The notes beneath the pieces are model-generated. The model was not told the DNA's origin. It was given only the letters and a program-made list of their open reading frames with translations, and ran no database searches. The translations under genes and the position numbers were made by a program. Positions 1 through 64,000 of a DNA stretch of 64,000 nucleotides are shown piece after piece; position 1 is the stretch's first letter, and the number at the start of each line of letters is the position of its first letter. This DNA comes from an uncultured bacterium (GTDB taxonomy: Bacteria > Krumholzibacteriota > Krumholzibacteriia > Krumholzibacteriales > Krumholzibacteriaceae). The stretch spans positions 194,285 through 258,284 of the forward strand of contig CAWFAD010000011.1 in assembly GCA_963813815.1 (NCBI GenBank). The letters run 5' to 3'.

Positions 1-9
1 GCCTGACAC
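1..9 (-). CDS. 5' end of a gene running off the window (GTG-TCA-GGC, M-S-G...)
   Basis: Strong Shine-Dalgarno AAGGAGGT (minus strand, 24-17) lies 7 nt before GTG at 9. Only 3 codons are visible, so no product can be assigned. Confidence 0.35.
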
Positions 10-164
10 GTGGGCAACCTCCTTGCTCCACCTGTAATTAACATGGCTGCAAACGGATAATCAAGCAAAAACGGGACCGGAGCCATCCACAAAGAGTTTG
101 ACACCCCTTCTCTATTTCTGCCAAGCTCCGTGCGTAGCCGCTCCTGGCACACGGGGAGGCATCC

Positions 165-2642
165 TTGATCCGAACGCTGCGCACAGCCGCCCTGGCATCG
201 GCGCTTCTGCTCATCGTGCTCGAGTTCCTCGGCATGAGGGATTTCGCCCGTTCCCCGTATACCGGCATCCAGCACAACAACCTCATCGTTCGAGCGATCG
301 ATCTCGACGGTCCCAACCGCGATCTCGGGCTGCGGCTCGGCGACAGGATCGTTCGCGTGAACGGGACGGCGGTCCGGAACGTCAATCACTACGCCTACCT
401 CCTCGCATCGGCCCCTCCCCCCTCGTTTCTCGATCTGACGGTCGCCCGCGGGGATTCCCTATTCGACGTATCCGTTCGGAGCATGGCTCAACCTTCAGTG
501 CGCGTCATGGGCAAGCTCTCGATCGTAATCGTCGCCTTCACGTTCGTTCTCATCGGTTTCGTGGTGCTCTTGAAGCGGCCCGACATCCTGGGCCTGCTCT
601 TCACGGCGAACTGCTACATACTCTCCTTCCTCGTCTCCGAGCGCCCCGTGACTGGTTCGCCGCTCCTGCAGATCATCGGCGAGCTCGGGTACGACTTTCT
701 CTTCATATCCCTGCCCGCCTTCTTCCTCCACTTCTTCCTCCTCTTTCCGGGGCGCGAGATCGAGCGGGGAACGCGCCGCGCGCTGCTCGCGAGGTTTCTC
801 TACGCACCGGTCGCGATCCTCTCCCTTCTCACCCTCGTCGCGGCGCTGAGACAATACGACGCGCCGGGGGATGCCTCGCTCGGGGGGTTCATCAACGCGA
901 TCAACGCGCTCGCCGTGTGCGTCTGGCTCGGTTACATCACGGCGAGCCTCGCCCTTTTCGTCCGGACCTATTTTCTATCGGAGAGGGTGCAGCGGATCAA
1001 GTTCCGCGTCGTCCTGCTCGGGGTGGCGGCGGGAATCGTCCCCCTCACCGTGCTCATGCTCCTCAAGCAGTTTCAGCCGTCGATGGCCGTTCCCGCGCCT
1101 TATCTCTGGCCCCTCTTTCTCTCCTTCATGCCGATCTCCTTCGCCTACGCCATTCTCAAGCACCGGGCCTACGATCTCGGACTGCTGTACCGCACGATCT
1201 TCGTCTACGCGCTCCTTCTCGCGTTCGTCCTCGGGGTGTATTTCGTCTCGGTGAACGTGCTCGGCGAAGAAATGGACCGCAGGTTCGGCGTGCCGCGCTC
1301 CGCGGTCACGGTGTTCGTCATCGTGCTGCTCGCCGTCGCCGTCATGCCGGCGCGCGCCGTATTCCAGCGGCTCGCGGACCGTCTCACGGCGGGCCGGCGC
1401 GCCGCGGCCACGAACGAGATCGTCGCCTTTTCGCGGCGGATCCAGTTCCTCCTCTCTCTCGAGGAGGTATCGTCCTTCGTCGCCGAACGGATGGCCGATA
1501 TCGCGCAAGCGGAGCATGCGTACCTATTTCTCAGGGGAGAAACGGGGGACTACGCCCTTCGGGCGAGCGCTCCAGCCGGAATGCGCACACCCCTCACGTC
1601 CTTCCCGCCCGGCACCGCCCTCATCAAGCTCATGCAGCAGGAGCGGGTTCCCGTCATGCTCGAGTACTTCGACAGGCTCTGGCTCAAGAGCAATCTCGAC
1701 CGGATATCGCGCGAGCTCGTTTCGCTCTCGCAGGCCTACGCGGCCGTGCCCCTTATCGAGCAGGATGAGCTTCTGGGATTCGTGCTCATGGGCCGAAAAA
1801 GCTCGGGAAGGCCCTATACGGGAGCCGACGCGGAGCTTCTCGAGCTTCTGGCCGAACGGAGCGCCGTCTCCATTATGAACATCAGGCTCTGCGGCGACTC
1901 GATCATCAAGGATCGTCTCGAGAAGGAGCTCCGTCTCGCGAGCGAGATACAGACCCGCCTGCTGCCCTCGCGGTTCCCGTCGCTTCGCGGAGCCGAAATC
2001 GCGGCAAAGCTCGTGACGAGCCACGAGGTCGGCGGCGATTTCTACGATTTCGTCGAGCCGGAGCCGGGGGTCGTGGGCATCGCCGTGGCGGACGTCTCGG
2101 GAAAGGGCATCCCGGCCGCGCTCCTTATGACGACGCTCCAGGCCTCATTCCGCGCCGAGGCCGTGAAGAATCCGGCCCCCGCGGTGATCGTTTCCGCCCT
2201 CAACGCCTCCCTCTACGAGCGGAGCGACGACGAGAAGTTCGCCACCTTCTTCTACGCCCTCTACGATGACGCGACCGGCATCGTGCGCTTCTCCAACGCG
2301 GGCTCATCCCCCCCGTTCATCATATCGGGCGAGGGACGCATCTCGCGCCTGCACCGGGGAGGCGTCCTCATCGGCGTCGAGGCGCGGAGCGATTACAGCG
2401 AGGGCGTCGTAAAGCTCCGGCAGAACGATCTCATGCTGATCTTCACCGACGGCTGCACGGATCAGGAAAGCGCGGATGGGGAGCCGTTCGAGGAGAAGAG
2501 ACTGGTTGATTTTATCAGAAATAACTTAACGCTCTCAGTCGATGCGATGATTGAGAAGTTATTTGCCACGCTCATTGCATTTGGGGAAAGGAATTTGAAA
2601 GATGATATGACTGTCGTTCTTCTTCGCAGAATCCTTCCTTGA
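165..2642 (+). CDS. Membrane sensor PP2C/SpoIIE (RsbU-like) phosphatase: PDZ + multi-TM + GAF + SpoIIE
   Basis: PDZ-like GLRLGDRIVRVNG, many hydrophobic helices, GAF motif AVPLIEQDELLGFVLMG, and SpoIIE motifs VGGDFYD, ADVSGKG, FTDG, DDMT. Confidence 0.9.
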   Translation: MIRTLRTAALASALLLIVLEFLGMRDFARSPYTGIQHNNLIVRAIDLDGPNRDLGLRLGDRIVRVNGTAVRNVNHYAYLLASAPPPSFLDLTVARGDSLFDVSVRSMAQPSVRVMGKLSIVIVAFTFVLIGFVVLLKRPDILGLLFTANCYILSFLVSERPVTGSPLLQIIGELGYDFLFISLPAFFLHFFLLFPGREIERGTRRALLARFLYAPVAILSLLTLVAALRQYDAPGDASLGGFINAINALAVCVWLGYITASLALFVRTYFLSERVQRIKFRVVLLGVAAGIVPLTVLMLLKQFQPSMAVPAPYLWPLFLSFMPISFAYAILKHRAYDLGLLYRTIFVYALLLAFVLGVYFVSVNVLGEEMDRRFGVPRSAVTVFVIVLLAVAVMPARAVFQRLADRLTAGRRAAATNEIVAFSRRIQFLLSLEEVSSFVAERMADIAQAEHAYLFLRGETGDYALRASAPAGMRTPLTSFPPGTALIKLMQQERVPVMLEYFDRLWLKSNLDRISRELVSLSQAYAAVPLIEQDELLGFVLMGRKSSGRPYTGADAELLELLAERSAVSIMNIRLCGDSIIKDRLEKELRLASEIQTRLLPSRFPSLRGAEIAAKLVTSHEVGGDFYDFVEPEPGVVGIAVADVSGKGIPAALLMTTLQASFRAEAVKNPAPAVIVSALNASLYERSDDEKFATFFYALYDDATGIVRFSNAGSSPPFIISGEGRISRLHRGGVLIGVEARSDYSEGVVKLRQNDLMLIFTDGCTDQESADGEPFEEKRLVDFIRNNLTLSVDAMIEKLFATLIAFGERNLKDDMTVVLLRRILP

Positions 2643-2720
2643 TTCATAGGCCCTCCGGCAAAGTATATTTCCTTATTATGGCGTAAGATACCCAATCGTG
2701 CCCCGCTCGGGCCAAACTGA

Positions 2721-2735
2721 GGCATGGCGTATGCT
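2721..2735 (+). promoter_or_regulatory. Candidate sigma54 (-24/-12) promoter
   Basis: GGCATG-GCGT-ATGCT has exact GG-N10-GC spacing and is close to consensus TGGCAYG-N4-TTGCW. Confidence 0.4.
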
Positions 2736-2816
2736 ATTTCAAGTGTTGCGAGACCCGCGATGCAGTTTCTCGCGGTTCTCGAGGGCAGTATGAGACCCGT
2801 TCAGGGGGTGGTTGTC

Positions 2817-2867
2817 ATGATGATTTCCTGGCTTTGGATCATTGACCTCCTGTGGTGGTTGCGCTGA
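2817..2867 (+). CDS. Candidate 16-aa Trp-rich hydrophobic micropeptide MMISWLWIIDLLWWLR (25 aa if started at in-frame ATG 2790)
   Basis: SD-like AGGGGGTG (2803-2810) lies 6 nt before the ATG; flanked by a hairpin at 2749-2781 and a terminator-like hairpin at 2897-2947. Confidence 0.4.
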   Translation: MMISWLWIIDLLWWLR

Positions 2868-2896
2868 CCCGGATAAACAGCGCTCTGTCCGCTCTA

Positions 2897-2955
2897 AAAT
2901 AAATGTTCCCGTTGATACCAGTAATGCATCGGCGGGAACATTTATTTCCCCTTTT
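2897..2955 (+). terminator. Intrinsic terminator-like hairpin
   Basis: AAATAAATGTTCCCGTTGAT pairs with ATCGGCGGGAACATTTATTT (20 bp, two G-U pairs on the + strand), followed by CCCCTTTT. Confidence 0.65.
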
Positions 2956-3063
2956 GTCACGCTATTCCAATTCTTTAATGTTGTTTGTCACCATAGTTCT
3001 CTTAGCTCTTGCTAGGTAATAGCTTACGAATTGATAATATTTTAGTAATATTGCATTTTCCCC

Positions 3064-3091
3064 TTGACACTCCGCGGCGGTTCTCTATAAT
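3064..3091 (+). promoter_or_regulatory. Consensus sigma70 promoter
   Basis: TTGACA (3064-3069), 16-nt spacer, TATAAT (3086-3091), with an AT-rich upstream region. Confidence 0.8.
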
Positions 3092-3096
3092 TGGCG

Positions 3097-3240
3097 CAAC
3101 GAGACAAAGAGCGTCTGACTATGCGGTCGTGATCCGTCTGCTCTCAAGCCTATCTTTGAAGCGAAGCGATCTTGCTGCTCAGGCCTCTGAAGGGTGCGAA
3201 GGACACGTCAGGCAAGGTAGTTGACTTCTCTGTCTCGTTG
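3097..3240 (+). ncRNA. Candidate rod-shaped structured ncRNA (family unassigned; 6S/SsrS possible)
   Basis: 5' CAACGAGACA pairs perfectly with 3' TGTCTCGTTG, and nested imperfect helices continue inward. It starts at the expected +1 of the promoter, is followed by a terminator and has no credible ORF. Confidence 0.65.
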
Positions 3241-3295
3241 AAAAAAAAGGGAATTGTTCGGCGTTAGTCGTCGAGCAATTCCCTTCGTTATTTTT
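3241..3295. terminator. Probably bidirectional intrinsic terminator
   Basis: 17-bp stem 3247-3263/3269-3285 with A8 before it (the U-tract for the convergent receptor gene) and TTATTTTT after it. Confidence 0.75.
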
Positions 3296-3328
3296 GAGCC
3301 ACCGAGACGAGCTGCGCTGGATCTCTCT

Positions 3329-5401
3329 CTAGTATCTGTAAGAAACCCCCAACCAAAAGATTCTGCCCTGTGCCGGATATCCGCTCTCCGGTTCGTAGTT
3401 TTCATCGAGCAGGTTGCTCACGGTTAGATACGTCTCCCATTTTGACAGGAAGGGCTGCGAGAACTTGGCGCCGAAAACGACGTACCCCTCGTTCTTGACA
3501 ACCTCCGTCTCCGGATCGACCGCGGTCGGCAGCTGGCTGTAGGAGTCCCCGTATTTCGCCATGGTCAGCGCTATGCGCGAGCCGAGCGTCGGCGCCGTAT
3601 ATTCGAGCTTCGCATCAAGCTTGTATTCCGGCACATCGGTGACATTTTCCGTCGCCCGGCCGGGGCTGACGTCCTCGGCGTCGATGTACGTGAAACCGAC
3701 GTTCATGGACAGGCACTTCACGGGATCGATACCCGCGTTCACTTCAAGCCCCAGCATCTCGATCTCGGCGACGTTATAGTAGAGCTCGTCGGGTGAGGGG
3801 AAATCGCGGCTGATGCGATCCGATATGTCATGATAGAAAGGCGACACCTCGAAGCGCAGCATTCTGCTCACGACCATCGAAATGCCGGCCGTATAGTTTA
3901 TGCTTCTCTCCGACTCGAGATCTATATTGCCTGATGATCCGAATAATTCGCTGAGCGTGGGGAAACGGTTCTTTTTGGCGACGGACGCGAAGAGCCTCGT
4001 CCTGTCGTTCAAGAGAAAGCTCGCCCCTATCATCGGATTGATCTCGGTCATTGTTTCAGGTGTCTCCGCGGCGACCTGTTGCACGAGATTTCCGTCATCG
4101 TCGGTTTCGTTCGTTTCCGCTTCCTTGACGTCGAACCAGTCGTAACCGACGCCCGCCACAACGGAGAGTTTCGAATCGAGAAGTATCAGCTCATCCTCGA
4201 GGCCCAGCGAACCCGTATAGGACGCGCTCTTTTCAAAGGGCAGGTATGCGTCGTCGCGCTGCTCATGACTATCGAGCCTGAAGTTGACGGCGCCCCTGAG
4301 GACGTTCCAGCCGGAAAGGGTGTAATCACCGATCGCCATTCCGCCCGCGATGTAGTCCTGATACCGGCTCGTGGCCATCGCGGTATCGAAGCTCGCATCG
4401 GAGTAGGAAACATAGTCGTCAACGTGGTTATGATAAAAGAGCTTGCCCATCAGGCCGAATGCGCGGGCCAGCTTTTTCCTTCCGCTGAGGTCGGCGCCCC
4501 AGTTGTCGTATCTCTCTATTCTGTCGAACGAAGAAAAGGCGGGCCGGTCGGGAAATATCTTCACCAAATCGATGTTCGGCGGGTCGCCCTTTTCCGAGGC
4601 GGAATAGTGCAGGTTCAAGAAATACTCGGCGTCCTCCGAGGGCTCGAGACCGAGCTTCACATAGATATTATCGGCCCTGAAATCGGAATTGTTGCGCAGG
4701 CCGCCGTCTTCAATGACGGTATCGACCCTCTCCGCCAATCTCCCCGCGCCCGTTTGCACCACGCCGATTCGGGGCGTGAAATCATCAGAGAGCCTCCATC
4801 CATCCCATTCCCGGTGCATGTAGGAAATCCAGTAGCTCAGACTCCCCTGCTTCATCCCATGCGACAGATAAGCCGATGCGGCGCCGTCCCGTCCGCCCTC
4901 GAGCTTTCCCGAAAAGGTCGCCCTATCGGCGGCCTTCTTCGTAATGATGTTTATGACCCCCGCTTCGGCGTTTGCGCCATAGAGCACCGATGCCGCTCCT
5001 TTGATCACGTCTATCCGCGCCACATTCTCTATCGAGAGCTGATTCATATCGAACTTGCCGTATTTCGTCTCGTAGTAGGGCACGCCGTCGATGAGAATGA
5101 GCGCCTTATCCTGAGAAAAGCCGTGTATCGAAATGCTGGCTTCCATCTTTCTTCCCATCGTCACCTGGACGCCGGGAATATATTGCAGGGCCTCCGCCAC
5201 GGTGCGGCTGTTCGTCGCGGAAATATCCTCGGCCGTTATCTCAGTATTGATCGCGATGTTTTTGACGCCCGCCCTCTCGGCTAGAACCAATATCTCGCCG
5301 AGTGTGTATGTCTTATAGTCTTCCTCGGCCCGCAGGGCGCCCGGAACAATGGACGATCCGAGGATCATCATCATGAATAGAGCTCGTGCCGGTTTCCTCA
5401 C
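3329..5401 (-). CDS. TonB-dependent outer-membrane receptor (BtuB/CirA-like)
   Basis: Signal peptide, plug motifs (LILIDGVP, IDVIKGAASVLYG..AGVINIITKK) and C-terminal NLLDENY...GRIFWLGVSYRY. Confidence 0.92.
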   Translation of the reverse strand: MRKPARALFMMMILGSSIVPGALRAEEDYKTYTLGEILVLAERAGVKNIAINTEITAEDISATNSRTVAEALQYIPGVQVTMGRKMEASISIHGFSQDKALILIDGVPYYETKYGKFDMNQLSIENVARIDVIKGAASVLYGANAEAGVINIITKKAADRATFSGKLEGGRDGAASAYLSHGMKQGSLSYWISYMHREWDGWRLSDDFTPRIGVVQTGAGRLAERVDTVIEDGGLRNNSDFRADNIYVKLGLEPSEDAEYFLNLHYSASEKGDPPNIDLVKIFPDRPAFSSFDRIERYDNWGADLSGRKKLARAFGLMGKLFYHNHVDDYVSYSDASFDTAMATSRYQDYIAGGMAIGDYTLSGWNVLRGAVNFRLDSHEQRDDAYLPFEKSASYTGSLGLEDELILLDSKLSVVAGVGYDWFDVKEAETNETDDDGNLVQQVAAETPETMTEINPMIGASFLLNDRTRLFASVAKKNRFPTLSELFGSSGNIDLESERSINYTAGISMVVSRMLRFEVSPFYHDISDRISRDFPSPDELYYNVAEIEMLGLEVNAGIDPVKCLSMNVGFTYIDAEDVSPGRATENVTDVPEYKLDAKLEYTAPTLGSRIALTMAKYGDSYSQLPTAVDPETEVVKNEGYVVFGAKFSQPFLSKWETYLTVSNLLDENYEPESGYPAQGRIFWLGVSYRY

Positions 5402-5423
5402 AGCTTGCGTACTCCTTTGCTCC

Positions 5424-6174
5424 TCAGCGCCCTGGACCCGAGGGCGCGGCGCCCCCGCACACGCCGCACCCCCGCCTTTTCTCGAACGTCACCGTCTCGA
5501 ACGCCATCGTATCGGCGCGGAAGATCAGGAGAGCGTTCGCGTCGGGAATCTCGCCGGTCATCAGGTACCGCAGCGCCAGCGTCGTCTGAAGAGATCCGAC
5601 CGCGGCCGCCAGCGCGCCGAACGCCGGCGTGGGCTCGGGGTTTCTCAGCTCCCCGGGCATGAGACAGGCGAGACAGGCGGTTTTCGGCGGATTGAAGAAG
5701 CTCAGCTGCCCCATCCATTCTCGTATCGCCCCGTATACATAAGGGATATTGAGATCGAATGACGCCTTGTTCAGCTTCAAACGGTCGGCGTGATTGTCGA
5801 GGCCGTCGACTATCAGGTCGCATCCCGAGGCCAGCTCGCCGGCGTTGGTCTCGGTCAGCGCGTCCGAGTACGGCCTCAATTTCTATTTCTGGATTCTGCG
5901 CCGAGAGTCTCTTCGCCGCCAGAATCGCCTTGGGCTTGCCGATATCCGCATCCGTGTACAGGATCTGGCGATTCAGGTTGGACAGCTCGACCTTGTCGCC
6001 GTCGCAGATGCGCAGATACCCGACTCCGGCCTCGGCGAGATAGGTCGCACTGACCCCGCCCAATCCTCCGACTCCGACCACCAGAACCCGCGCGCGCTTG
6101 AGCCTCTCCTGATCCCAGCCTTCGACCATGAGTTGACGTTGGTACCTCTCGATTTCGAGTTTCGATAGCGGCAT
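5424..6174 (-). CDS. HesA/MoeB/ThiF-family adenylyltransferase (one frameshift near 5875)
   Basis: RYQRQ, GVGGLG and DKVELSNLNRQ in one frame; DGLDN, CLAC and the C-terminal CGVC in the next frame. Confidence 0.88.
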
Positions 6175-6187
6175 GGGAGAAATATCC

Positions 6188-6427
6188 TCAGCCGCCGGAA
6201 ACGGGCGGCTGGAGGGTAATGGTCTGGCCGTCGGACGGCTTGTACGACAGGTCCTTCATCTTGCCGTCGACATGAATGAGCGCGACGAAGGCGGGATTGA
6301 GCGAAATGTGCTCGAGGATTTCACCGATCGTCTTCTCGCCCTCGATCTCGACCTTGCGGGTGTAGTGGTCGACGTCGGGTTTAATCATCGCGCGAAGCTG
6401 GCCGCCGGCTCTCAGGAAGATCGTCAT
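6188..6427 (-). CDS. MoaD/ThiS-family sulfur carrier protein
   Basis: 79 aa, ends in PPVSGG, lies between the AOR and MoeB-like genes. Confidence 0.88.
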   Translation of the reverse strand: MTIFLRAGGQLRAMIKPDVDHYTRKVEIEGEKTIGEILEHISLNPAFVALIHVDGKMKDLSYKPSDGQTITLQPPVSGG

Positions 6428-6445
6428 AGCTCATTCCATCCTCTG

Positions 6446-8385
6446 CTAGAACGCCTTCGGTTTGTACCGTTCGCCGCGGACCGCCGGAATGCCGTTCGGA
6501 AGCGGCTTTCCCAGGAGCCCGATCTTTTCGATATTATCCGCCGCGAAATCGAGCTTCAAATCGTGCAGCACCTCGCGGCTGGGATTGCCGTCGTTGTCCC
6601 ATCCACGGCAGGCGTAGTATTCATCGAGCATCGTCTCGATCTGCTCCTTGGACAGCCCCTTGCCGGCGTTCGGGCCGGTCGGAATCTTGTCTTCCCAGGA
6701 TCGCGCCGGCGGGTAATCGAACGTGCGGCCGTTCGCCCGGTTGCGTTCGAGGTAATGGCATCGCACCAGATTCCAGATCTTCTCCGAGGTCTTGAACGCC
6801 TCGGCGGAATCGATATTCCACCCGGTAATGTGGTTGAGCGACTCGACGATCTCCTCCGGCTCAATATCGAGCTCGCCCCAGAAGAGGCGGCAGATGCACC
6901 AGCAGTCGAAGAGCGGCCGGATATGCTGCAGGTAGACCACCACCTTGGCGCGTCCCTCGATCTTTTCGCGCCCCTCGGCCATGTCGACCGTGATGGTCCA
7001 CGCGCGGTTGTGATGAGCGCCGATGTCGCAGGTCATGTACGAAAGCATCATCCCCGGAGCGTAGCGACCGTCGTACCCCGACATCTCCTGACCCTTGACC
7101 TGCATGGCGAATTTCTCGCTGCCCCGTCCGATTTTCTCCGCGGCCCGCTTGGTGCCGCCCGCGAAATACTCGCCGATCCCGCGGCGATGCACGATCATGT
7201 CGACGAAGTGTTCGGCGTCCTCCACCGAACCCCAGTTGAGCGTATGCCCTTCGAGATCGTCGGTGGTTATCAGCCCGCGCTGAAAGCACTCCATGCCGAA
7301 CGCCACCACGCCGCCGCCCGACATGGTGTCCATGCCGACATTGTCCATCAGCCAGTTCAGATAGGCGACCTGGTTGATGTCGGTCATGCCGAGGTTCGAG
7401 CCGCACAGCGCGCCGGTCTCGTATTCGGGGCCCTCGAGATAGACCGTTTCTTTGCCCGGCAGGACCGCCTTGGTGTACTTGCCGCAGTTCATCCAGCATC
7501 CGAAACAGGCCTTGTGCGTGATGAGGCACTTCTCCACCAGCGCGTCGCCGTCGATGCCCTTGACATCCTCGAAATACGTGGTCTGGAAATTCCGCGTCGG
7601 AAGGACTGCATTTTTGTTGGACCAGTCGATGAAGAAGGCGGTGCCGTACTTCTGCCACGGAGCCATGTTGGGATGAGTCTGCGTCCGTTTGATGATGGCC
7701 GACACATGTTCGGTCAGCTTGTCGAGATCGTGCACCTTGATTCCCCTGGTGCCCCTGACGGCGATCGCCTTGAGCTTCTTCGAGCCCATGACCGCGCCCT
7801 GCCCGGTCCGTCCCGCCTGGCGGCCGTAATCGTGCGTGATACACGAGAAGCGAATGCCGTTCTCGCCGGCCGGTCCGATGGTGGCGATCTCGAAATCCTC
7901 GCCCAGGTCCTTTTTCATCGCCGGTTCGCATTCGAGCGATCCCATGCCCCAGTATTTCGAGGCGTCGCGAAGCTCGACCTTGTCGTCGTCGATGAAGAGA
8001 TAGATCGGCTTTGGGGAGATGCCGGACATAGATCACCATATCGTAGCCGGCGAACTTGAGGGTCGGGCCCAGATGGCCGCCCATATTGGAATCGCCGTGG
8101 CCGTTGGTCAGGGGGGAAATCGAGCCGAAGCCGACTTTGGCGCCCGCCGGGATAAAGCAGCCGCTCATGACTCCCGGCGCTCATGATGAAGAGATTCTCC
8201 GGCCCCAGCGGATCGGCGTCGCGGGGAACCTCGTCGTAGAGAATTTTGGCGACGACGCCTCGTCCTCCGAACCATTCGCGCATCAGCTTCTCATCGGTGG
8301 GATGTCTCTTGATCTCGCCGGTGGTGAGATTGATGCGCAGCGTCGTGCCGGCCAGTCCGTTGGAGCTCGCGGATCGTCTTGCCAT
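6446..8385 (-). CDS. Aldehyde:ferredoxin oxidoreductase family (W/Mo-pterin) catalytic subunit; frameshifts near 8170 and 8030
   Basis: LRINLT, GGRG, SPLT..DSNMGG, IGPAGEN, GAVMGSKKLKAI, GPEYET and YY..RGWD..GNP motifs spread over three ORF pieces. Confidence 0.92.
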
Positions 8386-8807
8386 TACTTGCTCTCCTTT
8401 GCCGGTCTGGTATGAACATGGTGATCGCGCCGGTGTTGCACAGATCGGTGCATTTGAAGCAGTTGTCGCAGATGATGACGTGATCGAGGTCGCGATGCTG
8501 AAATATCACGCCCGGCTTGCAGGCCGGAATACAGTCGCCGCAATTGGTGCATTTCTCGAAGTCCACGATATAGGCGCCGTCGTCGCGACGGTAGATCGCA
8601 CCCTCCGGGCAGACCTCCATGCACTTGCCGCACTGCGTGCAGACCTTCGGCTTGTATACCCCCGGCTGCGGGAAAAGTGCCTCGATTCTCAAGGCGGCCT
8701 TTTTGGGATTGATTTCGTCGTAATGGGCTGATTGCGCAGATTTGCAGGCACAGGCGGCACCCGCTGCACTTGCCCGACGTTACTTTGATTCTCTTTCGTT
8801 CCATCAT
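8385..8807 (-). CDS. 4Fe-4S dicluster ferredoxin subunit (AorA-like); frameshifted
   Basis: CSGCRLC...C, CTQCGKC...CP, CTNCGDC...C and CDNC..C...C cysteine motifs. Confidence 0.88.
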   Translation of the reverse strand: MMERKRIKVTSGKCSGCRLCLQICAISPLRRNQSQKGRLENRGTFPAAGGIQAEGLHAVRQVHGGLPGGCDLPSRRRRLYRGLREMHQLRRLYSGLQAGRDISASRPRSRHHLRQLLQMHRSVQHRRDHHVHTRPAKESK

Positions 8808-8841
8808 GCTCTCGAATGCGCGCGAGCCCGGAGTCCGCGGC

Positions 8842-9440
8842 TCACGCCGGCTTGCGCAGCGGGATAAGGGGCCGGATGGCGTTACCGAGATAATATCCGA
8901 GATGTATCGTCACCATCGAGATGAGCGACGCGGCGACCGCGTCGGTGAGAAGGTACGATCGAATTTCCGCCCAACCGTCCGTGCCCCAGGTTCCGTCGCG
9001 GAGAACGAACGCGGCCAGAATCGCGAAGATCGCATACGATACGTAGACGATGACCGGCGCGGCTAGGGTCCTCTGCAACGCGCTGCAATCAAGGCGTCCT
9101 TTGAACGTCGAGTAGGCGATATCGAAAACGATCCCGTTGATCATCACCGCGGCGACCTGGCAGGGAAAGAAATTGTCTGGAGGCGGTCTTGAACAGGCCG
9201 GCGATGATCGCCATGATGACGACCGAGCCGGGGAAATGGACCACGCGCTTGGATGCGTAAAGGATAATGATGCCGAGCCCGTAGAGCAGGGCCGATTTGT
9301 GCTCCACCCCCACGGCGCGCAAAGCGTCCCGTCCGAAAAGCTCCAGCATGCCGAATACCGCCCCGAACATGAGCACGAACAGGAGCTTCCTCAAGGCCTG
9401 CCGCGGCGCCTCGAGCGCCCGCATCTTTATTGTCCGGCAC
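8842..9440 (-). CDS. Six-TM membrane protein resembling an ECF transporter S component; frameshifted
   Basis: Joining ORFs 9089-9424 and 8842-9147 gives about 195 aa with six hydrophobic helices and PGS..MAIIAGL / GIVFDI motifs. SD GGAGG precedes GTG 9440. Confidence 0.55.
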
Positions 9441-9487
9441 TCGCCACCTCCGAAAATCGACCGTCAGAGCTCAAGCCAATTGTCGCA

Positions 9488-9515
9488 ATAATAGCACAAT
9501 CTCCCTTTGCGTAAA
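9488..9515 (-). promoter_or_regulatory. Candidate sigma70 promoter of the AOR cassette
   Basis: TTTACG-N16-TATTAT with an extended TG, about 45 nt upstream of the first gene. Confidence 0.4.
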
Positions 9516-9559
9516 GAAAAATTAAGCTATGTCTTACAAGGGGATCAGCCGGATCGATA

Positions 9560-11851
9560 TCAGCGAAGCAAAATCATTTTCTTCGCGAACGTCCGTTTGC
9601 CGACGGTGAGCCGGTAGAAATAAACCCCCGACGACGCCGTCCTCCCGTCGCCGTCCCGACCGTCCCACTCGATCAGGTGATGCCCCGCGCCAACCGGCTC
9701 GTCGACGAGGCGAGCCACGAGACGCCCCCCGATGTCGTACACATCAAGGCGCACATGATCGCGAGCCTCGATAGCAAATCCGATCGAAGTCCGGGGATTG
9801 AACGGGTTCGGAACGTTTTGATCGAGCGCGAGCCGCGCGGCGAGGGTTCGCACCGTCATCTCGGTCGAGCGGATCTCCCGCCCGTCCGACGTCACGGCCG
9901 CGATGACGTAGAGGTAGTCCCGCCCGGGCTCGATCGAGCGGTCGTCGTAGCTTCGCGCCTGCGGAAGAAGGAGGACGGATGTGATGCACGAAAATTCTTC
10001 CCCGGGCGTCGAGCGATAAATCCGAAAACCGTCGAGCGCCTCGTCCGCGAACGTCTCCCAGCGAAGCGCCACGACGCCATCCATCGCATCCGCCGCGACC
10101 GTGGCGAAGGCGACGGCAACGGGAATGTACTCTCCGAATTGCAGACCGAGACTGCTCCCGTTCCCCGCGGACAAACCGACGAAGTCCTCATTCGGCACGG
10201 AAACTGCGAGCTCGCCGGATGCGCTCCTTCCCCATGCCACGATGGTGCCGTCAGCTTTAAGACCGATACTGTGGTACGATCCCGCGGAGATTGCGGCGAA
10301 ATTATTATTCGGCCAAGGAACGCTGCATTGACCCACGGCATTATCGCCCCATGCCACGATTGTGCCATCACGCTTGAGCCCGAGGCTATGATTCGCCCCG
10401 CCAGAAACGGAAACAAAATTCGCGTTCGGACCGGGAACGTCGCACTGACCGTAATCGTTGCGCCCCCAAGCCGCGATGGTGCCGCCACTCCTCAAGCCCA
10501 GGCTGTGAGAGAGGCCCGCGGAAATCGCCACGAAACCCTCGTTCGGCAACGGAATTGTGCACTGACCATCGTAATTCAATCCCCAGGCCACAATCGTGCC
10601 ATCGGACTTTAAGCCCAAGCAGTGATAGACGCCCGCGCCAACCGCCACGAAACCCTCGTTCGGCAACGGGACCTCGCACTGATGATAGTAACTATTCCCC
10701 CATACCCGAATTTTGCCGTCAGACCCAAGACCCATGCTGATTTCCGATCCGCAGTCAACCGCGACGTACCACGCCGTCCCGCCGCTCAGCGGCCAAGGGA
10801 CGTTGCATTCGCCATTGGGATTGTCGCCCCAGGCGATGAGCCTGCCGTCGTACTTGAGACCCAAAAAGTGGTAAGTCCCGCACGCAACCGCTCTGAAACC
10901 CTCGTTCGGCGCGGGAACATTGCACTGACCATAGTCATTGAGCCCCCAGCACACGACGGAGCCGCTCGATTTGAGTCCGAGGCAATGAGCATCTCCTCCT
11001 GAGATCGCGATGAAATTCTCATTCGGCTCAGGAACGCTGCACTGGCCGTAGGCATTGTAGCCCCAGGCCACAATTACGCCGTCGGACCTTAAGGCCATGC
11101 AGTGAAGGGCGCCCGCGGAAATCGCCACGAATTTCTCGTTCGGCGCGGGAACGTCGCACTCGCCGTAAGTGTTGCTTCCCCACACCACAATCGTCCCATC
11201 CGACTTGAGACCCATGCTGAAATGTCCGCCCGCGGCAATCGCTACGAAATTCTCGTTCGGCAACGGGACCGTGCATTGACCATAATAAGTTTCTCCCCAC
11301 GCCACAATCGTCCCATCCGACTTGAGACCAAGGCTGTGCCACGATCCCCCGTCAATCGCTACAAAATCCTCGTTCGGCAACGGGGCCGTGCATTGACCAT
11401 AATAATTTTCTCCCCATCCCACAATCGTCCCATCCGACTTGAGACCCAGGCTGTGAAAAAAGCCCGTAGAAACCGCAACAAAATTCTCGTTCGGCGCAGG
11501 AACGTCGCACTGGCCGTAATAGTTGCTTCCCCACGCCACAATCGTCCCATCCAACTTGAGACCCAGATTGTGCCTACTGCCCGCGGCGATCGTCGCAAAA
11601 TCTTCGCCCGGCAACGGGGCGGTGCATAAGCTGCGCATTCCCCACCCCACAAGCGATCCGTCGGATTTGAAACAGATGCTGTGAGATCCGCCGGCGGCGA
11701 TCGCCGTTATCCCTTCGAGAGCCGATTGCTCCACCGCAATACGACGACCCCAGCCGACGATACCCCCTCCGACCTGAGCGAATGCGCCGCCGATGCCGAG
11801 CATGGAAACCGAGACAACGACCAAGCCCAAGAAAACGCATTTCGATCTCAT
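9560..11851 (-). CDS. Secreted RCC1/BLIP-II repeat beta-propeller protein with C-terminal FlgD-Ig sorting domain
   Basis: SD GAGGTGG, signal peptide, 14 repeats of about 39 aa (KSDGTIVAWGxNxYGQCxVPxPNExFVAIxAGxxHSLGL), an FnIII-like segment, then QNVPNPFNP...SGVYFYRL...KMILLR. Confidence 0.88.
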   Translation of the reverse strand: MRSKCVFLGLVVVSVSMLGIGGAFAQVGGGIVGWGRRIAVEQSALEGITAIAAGGSHSICFKSDGSLVGWGMRSLCTAPLPGEDFATIAAGSRHNLGLKLDGTIVAWGSNYYGQCDVPAPNENFVAVSTGFFHSLGLKSDGTIVGWGENYYGQCTAPLPNEDFVAIDGGSWHSLGLKSDGTIVAWGETYYGQCTVPLPNENFVAIAAGGHFSMGLKSDGTIVVWGSNTYGECDVPAPNEKFVAISAGALHCMALRSDGVIVAWGYNAYGQCSVPEPNENFIAISGGDAHCLGLKSSGSVVCWGLNDYGQCNVPAPNEGFRAVACGTYHFLGLKYDGRLIAWGDNPNGECNVPWPLSGGTAWYVAVDCGSEISMGLGSDGKIRVWGNSYYHQCEVPLPNEGFVAVGAGVYHCLGLKSDGTIVAWGLNYDGQCTIPLPNEGFVAISAGLSHSLGLRSGGTIAAWGRNDYGQCDVPGPNANFVSVSGGANHSLGLKRDGTIVAWGDNAVGQCSVPWPNNNFAAISAGSYHSIGLKADGTIVAWGRSASGELAVSVPNEDFVGLSAGNGSSLGLQFGEYIPVAVAFATVAADAMDGVVALRWETFADEALDGFRIYRSTPGEEFSCITSVLLLPQARSYDDRSIEPGRDYLYVIAAVTSDGREIRSTEMTVRTLAARLALDQNVPNPFNPRTSIGFAIEARDHVRLDVYDIGGRLVARLVDEPVGAGHHLIEWDGRDGDGRTASSGVYFYRLTVGKRTFAKKMILLR
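10150..11760 (-). repeat. Intragenic tandem repeat of about 117 bp (RCC1-like blades)
   Basis: Recurring CCACAATCGTCCCATCCGACTTGAGACC and CTCGTTCGGC blocks at 117-nt spacing. Confidence 0.9.
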
Positions 11852-12088
11852 CTTTACCACCTCTTTGTCCCCATCGCCGCCGAATGGCTGCAAATCAGGG
11901 TCGCGCCGGCGCAAAACGGCCGAAGCGAAACGTCTCCCTCGCAATAATTATTTGATTGAGCAACCCGTAGTTAGTTTATCAGATTCGGCGCAGATTATCA
12001 ATCTATAACGCCGCATGAGAAGGACGACGCCAATAGCACTCCGAAGACGAGGTGGCCCCCGCCAAAGACGGGCAAGCGATTGAAAAAA

Positions 12089-12165
12089 TGGTGCCCCCGA
12101 GACGATTCGAACGTCCGACAAACGGTTTAGGAAACCGCTGCTCTATCCATCTGAGCTACGGGGGC
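12089..12165 (-). tRNA. tRNA-Arg(CCT)
   Basis: Cloverleaf GCCCCCG...CGGGGGC-A-CCA, anticodon loop TT-CCT-AA, T-loop GTTCGAATC. Confidence 0.96.
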
Positions 12166-12209
12166 ACATCTTTCAACGCGCGGCCGCGCGGGGCCGCTCC
12201 GATCCGACA

Positions 12210-12728
12210 CTAGAACCGGAGCAGGCTCCAGACGCTCCGCCCCGGAAGATTCTTCCTGCCCTCGAGAGCCGCGAGCTCGATCACGAACGCGAGCTCCTCG
12301 ACGACCCCTCCCTGGCGCTCGATGAGACGCGCCGCGGCCGCCGCGGTTCCGCCCGTCGCCAGCAAATCGTCGACGATGAGGACCCGCTCTCCGGCGGAGA
12401 TCGCGTCGACGTGCATTTCGATCGTCGCGTCGCCGTACTCCAGGGCGTACGTCTCCGCTATCGTCCGCCAGGGGAGCTTTCCCGCCTTGCGGAGCGGAAC
12501 GAGCCCCATCCCCAGCCGGTACGCGAGAGGCGCGGCGAATATGAAGCCCCTCGATTCCATCGCGGCGATCTTGTCTATCCGGCGGCCCCTGAAGCGATCG
12601 TGCAGCTCGTCGCAGATCCGCTGGAAGGCTCCGGGATCGAGGAGTGCCGGAGTTATGTCCTTGAAGACGATCCCCGGTTTCGGGAAATCCGGCACATCCC
12701 GTATGTAGCGATCGAGCGGTTCGGGCAC
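12210..12728 (-). CDS. apt: Adenine phosphoribosyltransferase
   Basis: DFPKPGIVFKDIT, ESRGF, RKAGKLP, LEYG and VDDLLATGGT; SD AAGGAG before GTG. Confidence 0.96.
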   Translation of the reverse strand: MPEPLDRYIRDVPDFPKPGIVFKDITPALLDPGAFQRICDELHDRFRGRRIDKIAAMESRGFIFAAPLAYRLGMGLVPLRKAGKLPWRTIAETYALEYGDATIEMHVDAISAGERVLIVDDLLATGGTAAAAARLIERQGGVVEELAFVIELAALEGRKNLPGRSVWSLLRF

Positions 12729-12730
12729 CG

Positions 12731-13576
12731 TCACTCCTTTCGGCCGGGCTTCGATCTCCGGCCGCTGGTCAGCAGAAGCCTCAGCTTTCGCAACGCGCGC
12801 AGCTCGAGCTTGCGGACCCGCTCGCGCGAGACGTGAACCAGGGCCCCCGTCTCGGCGAGGGTATGCGGCTCTCCGTCGTAGAGGCCGTACCTGATTCTCA
12901 GTATGAGCCGCTCGCGGTCGGAGAGGCGTTCGAGAAGCTTCTCGAGATTCTCCGACTCTATCTGGCGCAGAACGACCTGCTCCGGCCCGTCGAATTGCCC
13001 TTCCGCGGCGGGGGCGGAGCGCGAGAACTGTTCGTACGCGTCGAGGCTGCTCGCCAGATCGAGCGCCCGGATGTTCCCCACGAGCCTCTCGAGCATCCGG
13101 TACCGCTTGAGCGAAATATTGAGCTTCCCGGCCCGCTCGCTCTCCGAGAGGCGCTCGATCCCCGGCTCCTGCTCGAGCGCTATGTAGCGCATCGTCAGAT
13201 GAAACACGTGGATCGGTATGCGGATCGTGCGCGACTGCTCCGCTATCGCCCGCACGATCGACTGCCGGATCCACCAGGAGGCATAGGTGCTGAAACGGAA
13301 CCCCCTGTCCGGATCGAAACGGCTCACGGCCTTGATGAGCCCGAGATTTCCCTCCTCGACGAGGTCGAGGAGCGGCATTCCCGAGGAGGAATACCCGCGC
13401 GCTATGGCGATCACGAGCCTCAGGTTCGCGAGAATGAGGCGCTTGCGCGCCTCGGCGTCCCCTTCGCGCGCGGCGCGCGCCAGCGCGAACTCCTCCGGGG
13501 CCGTGAGCAGCGGATAGCGCCCGATATCGGCGAGGTACCGCTGCTCGAGGCTGCCGCTCTCCCCATTCGCCGTCAT
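12731..13576 (-). CDS. Group 2 sigma70 factor (RpoS-like)
   Basis: ANLRLV, DLVEEGNLGL, FSTYASWWIRQ and SRERVR; lacks region 1.1; surE-pcm-M23-sigma synteny. Confidence 0.92.
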   Translation of the reverse strand: MTANGESGSLEQRYLADIGRYPLLTAPEEFALARAAREGDAEARKRLILANLRLVIAIARGYSSSGMPLLDLVEEGNLGLIKAVSRFDPDRGFRFSTYASWWIRQSIVRAIAEQSRTIRIPIHVFHLTMRYIALEQEPGIERLSESERAGKLNISLKRYRMLERLVGNIRALDLASSLDAYEQFSRSAPAAEGQFDGPEQVVLRQIESENLEKLLERLSDRERLILRIRYGLYDGEPHTLAETGALVHVSRERVRKLELRALRKLRLLLTSGRRSKPGRKE

Positions 13577-13586
13577 GCACCTATTA

Positions 13587-14162
13587 TTACGGCGAATGAG
13601 TCGCCGAATCAAGGCAAAGGTGCGGCGACGGATCGATTGCGCGCCCCAGATGCCGGACCTCGAAATGGAGATGGACCCCGCTCGCCCTTCCCCGCTTCCC
13701 CGCCCGGCCGATTCTCTCCCCCGCCGATATCCCCTGTCCCGCGCGCACCGTGAGGTACGATAGATGCGCATAGAGGGTCGAAACGCCGTCCGGATGATCG
13801 ATGATCACGGCGGTGCCGTATCCGCGCCGCCGTCCGGCGAAGCGAACCGTTCCTGCGCAGGCGGCGTATATTGCCTCACCCCGCTCCGCGTCGATATCCA
13901 CGCCCTCGTGCGGCCGCCCTCCGCCTCCGGAGGATCGCGGCCGGTATCCGAAGCCGCTCACGATCCTATCGCACCGCCAGCCCTTGACGGGAGGGCTCAG
14001 GGCTATGGAGATCGCCCGAGCCGAATCGCCTGCCGTCGCCCGCGCGGCCGCTGCGCCGCTCTCCGGCATTGCGCGGCCCCCGGGGCGATACTTCGGCGCG
14101 CTCGCGCACGAGAGGGCGCACGCGAGAGCCGCCGCCAGCGCGGCGGCCGCTCCGAGGCGCAT
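13587..14162 (-). CDS. M23 family peptidase lipoprotein (NlpD-like, no LysM)
   Basis: Lipobox ALSC; HEGVDI, YAHL and HLHFEVR motifs. Confidence 0.9.
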   Translation of the reverse strand: MRLGAAAALAAALACALSCASAPKYRPGGRAMPESGAAAARATAGDSARAISIALSPPVKGWRCDRIVSGFGYRPRSSGGGGRPHEGVDIDAERGEAIYAACAGTVRFAGRRRGYGTAVIIDHPDGVSTLYAHLSYLTVRAGQGISAGERIGRAGKRGRASGVHLHFEVRHLGRAIDPSPHLCLDSATHSP

Positions 14163-14261
14163 ACGGGACGCCGAGACAAGGGCGTTCCCTCGATCGGCGC
14201 GCTCCGAAAAGTGCCGTGCGTTCACCGTGCTTGCCTATCCCGGATTACCGAAGAAGATAAA

Positions 14262-14339
14262 TGGTCGGGGCGAGTGGAGTTGAACCACCGACCTCCTGGT
14301 CCCGAACCAGGCGCGCTAACCGGGCTGCGCTACGCCCCG
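14262..14339 (-). tRNA. tRNA-Pro(CGG)
   Basis: CGGGGCG acceptor stem, anticodon arm CCTGG-TT-CGG-GA-CCAGG, encoded CCA. Confidence 0.96.
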
Positions 14340-14378
14340 ACCTGCAGGGTGTTAAGATAACACGCGGGCGCCCCAATC

Positions 14379-14888
14379 TCAACGGAATTTATCGAGGCCG
14401 CCGAAGAGGAACGCGCTCGAGATGACTCCGAGGCAAACGAGCGTCACGATGACGGCTGCGATGAGGATGCCGAGGGCGATCGACGGTATCGCGAGCCTCA
14501 TTGGAATGCGGAAAATAAAGGCCGCGATGCACCCCGACCATGCCCCCGTGAGGGGCAGCGGCACGCCGACGAAGAGGGCGAGGCCGATCGCTTCGAATCG
14601 CTCGATGACGGCGCTCCGACTCTTCGTCCGGTTGAAGGCCCAGGTGAAACAGCGGTTCCAAAACGGATAGCGCATGAGCCGGTGAGAGAAATATTCGAGG
14701 AAAAGGAGAAACGGGATCACCGGGATGAAGTTCCCGATGATCGCGATCACGACCGCCTCGCGCCACGGCATCTTCGCGGCGAATATCGCGTACGGAATGG
14801 CGAGACGCAGCTCGCCGATCGGCGTCATCGCATAGAGCAGCGTCAGTATCCTCTGCGACGCGATGGAGAGCGCGAGAAACGTCGGCAT
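14379..14888 (-). CDS. Small multidrug-export-like membrane protein (COG2426)
   Basis: PIGELRLAIP and FVGVPLPLTGAWSG motifs. Confidence 0.85.
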   Translation of the reverse strand: MPTFLALSIASQRILTLLYAMTPIGELRLAIPYAIFAAKMPWREAVVIAIIGNFIPVIPFLLFLEYFSHRLMRYPFWNRCFTWAFNRTKSRSAVIERFEAIGLALFVGVPLPLTGAWSGCIAAFIFRIPMRLAIPSIALGILIAAVIVTLVCLGVISSAFLFGGLDKFR

Positions 14889-15530
14889 CTAGGCGTCTCC
14901 CTTTAGCAGCGGCACGAAGGCGCACCTCGCGATGCGCCGTTCGGTCGTCGCGCCGTTCTCCTTGACGAAGAGCACGAGATACTCGGCGCTTTCCCCGATC
15001 GGCGCGATGAGCCGCCCCCCCTCGGCGAGCTGATCGAGGAGATGCTCCGGACGCTCGCCCATCGAAGCCGACACGAGGATGCGGTCGAACGGGGCGTAGC
15101 TCTTCCATCCGAGCGAGCCGTCGCCGAGCTTGACGCGGATGCTCCCCGCCGGAATCCGCGCGAGCGATTCCTCGGCCTTGGCGAGGAGGGGCTCTATGCG
15201 CTCGATCGAAAAGACGTCCCGCGCGAGTTGGGCGAGAATCGCCGTCTGGTAGCCCGAGCCGGTGCCGATTTCCAGCACGCGGCTCTCGCGGGCGATGCCG
15301 AGCGCCTGCACGACGAAGGCGATCGTATACGGCTGGGAGATCGTCTGCTCGTACCCGATGGGAAACGAGCAGTCGTCGTAGGCACGGATGCCGAGAGCCG
15401 TGTCGACGAAGGCGTGGCGTGGCACGGCGAGGAACGCCTCGAGCACGCGCTCGTCCGTGATCCCGCGGGCGACGAGCTGCTCGGCCACCATGCGGCGACG
15501 CGCTATGGGATAATCCGTCACCGGTTCCAT
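14889..15530 (-). CDS. pcm: Protein-L-isoaspartate O-methyltransferase
   Basis: VPRHAF, QTISQP, VLEIGTGSGYQ and FVPL. Confidence 0.95.
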   Translation of the reverse strand: MEPVTDYPIARRRMVAEQLVARGITDERVLEAFLAVPRHAFVDTALGIRAYDDCSFPIGYEQTISQPYTIAFVVQALGIARESRVLEIGTGSGYQTAILAQLARDVFSIERIEPLLAKAEESLARIPAGSIRVKLGDGSLGWKSYAPFDRILVSASMGERPEHLLDQLAEGGRLIAPIGESAEYLVLFVKENGATTERRIARCAFVPLLKGDA

Positions 15531-16282
15531 GCCCCTTCGAGCTCCTCGAGCGCCTGCATCCCCTGGTAGTCCGTGAGGTCGATGCGGAGCGGCGTCACCG
15601 ACACGAAGCCGGCGCTCACGGCCGCGAAATCGCTGTTTGCCTCCGTGCTCCAGCCGGGCTCTCCCCCGCCGATCCAGAAGTAGTCCTTGCCGCGCGGGTC
15701 CTTTTTCCGAACGATGATGTCGTTGTACACGCGCGAGCCGAGCTTGGTGACCTTGATCCCCTTGATGTCCGAGCTCGCTATGGCCGGCACATTGACGTTC
15801 CACAACGCCGTGCGCTCCCCCCTCCATGCGAGCAAGCGGCGGGCGAGCGTCTCCGCCGCGGCCGAAGCGCCGTCGAATTGCAGCTGCGTCCACGAGACCA
15901 GCGATACGGCCATCGCGGTGATGCCGAGGATGCATCCTTCGAGCGCGGCCGCGACCGTGCCCGAGTAGTGCACGTCCTCCCCCATGTTCGGCCCGTGATT
16001 GATTCCGGAAACGACGAGATCCGGTTTGCGATCCAGAATGCTGTGAACCGCCGCGAGCACGCAGTCGGTGGGGGTTCCGGAAACGGTGTAACGGTTCGCG
16101 GCGAATTCCTTGATGCGAAGGGGCTTGTCGAGCGTTATCGCGTGGCTCGAAGCGCTCTGCTCGAGCTCCGGGGCGACGATGACGATCCGTCCGAGGCGCT
16201 CGAGGGCCCGTTCGAGCGAGCGCAGCCCCTCGGCGGCGATGCCGTCGTCGTTTGTGAGCAATATCGTGGGGCCGTCGCTCAT
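15518..16282 (-). CDS. surE: 5'/3'-nucleotidase SurE
   Basis: LLTNDDG, GTPTDCV, SGINHG.N and YSGTVAAA. Confidence 0.96.
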   Translation of the reverse strand: MSDGPTILLTNDDGIAAEGLRSLERALERLGRIVIVAPELEQSASSHAITLDKPLRIKEFAANRYTVSGTPTDCVLAAVHSILDRKPDLVVSGINHGPNMGEDVHYSGTVAAALEGCILGITAMAVSLVSWTQLQFDGASAAAETLARRLLAWRGERTALWNVNVPAIASSDIKGIKVTKLGSRVYNDIIVRKKDPRGKDYFWIGGGEPGWSTEANSDFAAVSAGFVSVTPLRIDLTDYQGMQALEELEGAWNR

Positions 16283-16319
16283 GCGATCCTCCGCTCCGCG
16301 CGAATGGGAAGAGGGGAGA

Positions 16320-16997
16320 TTACCAGAAGAAGCTCCGGAAAACCAGCGATAAGAAGCGGATCGTGTCCCGCGCGGGATGAATCGCGCTTCGCTCGCTTCC
16401 GTAAATCGTTCTCACCGGCACCGACGAGATGCGGGCGCCGGCCCGGCTCGCCTTGATGATGAGCTCGCTCTCGATCTCGTACCGGTTCGTCACGAGGCGG
16501 ATCCGGCGGAGGAGAGCGCAGGCGGCGAGCCGGTAGCCGTTTTGCGTGTCGGAAACCCGCTGCCCCGCGATGGAACCGATCACGAACGAGGTGACCCGGT
16601 TCGTAAGGACGCGGATGGCGGGCATCTCCCCCTTCGCTCCCATGCGATCGCCGATCAAGAGCTCTCCCTCGCCCCGGTCGAAGGCCTCGACGAAGCGGGG
16701 CACCTCGGCCGGATCGTGCTGCCCGTCGGCGTCGAGCATGACGATCGCGACGACCCCCGGCAGCGACAGGGCCGTCTCGAGACCGGTCCGCAGCGCGGCC
16801 CCCTTCCCCCGGTTCGACGGATGCCGCACGACGACTACCCCCGAGCGCGCGGCGACCGAGGCGGTATCGTCGCTCGATCCGTCGTCGACGACGACGATGT
16901 TGCGCACGGGAATGTTGACGGCGAGGCCGCCGAGGACCTCCGCGACGTGAAGAGCGGCGTTATAGGCCGGCACGACGGCCGCTATGCGATCATACAT
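16320..16997 (-). CDS. GT2 family glycosyltransferase (DPM1-like)
   Basis: VPAYN, VDDGSSD, NRGKG, DADGQH and DTQNGYR. Confidence 0.92.
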   Translation of the reverse strand: MYDRIAAVVPAYNAALHVAEVLGGLAVNIPVRNIVVVDDGSSDDTASVAARSGVVVVRHPSNRGKGAALRTGLETALSLPGVVAIVMLDADGQHDPAEVPRFVEAFDRGEGELLIGDRMGAKGEMPAIRVLTNRVTSFVIGSIAGQRVSDTQNGYRLAACALLRRIRLVTNRYEIESELIIKASRAGARISSVPVRTIYGSERSAIHPARDTIRFLSLVFRSFFW

Positions 16998-17832
16998 GCT
17001 CCGGCTCCTCCCAGACGTGATCGAAGGCGAACCACTGGTCGGGATGCGCGCGGACGAACTCTTCGACGCGATCGAGGCAGGAGGCGGCGATCGCCTCGAT
17101 CGATCGGGGGGGATCCCCCGTTTCGACGGGAGGGCCGATGATCCCCTCGATACGCCCGTCGGCCGCGTAATATGAGCAGCACGGCAAGAGCGGCGCTCCC
17201 GTCCGGAGCGCGAGGACCACGTGTCCCCGCGGCACGAGCGTCTCCTCGCCGAGGAAGCTCAGACGGAGCCCTCGGTGCGAGAAATTTCTGTCGACCAGGA
17301 GGACGATCGGCTCCCCTCCCGCGAGCGCCTGAAGGAAGTTGACGGCGCAGGAGCTCGACGAGTAATCGACGACGCCCCAGGCGGCGCGCAGGGCGCTGAA
17401 GTAGAGCGTCACGCGCCTCGACGGATGCTCGAGGGCCACCGTGCTGATCCGGTAGCCGAGACTCGCGAAACGGGCCGCCGCGATCTCCCACGGGCCGAGA
17501 TGCGGCGCGAAGAGGATGGCTCCCTTGCCTCCGGCGAGCGCCCTGTCGAGGTGCTCGACGCCGCGTATGGCGCAGCGGCCGACGAGATCCTCGGGATCGA
17601 GGTGCGGCATCCGGAGGAGATCCCTCACGGCCCGCGAGAAGTTCCTGAACACGGGCCAGGTGTCGGGGGGGTCGATGCCGAGCCGCTCGAAGTTTCGTGC
17701 GACGTTTCGGCGCACGCGAGGCCTCGCCGCGTAGAAGCAGAACGCGATGCCGGTGGCGAGCGGCGCGGAAATGCGGTCGGGAACGACTCGAAGAAGCGCG
17801 GAAGCGGATCGATATAGGAGGTACGATATCAT
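16990..17832 (-). CDS. LpxL/HtrB-like (lipid A / PIM) acyltransferase
   Basis: HLGPWE, LLVDR, FLG and HPDQWF motifs. Confidence 0.88.
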
Positions 17833-17849
17833 GTGACTATATAAATTAT

Positions 17850-17926
<77 letters not shown>

Positions 17927-18038
17927 ACCGCGGAATACAATATCACTCATTTTTCGATGAATACAAGGGAAAAGTGCCCACGTGGCGCCCATTCGCACGC
18001 ATTCCGGGCCGGCCGCCGGGCGCGGTGGAGAACCTCGC

Positions 18039-18404
18039 TCAGAGCGACTCGACGAGCTCGCGCAGGCGGACGAGATCCTTCCGCATCGACGAGATAACCC
18101 GTCGCTTTTCCGGATCGGCGAAGGGAATGCTGAGCTGCTCCGCTATCACATTGGGATCGTTGTTGAACTCCCGCAGCTTCCGCTTGGCGCCGTCGATGGT
18201 GAATCTCTTCTCGTAGAGCAGATTCTGAATGGCCATGAGCAGCTTGATGTCGCCGAGCCGGTACACCCTGTTTCCAGCTCTGTTCTTCTTCGGGTTGAGG
18301 GCCGGAAACTGGGATTCCCAGTACCGGAGAACGTGCGGCTTCACCTTGAGGAGGCCGCTCACCTCCCCGATCGAGTAATACAGCTTTTGCGTCGCCTTTG
18401 CCAT
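18039..18404 (-). CDS. MerR-family transcriptional regulator
   Basis: YYSIGEVS..HVLRYWE..F..L.P.K..GNRVY; the subfamily commonly found before tRNA-Pro. Confidence 0.92.
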   Translation of the reverse strand: MAKATQKLYYSIGEVSGLLKVKPHVLRYWESQFPALNPKKNRAGNRVYRLGDIKLLMAIQNLLYEKRFTIDGAKRKLREFNNDPNVIAEQLSIPFADPEKRRVISSMRKDLVRLRELVESL

Positions 18405-18458
18405 AGCCCCATCTCCCCCGGCGCCGGGCCGCGATGAGCTCCTCGACGCCTCGAATCG

Positions 18459-19502
18459 CTACATCTCCTTCTTCGCCTTTCGCACCATGAGATCCTTCAT
18501 CGCGCGCCGCGGATCCTTTCCGCGAAAGAGCACGCGGTACACCTGCTCCGCGATGGGAAGCTCGACGTCCACCCGCGCGGCGAGCCTCACCGCGGCCTTC
18601 GTCGTTTTGACCCCTTCGGCCACCATGACCATCTCAGAGAGCACCTGCGCGAGCTTCTTCCCCCTCCCGATCTCCTCTCCGACGTGACGGTTCCGGCTGT
18701 GGCGGCTCATGCACGTGACGATGAGATCCCCCACCCCCGCGAGGCCGCTCAGTGTCTCTTCCTTGCCCCCCATGCGGCAGGCGAGCCGTTTCATTTCCGC
18801 GAGCCCCCGCGTGAGGAGCGCGGCCTTCGTGTTGTCCCCGAAACCGAGCCCGTCGCAGATGCCCGCGGCTATGGCTATCGTGTTTTTGAGGGAAACGCCG
18901 AGCTCCACGCCGACGAGGTCGGTGTTCGTATAGACGCGGAAGTAGTCCGTCATGAAGAAACGCTGAATCTCGTCGAGAACCTCCTGGTCCGTTCCCGCGA
19001 CCACGATCGCCGTCGGAATCCTCCGGCTGACCTCCTCGGCGTGGCTCGGGCCGAGAAGGCCGACGATACGCCGCTTCGGCGTCGGAAGCTCCTGCGAGAG
19101 CACCTCGCTCATGCGGCAGAGGCTCCGCTCCTCGATTCCCTTCGCCGCGTTGATGACGATGGCCCGGCGGTCGAGCGCGCCGCTCGACGCGGCCGCGCGG
19201 GCAACCGACCTCATGGTGTGGCTCGGCGTGACGAACACCACGCGGGAAGCCCCGTCGAGAGCGGCCTCGAGGTCGCTCGTGATCCGGATGGAGCGCGGCA
19301 CGGGCACTCCCGGCAGGAAACGCCGATTCTCGCCGTCCCGCCGGATGGCCGCGGCGAGATCGGGAAAGTATTCCCAGAGCGCGACATCGTGCCCGATCTC
19401 GTCGAGGAGGACGGCGAGCGTCGTTCCCCAGCTCCCGGCCCCGAGCACCGCCGCCCGGGTTCCGGTCTTTCCCTTCCTTTTCTTTCCGGCCCCCCCCGTC
19501 AA
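18459..19502 (-). CDS. gpsA: NAD(P)H-dependent glycerol-3-phosphate dehydrogenase
   Basis: GAGSWG, KGIE, GPSHAEEV, LKN.IAIAAG and GVGDLIVTC.S..SRN. Confidence 0.96.
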   Translation of the reverse strand: MTGGAGKKRKGKTGTRAAVLGAGSWGTTLAVLLDEIGHDVALWEYFPDLAAAIRRDGENRRFLPGVPVPRSIRITSDLEAALDGASRVVFVTPSHTMRSVARAAASSGALDRRAIVINAAKGIEERSLCRMSEVLSQELPTPKRRIVGLLGPSHAEEVSRRIPTAIVVAGTDQEVLDEIQRFFMTDYFRVYTNTDLVGVELGVSLKNTIAIAAGICDGLGFGDNTKAALLTRGLAEMKRLACRMGGKEETLSGLAGVGDLIVTCMSRHSRNRHVGEEIGRGKKLAQVLSEMVMVAEGVKTTKAAVRLAARVDVELPIAEQVYRVLFRGKDPRRAMKDLMVRKAKKEM

Positions 19503-20119
19503 AAGATCCTCTTTTCCGCGCCCTCGCGCAGCCGCGCGATATTGGAGCGATGCTTGACGATGACGATGACCGCCACGGCGGCGGCGAGAATCGTAACGGC
19601 GTAATGCGTCCGCGCGCCGAGGAATCGGTTGGCGAACGCTATCGATACGGGAAGGAACGCGGCCGCCGCGATGCTTGCCACCGATACGATTCGCGTCGCG
19701 AGCAGCATGGCGAGCCAGAGAGCGAAGCAGAGCGCCGTCGCCGCGGGCGCGAGAGCGAGGAACGCCCCCGCCGTCGTGCCGACGCCCTTGCCCCCGGAAA
19801 ATCGCATGAAGACCGAGTAGTTGTGGCCCAGCACCACGGCGAGAGCCGCGGCGAGCGCGAGAACGGTTCCTCCCCCGCCCAGCCTCGGAAAGAGGTACAC
19901 CGCCGCGAACCCCTTCCCGATGTCGAAGAGGAGCACGGGGAGGGCGGCCGTGAACCCGAGAACGCGGAACGCGTTCGCGGCGCCGAGGTTGCCGCTCCCG
20001 TGCTCGCGGAGATCGATGCCGCGGAGCAAACGCCCCGCGATGTAGCTCGCTGGGATGGATCCGATGAGATAGCTCGACACCGAGACGATCAGGATATAGA
20101 ACGGGAGCGCCGCCATCAT
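19499..20119 (-). CDS. plsY: Glycerol-3-phosphate acyltransferase PlsY
   Basis: YLIGSIP, GSGNLGA, DIGKG, GHNYS..GGKGV and HRSNIARL..G.E. Confidence 0.95.
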   Translation of the reverse strand: MMAALPFYILIVSVSSYLIGSIPASYIAGRLLRGIDLREHGSGNLGAANAFRVLGFTAALPVLLFDIGKGFAAVYLFPRLGGGGTVLALAAALAVVLGHNYSVFMRFSGGKGVGTTAGAFLALAPAATALCFALWLAMLLATRIVSVASIAAAAFLPVSIAFANRFLGARTHYAVTILAAAVAVIVIVKHRSNIARLREGAEKRIF

Positions 20120-21432
20120 CTCTCCTTCGATTTGAGCAAGATTATAATGGCGGTGCCTTCGAAAGCAAACATTTTTCTGAGCTGATTGTTGATGTAACGT
20201 ATATACGATCTCGGAAAATAGGCCGCTTTGTTGACAAACAGGGTGAAGGTGGGCGGTTTCACCCCCGTCTGCGTCGCATAATATATCTTGCCCGCCCCTC
20301 CCGCGTAGTAGCCGGGGGGTGTGGCGGCGGTGATCGATTCGATCGCCTTGTTGAGCCGCGCCGTGGAGACTTTCGTCTCGCGCGCCTTCTGGATCTTGGC
20401 GGCGAGCGGGAGGATTCGTTCGATGCGCTGATGCGTGAGCGCCGATATGGTCAGCACCGGAGCGTAGTAGAGAAACTGCATCGACTCGCGGACCGTCTTG
20501 ATGAAGGCCGCTTCCGTCTTCGAATCCTTCTCCACGAGATCCCATTTGTTCGCGAGGACGATGATTCCCGCCCGCGCGCGATGCCCCTCGGACGCGACCC
20601 GAACGTCCTGCCGCGATATCGGCACGGAGGCGTCGATCATGACGAGGACGACGTCCGCATGCCGCGCGCTCGAGAGGCTGCGGTGGCTCGTGATGGCCGC
20701 GAGCCCCCGCTGCGTTCGCGCGCGCCGCTTCACGCCCGCAGTGTCGATGAGGACGAAGCTGCGCCCGGCGCGCTTCACGACGACGCTCACGGAATCGCGC
20801 GTCGTCCCGGGGATCTCGGAAACGATGTTTCGCTCCTCGCCGATGAGGCCGTTCACGAGCGAGCTCTTTCCGACGTTCGGTTTGCCGACGACGGCTATCG
20901 CGAGCGGATTCTCCGGGATCTGCCCCGAGCGCCGCGGGAGGCGCGATACGACCTCGTCGAGAATGTCCCCGACGCCGTCGCCGTGAATCGCGCTCGCCGG
21001 GAGCATGGGCTCGATTCCGAGCCGGTGGAACTCGTGCATGCTCCATCGGTCGGCGTCGTTCTCAACCTTGTTCACGACGAGTATCATCTTGCTCCGCTCG
21101 CCCCGCAGCTCGCGCAGCAGCGTTTCGTCCTCGTCCGTCGGACCGGTGTCTACGTCGCCGAGAAAGAGCACGACGTCCGCTTCCCGCGCGGTGGAGAGCA
21201 CGCGATCGCGAACCCCGCGCGATATGACGTCGCGCGCGCCGAAGAAATATCCGCCCGTGTCCACCAAGGTGAAAGAAACGTCGTTCCAGACCACCATTTC
21301 CTCGACGACGTCGCGCGTCACGCCGCTCGTCGCGTGGACGATGGCGCGGCGCCGCCGCACGACCCGGTTGAAAAACGTCGATTTGCCCGAGTTCGGCTTG
21401 CCGACGATTGCGACGACGGGGAGCCGTTTCAT
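20116..21432 (-). CDS. der: Ribosome biogenesis GTPase Der
   Basis: Two tandem G domains (GKPNSGKS, GKPNVGKSS) plus a KH-like C-terminus. Confidence 0.96.
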   Translation of the reverse strand: MKRLPVVAIVGKPNSGKSTFFNRVVRRRRAIVHATSGVTRDVVEEMVVWNDVSFTLVDTGGYFFGARDVISRGVRDRVLSTAREADVVLFLGDVDTGPTDEDETLLRELRGERSKMILVVNKVENDADRWSMHEFHRLGIEPMLPASAIHGDGVGDILDEVVSRLPRRSGQIPENPLAIAVVGKPNVGKSSLVNGLIGEERNIVSEIPGTTRDSVSVVVKRAGRSFVLIDTAGVKRRARTQRGLAAITSHRSLSSARHADVVLVMIDASVPISRQDVRVASEGHRARAGIIVLANKWDLVEKDSKTEAAFIKTVRESMQFLYYAPVLTISALTHQRIERILPLAAKIQKARETKVSTARLNKAIESITAATPPGYYAGGAGKIYYATQTGVKPPTFTLFVNKAAYFPRSYIRYINNQLRKMFAFEGTAIIILLKSKER

Positions 21433-22742
21433 GAGCGCGATCCTCCTCCGCAGCGCGCAAGGACGCGGCGTTCGAGAAATGTCCCGTGCGCCGCTATCAC
21501 GCGCATCCCAAGGGCGCGGCCGAGATCGGCCGGACGGAGATCGTCCAGGAAGCGTCCCTCGTGATTGAGGGCGTTTCCCGGGACCACGAGGCAGCCGGAA
21601 ATCCCTCGCGCGCGATTGACGGCGCGAATAATGTCTCTTCCGGCCAGCAGTCCGCTCACGCCGACGGCGGGACCGAAGAGCGAGTTGTCAACGCAGAGCA
21701 CCCGCGGCTTGAATCCGGGCATCTCCCGCGCGAGGAGCGGCTCCGCGTACCTCCGCATGAATCGCGAGCCGAGAGCGCCCGTGACGAGCGTCATGGCGAG
21801 CCCCGGGGGCGCCTTCCGGCCAAGACGCGAGGCGTCCGCGCGAAGCTCCTCGAGGAAGTGCCGGCACATGCCCACCCCATTCGAAAGCTGCGGGTAGCCG
21901 TCGTACTCCGCCGCCTCGGGAAGCGCCCGCCCGGCCGCGAGGTAAAACTCGTCTGCGAGATGCACGAACCCCTCCCCGCCCCGGCTCTTGCGGTGCCTCT
22001 CGCGAAACCTCCGGGCCCACGCGACGGTCTCGCGCGACTGGGCCGCGCCGACGCGCCGCAGCCTCGGGAGACCGCCGCGATGCGAGGTGACGCCGACCGG
22101 CACGACGGCCACGGAGCGGCACCCCGGATACAGCTCCGCGAGCGCCGAGACGGTCCGGCGGAGGGACGGGCCGTCGTTCACCCCCGGAACGAGCACGATC
22201 TGGGCGTGCACGACGATTCCCGCGCGGACGAGGCGCCGCAGGTCCCTTATGATGTCGCGCCTCAGGGGGCGTCCGAACACGCGTTCGCGAATGTGCGGGT
22301 CGATCGCGTGCACGGATACGTAGAGGGGCGAAAGGCCGAGGGAAGCGACGCGCCGCAGGTCCTCGTCGGTCACGTCGTTCAGCGTGACGAAGTTGCCGTA
22401 GAGGAAGCTCAGCCGGTAATCGTCATCCTTCTCATAGAGGGAAGGGCGCATGCCTGCCGGCATCTGGTCCATGAAACAGAAGATGCAGCGGCTCCGGCAC
22501 GGAATGAAGCGCATCTCCTCGAAAACGAGTCGCGCGCGCGCGAAGGCGCCGAACGACAATCTGCGGGACCGCTCCTTCCCCCCGCGCCGTACGCCGAACA
22601 AGGCGGATCCCTCGCCGGAGGTGTGAAACAGCGCGTCGAGCTGGTCCGCGACGCGGAGTCCGTCGATCGAGACGAGCTCGTCCCCCGCCCGGAAGAATCC
22701 GGATGCGCCGTCGACTCGAAGTATGCGGACCGGTTCGTTCAT
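21429..22742 (-). CDS. DUF512 putative radical-SAM Fe-S protein with N-terminal PDZ-like region
   Basis: CRSRCIFCFMDQMP, DDDYRLSFLYGN, VVPVG and YPQLSNGVG; upstream of der. Confidence 0.88.
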   Translation of the reverse strand: MNEPVRILRVDGASGFFRAGDELVSIDGLRVADQLDALFHTSGEGSALFGVRRGGKERSRRLSFGAFARARLVFEEMRFIPCRSRCIFCFMDQMPAGMRPSLYEKDDDYRLSFLYGNFVTLNDVTDEDLRRVASLGLSPLYVSVHAIDPHIRERVFGRPLRRDIIRDLRRLVRAGIVVHAQIVLVPGVNDGPSLRRTVSALAELYPGCRSVAVVPVGVTSHRGGLPRLRRVGAAQSRETVAWARRFRERHRKSRGGEGFVHLADEFYLAAGRALPEAAEYDGYPQLSNGVGMCRHFLEELRADASRLGRKAPPGLAMTLVTGALGSRFMRRYAEPLLAREMPGFKPRVLCVDNSLFGPAVGVSGLLAGRDIIRAVNRARGISGCLVVPGNALNHEGRFLDDLRPADLGRALGMRVIAAHGTFLERRVLARCGGGSRS

Positions 22743-22748
22743 ACGACG

Positions 22749-22783
22749 AAAACCCCCCTCAAGCGCCCGCTCGAAGGGGGTTC
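22749..22783 (-). terminator. Hairpin downstream of tRNA-Gly
   Basis: AACCCCC...GGGGGTT inverted repeat followed on the minus strand by TTTT. Confidence 0.5.
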
Positions 22784-22792
22784 ACGCGAATT

Positions 22793-22868
22793 TGGAGCGG
22801 GCAACGGGATTCGAACCCGCGACTCTCAGCTTGGGAAGCTGATACTCTACCAGCTGAGCTATGCCCGC
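22793..22868 (-). tRNA. tRNA-Gly(CCC)
   Basis: GCGGGCA acceptor stem, anticodon loop TT-CCC-AA, TCCA end. Confidence 0.96.
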
Positions 22869-22917
22869 GTGATTCCCGATGATGCACCCCGTAAGGTATC
22901 AGGTAATTCCCTAAAAG

Positions 22918-23853
22918 TCAATCGTCTTTCGCCGCGCGCGCCGTACGGGCGATGCGGGCGATCTGTTCCGCCGTCTGCGTTTCGTCGGCCCGGAACCAGA
23001 CCACGTCGGGCTCCTTCTTGAACCACGTGATCTGGCGTTTGGCGTATTGATGCGTGAGCTCGCGTATGCGCCTCGCCGTTTCTTCGATCGGCGTATCCTC
23101 GAGGATGTGCGAGACGATTTCCGGGTAGCCGAGAGTCATCATTCCGGGCCAGTCCGGATCCGCCCCTTCCTCGAGGAGCGCCCGCGCCTCGTCCACCCAT
23201 CCGCGCTTCAGCATCGCCTCGACGCGCTCATCGATCCGCCGGTGCAACTCGTGCCGCGGAAGCTCGAGACCGATCTTGAGGAACCTCATCTTCGGCTCCG
23301 CGGAATCGTCTTGCCGGCGTTTGAGGTGCTCCGAAAGCGGAACGCCGGAAAGCTCGTACACCTCGAGCGCGCGGACAACGCGGTAGCGGTCGTTCGGGTG
23401 GATGCGCCTCGCGCTCTCCGGATCGACGGCGACGAGCCTGCGGCGGAGATCCTCGTCGGAGGCGTCCGCCACCGAACGCGAGAAGGCCTCGCGACCGGCG
23501 GGCGCGAGAGCGATATCGAAGAGCCCCTCGCTCGCGGCGCGGAAATAGAGCCCCGATCCCCCGGCGAGGATCGGCAGCCTCCCCCGCCCGGCGATCGCCG
23601 CCGCGGCCTCCCGGGCCAGGCGGGCGAAAGATGCGGCGCTGCTCTTTTCGTGAAGGTCGAGAATGTCGATGAGGTGATGCGGGATCTCTTGCCTCTCCTC
23701 CGCCGTCGGCTTCGCCGTTCCGATGTCGAGGCGGCGGTACGCCTGTCTCGAATCGATGGAGACGATCTCCGCGCCGATCTGCCGGGCGACGCGCATCGCC
23801 GCGGCGCTCTTGCCGCAGCCGGTGGGACCGATGATCGCGAGCGCCGTAATCAT
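22918..23853 (-). CDS. miaA: tRNA dimethylallyltransferase
   Basis: GPTGCGKS, DSRQ.YR..DIGTAKP, GGSGLY and YAKRQITWF. Confidence 0.96.
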   Translation of the reverse strand: MITALAIIGPTGCGKSAAAMRVARQIGAEIVSIDSRQAYRRLDIGTAKPTAEERQEIPHHLIDILDLHEKSSAASFARLAREAAAAIAGRGRLPILAGGSGLYFRAASEGLFDIALAPAGREAFSRSVADASDEDLRRRLVAVDPESARRIHPNDRYRVVRALEVYELSGVPLSEHLKRRQDDSAEPKMRFLKIGLELPRHELHRRIDERVEAMLKRGWVDEARALLEEGADPDWPGMMTLGYPEIVSHILEDTPIEETARRIRELTHQYAKRQITWFKKEPDVVWFRADETQTAEQIARIARTARAAKDD

Positions 23854-25609
23854 GCGCGTTCCGCCGACACCCCGCGGGCAAACCGCCTCTCGAGCTCGGC
23901 GAGGCTCACCCGGAGCATCGTCGGCCGCCCGTGGGGACAGGTGTAGGGAAGCTCCGTCGCGAAGAGCTGATCGGCGAGGCTCTCCATCTCCTCGGCGGAG
24001 AGCCTCATCCCCGCCTTGATCGCCGCCCGGCAGGCGTAGCTGCGCAGGAAGCCCTCGACTCCGCTTCGCCCTTCGCCGAGAACCTCCTGCAGCAGGCGGC
24101 CGTCGTTCCAGTTGTGCACGCCCGCCGGAATGCCCCGAACGATGATCGAGCGCGGGCCGAACGGCTCCGTGTCGAATCCGACCGACGCGAGCGAGCCCCC
24201 GAGCGACTCGTACCGCTCGAACTCGTCCGGCGAGAGCGTGATGGCGGCGGGAAAGAGAAGAGACTGGGCCAGGGCGCGCGCGCCCGAAATCGACGCCCGG
24301 GCTCGATCGAAGAGGATACGTTCGTGAGCCGCGTGCTGATCGATGATGACGAGCCCTCCCCGGATCTGTATGAGAATGAAGCTCTGGTGGAGCTGCCAGT
24401 AGAGGCCTCCCGCCGCCGAGGCGCCGATCGCTCCTTCCGGCCCGAAGAGCGGGACGGGAGACTCGCGGAGCGCTGATTCCGCGGCGGCCGCGAGCGGCTC
24501 GCCCGCCCCCGCCGGGGAGTCGAAGAGATCCCGGGGGATCGCCGACGGCATCGCTCGCCCGCCGGGACCGCTTTCCGGAATGATGCTCCGGTATATCGAT
24601 TCGACCGTTTCCGCGTATCCGGGGCCGGGTGCGCCGAGCGCCCCCCGAATGGCCGACCGGACGATTCGGTGCATCTCCGCCTCGTCCCTGAAGCGCACCT
24701 CCGCCTTCGCGGGGTGCACGTTCACGTCGATCGCGCCGGCGGGAACGGCTATCGCCAGCACGACGGCAGGATAGGCGTTGCGCGGGATGAGCGACTCGTA
24801 CGCGTGGCTCACCGCGTGCGAGAGAAGGCGGTCCTTGACGTAGCGCCTGTTCACGAAGAAATACTGCAGCGAGCGGTTCGACCGGGCGAAATCGGGCCTC
24901 GAAACATAGCCGGATACGTGGAACGCGCCCTCTTCGTGCTCCACTCTCGCGAGATGACCGGCGAGCTCCCCCCGAGAACGAGCTCAACGCGCTCGTCGAG
25001 GCGCGACACCGGGTACGAGCAGACGTCCCTCCCCCCTTCCCGCAGCACGAACGCCGCGGCGGGATACGAGAGCGCGTACGCCTGTACGACCCCCGCGATA
25101 CGCCGGAGCTCCGATGCGCCGCTTCGCAGAAACTTTTTCCGCGCGGGGAGATTGAAGAACAGTTGCTCGACGACGACCTCCGTTCCCGGAGTCCGGACGC
25201 AGGGGGCGTCCCCGGCCGGCGTCGCGCCGCGGAAACGGAGCTCTCTCCCGATCTCCTCCTCCCTTGCGCGGGAACGAATCGTGAGCGCCGACACCGCGCG
25301 GATGCTCGCGAGCGCCTCCCCCCGGAACCCGAGGGTCTCGACGCGCGAGAGATCCGCGATCTCCCATATTTTGCTCGTGGAAAAATTCTCGACCGCGAGT
25401 GGAAGCTCCCGCGCGCGGATCCCCGCCCCGTCGTCGTCGACGCGGATGGACGTCTTGCCTCCATCGACGAGATCGATCGCGACGCGCGTCGCCCCGGCGT
25501 CGAGCGAGTTCTCGACGAGCTCCTTCACCACGCTCGAAGGACGCTCGACGACCTCGCCGGCCGCGATGAGTGAGGATACGCCCGAATCGAGCGTGCGGAT
25601 CGACGACAC
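23850..25609 (-). CDS. mutL: DNA mismatch repair protein MutL (one frameshift in a G6 run at 24968-24973)
   Basis: [36 protein letters not shown] and CPHGRP. Confidence 0.95.
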
Positions 25610-25728
25610 GCGCTGCTCCTTTTCCTCCGGGGCGGTCGAGCGACCGGCGACCGGCGCATGAGGCCTGAATGTGTGGGAAGATAGCACACGCCCCGCTGCC
25701 CGCGCAATCGCGAAGCGGATCGGTCCGA

Positions 25729-28032
25729 TCAGGAGCCCTGCTGCATTCTGGAGGTGGCCTCGGCGATGAGCTCGGCCGCCGTCGCGGCGCCGCCGGGGTA
25801 CATGGCATAACCGTGGGAGGGATAAAACGCGGCGGGGTCATGGAGGCCCTTTTCCTTGAGCGTGTTCACGATGAACGCGCTGACGCGCTCTTCGAGGTAG
25901 GCCATCCGCTGGTGCCGTTCGATGGACAGAACGGCGAAGAGATCCGTTTCCATCCAGGAGAAGAAATCCGTTTTCCGGACCTGCCTCCTCACGCCCATGC
26001 TGAGCTCGTTGATGAGCATGAGCGCCTGCTGGTGATCGCGCTGAAAGAACCCTGCGAGGCCGTGGACGCGGAACATCGTCAGTATGAAGCCGTGATGGTA
26101 CCGTTCGGCGCGCTCGATCTCCTCGCGAATGCGCTCGAGCATGAGACGCTGGTTGTAGCGGAGAAGATCGTCGAAACTGAGCGCATCGGCGGAGGCGCGT
26201 CTCTCGTCCGGCCGCAGAAAGAGCGGCGAGAGCAGCTCTTCCGCCTTCCTGAGGAGCGAGAGCTCGTGCTCGCCGAATATCGAAGAATCGAGCGGGCTCG
26301 TCGGAACCTTGTCGTATCCGATGAAAACCACGCTCGCCTCGCCCGATCGGTGAATCGGAAAGCCGATTACCGAGCGCGCCGGGGAGGGCTTTTCGACGAG
26401 ATCCATCTCCGGCGAGAGATAGCTGAGGCACGCCGCTTCGCCGCGCGCACGCACCATCTCGAGCATCTCGGCGTCGTATTCGAGGCGCCGCCGGCGTTCC
26501 GACTCGTCCTCGGGGAACCCGTGATAGGCCGATTCCCTGCGATCGGGGCCTTCGTAATGAACGCTTCCCATGGAGGCCTTGACGAGAGTCGCGAGAAGCG
26601 TCGGAAGGCGTCCGATCTTGACGGAGAGGCTCTCCAGAGCGAAGAACGCGGGCGCCAGCGAAGCGAGCTCCTCGAGGCTCTCGAGCTTGCGGGCCTGCCG
26701 CGCGTCGCGGATGAGCGAGTAAGTGAAGAAACCGACCTGAAAGCGCAGCGCGTCTTTGAGTCTCAGAAACATTTGGAACGCCGGAAGGTTCGAGAACTCG
26801 AGAACGAGCACCCCGAGCGGTTCGTGGTGCACGAGCGGAACGAAGATCGAGGTAATGGCGCCGTCCGTTGTTTTCAGCCGGAGTCCCGTGTCGACGACCG
26901 CCTCGGTCATCACGATTTCCTCGCCGTCGATGTACGCGCGCGCGAGGCTTCCCTTGTTGCACCGGATTCGCGGGCTCTGGGCATCGACGGGAATCTGCTG
27001 GTCGCTGCCTCCGAGGATGAGCCAGTCGCCCTCATCCGTGGCCGTGTATATCGCCGCCGTGTCGGCGGAGAGCTTTCGCGCGATGAACTTGCAGAGCAGG
27101 GTGAATTTCTCGTGAAATCCGGTCTGATTGTGAAAGAGCGTTTCGAGATACTGACGAATCTGAAATTCGAGCTCCCGAACGACCTGCGCGTCGATCATGA
27201 TGTGCTGGTTGAGGATCGGGGCGATGCGCGCGGCCAGCGCCGAAATGGTGCCCAGATCGCGATCGCGCAGCCGACGCTCGCCGAGGTTCGTCGATACGTT
27301 CAGCACGCCGAGCAGGCGCTCGTCGTGGATGATCGGGGCCGAGAGGGCGCTCTGGATGGAGTCGCGCTCCCTGCCGCCGCGGTAGAGCGGGGCGTCGACG
27401 ACATCCGTGATGAGGCGCGGCTCCCTCGTCTGTCCCACGAGACCCGCTATCCCTTCGCCGAGCTTCTGGCGCGTGCGCTCGACCACGTCCGAACTCAGGC
27501 CGCTCGCGTACCCGATGTAGAGCTCGCGCGTTTCCGGGGAGAAGAGCATGATCGAACCGCTCGACGCCCCCACGGTGCGGACGGAGATTTCGAGGAGCCA
27601 CTTGAGCAGGCGCTCGCGGTCCGTAATGCGGTTCATGTACTCGAACGCTTCCTCGAGATGCACGGGCCAGGTCTCCGGGCTCCCCGTCTCCTCCTCCTCC
27701 TCCTCGGACGGCGAGAGATGGCTCACCGCCTCCGCCGGATTGACCACCCGTTTTCTCTCGGCTCCGAGCGCCATGAGCTCCTGCTCGAAGCGCTTGCGTT
27801 TCTCGGTGACGATGATGTAGTCGGCGGCGAGAAACGCCGGGAGAAAGCCTTCGTCGGAAAAGCAGGGGATGCCGATGATCTCGGCGATCTCGAGCGCGAC
27901 GGCCCGGGAATCGCGGTCATATATGCCGACGATCTCGACGCCCGGGGTGCGATTGAACTCGCTCAGTATGTTGAGCTCCTCCTCGCCGCCTCCGAGTATC
28001 GCGATTTTTATCGGCTTCCGGGATGAATCCAC
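25729..28032 (-). CDS. Multi-GAF signalling protein with N-terminal Rossmann-like domain and degenerate GGDEF-like C-terminus
   Basis: KIAILGGG...VGIYD N-terminus; GAF motifs GEGIAGLV...SAPI...LGVLNV; EEIERAERY...VRKTDF without a GG(D/E)EF motif. Start inferred. Confidence 0.7.
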   Translation of the reverse strand: MDSSRKPIKIAILGGGEEELNILSEFNRTPGVEIVGIYDRDSRAVALEIAEIIGIPCFSDEGFLPAFLAADYIIVTEKRKRFEQELMALGAERKRVVNPAEAVSHLSPSEEEEEETGSPETWPVHLEEAFEYMNRITDRERLLKWLLEISVRTVGASSGSIMLFSPETRELYIGYASGLSSDVVERTRQKLGEGIAGLVGQTREPRLITDVVDAPLYRGGRERDSIQSALSAPIIHDERLLGVLNVSTNLGERRLRDRDLGTISALAARIAPILNQHIMIDAQVVRELEFQIRQYLETLFHNQTGFHEKFTLLCKFIARKLSADTAAIYTATDEGDWLILGGSDQQIPVDAQSPRIRCNKGSLARAYIDGEEIVMTEAVVDTGLRLKTTDGAITSIFVPLVHHEPLGVLVLEFSNLPAFQMFLRLKDALRFQVGFFTYSLIRDARQARKLESLEELASLAPAFFALESLSVKIGRLPTLLATLVKASMGSVHYEGPDRRESAYHGFPEDESERRRRLEYDAEMLEMVRARGEAACLSYLSPEMDLVEKPSPARSVIGFPIHRSGEASVVFIGYDKVPTSPLDSSIFGEHELSLLRKAEELLSPLFLRPDERRASADALSFDDLLRYNQRLMLERIREEIERAERYHHGFILTMFRVHGLAGFFQRDHQQALMLINELSMGVRRQVRKTDFFSWMETDLFAVLSIERHQRMAYLEERVSAFIVNTLKEKGLHDPAAFYPSHGYAMYPGGAATAAELIAEATSRMQQGS

Positions 28033-28107
28033 CTGCGGCTCCGCTCCTTGCGTTAGGGTAACCCGTTGCGAGTAAAGCAAAAGTTGAGCCAGAAATCGCG
28101 GCGGGTT

Positions 28108-30684
28108 TTACTCGCCCGCCATGTCCCTGAGATCGGAGAGGATTTTGAGCGCGTCGAGCGGGGTAACTCTTTCTATATCTAGGTGTTGCAATCGGCTACG
28201 GATGTGGTCGGACTGCTCGAAAAGAGAGGGTTGGGCCGCCTCCGCCCGCCCCGGAATGGAGCCGGCCGATTTCTCCTTTTCGAGCGCCGCAAGAATTTCG
28301 CCAGCGCGCCGTATCACGGAATCGGGGATGCCGGCGAGACGGGCGACGTGTATTCCGTAGCTGCGGTCGCTCGCCCCCTCGCGAATGGCGTGCAGAAACA
28401 CGATCTCATCCCCCCACTCCCTGACGTCGACGCGGAGATTGCGGGCGTGAGGGTATCGCTCGACGAGCTGGGTCAGCTCGTGGTAATGCGTCGCGAAAAG
28501 CGTCTTGGGCCGGCGCCGCTCGTTCTCGAGCAGGTGCTCGGACACGGCGCAGGCTATGCTCAACCCGTCGAGCGTGCTCGTTCCCCTGCCGATCTCGTCG
28601 AGGATCACGAGGCTCGAAGAGGTGCACTGATGAAGGATCTTGGCCGTCTCCGCCATCTCGACGAGAAACGTGCTCTGTCCGCGCGCGAGATTGTCGCTCG
28701 ATCCCACGCGCGTGAAGATGCGGTCGAGAAGCGATATCGTGGCGCGCGCGGCCGGCACGAAGCTTCCCGCGTGGGCGAGCAGGGCGATGACCGCCGTCTG
28801 CCGGATGTAGGTGGACTTGCCCCCCATGTTGGGGCCCGTTATGAGGAGAAAGGTGCGCTCCCCGCTCCGCAGCTCCGTGTCGTTCGGTATGAAGCTCGTG
28901 CCCGGAGCGAGCTCGACGACGGGATGGCGCCCTTCGGAGATGACGAGATCGCCCGAGTCGTTTATTTCCGGGCGGCAGTAACCGCGCTCGATCGCGATCG
29001 AGGCGAGCGAGGCGAGAACGTCGAGGTCCGCGACCGCGCCCGCGACGGTCTGCACGGCCCGTCCCTCCCGCGCGATCGACTCGCATATCTCGTCGAATAT
29101 CTCGCGCTCGAGCCCGACGCGCCGGCTCTCCGCGGAAAGGATCGCCTGCTCCCGCTCGGTGAGCTCGGGCGTCACATATCGCTGCGACGACACGAGGGTC
29201 TGCTTCCCGATATAATCGAGCGGCGCCTTCGCCGCGTGCAGCCGGGACACCTCGATGTAGTATCCGAACACCTTGTTGTATCCGACCTTGAGCGACGGTA
29301 TGCCGGTGCGCTCCCGCTCCGACTCCTGCAGGCGCGCGATCCACGCCTTTCCTCCCTCCGACTCCTCGATGAGGCGGTCGAGCTCCGGTCGGAACCCCCG
29401 TCGGATGACTCCCCCGTCGCGCAGGTGCGCCGGAGCGCCGGGTTCGATGCCGCGGACGATCGCGTCGCGCGCGTCGATCCGAAGGCCGAGACGCGCTGCC
29501 GCGTCCGCGAGGACGGGCGCGGCGAAACGCCTCGCGGCTTCCGCGATCCCCGGCACGCGTTCGAGCGCCTCGGCGAGGGCGAGGAGGTCGCGAGGCGTCG
29601 CTTTCTTCGCCGTTATGCGGGCGAGCAGGCGCTCGATATCCGGAAACCGCCGGAGGCGCGCATCGAGATCGCGCAGCCCCGACCGGTCGGCGGCGAGCGA
29701 CGCTACGGCCTCGAGACGGCCCTCGATGATCTCCCGGCGCCGCGACGGCCACCGCAGCCGGCGCCGGAGCTCCCTCGCCCCCATCGCCGTCGCGGTGCGG
29801 TCCATATGATGCGCGAGCGTCGTATCGGGGGCGTTGCCGCGCAGGGGCTCGAACACCTCGAGATTGCGCAGCGTCTCCGGATCGAGAAAGAGGCTGTCCT
29901 CCGGGATCACGAGGCGGAGCTCCGTCACATGCGTGAGGGGACTGCGGCGCAGATCCTTGACGTAGGCGAGCAGGGCGCCGGCCGAGGAGAGCGCGAGCTC
30001 GCGATCCTCGAACCCCGGAACGACGGCGCCCTCGCATCCGAAATGCGCCCGGAGCGCCGCGAGCGACGCCCCGCGCTCGAACTCGAGAGGCGGGCGCTCA
30101 TCGACGACGCAGGACGCCGAGAGGGATTTCGCGAGCTCCCGCAGAGGCTCGGCGCCCGCGGGAATGATCGCCTCGCGAAAACGGATTGAGGAGAGCGAGC
30201 GTTCCACGTCCCGCCGGAGCTCCTCTCCCGCGCTGAACTCCCCCGTCGATACGTCGAGTACGGCGAAGCCGATCGCGGCGCCGCGCTCGTTGAGAGATAC
30301 GATGTAGTTGTTCTCGCTGTCGACGAGGGTCGCGGGCGAAAGGGTCGTTCCCGGCGTGACCACGTCCGTCACGAGGCGCCGCACGACGCCGCTCGCGCCC
30401 GGGGTTTCCTCGACCTGATCGCAGACGACGACCGTCCGCCCCGCTTGCAGGAGCTTCGCTATGTAATTTTCCGCCGCGTGCACGGGAACGCCCGCGAGCG
30501 GCACGGGATCGCTGCGATCCCGGTCCCGCGTCGTCAGGGCGATCGAGAGGAGCTTCGAAACCTCCCGCGCGTCGTCATGGAACGTTTCGTAGAAGTCGCC
30601 GACCTGAAAGAGGAGGATGCCGTTCGGGTGCCGGCGCTTGATCTCGTGATACTGGCGCATGAGGGGCGTCAGTCGCTCGCTCAT
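28108..30684 (-). CDS. mutS: DNA mismatch repair protein MutS
   Basis: TPLMRQY, GDFYE, TGPNMGGKST, DEIGRGTST and SYGIHVA. Confidence 0.97.
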   Translation of the reverse strand: MSERLTPLMRQYHEIKRRHPNGILLFQVGDFYETFHDDAREVSKLLSIALTTRDRDRSDPVPLAGVPVHAAENYIAKLLQAGRTVVVCDQVEETPGASGVVRRLVTDVVTPGTTLSPATLVDSENNYIVSLNERGAAIGFAVLDVSTGEFSAGEELRRDVERSLSSIRFREAIIPAGAEPLRELAKSLSASCVVDERPPLEFERGASLAALRAHFGCEGAVVPGFEDRELALSSAGALLAYVKDLRRSPLTHVTELRLVIPEDSLFLDPETLRNLEVFEPLRGNAPDTTLAHHMDRTATAMGARELRRRLRWPSRRREIIEGRLEAVASLAADRSGLRDLDARLRRFPDIERLLARITAKKATPRDLLALAEALERVPGIAEAARRFAAPVLADAAARLGLRIDARDAIVRGIEPGAPAHLRDGGVIRRGFRPELDRLIEESEGGKAWIARLQESERERTGIPSLKVGYNKVFGYYIEVSRLHAAKAPLDYIGKQTLVSSQRYVTPELTEREQAILSAESRRVGLEREIFDEICESIAREGRAVQTVAGAVADLDVLASLASIAIERGYCRPEINDSGDLVISEGRHPVVELAPGTSFIPNDTELRSGERTFLLITGPNMGGKSTYIRQTAVIALLAHAGSFVPAARATISLLDRIFTRVGSSDNLARGQSTFLVEMAETAKILHQCTSSSLVILDEIGRGTSTLDGLSIACAVSEHLLENERRRPKTLFATHYHELTQLVERYPHARNLRVDVREWGDEIVFLHAIREGASDRSYGIHVARLAGIPDSVIRRAGEILAALEKEKSAGSIPGRAEAAQPSLFEQSDHIRSRLQHLDIERVTPLDALKILSDLRDMAGE

Positions 30685-30685
30685 T

Positions 30686-31726
30686 TCACTTCAGGGGGAC
30701 GACGGCTCCGGATACTCCGAGCGTTTCGCGCGCCCGCGCGAGGTCGCGCTCGGCGTCGGCCTTGCTTTCGTACACGCCGGCGCGGACGCGATGCCAGATT
30801 CGCCCCTCCATCTCGACGCTCTCGACGCGAATCGCCGGCACGAGGCCCTCGAGCTTTCGCGCCGAAGCGGCCGCGTTCGCGCGGCTGCCGAAGGCGCCGA
30901 ACTGGATCGTATATCGATCCGCGGAAGGCGCGGTCGGACCGCTCGTGCCGCGCGCTACCCCCCGTTCACCCCCTCCCTCGACGTTTTCCCGCCCTCGCGC
31001 ATCCCTCGCCCTCGAGAGCAGCACCACCTTTTCGGCGGCTTTGGCAGCCTCGAGCGATCTCGGAAGATCCCGCGCAATCGCCCGGTATGTCTCGAGCGCC
31101 CGCTCGGGCAGTCCGCTTCGCTCGTAGCATTCCCCGAGACCGAAACGCGCCACGGGGTGCGCTTCCGTCTTGGCCGCGCGCTCGAAGAGCTCGATGGCGC
31201 GCGGAAAGCGTTTTTCCTCCATCTCCATATCGGCCAGCGCGATGAGGCTCCACGCGCCCAGCTCGCCGCGCGTCACCCGCGCGAACTCGGCGCGCGATCG
31301 AGCCCGATCGTCGATCTGACGCGCGCACAAACCCCGGAAATACGCCGCCTCATCCGCCTCCCGCCCTCCCCGTCCCCCGTGATCGGCGGAGAGGAGATCG
31401 AGAGCGCCGCGGTACTCGCCCTTCGCGTACGCGATCTTGGCGAGTTCGAGGGAAGCCTGCGCCGCCTCGCTACCCGGCCCCTCCACCATGACGCGGCGAT
31501 AGAGATCCTCGGCGCGGCCGGCGTCCGTTTCGAGTCGCGCGAGGAGCAGCAGCGCTTCGCGCAGATCCTCGCCCCGAAGCGAGGCCGTATCGGCGGCTGC
31601 GGCGCGCTTCGCCGCGGCGTACTCGGTCCGTTTCGCGAGATCCGCGGCCGACTTGAGCCCCGCCCCTGCGGCCGCCGCGGCAACGATCGTTCCCGCGACG
31701 CCTGCGATGATTACGGCACGTTTCAT
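30686..31726 (-). CDS. TPR + SPOR domain periplasmic protein
   Basis: Signal peptide, TPR-like helices and the SPOR motif YTIQFGAF...WHRVRAG. Confidence 0.85.
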   Translation of the reverse strand: MKRAVIIAGVAGTIVAAAAAGAGLKSAADLAKRTEYAAAKRAAAADTASLRGEDLREALLLLARLETDAGRAEDLYRRVMVEGPGSEAAQASLELAKIAYAKGEYRGALDLLSADHGGRGGREADEAAYFRGLCARQIDDRARSRAEFARVTRGELGAWSLIALADMEMEEKRFPRAIELFERAAKTEAHPVARFGLGECYERSGLPERALETYRAIARDLPRSLEAAKAAEKVVLLSRARDARGRENVEGGGERGVARGTSGPTAPSADRYTIQFGAFGSRANAAASARKLEGLVPAIRVESVEMEGRIWHRVRAGVYESKADAERDLARARETLGVSGAVVPLK

Positions 31727-31770
31727 ATGCGGTACGCCGGCGGAGCGCCGCTTCGGCCCTTCCCCGGACT

Positions 31771-33078
31771 TCATGGAGCCGTAGCGGGCTCCGCTTCGAA
31801 GGTGAAATTGACGAGGCGCGACAGAACCACGTGGACTCTATCGCCCGCCGCGAGGGAATCGCCTCTCACGAAGACGTTTCTGAACTGCGGCGTTCTCCCC
31901 TTCCATCGGCGAGTCTCCCCCTTCTCGACGGCACCGTCAAGGAGGATTTCCGCAGTCGAGCCGAGCTGCGAGCGGAGGATGCGCCCGCGCTCGCCCTGCA
32001 CGGTCTCATTCAACAGGTGGAGACGCAATTTCTTTTCGGCGGCCGGAACGTCGTCGGGGAGCGATGCCGCGGCCGTGCCGTCGCGCGGAGAATACATGAA
32101 GGTGAACGCCGAATCGAATCCCGCCCGCCGGACGAGATCGAGCGTATCCTCGAACTCGCGCGGGCCTTCCCCCGGAAACCCGACGATGATGTCGCTCGTC
32201 ACGGCGATATCGGGAACGCGGGAGCGCGCGTCATCGAGAAGGGCGAGATATCGCGCCCGCGAATAGCCTCGGTTCATCGCCGCGAGAACGCGGTCGTTTC
32301 CGGATTGAACGGGGAGGTGGATATGCGGGCACAACCGCGGCTCCGCGGCCATGAGATCGAAGAGATCTCCGCCGACGTCCCGCGGATGGCTCGTGAGAAA
32401 CCGGAGACGCGCGATTCCCGTCCCGGCGAGTATGCGGCGCACGAGCGCGTTGAAATCCGCGTCTCCATCGCGGTACCGGATGACGTTCTGTCCGAGAAGC
32501 GTTATTTCGCGCGCGCCGCCCGACTCGAGGGAAGAGATCTCCCGGACGATGGAGGACGCGGAGCGGCTGCGCACCGGCCCGCGCAGATACGGAACGATGC
32601 AGTACGAGCAGTAGCTCTCGCATCCGCGCGTGATGGCCACGTAGCGCGACACGCCTCCCTCCTCGGGGACCGGCCCGAGCCCGTACACTGTTTCGTCGTT
32701 CCGGTCGAGCAGGGCGATGCGCTCTCCGGTCGCGAGCGTGAGCTCGATCGCGCCGGGAAGACTCGCATAGGAGTCGGTCCCGGCTATCACGCGCACGAAC
32801 GGGACCGTTTCAAAGAGCCCCATGCCGAGTCGCTGGGCCATGCATCCGCAGACGACGAGCGCCGCCTGGCGGTGGCGCGAAAGATCGCAGAGGCGGCCGA
32901 TGGCGCGCCGCTCCGCGTGATCGCGCACGCTGCACGTATTGACGATGATGCAGTCCGCCTCGTCCGGCGTCTCCACGGGACGTCCGCCCCGCTCGACGAG
33001 GAGCGACGAGATGGCCTCCGTCTCGTAGGCGTTCATCTGGCAGCCGAAGCTCTCGGTGTAGAAGGATATGGATCTCAT
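31771..33078 (-). CDS. miaB: tRNA i6A37 methylthiotransferase MiaB
   Basis: FGCQMN, NTCSVR, GC...CSYCIVP, TSHPRD and a TRAM domain. Confidence 0.93.
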   Translation of the reverse strand: MRSISFYTESFGCQMNAYETEAISSLLVERGGRPVETPDEADCIIVNTCSVRDHAERRAIGRLCDLSRHRQAALVVCGCMAQRLGMGLFETVPFVRVIAGTDSYASLPGAIELTLATGERIALLDRNDETVYGLGPVPEEGGVSRYVAITRGCESYCSYCIVPYLRGPVRSRSASSIVREISSLESGGAREITLLGQNVIRYRDGDADFNALVRRILAGTGIARLRFLTSHPRDVGGDLFDLMAAEPRLCPHIHLPVQSGNDRVLAAMNRGYSRARYLALLDDARSRVPDIAVTSDIIVGFPGEGPREFEDTLDLVRRAGFDSAFTFMYSPRDGTAAASLPDDVPAAEKKLRLHLLNETVQGERGRILRSQLGSTAEILLDGAVEKGETRRWKGRTPQFRNVFVRGDSLAAGDRVHVVLSRLVNFTFEAEPATAP

Positions 33079-34433
33079 GATTCGATCGCGGCCTCCCGTT
33101 CCGTCGCGGCGCCGCCGCCGTCCGCGAGCTCGCCGTAGAGCTTGCCGCGCGAAGCGCGCGTGACGCGAACCCGGACGAGCGATCGCTCGGGAGCCGCGCC
33201 GCGGGGAATGAGCACCTCGCAGTAGTTCCCGGTGAGCGACCGTGAGAGGCGGGGCGCGCCGCGGGGCGGAGCCTCGACGACGACGAGATGGACGGTCCCG
33301 ATTTGCGAGCTCTCGAAGGCGAGCCGCTTCCGCTTTCCGATATCGATGAGCGCCCCCCCGCGCCGCTTTTTATCGGCGCCGCCCACCTGTCCCCGCATCG
33401 TCGCCGCGGCGGTCGACGGCCGGGGCGAATAGTTGAACACGTGGAGATACGAGAGCGGCAGATCCCGTACGAGCGCGGCGGTGCGTTCGAACGCCTCCTC
33501 CGTCTCCCCCGGAAACCCGACGATGACGTCCGTGCCGACGGCCGCTCCGGGCACCTCGCGCAAGATGGTCTCGACGGTATCGCGGAATAGCCCGGCCCGG
33601 TAGGGACGGTTCATCGCCCGCAGCACGTCATCGTCCCCGCTCTGCAGCGGAACGTGAAAATGCGGCGCAACTCTCCCGTTCCCGCCCGCGAGCGCCAGGA
33701 GTCGAGCCGTCACTTCCGTCGGTTCGACGCTGCTGAGCCGGAGCCGCGGGATCCCCGTGCGCGAGACGACGAGCTCGACGAGGGCGGCGAGCGAGGTCGC
33801 CGGCGAGAGATCGACCCCGTAGCGCCCGATGTGAACGCCCGTCAGCACGATCTCGCTGTACCCCGAGGCGCGGAGGGTCTCGATCTGGGCGACGACCGCC
33901 TCCGGAGCGACGCTCCTGCTCGTCCCGCGCGCGAGCGGAACGATGCAGTAGGCGCAGGAGTCGCTGCATCCTTCTTGAATCTTGACGAAGGCCCTCGCGT
34001 GTCCGAGAAAGCCGTCGATCGGGGCGAACGCCGCGGGCCCGTCCGTTCGCCCCGCGGCGAGCCACCGCGATTCATCCGCGCTCCGCCCCGACGCGATCCC
34101 CTCGAGGATCGCGGGAAGCGATCCTTTTTCGGCGTTTCCGACAACGAGATCGACCTCGGCCATGCCGGCGAGGCGCCCCGGCTGCGTCTCGGCGTAGCAC
34201 CCCGCGACGACGATGAGCGAGCCCGGGGCGAGCCTCCGCGCCCTTCTCGCCGCCGCGCGGCAGCGGGCGTCGCTCCGCCCCGTCACGGTGCAAGAGTTTA
34301 TGACGTAGACCGCGGCGCGCTCGTCGAAGCGCCGGTGCTCCCACGATGCGCGCACGAGCGCCTGCCGAATGCACTCCGACTCGAACTGGTTGAGCTTGCA
34401 GCCCACGGTGTGAATGGAGAACGTTCTGTCCAT
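33075..34433 (-). CDS. mtaB: tRNA t6A37 methylthiotransferase MtaB
   Basis: GCKLNQFES, NSCTVT, KIQEGC, LTGVHIG.YG and RLSSVEP. Confidence 0.92.
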   Translation of the reverse strand: MDRTFSIHTVGCKLNQFESECIRQALVRASWEHRRFDERAAVYVINSCTVTGRSDARCRAAARRARRLAPGSLIVVAGCYAETQPGRLAGMAEVDLVVGNAEKGSLPAILEGIASGRSADESRWLAAGRTDGPAAFAPIDGFLGHARAFVKIQEGCSDSCAYCIVPLARGTSRSVAPEAVVAQIETLRASGYSEIVLTGVHIGRYGVDLSPATSLAALVELVVSRTGIPRLRLSSVEPTEVTARLLALAGGNGRVAPHFHVPLQSGDDDVLRAMNRPYRAGLFRDTVETILREVPGAAVGTDVIVGFPGETEEAFERTAALVRDLPLSYLHVFNYSPRPSTAAATMRGQVGGADKKRRGGALIDIGKRKRLAFESSQIGTVHLVVVEAPPRGAPRLSRSLTGNYCEVLIPRGAAPERSLVRVRVTRASRGKLYGELADGGGAATEREAAIES

Positions 34434-34586
34434 GATCTCGCCCCCGGGCGGACGTTTCGGCGCGGCCGACCCGTTTCGGCCGGAAACGGCGAGAGGGTGG
34501 AACGCCACCCTCTCGCGCACGATACGCTCTTCGAGACCGCGGACGGGATCGCGGGTTCGATCGCCGCCCCCGCGTCCGCGCCGCCG

Positions 34587-36524
34587 TCAGGAGCCGGAGG
34601 CCGGGCCGCCTTCCCCGCCGGGAAGCGGCTCTTCGTCGCCGAAATCCTCGTCATCGACGATATCCGGCATCGTTTCGTCGCCACCCTCGTCGCCCGATCC
34701 GCCCTGTCCGCCGCTGCCCTCCTCGCCCGCGTCATCGCCCGCCGATTCCCGTCTCGGGAAGGCGCGCTGGAAGGCGTCGATTTCCTCGGAGCCCTTGCCC
34801 TCGAGATAGGCGTTCACGCTGAGAACAATTCGCTTGTTCTGCGGATCGATCTTGATCACCTTGAGCGGAATGTCCATTCCCATATCGAAGTGATCGGACG
34901 GCTTGCGGAGGTTATCGATGCCGAGGTGCGAAAGCGGAACGAACCCCTCGACGTCGTCCTTGAGCTCCACGACCGCTCCGCGGTCGAGAAGCCGCGTCAC
35001 GCGCCCCTTGAGCTCCGTGCCGACGTTGAACTCCTTCGCGAGCTCGTTCCACGGATTCTCCCTGATCTGCTTCATGCCGAGACTGATGCGCCGCTTGCCG
35101 CTGTCGATCTCGAGCACGACGACCTCGAGCTCGTCACCCTTGCGAACCGCCTCCGAGGGATGGCGCACCCGCTTCGCCCAGGACATATCCGAGATGTGCA
35201 CGAGGCCGTCGATGCCGTCCTCGATCTCCACGAACGCGCCGAAGTTCGTGAGGTTGCGGACCTTGCCCCGCAGGCGCGTCCCGGGCGGATACTTGTTCTC
35301 GAGCGCTTTCCAAGGATCGGGCTCGAGCTGTTTGAGGCCGAGGGAAATCTTTTCGTGTTCCTTGTCGACGTTGAGCACGATCGCCTCCACCGTGTCGCCG
35401 ATGGCAACGACCTTGGAGGGATGCTTCACGTGCCGCGTCCATGACATCTCGGAGATGTGAATGAGCCCCTCGATTCCTCTCTCGAGCTCCACGAACGCGC
35501 CGTAGTCGGTGATCGAAACGATCTTGCCGCGCACCTTCGCCCCGCTCGAGAAGCGCTGGTCCACGCCCTCCCACGGATACGGGGTGAGCTGCTTGAGGCC
35601 GAGGGAAATGCGCTCCCGCTCACGGTCGAAGTCGAGGATCTTGATCTTGAGCTTGTCGCCGATCGCGACAACTTCCGACGGGTGGCTCACGCGGCCCCAG
35701 GTGAGATCGGTGAGGTGAAGAAGGCCATCGATCCCGCCGAGGTCGACGAAGGCTCCGAAATCGGTGATATTCTTGACGACGCCCTCGCGCTCCTCGCCGA
35801 CGGTGAGCTCGGCCAGAAGTTTTTTCTTTTTCTCGTCGCGCTCTTCCTCGAGAACGACGCGGCGGGAAACGACGATGTTGCGGCGCCGCTTGTTGAGCTT
35901 GATGATCTTGCAGTCGAGATCCTTGCCGATGAGGTCGTCGAGATCGGGCACCTGCCGGAGAGCTATCTGCGATCCCGGCAGGAACGCATCGACGCCCATC
36001 AGCTTCACGACGAGACCGCCCTTGATGCGGTGATCGACGCGGGCGCTGACGGTCTTGCGATCGTCGTACGCGTTCTTGATGTCGTCCCAGGCCTTGATGA
36101 AGTCGGCCTTTTCCTTCGAGAGAACGATGAGGCCGTCCTGATTCTCCATCTTCTCGAGGTACACGTCGAAGATGTCTCCCTTCGAGACCGTCTGGACGTT
36201 GGAGAACTCGGCGATCGGAATGGAGCCCTCGCTCTTGAATCCGACGTTCAGGATGACCTCGTTCGTCGTAACCTCGTATACCGTGCCCTTGACGATATTG
36301 CCTTCCTGAAGCTCCTCGGCCTTGCGGCTGATGTCGCTCAGGATGCTCTCCCAGTCGGCCCCCCCATCCTCGATCTCCGAGGGTTCCTCGGACCCGACTT
36401 TCTCGAACAGACCGCTGAGGTACGTCCGGGAAGGAACCGCGGCGCCGTGCTCACCACCTTTCTGTATGGATTGTTCCGGCATTGCGCCGGCGCCTTTTAC
36501 GTCTCCACTTTTTTCTTCTAACAT
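34587..36524 (-). CDS. rpsA: 30S ribosomal protein S1
   Basis: Six S1 domains (FGAFV, DGLVHISDMSW) plus N-terminal and acidic C-terminal extensions. Confidence 0.96.
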   Translation of the reverse strand: MLEEKSGDVKGAGAMPEQSIQKGGEHGAAVPSRTYLSGLFEKVGSEEPSEIEDGGADWESILSDISRKAEELQEGNIVKGTVYEVTTNEVILNVGFKSEGSIPIAEFSNVQTVSKGDIFDVYLEKMENQDGLIVLSKEKADFIKAWDDIKNAYDDRKTVSARVDHRIKGGLVVKLMGVDAFLPGSQIALRQVPDLDDLIGKDLDCKIIKLNKRRRNIVVSRRVVLEEERDEKKKKLLAELTVGEEREGVVKNITDFGAFVDLGGIDGLLHLTDLTWGRVSHPSEVVAIGDKLKIKILDFDRERERISLGLKQLTPYPWEGVDQRFSSGAKVRGKIVSITDYGAFVELERGIEGLIHISEMSWTRHVKHPSKVVAIGDTVEAIVLNVDKEHEKISLGLKQLEPDPWKALENKYPPGTRLRGKVRNLTNFGAFVEIEDGIDGLVHISDMSWAKRVRHPSEAVRKGDELEVVVLEIDSGKRRISLGMKQIRENPWNELAKEFNVGTELKGRVTRLLDRGAVVELKDDVEGFVPLSHLGIDNLRKPSDHFDMGMDIPLKVIKIDPQNKRIVLSVNAYLEGKGSEEIDAFQRAFPRRESAGDDAGEEGSGGQGGSGDEGGDETMPDIVDDEDFGDEEPLPGGEGGPASGS

Positions 36525-36613
36525 TAACTGCTCTCCTCCTGTCTGAATGGATTCCGGATGAACAAATATGATAATCGGTTAGGCTATGGGGCGCAAGGGA
36601 TATCTTGGGCCGG

Positions 36614-37468
36614 TCAGGACCCTTCGCGGGGGGCGCCGGAGAGGCGCTCAACGACCTCTTCGATGAGCCAGTCGGGCGTCGATGTCCCCGTGACGAGCCC
36701 GATCCGTTCGGCCGTGGCGAAGGCCACCGGATCGACGTCCGCCGGGGATTCGACGAGGCGCGCCTTGAGCCCAGTGCCGGCGCAGGCCTCGAGCAGACGT
36801 CTCGTGTTGGAGCTGTTGCTTCCCCCGATGACGAGCATGACGTCCACGCGTCTCGCGAGCTCGAGGGCCGCCTTCCGCCGGGATTCGGTCGCCTCGCAGA
36901 TCGTATCGTGCACGAGCAAATCCCCCGCCCTCGCTCGCAGCGCCTCGATGACCCGCTCCGCCTCCGGACGCGGGAACGTCGTCTGAATCACCACGCCGGC
37001 GCTCTCGACGGATTCCACGGACGCGGCTTCCCCGGGGCTCGGAACGATGATGGCGCCCGCCCCCGCGTGCCCGGCGACCGACTGGACCTCGGGGTGGGAC
37101 GGATCGCCGACGATGATCACGCGGCGGCCTTCCTCCGCGAGCCGCCGCGCGAAATCCTGGCTCCGGCGGACGAAGGGGCAGGTGGCGTCGAGGATGCGGA
37201 TCCGGCGCCTCTCCGCCTCCCGCAGAAGATCGGGGTGCACGCCGTGCGCCCTGATCACGAGAGTGCCCCCTTCTGGAACCTCCGCGATTGATCCGGCCGG
37301 CAACACGCCGCGCGCGCGGAGCCGCTCGACCTCCGGCGGATTGTGAATGACGTCGCCGAGCGTGTAAATGGGAGCGCCGTACTTCGCGAGCCCCTCCTCG
37401 ATGAGCCGCATCGCGCGCTTGACGCCGAAGCAGTAGCCTATGTGGGGCGATCTGATGATGTCAATCAC
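36614..37468 (-). CDS. ispH: 4-hydroxy-3-methylbut-2-enyl diphosphate reductase
   Basis: GYCFGVKRA, IHN, RAHG, DATCPFV, TICEAT and NSSNT. Confidence 0.96.
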   Translation of the reverse strand: MIDIIRSPHIGYCFGVKRAMRLIEEGLAKYGAPIYTLGDVIHNPPEVERLRARGVLPAGSIAEVPEGGTLVIRAHGVHPDLLREAERRRIRILDATCPFVRRSQDFARRLAEEGRRVIIVGDPSHPEVQSVAGHAGAGAIIVPSPGEAASVESVESAGVVIQTTFPRPEAERVIEALRARAGDLLVHDTICEATESRRKAALELARRVDVMLVIGGSNSSNTRRLLEACAGTGLKARLVESPADVDPVAFATAERIGLVTGTSTPDWLIEEVVERLSGAPREGS

Positions 37469-38864
37469 TCGACTCGTCCCTCAGCATTTCGAGCTCGCTC
37501 GCCACCATGGCCGCGAGAATCCGGTACTCGCTCTTACGATCGCCGCCGAGGCGATCCGGCCGTACCCGGATCGGCGGCCCGATGATCACGCGCAGCGCCC
37601 GCCGCCGGAGGAAGCAGCGGCCGAGCTCGTTCGTTCCCGCGACGTACACCGGCACGATGGCCGCGCCGGAAGCGACGCCGGTGTAGCCGAGCCCCGGCTT
37701 GAGCGGGCGAAGCTCGCCGGTTCGCGAGCGCGTCCCTTCCGGGAACATGAGGAGAGAGCCGCCGGCGGATAGAATCCCGAACATCCGCTTCATCGTCTTT
37801 CGCTCGATCTCCTCGCGGTCGACCGGTATCGCGTGGTAGGCGCCGATGAGCCTCGCGAAGGCCCTGTTGCGGAAAAGCTCCTTCTTCGCCAGAAACCACA
37901 CCTCGCGGTCGAGGGCGCACCCAACGACGGGAGGATCGGCGTACGAAATATGGTTGCTCGCGAAGATGTAGTTCTCCCGATGCCGCAGGTGCTCCTCACC
38001 GCGGACCTCGAGGCCGAACACGCCGCCGAAAAACCCCCTGACGAGGGCCCGGGACACCCGATAGTAGGGCCGCATCCGAGCGAAGGGGTTGCGCTCGCCC
38101 TCGCCGACGGCGACGCCCGCGAGGCGTTCGACCTCGAGGCGCACCTCGTTCTCGATGAGGCCCACCTGCTCCTCGACGGTGAGATTCGAGGTGTCGACGT
38201 CGAAAGCCCCCGCCGGGCGGACGAGCGGGCTCGTGGCGCGGCCGGAGTCCATGGCGTCCCGCGACCGGATATTTTCGCGTATTTCATCGATGCCGCGGGG
38301 CATGCCGAGCGCCTCGAGCTGAGCCTCCCGCCGCCGCGCGCGGGCCTCCGCGTCGGCGACGAGAAAGACCCTCACGGCCGCAAACGGGAAAACGACCGAG
38401 CCCGTGTCGCGCCCCTCGGCGACGACCCCTCCGCGCCCCCCCGCGCGCCGCTGCAACCTCACCATGGCCCGCCGAACTCCCGCGTGGGCGCTCACCGGCG
38501 AGACGAGCCGGGAAACCTCCGGGCCGCGGATCTCGCGGTCGACGTTTCTGCCGTCGAGAAAAACCGAGAGCCCCTCGGCCGAGCCGCGGAGCTCGATCGC
38601 CGCCGTCCGCGCGAGCCGCGCGGCCGCCTCCCCGTCGGAGGGATCCACTCCCCGCTCGATCGCCGCAAGGGTAACGGCGCGGTACATCGCGCCCGTGTCG
38701 AGGTAGGTGAATCCGAGACGCCGCGCGAGAATCGACGCGGTCGTGCTCTTCCCCGAACCCGCCGGCCCGTCGATCGTCACGACGACGCCGCCCGGAGGAG
38801 AACCGCTTCCCCCGCATGGAATCCCGCCGTTCGACGCCCGGTTTGATGTCAGATCAGCGCTCAC
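37461..38864 (-). CDS. cmk: Cytidylate kinase fused to a PlsC-type acyltransferase
   Basis: IDGPAGSGKST/DTGAMYR/EGRD followed in frame by NHISYAD/FLAKKEL/FPEGTRS. Start uncertain. Confidence 0.92.
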   Translation of the reverse strand: MSADLTSNRASNGGIPCGGSGSPPGGVVVTIDGPAGSGKSTTASILARRLGFTYLDTGAMYRAVTLAAIERGVDPSDGEAAARLARTAAIELRGSAEGLSVFLDGRNVDREIRGPEVSRLVSPVSAHAGVRRAMVRLQRRAGGRGGVVAEGRDTGSVVFPFAAVRVFLVADAEARARRREAQLEALGMPRGIDEIRENIRSRDAMDSGRATSPLVRPAGAFDVDTSNLTVEEQVGLIENEVRLEVERLAGVAVGEGERNPFARMRPYYRVSRALVRGFFGGVFGLEVRGEEHLRHRENYIFASNHISYADPPVVGCALDREVWFLAKKELFRNRAFARLIGAYHAIPVDREEIERKTMKRMFGILSAGGSLLMFPEGTRSRTGELRPLKPGLGYTGVASGAAIVPVYVAGTNELGRCFLRRRALRVIIGPPIRVRPDRLGGDRKSEYRILAAMVASELEMLRDESSD

Positions 38865-38874
38865 GATGGCCGAC

Positions 38875-39972
38875 CTAGAAAAGCTCCCGCAGCGTCTCGA
38901 TGAACTTGCGGTTTTCGTACGGCGTCCCGATCGTGACGCGGAAACTCTGCTCTCCGTAGCCGAAGGGTTTCATGTCCCGCACGATGATGCCGCGGTCCAT
39001 GAGCTGTTCGACGATCGCCCCGCATCCCTGCGGCGGCACGGCGAGGAGAAAGTTCGTTTGAGCGGGCGGGACGGTGAAGCCGAGCTTCTGGAGCTCCTCG
39101 CGCACGTAGCGAAGCTCCTCGTGGTTTTCCCTGACCCGGGGGGCGAGCCGGTCCAGGTGCCTGAGGGCCGCGAGACCGGCGGCCTGCGCGAGGCTGCTTA
39201 CGTTGAAGGGTTGCCGGACCTTGTGCAGACAGGTGACGACGTCCTCGTGCGAGATGGAGTAGCCGACGCGAAGCCCCGATAGGCTGTGAATCTTCGAGAA
39301 GGTGCGCGTGACGATCACGTTGGGCCGTCCGGCCAGCAGCGCGACCGAGTCCGGATAGTCCTCGGCCGTCACGTACTCGTAATACGCCTCGTCGAAGGCG
39401 ACGAGAACGTCGTCCGAAAGCCCGTCGAGAAACTGGTGCACCTCCTGCGCCGAAACGTACGTTCCCGTCGGATTGTTCGGATTGCAGACGAAAACGATCT
39501 TCGTCTTCCGAGTCACGGCGGCGCGCAGGGCCCGCATGTCGAGCCGGTAATCCCGCAGCGGCACCTCCACGGCGCGGACGCCGGCGAGCTGCGCCACGAT
39601 CGGATAGACGATGAAGCTCGGCCACGGGTAGACGATCTCCTCCCCCGGCCCCGCGAACGCGCGCACGAGCAGATCGAGGATCTCGTTGGAACCGTTGCCG
39701 ACGAAGATCTGCGCCGGCTTCACTCCGTGATGCGCGGCGAGCGCGTTGCAGAGATGGAAACAGCCGGAGTTCGGGTAGCGATTGGCCTGGGAGAGCTCGT
39801 CGACGATCGCCTGCCGGATCTCGTCGATCGGTTCATAGGGGTTCTCGTTCGAGGCGAGCTTGACGATCTCTCCCTCGATGTTTCTCTCCCTGCGAAGCTC
39901 CTCGATCGGCTTGCCCGGCACGTACGGCTTCACGTTTCGAAGATGCGGCTGCATGAGATCCATTATCGACAT
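38875..39972 (-). CDS. hisC: Histidinol-phosphate aminotransferase
   Basis: YVPGK, KLASNENP, GNGSNE, NPNNPTG, DEAY and RTFSK..GLRVG. Confidence 0.94.
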   Translation of the reverse strand: MSIMDLMQPHLRNVKPYVPGKPIEELRRERNIEGEIVKLASNENPYEPIDEIRQAIVDELSQANRYPNSGCFHLCNALAAHHGVKPAQIFVGNGSNEILDLLVRAFAGPGEEIVYPWPSFIVYPIVAQLAGVRAVEVPLRDYRLDMRALRAAVTRKTKIVFVCNPNNPTGTYVSAQEVHQFLDGLSDDVLVAFDEAYYEYVTAEDYPDSVALLAGRPNVIVTRTFSKIHSLSGLRVGYSISHEDVVTCLHKVRQPFNVSSLAQAAGLAALRHLDRLAPRVRENHEELRYVREELQKLGFTVPPAQTNFLLAVPPQGCGAIVEQLMDRGIIVRDMKPFGYGEQSFRVTIGTPYENRKFIETLRELF

Positions 39973-40730
39973 GGCGGTGGTTCCTCCCCTTCCTGCTGCA
40001 ATCCGGCGAGCTCCCGGAGCCGCCGTTCCTCCTCCTCGGTGAGGGCCCGCATGCGGCCCGGCTCGACGTCGTCGAACGCGAGGTCTCCGAGCGCCGTCCG
40101 CTCGAGCGCCTCGACGGGATGCCCGTGGAGGGCGAACATTCTGCGGATCTGCCGCTTGCGCCCCTCGCGCAGGCGCACGCGGAGAACGCTCCTGCCGCCG
40201 GAACGCTCGAGAACCTCGATCCCGCAGGGCTGCGTGCGGCAATCGCCGAGATCGACGCCGGCGGCGATCCGGCCGGCCTCCGCCCCGCTCACGTTTCCCC
40301 GAACCTCCACGCGGTAGGTCTTCTCGAATTTGAAGCGCGGATGCGTGAGGCGATACGACAGGTCGCCGTCGTTCGTGAGAATCAAAATCCCCGACGTATC
40401 GAAATCGAGCCTCCCCACGGGAAACAGACGCCCCTCGTATCCGTGCTCCCGCACGATGTCCATGACCGTTCTCCGGCCGTGCGTGTCGGTCACCGTGCTG
40501 AGCACTCCGGTCGGTTTCTTGAGCACGAACACGCGCCGGGGAGCGCCCGCGCTCACCGCGCGTCCATCCACGGCGACGGCATCCGCCTCGGTGTCGACGA
40601 TCGCGGCGAGCTTTTCGACGGGAGCCCCGTTGACCGACACGGCCCCGCTCCGTATGAGATCCTCGCAGGCGCGACGAGAGCCGAATCCCGCCGTGGCGAG
40701 ATACCGGTTGATCCTCATGCGCGGGCTCAT
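39963..40730 (-). CDS. rluB: rRNA pseudouridine synthase (RluB/RsuA family)
   Basis: S4 domain, PVGRLD..SG..LTNDG and EGRKRQIRRM; follows scpB. Confidence 0.88.
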   Translation of the reverse strand: MSPRMRINRYLATAGFGSRRACEDLIRSGAVSVNGAPVEKLAAIVDTEADAVAVDGRAVSAGAPRRVFVLKKPTGVLSTVTDTHGRRTVMDIVREHGYEGRLFPVGRLDFDTSGILILTNDGDLSYRLTHPRFKFEKTYRVEVRGNVSGAEAGRIAAGVDLGDCRTQPCGIEVLERSGGRSVLRVRLREGRKRQIRRMFALHGHPVEALERTALGDLAFDDVEPGRMRALTEEEERRLRELAGLQQEGEEPPPCR

Positions 40731-41377
40731 GCCTCGGCGCCGCCGGGCGCGCCCGCGTTCTCCGCGGGCGGCGGCACGAGCGGCTTCTCGACCAACTCCT
40801 CGAGGGCGAAACGCTTCTCGAGATCCTCGATGCTCGGAAGGTCGCGGAAATCCTTCAGCCCCAGATACTCGAGAAACGTCTTCGTGGTCGAGTAGAGAAA
40901 CGGCTTCCCGAGGCCCTCGCCCCTGCCGCTGATCGCGATGAGCTCGCGCTCGGCGAGCGTCACGAGCACGCCCTCGCAGTTCACCCCGCGGATCGCCTCG
41001 ATCTGCATCCGGCTGATCGGCTGCTTGTACGCGATGATCGCGAGCGTCTCCAGCGCGGGTTGCGTCAGGCGCGCTTTCTTTTTGCCCTTGAAGAGCTGCG
41101 ACACGATCGCCGCGAACTCCGGCAGCGTCGCGAGCTGGTATCCTCCCGCGACCTCGACGATCGCGAAGGAACGCCCCGTTTCCCGGTAGAGCGCCGAGAG
41201 CGAGCCGAGCGCCTCGATCACGGGACGCCCCGAGGCGGCGCCGGTGATGGCCGCGATCCTCGCGGCCGACAGCGGCGTGTCCGACGCGAAGAGCAGCGCC
41301 TCGACGGCGCGCTCGAACTGCCCGCGGTCTCCGTCGGTTCCGGTCTCGTCAGTCATGCTTCGAACCACCCGTTTCAC
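40727..41377 (-). CDS. scpB: SMC-Scp complex subunit ScpB
   Basis: EALLFAS, ALETLAIIAYKQP, IRGV and FLEYLGL. Confidence 0.94.
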   Translation of the reverse strand: MKRVVRSMTDETGTDGDRGQFERAVEALLFASDTPLSAARIAAITGAASGRPVIEALGSLSALYRETGRSFAIVEVAGGYQLATLPEFAAIVSQLFKGKKKARLTQPALETLAIIAYKQPISRMQIEAIRGVNCEGVLVTLAERELIAISGRGEGLGKPFLYSTTKTFLEYLGLKDFRDLPSIEDLEKRFALEELVEKPLVPPPAENAGAPGGAEA

Positions 41378-42098
41378 TATACGTTCGTGATGCCGGCCTG
41401 TAAAGCCAGATGTCCTCTCCGTGCGAGAGCTGCCGCGCGCTGAGGGCGCCCCGCTTTACCATCTCGAGGATCGCGAGAAACGTGACGATGATCTCGATGC
41501 GCGTGTGCTCCCCGGCGAAGAGCTCGGAGAAGAGCACCTCGGATCGGCTCTCGAGCGCGGCGGAGATCGCCTCGATCTTTTCATCGACCGTCACGGCCTC
41601 GGGAATGATGCGGTAGATCGACCGCGTCTTGAGGTTATTGAAGACCGCCTGGAACGCCTCGACGAGATCGAAAATCGTCACGTCCGGTCCCTCGTCCACG
41701 CGAGGCTCTTCGGCCTCGGGCGGAGGCGGGGGCGTGCGCGTGAAAACGTGCCGTCGCTCCTCTTCCTTGGCCGCGAGGCACTGCGCCGCTTCCTTGTACG
41801 TTCGATACTCGAGGAGATTGCGAACGAGCTCGTCGCGCGGGTCTTCCTCTTCCTCGCCCGTTCCCTCGCGGCGCGGCAGGAGCATTTGCGATTTGATCCG
41901 CATGAGGGTCGCCGCCATGACGAAAAACTCGCCGGCTACCTCGAGCTCGAGCTCCTGCATGATCTCGATGTAGCCCAGATACTCGCGCGTGATGCGCGAG
42001 ATGGGGATGTCGTAGATGTTGATTTTGTCGCGTCGAATGAGATGCAGAAGGAGGTCCAGGGGACCCTCGAACAGCGTCAAACGAACATGATATGTCAT
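41349..42098 (-). CDS. scpA: Segregation and condensation protein ScpA
   Basis: FEGPLDLLLHLI, IKSQMLLP and FLAILEM. Confidence 0.94.
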   Translation of the reverse strand: MTYHVRLTLFEGPLDLLLHLIRRDKINIYDIPISRITREYLGYIEIMQELELEVAGEFFVMAATLMRIKSQMLLPRREGTGEEEEDPRDELVRNLLEYRTYKEAAQCLAAKEEERRHVFTRTPPPPPEAEEPRVDEGPDVTIFDLVEAFQAVFNNLKTRSIYRIIPEAVTVDEKIEAISAALESRSEVLFSELFAGEHTRIEIIVTFLAILEMVKRGALSARQLSHGEDIWLYRPASRTYSETGGSKHD

Positions 42099-42235
42099 TG
42101 CGCCGTCTCCCGCTCCGCGCCCGTCGCCTCGCCGCAACGGGCTCATTCGAAATAGGTTACAAAAATCGATTCATGCTATGGCAACGGGCTCCGCCTGTCA
42201 ATGCTTTCCTTGGGGAGCCGTGCACGCCGCCCCCT

Positions 42236-43122
42236 TCATCCCCGCGGGTGGAAGGTGCGGTGCACCTCGAGGAGGTAATCCATGTCGAGCTTCGTGTAGA
42301 TCTGCGTCGTCGCGATGCTCGAATGCCCGAGCAGCTCCTGCACCGCCCGAAGATCGGCTCCCCCCTCGAGCAGATGCGTGGCGAACGAATGTCGCAGCGT
42401 GTGGGGCGTGACGCGCCCGCCGAGGCCGCAGATGGCGGCGTACTTGCCGAGCAACTTCCAGAACCCGACGCGCGAGAGGGGCTTTCCCGCGTAGTTGAGG
42501 AACACGAAGGAAGACACCCCCTTTCGCAGCAGCTCCGGCCGCGCATCGGCGAGATAGCGATCGAGGGACGCGGCCGCGCTCCGTCCATAGGGGATGAATC
42601 TCTCCTTGTTCCCCTTCCCCCGCACGCGAACGAGGCGCTCGGCGCGATCGATCTGCCCCATCGAGAGGCGGCAGAGCTCGGAAACGCGCATCCCCGTCGA
42701 GTAGTCGAGCTCGAGAAGGGCGCGGTCCCTCAAGCCGAGAACGCTCGAATCGGGCGCATCGATGAGCCGCTCGATCTCGTGCGGGGCCAGCACGAAGGGA
42801 ATCTTGCGCCGGATGCGGGGTGCGGCGAGCCCCTCGCTCCCCGCCGGGTCGATCTCGCCCTCGTCGCAGAGAAATCGGTGAAAGCCCTTGATCGCCGAAA
42901 GAAGGCGCGCCCGCGACGGCGCGCTCTTCCTTCTTTCCTCGAGGGCGAGGTAAGCGATGGTCGATTCAAGGGTGATCCCATCGAGCGATCCGCCGGAAAC
43001 CTCTTTCATGTACATGAAGTAGTTTTTCAGGTCATACGCGTATGCCGATAGCGTGGCTTCGCTTAGCCCTCTCTCAACGAGGAGATGATCGTAGTATCGC
43101 ACCGCCGCCTTCTCGACTTGAT
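42236..43122 (-). CDS. xerD: Tyrosine recombinase XerD-like (native start lost at the junction)
   Basis: ERGLS..T..AY..DL, RDRALLEL.YSTGMRVSEL, GKG.KER, PHTLRHSFATHLL, LLGH...TTQIY. Confidence 0.9.
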
Positions 43123-43125
43123 CAC
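43110..43125. other. Junction between two unrelated genomes (probable chimera)
   Basis: yceH is cut mid-gene into the xerD N-terminus; codon style and frameshift rate change abruptly; mutL occurs on both sides. Confidence 0.9.
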
Positions 43126-43348
43126 GCGGCTGCTGCTGCCTTCGAACACCAGGCTCGAGGCCCTTCAGGCCGTCGACCGCGGTCAGGACCTCGGCGTCGG
43201 TGGCCTCGATGACCGGGACCCGCGCCGTCTTCTGGTTGCAGCCGGCGACCAGCGAGTTCAGCGACAGCGGGTAGGTGTCGGGGACGGTGTGCTGCTTTTC
43301 CACCAGCACGCCGAGCACGCGGGCTTCGAGCGGAGTCAGGGTACGCAA
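43120..43348 (-). pseudogene. YceH/DUF480 family protein, N-terminal fragment
   Basis: LTPLEARVLGVLVEKQHTVPDTYPLSLNSLVAGCNQKT; truncated after ...GSSSRV. Confidence 0.88.
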
Positions 43349-43352
43349 TTGT

Positions 43353-44135
43353 TCAGACTCCGAAACCGTCGTCGGCAGCGATCACCGCCCCGTTCACGAA
43401 GTGACTTTCGTTGGCGCACAACATCACCAGCGCGGCGTCCAGATCCTGCGGCTTGCCGACGCGCTTCCTCGGCAGCATCTGCACCAGTTTCTGGCCGGCT
43501 TCGGTCTGCCAGTGGTGGTGGTTGATCTCGGTGTCGATGTAGCCCGGGCACAGGGCGTTGACGTTGATGCCGTAACGGCCCCACTCCAGCGCCATCGCCT
43601 TGGTCATGTGGATCACGGCCGCCTTGCTCATCGCGTAGACGCCGATCTGGCCGAACGCGCGCAGGCCGGCCATCGAAGCGATGTTGACGATGCGCCCGCC
43701 GGTGAAGGTGCCCGGCGCCGCGCCCTTGCTGCGCGCGATCATGCGCTTGGCGACCTCCTGCGCCACGAAGAACGCGCCGCGGGCGTTGGTGTTCATCACG
43801 TGGTCGTAGTCCTCGGGGGTCACTTCGGTGAGCCTTTGCGTGCTGCCCACACCCGAGTTGTTGACCAGGATGTCGATGGTGCCCATCTCGGTCTCGGCGT
43901 GCGCGATGGCCGCGCGGATGCTGTCGTTGTCGGTCACGTCCATGCCGACGACATGGGCGTCGCCGTCGTTGGCCTCGATCTCGGCACGCAGGGTCTTCAG
44001 CCGTTCGATGCGGCGCGCGGCCAGGACCACGCCGGCACCGGCCGCCGCCAGCGTCCTGGCGAACTGCGCGCCCAGGCCGCTGGAGGCGCCGGTAATCAGT
44101 GCCACGCGGCCAGCGAGATCGATCTGGTAAGCCAT
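43353..44135 (-). CDS. Short-chain dehydrogenase/reductase
   Basis: TGASSGLG, NNSG, YAMSK and CPGYIDT. Confidence 0.93.
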   Translation of the reverse strand: MAYQIDLAGRVALITGASSGLGAQFARTLAAAGAGVVLAARRIERLKTLRAEIEANDGDAHVVGMDVTDNDSIRAAIAHAETEMGTIDILVNNSGVGSTQRLTEVTPEDYDHVMNTNARGAFFVAQEVAKRMIARSKGAAPGTFTGGRIVNIASMAGLRAFGQIGVYAMSKAAVIHMTKAMALEWGRYGINVNALCPGYIDTEINHHHWQTEAGQKLVQMLPRKRVGKPQDLDAALVMLCANESHFVNGAVIAADDGFGV

Positions 44136-44249
44136 CCAGTTCCCCTTCGATGCCGTCCGCAGCTTGCAGCATGCGCGCGCCGCGGCTGTGCACTTCACGA
44201 TATCACGCGCCCATAGAATCGTCGCGTTCGTCGACTGCCCCAGGCTGCC

Positions 44250-45945
44250 ATGACACCACAGGAAATCCTCGCCCAGTACGGACCGCGTGAAGCCATGGAA
44301 TATGACGTGGTCGTCGTCGGCGCGGGGCCCGCGGGCCTGGCCTGCGCGATCCGGCTGAAGCAGCTGGCCGCGTTCGAAGGCAAGGAGATCTCGGTCGTCG
44401 TGCTGGAAAAGGGCTCCGAGCCCGGCGCCCACACTTGTCGGGTGCGGTGATGGACCCGCGCGCGATGGCCGAGTTGTTCCTCGACTGGCGCGAGCGTGGC
44501 GCACCGCTCAATCAGCGCGTGGAGGCCGACGAGGTGCTCTGGCTGCGGTGAACACAAGGCCTGGCGCACGCCCGGTTTCCTCGTCCCCGACTGCCTGCAC
44601 AACGGCGGCAACTACATCGTCAGCCTCGGCGCCGTGACCAAGTGGCTGGCCGAACAGGCCGAGGCGCTGGGCGTCGAGATCTTCCCGGGCTTCGCCGCGG
44701 CCGAGGTGCTGTTCGGCGCCGACGGCTCGCGTCAAGGGCGTGGCCACCGGCAACCTGGGCGTCGGCAAGGACGGCCAGCCGCACGAGGGCTTTCAGCTCG
44801 GCATGGAACTGCACGGCGCGCTACACCGTGTTTGCCGAAGGCGCGCGCGGCCACCTGGGCAAGCAGGTCATCGCGCGCTACCGGCTCGACGGCGGCACGC
44901 GACCCGCAGAGCTACGCGCTCGGCATCAAGGAGTTGTGGGAAATCGACCCGGCCAAGGCCCGGCCCGGCCTGGTCGTGCACACCGCCGGCTGGCCGATGG
45001 ACAGACGCACCTATGGCGGCGGCTTCCTCTATCACCTGGAAGGCAACCAGGTCACGCTCGGCTTGGTCACCGGCCTGGACTACCAGCAACCCGTGGCTGT
45101 CGCCCGTTCGAGGAGATGCAGCGCTGGAAGACGCACCCGTCGATTCGCGCGCACATCGAAGGCGGCAAGCGCATCGGCTACGGCGCACGCGCCATCACCG
45201 CCGGCGGCCTGCTCAGCCTGCCCAAGCTGGTCTTCCCGGGCGGCGCGCTGGTCGGCTGCGATGCCGGAACGCTCAATGCCGCGCGCATCAAGGGCAGCCA
45301 CGCGGCGATGAAGTCCGGCATGCTGTGCGCCGAGGCCCTGTACGAAGCCGTCGTCAAGCAGGACCGCCGCCACGACGAACTCAAGGCCTACCCGGAAGCC
45401 TTTCGTGCCAGCTGGCTGTGGGACGAGTTGAACGGCGCGCGCAACTTCAAGCAGTGGTTCAAGTGGGGCAACCTCGTCGGCGCCCTGATGACCGGCATCG
45501 AACATTGGCTGCTGCCCAAGCTCGGCATCAAGAGCGCGCCCGTGGACGATGCACCGCGACCAGCCCGACCACGTGCGCCTGAAGCCGGCGGCCGAATGCA
45601 CGCAGATCGACTACCCCAAGCCCGACGGCGTGCTGACCTTCGACCGCCTGTCGTCGGTCTTCATCAGCAACACCAACCACGAGGAGAACCAGCCGTCGCA
45701 CCTGACGTTGGTCGATGCCAAGGTGCCGGTGGCCACCAATCTGGCCCGGTACGCCGGCCCCGAGAGCCGCTATTGCCCGGCCGGCGTCTATGAGTTCGTG
45801 AAGACCGACGACGGCGAGCGACCGCCTGCAGATCAACGCGCAGAACTGCGTGCACTGCAAGACCTGCGACATCAAGGATCCGACGCAGAACATCGTCTGG
45901 GTCACGCCGGAGGGCGGCGGCGGGCCGAACTACGCCGGGATGTGA
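44250..45945 (+). CDS. Electron transfer flavoprotein-ubiquinone oxidoreductase (multiple frameshifts)
   Basis: [40 protein letters not shown] and [20 protein letters not shown] across frames. Confidence 0.93.
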
Positions 45946-46030
45946 GCTCACGCACAGCGCCTTGTCGCCGATCAGACCGGGGCACCACCGGCTGTGAAGT
46001 CCGGCGGCACGCGCTGCTACACTGCCGCCC

Positions 46031-46261
46031 GCCAGGAGAGAGCCCGCCGACTTTGCAAGTCAGCGGGCCGCCGAAGGCGAAGCCGCGGTGCAGCAAGCCG
46101 CGGTCTAACGCTCAGGCAAAAGGACTGGCAAACGCCTGCGGAATGGCAGGCGTGACCTCACTGGAGAGAGGCTGCGCCCGACGCAGCCCACCGAAGGGGC
46201 AAGCGGCCGTTCGCTCGAAGGGCGACGCCGCCAATCTCTCAGGTAAAGCGGACAGCGAGGG
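46031..46261 (+). promoter_or_regulatory. Tandem glycine riboswitch
   Basis: Two aptamers, each GGAGAG...CCGAAGG...CTCAGG(C/T)AAA..GGAC, directly upstream of gcvT. Confidence 0.95.
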
Positions 46262-46325
46262 CCCACGGATCGCCACGGCGACTACAGTCGTGGCGGCGAC
46301 GTCGAAGCCCTCGGGAGAATCCGTC

Positions 46326-47436
46326 ATGTCCGCCGACCTTCAACGCACCCCGCTGCACGACCTGCACCTCGAACTGGGCGCCAAGATGGTGCCCTTCGCC
46401 GGCTATGCGATGCCGGTCAACTACCCCGGCGGCATCATTGCCGAGCACCGCCACTGCCGCGAATCGGCGGCACTGTTCGATGTCTCGCACATGGGCCAGT
46501 TGCGGCTGGTCGGCAGCGACGCTGCCGCGGCGCTCGAATCCCTGGTGCCGGTCGATGTGATCGACCTGCCGGTCGGCAAACAGCGCTACGCGCTCTTCAC
46601 GAATGCCGCCGGCGGCATCCTCGACGACTTGATGATCGCGCGCGGCAAGGACGACTTGTTCGTCGTCGTCAATGCGGCCTGCAAGGAGGCCGACACCAAG
46701 CACCTGATGACGCACATCGGCCACCGCTGCCAGGTCGTGCCGCTGCCCGATCGCGCGCTGCTGGCGCTGCAGGGGCAGAAGGCGGTCAAGGCGCTGGCGC
46801 GGCTGGCCGAAGGCGTGGCGGCTTGACCTTCATGACCGGCGACAGTTCACGCTGGCCGGCGCCGACTGCTTCGTCACGCGCAGCGGCTACACCGGCGAAG
46901 ACGGCTTCGAGATCTCGGTGCCGGCCGACGCCGCGGTGGACGCTGGCCAGGGCCCTGCTGGCGCAGCCCGAGGTCAAGCCCGCCGGCCTGGGCGCGCGCG
47001 ACACGCTGCGCCTGGAGGCCGGCCTGTGCCTGTACGGCCACGACATCAACGAACAGACCACGCCGGTCGAAGCCGGCCTGACCTGGGCGATCCAGAAGGT
47101 GCGCCGGCCGGGCGGCGCGCGCGCCGGCCACTACCCGGGCGCTGACAAGATCGCAGCCAGCTGGCCAGCGGCGTGCAGATCAAGCGCGTGGGCCTGCTCG
47201 GCCTCGAGCGCATTCCGGTGCGCGAAGGCGCGATCCTGGTCGATGCGCACGGCCACAAGCTCGGTCACGTGACCAGCGGCACGCTGGCGCCCACCGTGAA
47301 CCAGCCGATCGCCATGGCCTACCTGGCCGCCAACCACGCCATCATCAACCACGAGGTCTACGCCGAGGTGCGCGGCAAGCGCCAGCCGATGCGTGTGACC
47401 GCCCTGCCCTTCGTGCCGCCCGGCTACGTCCGCTAG
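46326..47436 (+). CDS. gcvT: Glycine cleavage aminomethyltransferase T (frameshifted)
   Basis: [27 protein letters not shown] and [14 protein letters not shown]. Confidence 0.95.
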
Positions 47437-47474
47437 CCACATCCATCACCCCACCCAACGAGGAGAAGCACCTC

Positions 47475-47849
47475 ATGACGACCATGTTCACGCCCGACCA
47501 CGAGTGGATCAACATCGAAGACCACGAAGCCGCCGTCGTCGGCATCACGCTGCACGCGCAGGATGCCCTCGGCGACGTGGTCTTCGTCGATCTGCCCGAG
47601 GTCGGCAGGACCTACAAGAAGGGCGACGTGGTCGGCGTCGTCGAGTCGGTCAAGGCCGCGGCCGACATCTACATGCCGGTCGAGGGCGAGGTGGTCGAGG
47701 TCAACGAGAGCCTGCGCGCCGACCCGGCGCTGGCCAACAGCGACCCGATGGGCAATGGCTGGTTCTTCAAGGTCCATGTCACGCACATGGAGCAGTTCGA
47801 CCAGTTGCTCGACCCGCCGGGCTACGACGCGCTGCTCAAGACGCTCTGA
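47475..47849 (+). CDS. gcvH: Glycine cleavage H protein
   Basis: [23 protein letters not shown] and GWFFK. Confidence 0.96.
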
Positions 47850-47881
47850 TCCCATCGCCCCGCCGCCAGGAAGGTCGCTCC

Positions 47882-50808
<2,927 letters not shown>

Positions 50809-50819
50809 CAGGCCAGACG

Positions 50820-52217
50820 ATGGCGGTCTCGGTCTTCGACCTGTTCAAGATCGGCATCGGCCCGAGCAGTTCGCACACCGTGGGGCCGATGCGCGCGGCG
50901 CGGCTGTTCGCGCTGCGCCTGGCGCATGACGGTCTGCTCGACGCGCACGGCGCGCGTGCAGTCGCAGCTGTACGGCTCGCTCGGCGCCACCGGCAAGGGC
51001 CACGGCAGCGACAAGGCGGTGCTGCTCGGGCTGGCCGGGCATGAGCCCGACAGCGTCGACATCGAGGCCATCCCGGCGCTGCTCGACGCGCATGCGCAGC
51101 GCAGCGCCGCCTGCGCCTGCATGGCGGCCACGAGGTCGCCTTCGACGAAGCAGGCCGATCTGATCTTCCACCGCCGCGAAACCCTGCCCTTCCACGCCAA
51201 CGGCATGCGCTTCATCGCCTTCGACGCGGCCGGCGGCGAACTCGCCAACCGCTGCTACTACTCGGTCGGCGGCGGCTTCGTCGTCAGCGACGAGGTCGCC
51301 GCCGACGGCTCCAGGCAGAAGGTGATCGCGCCCGACACCACCGTGCTGGCGCACCCCTTCCACAGCGGCGACGACTTGCTGCGCGCTGAGCATCGACACC
51401 GGCCTGTCGATCGCGGAGGTGATGCGCGACAACGAGCGCCACTGGCGCAGCGACGCCGAGATCGACGCCGGCCTGCTGCGCATCTGGGCACGTGATGCAG
51501 GACTGCGTGGCGCGCGGCTGCAGCGACCGACGGCGTGCTGCCCGGCGGCTTCAAGGTGCGACGGCGCGCCGCGCCGCTGTATCGCGACCTGACCGCGAAC
51601 CCCGAGGCCGCGCTGCGCGACCCGCTGCAGGTGATGGACTGGGTCAACCTGTATGCGCTGGCGGTCAACGAGGAGAACGCCGCCGGCGGGCGTGTCGTCA
51701 CGGCACCGACCAACGGCGCGGCCGGCATCGTTCCCGCGGTGCTGCACTACTACACGCGCTTCGTCCACGGCAGCAACGACCACGGCGTGATCGACTTCCT
51801 GCTCACCGCCGCGGCGATCGGCATCCTCTACAAGGAAAACGCCAGCATCAGCGGCGCCGAGGTCGGCTGCCAGGGCGAGGTCGGCGTGGCCTGTTCGATG
51901 GCCGCCGGCGCGCTGTGCGCCGTGATGGGCGGCAGCCCGAGCAGGTCGAGAACGCCGCCGAGATCGGCATGGAGCATCACCTCGGGCTGACCTGCGACCC
52001 GGTCGGCGGCCTGGTTCAGATCCCGTGCATCGAACGCAATGCCATCGCCTCGGTCAAGGCCATCAACGCCGCGCGCATGGCGCTGCGCGGCGACGGCACG
52101 CACCATGTCTCGCTCGACAAGGTCATCAAGACCATGCGCGAGACCGGCGCCGACATGCAGACCAAGTACAAGGAAACGGCGCGCGGCGGCCTGGCGGTCA
52201 ACATCGTCGAGTGTTGA
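50820..52217 (+). CDS. sdaA: L-serine ammonia-lyase (frameshifted)
   Basis: [34 protein letters not shown] and [15 protein letters not shown]. Confidence 0.95.
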
Positions 52218-52308
52218 GCCCTGCCCCGCGGGGAAACGCTAGATTGCGTGCAAGGCCGCGCACCGGCACAGTGACTGGGCCGACAGCCGGCGCATCTGGA
52301 GTACTGCC

Positions 52309-53566
52309 ATGCAACGAATTCTTTCCACCTCACTCGGTCTCGTTGCTGCCGCGGTGGCCTCGGCATGCGCCCCGGCGCGCGCCGGCGAAGTCGAAGTGCT
52401 GCACTGGTGGACCAGCGGCGGCGAGGCCAAGGCCGCGGCGGCGCTGAAGGCGTCGATGCAGGCCAAGGGCCACACCTGGAAGGACTTCGCCGTGGCCGGC
52501 GGCGGCGGCGACGCCGCGATGACGGTGCTGAAGTCGCGCGTCGTCTCGGGCAACGCGCCGGCGGCCGCGCAGATCAAGGGCCCGCGCTCCAGGAGTGGGC
52601 CACGCGAAGGCGTGCTGGCCAACCTGGACGCCGTGGCCAAGGCCGAGAAGTGGGACGAGCTGCTGCCCAAGGTCGTCGCCGACGTCATGAAGTACAAGGG
52701 CAACTACGTCGCCGTGCCGGTCAACGTGCACCGCGTCAACTGGCTGTGGGCCAACCCGGCCGTGCTCAAGAAGGCCGGCGCCAAGCTGCCCACGACCTGG
52801 GACGAGTTCTTCGTCGCCGCCGAGGCGCTGAAGAAGGCCGGCGTGATCCCGGTCGCGCATGGCGGCCAGAACTGGCAGGACTTCACCACCTTCGAGATCC
52901 GTCGCGCTGGGCGTCGGCGGCGCCGAGTTCTACAAGAAGGCGCTGGTGCAGCTCGACCCGGCCCGCTGACGAGCCCGACGATGGAGAAGGTGCTGAAGAC
53001 CTTCAAGCGCATCAAGGACTACACCGACAAGAACGCCACCGGCCGCGACTGGAACCTGGCCACCGCGATGGTCATCAAGGGCGAGGCCGGCATGCAGCTC
53101 ATGGGCGACTGGGCCAAGGGCGAGTTCATCGCCGCCGGCAAGGTGCCGGGCAAGGACTTCGTCTGCGCGGCCGCGCCGGGCACCGCCAAGGCCTTCACCT
53201 TCAACGTCGACTCGTTCGCCATGTTCAAGCTGAAGAACGACGCCAAGCCGAAGGCGCAGAACGACCTGGCTGCCGCGATCATGGGCACCGAGTTCCAGGA
53301 GGTGTTCAACCTGAACAAGGGCTCGATCCCGGTGCGCCTGGGCATGAAGATGGACAAGTTCGACGACTGCGCCAAGCTCTCGGCGCAAGGACTTCGTCGA
53401 CGACGCCAAGAGCGGCGGCCTGGTGCCCTCGATCGCCCACGGCATGGCGGTGCCGCCGGCCGCCGAAGGCGCGATCAAGGACGTGGTCAGCCAGTTCTGG
53501 AACGACGACAAGATGACCGCCAAGGACGCGATGGCCAAGCTGGTGGCGGCGGCGAAGACGAAGTAA
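52309..53566 (+). CDS. Sugar ABC transporter substrate-binding protein (glucose/mannose GtsA-like; frameshifted)
   Basis: [29 protein letters not shown] and FNLNKGSIP. Confidence 0.9.
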
Positions 53567-53583
53567 GCCTCGGGGCGCGACGA

Positions 53584-54451
53584 GTGCGCGCATCGCGTGG
53601 CTGCCCAGGCTGGTGGTGGCGCCCAGCTTCGTGCTGGCGCTGCTCTTCATCTACGGCCTGATCGCCTGGAACGGCTACCTGTCGCTGTCGGCCTCGCGCC
53701 TGCTGCCGAACTACGAGTTCGCCGGCTTCGAGCAGTACGTCACCCTGTTCGAGCAGCGAGCGCTTCCACGTCGCGCTGAAGAACATGGCCATCTTCGGCG
53801 TGCTGTTCGTCGGCGGCGCGATGGCCATCGGCCTGCTGCTGGCGATCCTGCTCGACCAGAAGATCCGCGCCGAGGGCGTGCTGCGCACGATCTACCTGTA
53901 CCCGATGGCGCTGACCTTCATCGTCACCGGCACCGCCTGGAAGTGGATCCTGAACCCCGGCCTGGGCCTCGAGCACCTGGTGCAGCGACTGGGGCTTCGG
54001 AGAGCTTCACGTTCGACTGGCTGGTCGACCCCGACATGGCGATCTACTGCGTCGTCATCGCCGGCGTCTGGCAGAGCGCCGGCTTCGTGATGGCGCTGTT
54101 CCTGGCCGGGCTGCGCGGCATCGACGACAGCATCATCAAGGCCGCGCAGGTCGACGGCGCCAGCCTGCCGCGCATCTACTGGCGCATCATCATGCCGAGC
54201 CTGCGGCCGGTGTTCTTCTCGACGCTGATGGTGGTGTCGCCACCTGGCGATCAAGAGCTTCGACCTGGTGATGGCGCTCACCGCCGGCGGCCCCGGCTTC
54301 GCGACCGACCTGCCGGCGACCTTCATGTACGCGATGGCCTTCTCGCGCGGCCAGATCGGCCTGGGCGCCGCCAGCGCCACGGTGATGCTGGCCATGGTGG
54401 CGGCCATCGTCGTGCCCTACCTCTACTCCGAACTGCGGGTGCAAGAAGTGA
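53584..54451 (+). CDS. Sugar ABC transporter permease (frameshifted; start approximate)
   Basis: [15 protein letters not shown] and EAA-like KAAQVDGA. Confidence 0.88.
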
Positions 54452-55304
54452 GCGCGGCTCGCCACTCCATCGACTGCTGCTGTGGTCCGCGCTGCTGCTG
54501 TTCGCGGCCTGGTTCCTGACGCCGCTGTACGTGATGGTGATCACCTCGCTGAAGGACATGCAGCAGATGCGCGCGGGCAACCTGCTGTCGCTGCCCGGCA
54601 GCCCGACCTTGGCGTCCTGGGCCAAGGCCTGGAGCAGCGCCTGCACCGGCATCGACTGCGGCGGCCTGAAGCCCTTCTTCTTGAACTCGATGCTGATGGT
54701 GCGTGCCGGCGGTGCTGGTCTCCACCGCCATCGGCGCGCTCAACGGCTACGTGCTGACCAAGTGGCGCTTCCCGGGCAGCGAGACGCTGTTCGCGCTGCT
54801 GCTGTTCGGCGTCTTCATGCCGTTGCAGGTGGTGCTGCTGCCGATGAGCCAGGTGCTGGGCTGGCTGGGCATCGCCAGTTCGATCTGGGGCCTGATCCTG
54901 GTGCACGTGGTCGCCGGCATCCCGAGCACCACGCTGTTCTTCCGCAACTACTACGTCGGCCTGCCCGACGAGCTGATCAAGGCCGCGACGCTCGACGGCG
55001 CCGGCTTCTGGCGCATCTTCTCGCGCATCGTGCTGCCGCTGTCGACGCCGATCATGGTCGTCACGCTGATCTGGCAGTTCACCAACATCTGGAACGACTT
55101 CCTGTTCGGCGTGGTCTTCTCGGGCGCCGACAGCAAGCCGATCACGGTGGGCCTGAACAACCTGGCCAACACCTCGCAGCCGTCAAGGAATACAACGTCG
55201 ACATGGCCGCGGCGATCATCGCCGCGCTGCCGACCCTGCTGGTCTACGTGCTGGCCGGCAAGTACTTCGTGCGCGGTCTGACGGCCGGCGCGGTCAAGGG
55301 ATGA
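54448..55304 (+). CDS. Sugar ABC transporter permease (frameshifted)
   Basis: [27 protein letters not shown] and [12 protein letters not shown]. Confidence 0.9.
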
Positions 55305-55310
55305 ATCACG

Positions 55311-56375
<1,065 letters not shown>

Positions 56376-57461
56376 TCAACGCATCGAGTAACCCAGCACG
56401 GGCTTCATTCCCGACATCGGCTCGAGCAACGCCAGCAACGGCTGCAACTCGCGATACCGGCCGGCGACTTTCGTCGCATAGGCGAAGAAGCGTGGCAGGT
56501 CGGCACTGTATTTCGCCTTGCCGTCGCGATGCTTCAGGCGGCAGAAGATGCCCAGCACCTTCAGGTGCCGCTGCAGGCCGATCCATTCGAGCTGGCGCCA
56601 GAATTCGCCGAAGTCGTCGGCGACGGGCAGCGTGGCGCGGCGCGCGGCCTGCCAATAGCGCGCCGCCCAGTCGATCTCGCGCTCTTCGTCCCAGGAGATG
56701 AAGGCGTCGCGCAACAGCGAGGCCATGTCGTAGGCGATCGGGCCGCATACCGCATCCTGGAAGTCGAGGATCGCCGGGTTGGGATCGGCGACCATCAGGT
56801 TGCGCGGCATCCAGTCGCGGTGCACGGCGACTTGCGGCTGCGCCAGTGCGCTGGCCAGCAGTGCGTCGCACACCCGATGCCAGGCGTCCTGCTCGCCAGC
56901 GGTCCAGGTGAGGCCGAACTCGCGCTGCACGCACCAGTCGGGGAACAGGTCGAGGTCGCGCTGCAGCATGGCCTGGCTGTAGGGCGGGAGCGCGCCGGCC
57001 GGCACATGCAATTGCCACTGCACGAGCGCGCGAATGGCGTCGCGCATCAGGGCATCGGCCTGCGCCGGCGTCGCCCCCTGCAGGGCATCGAGATACAGCG
57101 TGGTGCCCAGGTCGGTCAGCAGGACGAAGCCAAGTTCGGCATCGGCGGCCAATACCGTGGGCCGTGCAGGCCGGCGGCCTCGATCAGCGAAGCGACGTGC
57201 ACGAACGGCCGCACGTCCTCCTGTGGCGGCGGTGCGTCCATCACGATCAGGCTGCCGCCGCTTGCCGCGTCGAGGCGCAGATAGCGTCGAAAGCTGGCGT
57301 CGGCCGAAGCCGGGCGCAGCGTGGCGACGTCCAGGCCACGCGCGGCGGCCAGCGGTGACAGCCAGCGTTCGAAGGCCGCCTGGCGTTCGGAATCGGCCCA
57401 CAGCCACGGGCGACTCGGCACTGGGATCGCTGTGCAATGGCTTGGGCTGAATCGTCGTCAC
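56376..57461 (-). CDS. amgK: APH-family phosphotransferase, AmgK-like (frameshifted; start approximate)
   Basis: DASFRRY, VMDAPP, HRDWMPRNL, LDFQDA and LQRHLKVLGIF; divergent from lptD. Confidence 0.85.
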   Translation of the reverse strand: MTTIQPKPLHSDPSAESPVAVGRFRTPGGLRTLAVTAGRRAWPGRRHAAPGFGRRQLSTLSAPRRGKRRQPDRDGRTAATGGRAAVRARRFADRGRRPARPTVLAADAELGFVLLTDLGTTLYLDALQGATPAQADALMRDAIRALVQWQLHVPAGALPPYSQAMLQRDLDLFPDWCVQREFGLTWTAGEQDAWHRVCDALLASALAQPQVAVHRDWMPRNLMVADPNPAILDFQDAVCGPIAYDMASLLRDAFISWDEEREIDWAARYWQAARRATLPVADDFGEFWRQLEWIGLQRHLKVLGIFCRLKHRDGKAKYSADLPRFFAYATKVAGRYRELQPLLALLEPMSGMKPVLGYSMR

Positions 57462-57528
57462 GTTGTCGCTTTGTGCGTGGCGGCCGGGCTGGCACACCCT
57501 GTCATGGATAATTTTCATTCTACAAACC

Positions 57529-59884
57529 GTGCCTCGCCGCGCTGTCGCGCGCCGCTTCATGCCCCACCTCCACCCCCTGGCGCTCGCCGCCGTACTGCTC
57601 TTTGCGCTTGCCAGCGCCAGGGCACAGGGGACGGTGACGGCCGTGGCGCAGGCGGCCAGCGCCGCAGGTGCCGCCCATCCTGCGAGTGACGCTGCAGGCC
57701 GACGCAGTGCGCGGCCGGCCCGACCTGGAAACCGTGGCCGAAGGGCATGTGGAGCTGCAGTCGCGCCAACGTCACGATCCGCACCGACCATCTCAGCTAC
57801 GACAATGCCGAAGACCGCGTGCGCGCGCGTGGCAACGTGCAGATCGTCACCGCGGCGGTGACCGCTTCTCCGGACCCGAGCTGAATCTCACAGCTGCAAC
57901 GATTCGCGGGCTATGTCCTGCAGCCCGAGTACTTCTTTGCCCGCACCGGCGCCGGCGGCCACGCCGACGCGCATCGACTTCATCGACAGCGACCGTGTCC
58001 AGCTGACCAACGCCACCTACACCAGTTGCAACGTCGACGGCAGCGGCACACCGGCCTGGCTGCTGACGCACCGACCGCGTCAAGCTCGACTTCGAGGCCA
58101 ACGAAGGGATTGCCGACGGCGCCGTGCTGCGCTTCCTGGGCGTGCCCGATCCTGGCCATGCCGGAGCTGAGCTTTCCGCTGACGGATGCGCGCAAGTCGG
58201 GCTGGCTGCCACCGTCGATCAACCTCGACACCAAGAGCGGCCTCGAGTTGGCGGTGCCCTACTACTGGAACATCGCGCCGCAGCGCGACGCGACGCTGAC
58301 GCCGGTGGTCTACACGCGCCGCGGCCTGGGGCTGGGCAGCGAGTTTCGCTACCTCGAGCCGCAGCACCACGGTGAGCTGCAATTGCATGCGCTGCCGAAT
58401 CGATCGCGTGTACGGAGACTCGCGCTATGCGCTGCAATGGCAGCAGACAGGGACGTGCATGGGGCAACGGCAGTGGCGACGCCTGGCGCTGGGGCCACGA
58501 AGGCTCAGCGTGTCTCGGACGACACTTACTGGAAGGACTTCCCGAGCCTGCTGCGCACCGTGACGCCGCGCCTGCTGCCGCTGAGCGCCAGCCTCGAACG
58601 CGACTGGACCACCGCCGGCCTGCAGTCCACCACGTATGCCCGCACCCAGGATTGGCAGGTGCTGCAAGACGCCGATCCGCTGGCGCTGATCACGCGCGCC
58701 CTACAACCGCGTGGCGCAGTTCGGCTGGCGCGGCGCCGGGCGCTTTTCGCAGTGGGCGAGCGGCATCAACGCCGACTTCGAAACCGAAGTCAACCGCTTC
58801 GCGCTGGTCCACAACGACGCCGGGCCACCGCGTCCCGACGGCTGGCGTGCGCACGCGCTGGCCAGCGTCAGCCAGAGTTGGCGCACGCCCGGGCGCATGG
58901 CTGACGCCGCGACTGGCGCTGAACCTGGCAAGTTACAGCACCGACACGGCAATGAGCGACGGGCGCACGAGCGTCTCGCGCGCGATTCCGACCTTCAGCA
59001 TCGATTCGGGCCTGCTCTTCGAGCGGGACGCCTTGTGGTTCGGTCGCGGACTGCGGCAGACGCTCGAGCCGCGACTGCTGTACGTGAACACGCCGCTGCG
59101 CCAACAGGCGATGCTGCCGCTGTTCGACACCGCGCCAAAGGACTTCAACACCGTTTCGGTGTTCAGCGACAACGCGTTTACCGGCGTTGACCGCGTGTCC
59201 GACGGCCACCAGGTCACCGCCGGCGTGACCAGCCGCTGGCTCGATACGGTGAGCGGCGCAGAGGCACTGCGACTGGGCCTGGCGCAGCGCTATCTGTTGC
59301 GTGACCAGCAGATCACGCCGGACGGCGTGCCACTGACGCAGCGATTTTCCGACGTGCTTCTCGACGGGTCGGCACGATCTGTCGGATCTTGGATCCGTCG
59401 AAGCGGCGTTTCAGTTCAGCCCCGAAGTCAGGCGAGCCACGCGTTCGGTGCTCCGCACCAGCTACACGCCGGGACCGATGCGCACGCTGGCCGCCAGCTA
59501 CCGGCTCGTGCGCGGCGCCAGCGAATACGTCGACCTGGGCTGGCAGTGGCCGGTGTACCGCGGGACACGTCGGGCAGCAACTCGGGGTGTCGCGGCACGC
59601 TGTACAGCGTCGGCCGTGTCAACTACTCGGTCAGGGACAGCCGCATCACCGATTCGCTGGCCGGATTCGAGTACGACGCCGGGTGCTGGATCGGCCGCAT
59701 CGTCGCCGAACGGGTATCCACCGGCCGCACCGAAGCCACGACGCGACTGCTGCTTCAGCTCGAGCTGGTGGGCTTGTCGCGGCTGGGAACCAACCCACTG
59801 CAAGTCTTGAAGGACAATATCCCAGGCTACACGCTGCTGCGCGATGACCGCACCGACCCGCCGCTGCGCGAATACACCCAATGA
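57529..59884 (+). CDS. lptD: LPS assembly protein LptD (multiple frameshifts)
   Basis: RKSGWLPP, PYYWNIAP, EFRYL, TLEPRLLY and GFEYDAGCW..LELVGL..NIPGY. Confidence 0.92.
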
Positions 59885-59897
59885 GTCCGATCCACCG

Positions 59898-61239
59898 ATG
59901 AAGACCGTCCTGAAGATTGCAGCTGTGGTGGGCTGCTGCGCCCTGTTGCCCGCGCAGGCCCAGCCGACCACGCGCCAATGCCGCCGCTCACGCCCGACCA
60001 GCCCCATTGCGGCCAGGCGACTACATTGCCGCGGTCGTGAACCAGGAGCTGGTCACGGCCTACGAGCTCAACCAGCGCTTGAGCCGTGCGCGCGAAGAGG
60101 CGCAACGCAACAGACAACGCCTGCCCGACGAAGCCCGAGCTGCGTCGCCAGGTGCTCGACTCGTTGATCGAAGACCGCGCGATGCTCAGCTTTGCCCGCG
60201 ACAGCGGCATGCGCATCGACGATGCCGAACTCGACCGCACGGTCGCCAACATCGCGACGCAGAACCAGATGACGATGGCCCAGCTGCGCGCGCAGCTGGC
60301 CCGCGAAGGGCTGGACCTGGCGCGCTTTCGCGCCAACATGCGCGACCAGATGTTGATCGAGCGGGTGCGCGAGCGCGAGGTCGCACAGCGCATCCGCATC
60401 ACCGACAGCGAGATCGACGAGTTCATCGAGAAGCAGCGCGGCGCGGTCGCCGGCGAAGTGCAGTACAACATCGCCCAGATGCTCGTCACGCGTGGCCGAG
60501 AACGCCAGCGAGGCCGTGACGGCCGATCGGCGCGCGCGGGCCGAATCTGCACTGGCGCGCGTCCGCGGCTGGCGAGGCCTTTGCCGCCGTCGCCAAAGAG
60601 ATGTCGGAGGACACCAACAAGGACAAGGGCGGCGAGATCGGCATGAAGCCAGCCGACCGCCTGCCCGACGTATTCCTCGACGTCGTGCGTCCGCTGGCCA
60701 ACGGCGATGTGGCGCCCACGCTGCTGCGCACCGGCGCGGGCTTTCACGTGCTCAAGTTGATCGAGCGCAGCGACGGCAATGCGTTTCGTATCACGCAAAC
60801 CCGCGCCCGCCACATCCTGCTGCGGCCCTCAGCGCAGTTGAGCGCCCAGGCGGCGCAGGCGCGCCTGCTCGATTTCAAGCGCCAGATCGAAGTCCGGCCA
60901 GCGTCGATTCGAAGACCTTGCGCGCGAGCACTCGCTCGACGGCAGCGCGTCCGCGGGCGGCGACCTCGGCTGGGCCACGCCGGGTCAGTTCGTGCCCGAA
61001 TTCGAACAGGCGATGAGCGCGCTGCCGACCTGGTGGCATCTCGGCGCCGGTGGTGTCGCGCTTCGGCATCCACCTGATCCAGGTCGCTCGAACGGCGCAG
61101 CGTCGCGCTCGACGCCAAGCAGTTGCGCGATCAGGCGCGCACCGCATTGCGCGAGCGCAAATTCGAGACCGCCTACGCCGAATGGGTCCGCGAGGTGCGC
61201 GACCGCGCCTACGTCGAGTTCCGCGAAGCGCCGCTGTGA
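59898..61239 (+). CDS. surA: Periplasmic chaperone/PPIase SurA (frameshifted)
   Basis: IAAVVN, two parvulin domains ([20 protein letters not shown]) and RDRAYVE. Confidence 0.92.
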
Positions 61240-61246
61240 GCCCTGC

Positions 61247-62026
61247 TTGACGCATCAGGCCGCGCAAGCGCTTCGGTCAGCACTTCCTCGCCGATGGCGG
61301 CGTCATCGACGAGATTGTCTGCGGCCATCGGGCCGCGAGCGCCGGCCAGAGCGACTGGTCGAGATCGGCCCCGGTCTGGGCGCACTGACGCATGCCACTG
61401 CGTCGAACGCTTGCGAGCGCTCTGACGCGTCGGATCGAACTCGATCGCGACCTCGCAGCGCGGCTGCGCCGCACAGCCGCGCTCGACGTGATCGAGGCCG
61501 ACGTGCTGACGGTCGACTTCGACGCGCTGGCGCACGGCGCGCCAGAAGCTGCGTCTGGTCGGCAACCTGCCCTACAACATCTCGACGCCGATCCTGTTCC
61601 ACCTGCTGCCCGCCGCGGCCGGCGGTGCAGGACCAGCACTTCATGCTGCAGAAGGAAGTCGTCGCGCGCATGGCCGCCGCGCCCGGCCAGCAAGGACTAC
61701 GGCCGCCTGACCGTGATGTTGCAGTGGCGCTACCACATCGAGGCCCTGTTCGACGTGCCGCCCGAAGCCTTCGAGCCACCGCCGCGGGTGGTTTCGGCCG
61801 TTGTGCGCATGCTGCCCTGGCCGGCGCCGGCGGCGCTCGATGCGGGCGTGCTCGAAGAACTGGTGCGGGTGGCGTTCTCGCAGCGCCGCAAGCTGCTGCG
61901 CCACACGCTCGGGCGCTGGCTCGAAGAGCGCGGCTTCGGTGGCGCCTTCGACCTGCAGCGCCGCGCCGAGGAGGTGCCGGTGGCCGAGTACGTGGCGCTA
62001 GCGCAGGCCGTCGGCGGCGGCGCTGA
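61247..62026 (+). CDS. rsmA: 16S rRNA dimethyladenosine transferase (frameshifted; end approximate)
   Basis: [33 protein letters not shown] and FSQRRK. Confidence 0.93.
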
Positions 62027-62671
62027 CGCCGTTGCCGCGGCGCGACCGCCAGGCGCCAAAGATCGCGATCACGCCGGGAATCAGGATCATCGCCCAGATG
62101 ATCTTGTCCAGGTTGTGGCGCACGACCAGGGAATGTTGCCGAACAGGTAGCCGGCGCCGACGAGACTGACCACCCACAGCGTGCCGCCACTGACGTCGAA
62201 CAAGGTGAAGCGGCGCCGCGTCATCGACGCCACGCCGGCCACGAACGGCGCGAAGGTGCGCACGAAGGGCATGAATCGCGCGAGCACCAGCGTGATGCCG
62301 CCGTAGCGTTCATAGAACGCATGCGCCTGCTCGAATGCCCGCTTGTTGAAGTAGCGGCTCTGCTCCCACTTGAAGACCCGCGGGCCGAAGAATCGACCGA
62401 TGCTGTAGTTGGTCTGGTTGCCGAGCACCGCCGCGGCGATGAGCAAAGCCATCGACGACGGCAGGTTCATCAGCCCGACGCCGCACAAGGTACCGACCAC
62501 GAACAGCAGCGAGTCGCCGGGCAGAAACGGCATCACCACGACGCCGGTCTCGACAAAGATGATCACGAACAGCAACGCGTAGACCCACGCCCCGTAGGTC
62601 TGCACGAACGTCTGCAGGTGCACGTCGACATGCAGGACGAAGTCGAGCAGGAGCTGAAGGGTCTCGGCCAT
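61998..62671 (-). CDS. dedA: DedA family membrane protein (frameshift near 62125)
   Basis: IFVETG...[10 protein letters not shown] and [16 protein letters not shown]. Confidence 0.9.
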
Positions 62672-62728
62672 GAAGAGGCATTATCCGGGTCGCCACCGTT
62701 GCAGCTGCCCGGCTGCGACAATCCGACC

Positions 62729-64000
62729 ATGTCAGCCATCCAGCAAGCTGCGGCGCCAACGATGCGGCGCCCGATCCGCGACCTGCCCGACGAACTGGTG
62801 AGCCAGATTGCCGCCGGCGAGGTGGTCGAACGGCCTGCTTCGGTGGTGCGCGAGCTGGTCGACAATGCGCTCGACGCAGGCGCCACGCAGATCGCGGTGA
62901 AGCTGATGGCCGGCGGCGTGCGCCAGATCGTCGTCGAGGACGATGGCCTGGGCATCCCGCGCGACGAACTGGCGTTGGCGCTGCGGCGCCACGCCACCAG
63001 CAAGATCGCCAGCCTGGCCGACCTCGAAGGCGTGGCGACGATGGGCTTTCGCGGCGAGGCACTGGCGGCGATCGCATCGGTGTCGGAGATGCTCACTCGT
63101 CAGCCGGACTGCCGATGCGGCGCACGCCACGCGCCTGGATGCCCGGAGCGGCGAGCTCGCGCCGACGGCGCGCGCGGTCGGCACCAGCGTCGACGTGCGC
63201 GAGCTGTTCTTCGCGACGCCGGCGCGGCGCAAGTTCCTGAAGGCGGACGCAACCGAACTGGCGCATTGCGTCGACGCCGTGCGCCGCCACGCGCTGGCGC
63301 GGCCCGGACGTCGGCTTCGCGGTCTGGCACGAAGGCCGGCTGGTGGCGCAGTGGCGCGCGACCGACGACAAGAGCGCGCGCCTGGCCGACGTGATGGGCA
63401 CCGAATTCATGGCCGCCAGCGTGGCGCTGCAGGCCCAGGCCGGGCCGCTGCGACTGCACGGCCGCGTGGGCGTGCCGGACGCGGCGCGGGCCCGCGCCGA
63501 CCAGCAATACACCTACGTCAATGGCCGCTGCGTGCGCGACCGCGGCGTCGCGCACGGCGTGCGCAGCGCGTTCGAAGACGTGCTGCATGGTGCGCGTCAG
63601 CCGGTGTATGTGCTGTTCATCGATGTCGACCCTCAGCGCGTCGACGTCAACGTGCACCCGACCAAGATCGAAGTCCGTTTTCGCGATGCGCGCGAGGTGC
63701 ACCAGGCGGTGCGCCATGCGGTCGAGAACGCATTGGCAATGCCGCGGGCCGCAGTCGGCGCTGGCGCCAGCCACGGCAGCTGGCGCCGTCTCGATGGCCC
63801 CGTCACACACACCGTGAGGCAATCACCACACAGACAACAGCCTGGGCATTGACACAGCAGCCATGTCATCGAGGCCGCACCCCTACACAAACCGGATGAG
63901 CCCCACACAGCACCAACATGACCAAGACACATGGGCCATGCCCGTAGCAGCACAACTCACCAGCACCGTCACTGCCCTCGGGAGCCAGGGTGATTGGTGG
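62729..64000 (+). CDS. mutL: Second MutL, partial and frameshifted
   Basis: [28 protein letters not shown] and DVNVHPTK; sequence degrades after about 63790. Confidence 0.9.

Follow-up and report, generated by a model that had tools for sequence, protein, structure and literature searches.

A rod-shaped, uncatalogued RNA family of Krumholzibacteriota with a conserved core and a probable protein-binding role

Between positions 3064 and 3295, the window (the whole 64,000-nt stretch of DNA analysed, from an uncultured member of the Krumholzibacteriota) carries what is very probably a real RNA gene. Its outer helices covary among homologues, which have also conserved the promoter and terminator along with the rod. 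The family to which the RNA belongs has not been catalogued; in broad terms its kind is known. No Rfam match was obtained at the window RNA (E up to 10) or in seven homologous loci, and a literature search on RNAs of Krumholzibacteria/Krumholzibacteriota or Latescibacter, which covered titles and main texts of freely available papers, gave no description. On balance we favour a reading in which this single-copy, phylum-restricted, structured RNA, whose transcription probably starts at a sigma-70 promoter of its own, offers a protein a folded decoy or docking site instead of base-pairing with mRNAs.

Promoter, rod and terminator

The original prediction had described a consensus promoter, a 144-nt rod and a terminator, and all three were found, at 3064–3091, 3097–3240 and 3247–3295, respectively. 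The sigma-70-type promoter (TTGACA-N16-TATAAT, plus strand) matches the consensus at 12 of 12 positions and predicts A3098 as the transcription start; it is one of six sites in the 2.53-Mb genome that match this consensus perfectly. An AT-rich stretch (~2950–3063, 32% GC) precedes it, with TTTGTCA and TGATAA motifs that are conserved in family f1. The stretch may serve as an UP element or as the binding site of a regulator, in some copies one that resembles a Fur box.

The RNA body (3097–3240, plus strand) is closed by a 10-bp stem, in which the 5′ end CAACGAGACA (3097–3106) is fully complementary to the 3′ end (3231–3240), and the 144 nt fold into an unbranched rod (−52.6 kcal/mol). Comparison with shuffled sequences did not set the single-sequence fold of the window copy apart from chance (z −1.59; 15 of 200 shuffles were equally good), but it did so for the 42 homologues taken together (mean z −2.6, with z below −2 in 32 of them). 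Behind the rod, a bidirectional intrinsic terminator was computed at 3241–3295, made up of an A8 run (3241–3248), a 17-bp hairpin (3247–3285) and a U-rich tail, which would give a primary transcript of ~195 nt at the window locus. On the opposite strand, the A8 run supplies the U8 tail of the convergent minus-strand gene. The hairpin had been taken as a sign of plus-strand transcription. It is real and indeed more stable on the plus than on the minus strand (−26.7 versus −17.4 kcal/mol), but because it is bidirectional and serves the convergent transcript as well, it is by itself weak evidence of strand. No plus-strand gene lies downstream, as had been stated; the first gene met there, for a TonB receptor, is on the minus strand and ends at 3329. 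In families f6, f7 and f9 a U-tract directly follows the closing stem in 19 of 19 copies, which puts the functional 3′ boundary at the end of the rod.

A plus-strand structured RNA is further supported by the homologues. In an alignment of 42 sequences that had been fitted to a model, 93.3% of cells are paired, 29 of 40 pairs have changed on both sides, none of 500 shuffles reaches this and slid controls give 35–50%. An unfitted alignment gives 94.5% paired cells, with changes on both sides in 9 of 37 pairs, a level reached by 5 of 500 shuffles. For both alignments, the controls are inflated by related sequences. G-U cells far outnumber A-C cells (225 versus 28), which favours the plus strand, and the plus strand folds better in 35 of the 42 homologues. 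Covariation, the strand-specific G-U wobble and the promoter are all kept across seven families. The innermost pairs are mostly invariant and so are unproven by covariation. A promoter of the type TTGACA-N16-TAYA[AC]T is present, with a variable spacer, in 26 of the 27 family loci; phylum-wide, TTGAC lies upstream of all 42 aligned copies, and the full promoter is matched in 40. Conservation, covariation and a promoter kept despite a freely varying spacer thus back the earlier claim that the RNA has a gene to itself and represents a family not described before. No ORF is common to the 42 homologues.

Distribution and genomic setting

By BLAST (E up to 0.1), the RNA was matched in 28 of the 36 genomes of the window's own family, and 27 of 30 fetched loci, including that of the window, strongly match the rod; the titled records with copies at 107–152 bits belong to the Krumholzibacteriota. 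Across 151 genomes of the phylum, a first model (R1) matched 51 and a second model (R2) matched 65, always with one copy each. By family, R2 found the RNA in 25 of 32 genomes of f1, the one genome of f2, 15 of 17 in f6, all 10 in f7, 8 of 9 in f9 and 5 of 61 in f4, and it gave no matches in f3 (0/6), f5 (0/5) and f8 (0/9). Three diverged f3 copies were nevertheless recovered at the syntenic site, all of them missed by R2, and in two f3 genomes of genus g19 the RNA is cleanly absent from that site. An f4 query matched 5 of 81 f4 genomes below E 1e-6. Judging from these genomes, the RNA family is old, patchy and dispensable, the last because it is missing at the syntenic site in the two f3 genomes and was not found in f5, f8 and most of f4.

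Within the genome of the window no second copy was detected (the next nhmmer match has E 0.98), and searches of 50,697 phage and 72,556 plasmid records gave no match to the RNA. A loose pattern scan of a genome collection returned at least 120 loci, 80 of which were screened with R1; three proved real, and one more was found in the part of the remainder that was screened. The same kind of scan gave 118 metagenome loci (80 screened, four real, all of the known type) and four matches in viral contigs, none of which was real. In five genomes reached through unrelated pattern-matched loci (KSB1, Calditrichaeota, WOR-3, Gemmatimonadaceae and one unclassified) the RNA was found in none, which is a weak test, and absence outside the phylum has to be read in the light of the limited sensitivity of R2, given the three true f3 copies that it misses.

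The RNA gene tracks tRNA-Arg(CCT), its usual convergent neighbour, which ends a surE-pcm-nlpD-rpoS-like-apt block (these gene names are readings of the translations, except for a sigma-70 Pfam match on a homologue). At the window locus this tRNA gene (12089–12165, minus strand) is displaced by an insert of ~8.8 kb (3296–12088) that lies at the 3′ end of the tRNA gene and has a GC content of 59%, compared with 63–66% in the flanks. A degenerate att-like repeat (3298–3310) matches the tRNA end at 12 of 13 positions. The genes of the insert encode a TonB receptor, ThiF, a ThiS-like protein, an aldehyde ferredoxin oxidoreductase, a ferredoxin-like protein and a repeat-rich secreted protein. Those for ThiF, the aldehyde oxidoreductase, the ferredoxin-like protein and, beyond the insert, the sigma factor/apt region appear to be split across frames (5398–6174, 6446–8385, 8291–8807 and 12210–13771), possibly through assembly indels. 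The flank upstream of the RNA holds a membrane phosphatase with PDZ-TM-GAF-SpoIIE architecture (165–2642, plus strand).

The conserved core and its relation to 6S RNA

The outer stems vary in sequence and keep their pairing. They lead to a bulged-A helix, CGUG-A-UC (3128–3134) paired with GACACG (3202–3207), which encloses the conserved core (3128–3207, plus strand); the core also holds a covarying helix and an internal loop (3146–3188, plus strand) that is compatible with a C-loop. Here, A3146-U3188 and G3148-C3184 close the long strand C3185-U3186-C3187 and the free base A3147, the three-dimensional form being a prediction. The exact C-loop pattern is found in 32 of the 42 homologues, the free base varying between A, U, G and C. 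The definition of C-loops, and their description as protein-binding motifs, are taken from PMC9516175. The C-loop-bearing RNAs treated there (rRNA, a bacterial mRNA and viroids) resemble the present RNA in that two Watson-Crick pairs enclose a long strand of 3 nt, with C as its first base, and a short-strand base that is free and variable; this likeness is that of a local motif, which neither assigns the RNA to a family nor points to a partner.

Further towards the tip (3151–3181, plus strand), the alignment places an asymmetric loop, with an A/U-rich 5′ strand (3151–3160) and a 3-nt 3′ strand (3179–3181), below an apical hairpin of the form GCG-AA-GCG / UGC-YGC (3161–3178). This near-invariant AA-bulged hairpin is present in 38 of the 42 copies and replaced in the four f4 copies. 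In the diverged f3 copies (L223, L224 and L210), the loop beneath the tip has strands of 7–11 nt on either side by eye, and by that measure these are the most bubble-like members of the family. Two other ideas, that GCGAAGC forms a mini-hairpin at the DNA level and that the RNA mimics a tRNA anticodon, were dropped, as the variants in f3, f4, f6 and f9 do not keep either.

Of the 35 most conserved columns of the 42 homologues, 29 lie in pairs, and no conserved stretch without pairing is longer than 2 nt. The conserved bases sit in helices, in the C-loop-compatible loop and in the AA-bulged tip and form no single-stranded seed, which makes protein binding the likeliest mode. As we picture it, the promoter would drive high, constitutive transcription from ~3098, the pairing of the 5′ and 3′ ends would protect the RNA, and the variable outer stems would form a scaffold presenting the conserved core (3128–3207); a protein reading the shape of this core would then be titrated. 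The strong expression assumed in the original prediction is likewise a deduction from the promoter.

No co-occurring partner emerged among those tested. CsrB/RsmZ sponges and bacterial Y RNAs are likewise standalone, protein-titrating RNAs, the former marked by repeated GGA hairpin loops and the partner CsrA, the latter by the partner Ro60/TROVE. Unlike the sponges, the present RNA has 0–3 GGA per copy and CsrA is missing in many of its carriers: this protein, to which PMC13443453 had led us as a candidate, was not found in f6 (0/17), f9 (0/9) or the window's own genus (0/9), groups in which the RNA occurs. Unlike a Y RNA, it has no Rfam match, and no Ro60/TROVE protein was found in its own genome (91% complete). 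The RpoS-like sigma factor and the upstream phosphatase both persist in genomes that lack the RNA and were rejected as strict partners. RNA polymerase is the likeliest single candidate, although taken alone it is an unlikely one; a protein of translation or RNA turnover is the alternative. The natural losses of the RNA, in f3 genus g19 and in most of f4, offer a comparative handle on the partner.

The original prediction had considered a divergent short 6S RNA standing in for the canonical one. This was not supported: a canonical 6S gene (83 bits) lies 36 kb away, and the RNA has no central bubble. A large SRP RNA (on contig C7), tmRNA and RNase P RNA are also encoded elsewhere in the genome, and an identity with any of these four was rejected. 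The SRP motif had been noted as absent, and the SRP models (RF00169/RF01854) gave no match at the window RNA. With 6S (SsrS, RF00013) it shares the unbranched rod and the paired 5′/3′ ends. It differs in length (122–148 nt versus 174–187 nt for 6S), in having no 3′ central-bubble strand and a 6-bp inner arm in place of a long internal stem with a −35-like region, and in two further features, a loop of C-loop type situated below the junction and a promoter of its own next to tRNA-Arg, the canonical 6S being a separate gene. All five genomes checked with a phylum-specific 6S model, each a carrier of the RNA, have a true 6S. Judged by such comparisons, the RNA is not a 6S member. True 6S RNAs at G061:C1:638297-638472, G049:C4:193693-193869 and G066:C3:291561-291740 are missed by RF00013 and score 87–118 bits with the phylum-specific model. 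In genomes with both genes on one contig (at G000:C11, 161550 versus 197380), the RNA and 6S genes are 20–70 kb apart, and 10 of the 12 genomes compared have them on the same strand; this may be only conserved gene order.

A more distant relationship is conceivable and, as one form of protein binding, would fall within our preferred reading: a 6S paralogue or analogue that retains the closing arm together with the 5′ strand of the bubble, no longer has the −35 arm and has RNA polymerase as its partner. We hold this as doubtful. The true 6S RNAs of the phylum contain the same short bulged-A motif in their closing stem (the homology to 6S is not significant), followed by GCC and an unpaired, AAC-led strand; in both RNAs GCC pairs with GGY and opens into an A/U-rich unpaired 5′ strand, at a similar spacing (5′ spacer mostly 13–14 nt in the RNA and 15–18 nt in 6S). 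This three-part pattern, defined post hoc, occurs at three sites in the genome, namely 6S, the RNA and one other, and with weight matrices trained on 6S alone 9 of 42 RNA copies beat 100 of 100 shuffles. However, the window copy scores 9.7 bits with these matrices, below 303 background peaks, and copies of f6, f7 and f9 do not score. With the phylum-specific 6S model, 8 of 23 loci reach just 3–7 bits (E about 1–9), less than unrelated hairpins do; the profile-profile score of RNA against 6S falls within that of shuffles, HMM comparison gave no match, and in the reverse direction R1 did not match the genome's own 6S. The corresponding loop is also small, with a 3′ strand of 3–4 nt and a 5′ strand of 4–12 nt in 38 copies, against 12–15 nt and a fixed 14 nt, respectively, in 33 true 6S RNAs.

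As to function, PMC8876501 describes a truncated B. subtilis 6S-1 RNA without the −35 arm that still works and cycles in vitro with ~10-fold lower affinity; for E. coli 6S it reports that cutting the apical stem abolishes binding. Since truncated 6S-1 cycles in vitro, and since RNA polymerase-binding RNAs other than 6S exist (PMC11077062), we retain a 6S-like mode of action as a minor possibility. Two of the latter, Ms1 and CoRP, are likewise lineage-restricted, structured and standalone and provide a precedent for the proposed mode; they come from a different phylum and have no Rfam similarity with the present RNA, for which polymerase binding is a proposal. In its most specific form, which is equally tentative, the RNA could be a natural minimal polymerase decoy derived from 6S, in which the downstream-duplex arm and template strand were kept and the −35 arm gave way to the C-loop and AA-bulged tip, and which would titrate polymerase unlike canonical 6S across much of the phylum. 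Should RNA polymerase be the partner, the RNA would put to a natural test the need for the −35 arm and the full bubble of 6S, which in the work described in PMC8876501 has so far been probed with engineered truncations only. With another partner, it would be one more lineage-specific structured RNA, useful but unsurprising. In any case, an uncultured lineage gains a well-delimited RNA family of phylum-wide occurrence, whose core (~80 nt) is small enough for in vitro work.

Other readings and the upstream peptide

Outside protein binding, the RNA could be an sRNA that acts in trans by base pairing, its tip or CU-rich strands (CUCUC, CCUCU) opening to block the ribosome-binding sites of mRNAs. 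Its size, its own promoter and its own terminator are what one expects of an sRNA, pairing of the invariant CCUCU with GGAGG is conceivable, and the tip hairpin could melt into a seed. We nevertheless think this improbable: the conserved bases are paired, with no conserved unpaired run beyond the 2 nt given above, and complements of 11–16 nt in the window's own genome show no excess over shuffles.

Much less probable still is that there is no functional RNA at all and that the locus is a DNA-level element, a MITE or a decayed leader that has persisted next to a tRNA integration site. The chance-level fold of the window copy, the position next to tRNA-Arg(CCT), which is an insertion site here, and the losses in several lineages would agree with it. 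Against it stand the single copy per genome, where a MITE would be expected as dispersed copies, the lack of matches in the phage and plasmid records, and the covariation, strand-specific wobble and promoter retained across the seven families.

A last reading concerns the peptide unit upstream (2720–2947, plus strand), which is not part of the RNA gene and comprises a sigma-54-type motif (2720–2735), an ORF of 15 or 16 codons (2817/2820–2867) ending in IIDLLWWLR and a terminator of its own (2897–2947). Such an ORF lies 220–420 nt upstream of the RNA in 38 of 42 loci, which could suggest that the RNA is an antitoxin or regulator of the peptide in a pair resembling type I toxin-antitoxin systems; this is largely refuted and very unlikely indeed, since the best duplex of the RNA with the peptide mRNA is better than the mean of the shuffles in just 17 of 37 loci, at no consistent site, the peptide motif is present in 129 of 151 genomes (including f4 57/61 and f8 8/9), mostly without the RNA, the two genes are ~160 kb apart in two f4 genomes and on other contigs elsewhere in f4, and two f3 genomes have kept the peptide and lack the RNA. 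An apparent joint loss of the tip hairpin and the peptide in f4 likewise proved wrong, the peptide being present there and unlinked.

The peptide itself is an unannotated, Trp-rich product of 15 residues with the C-terminal motif IDL(L/F)WW(L/M)(R/K), for which a reversed control gave 11 genomes; a literature search for the motif brought up nothing relevant. The strict sigma-54-type motif is found in 24 of 38 loci, most of the others having, by eye, a variant of the GGAAC type. The peptide follows the phosphatase and not the RNA: it lies directly behind the phosphatase gene wherever coordinates were compared, in one genus the phosphatase gene has been relocated beyond the RNA, and in f5 both peptide and phosphatase are missing (0/5). 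The peptide may be a regulator or ligand of the phosphatase.
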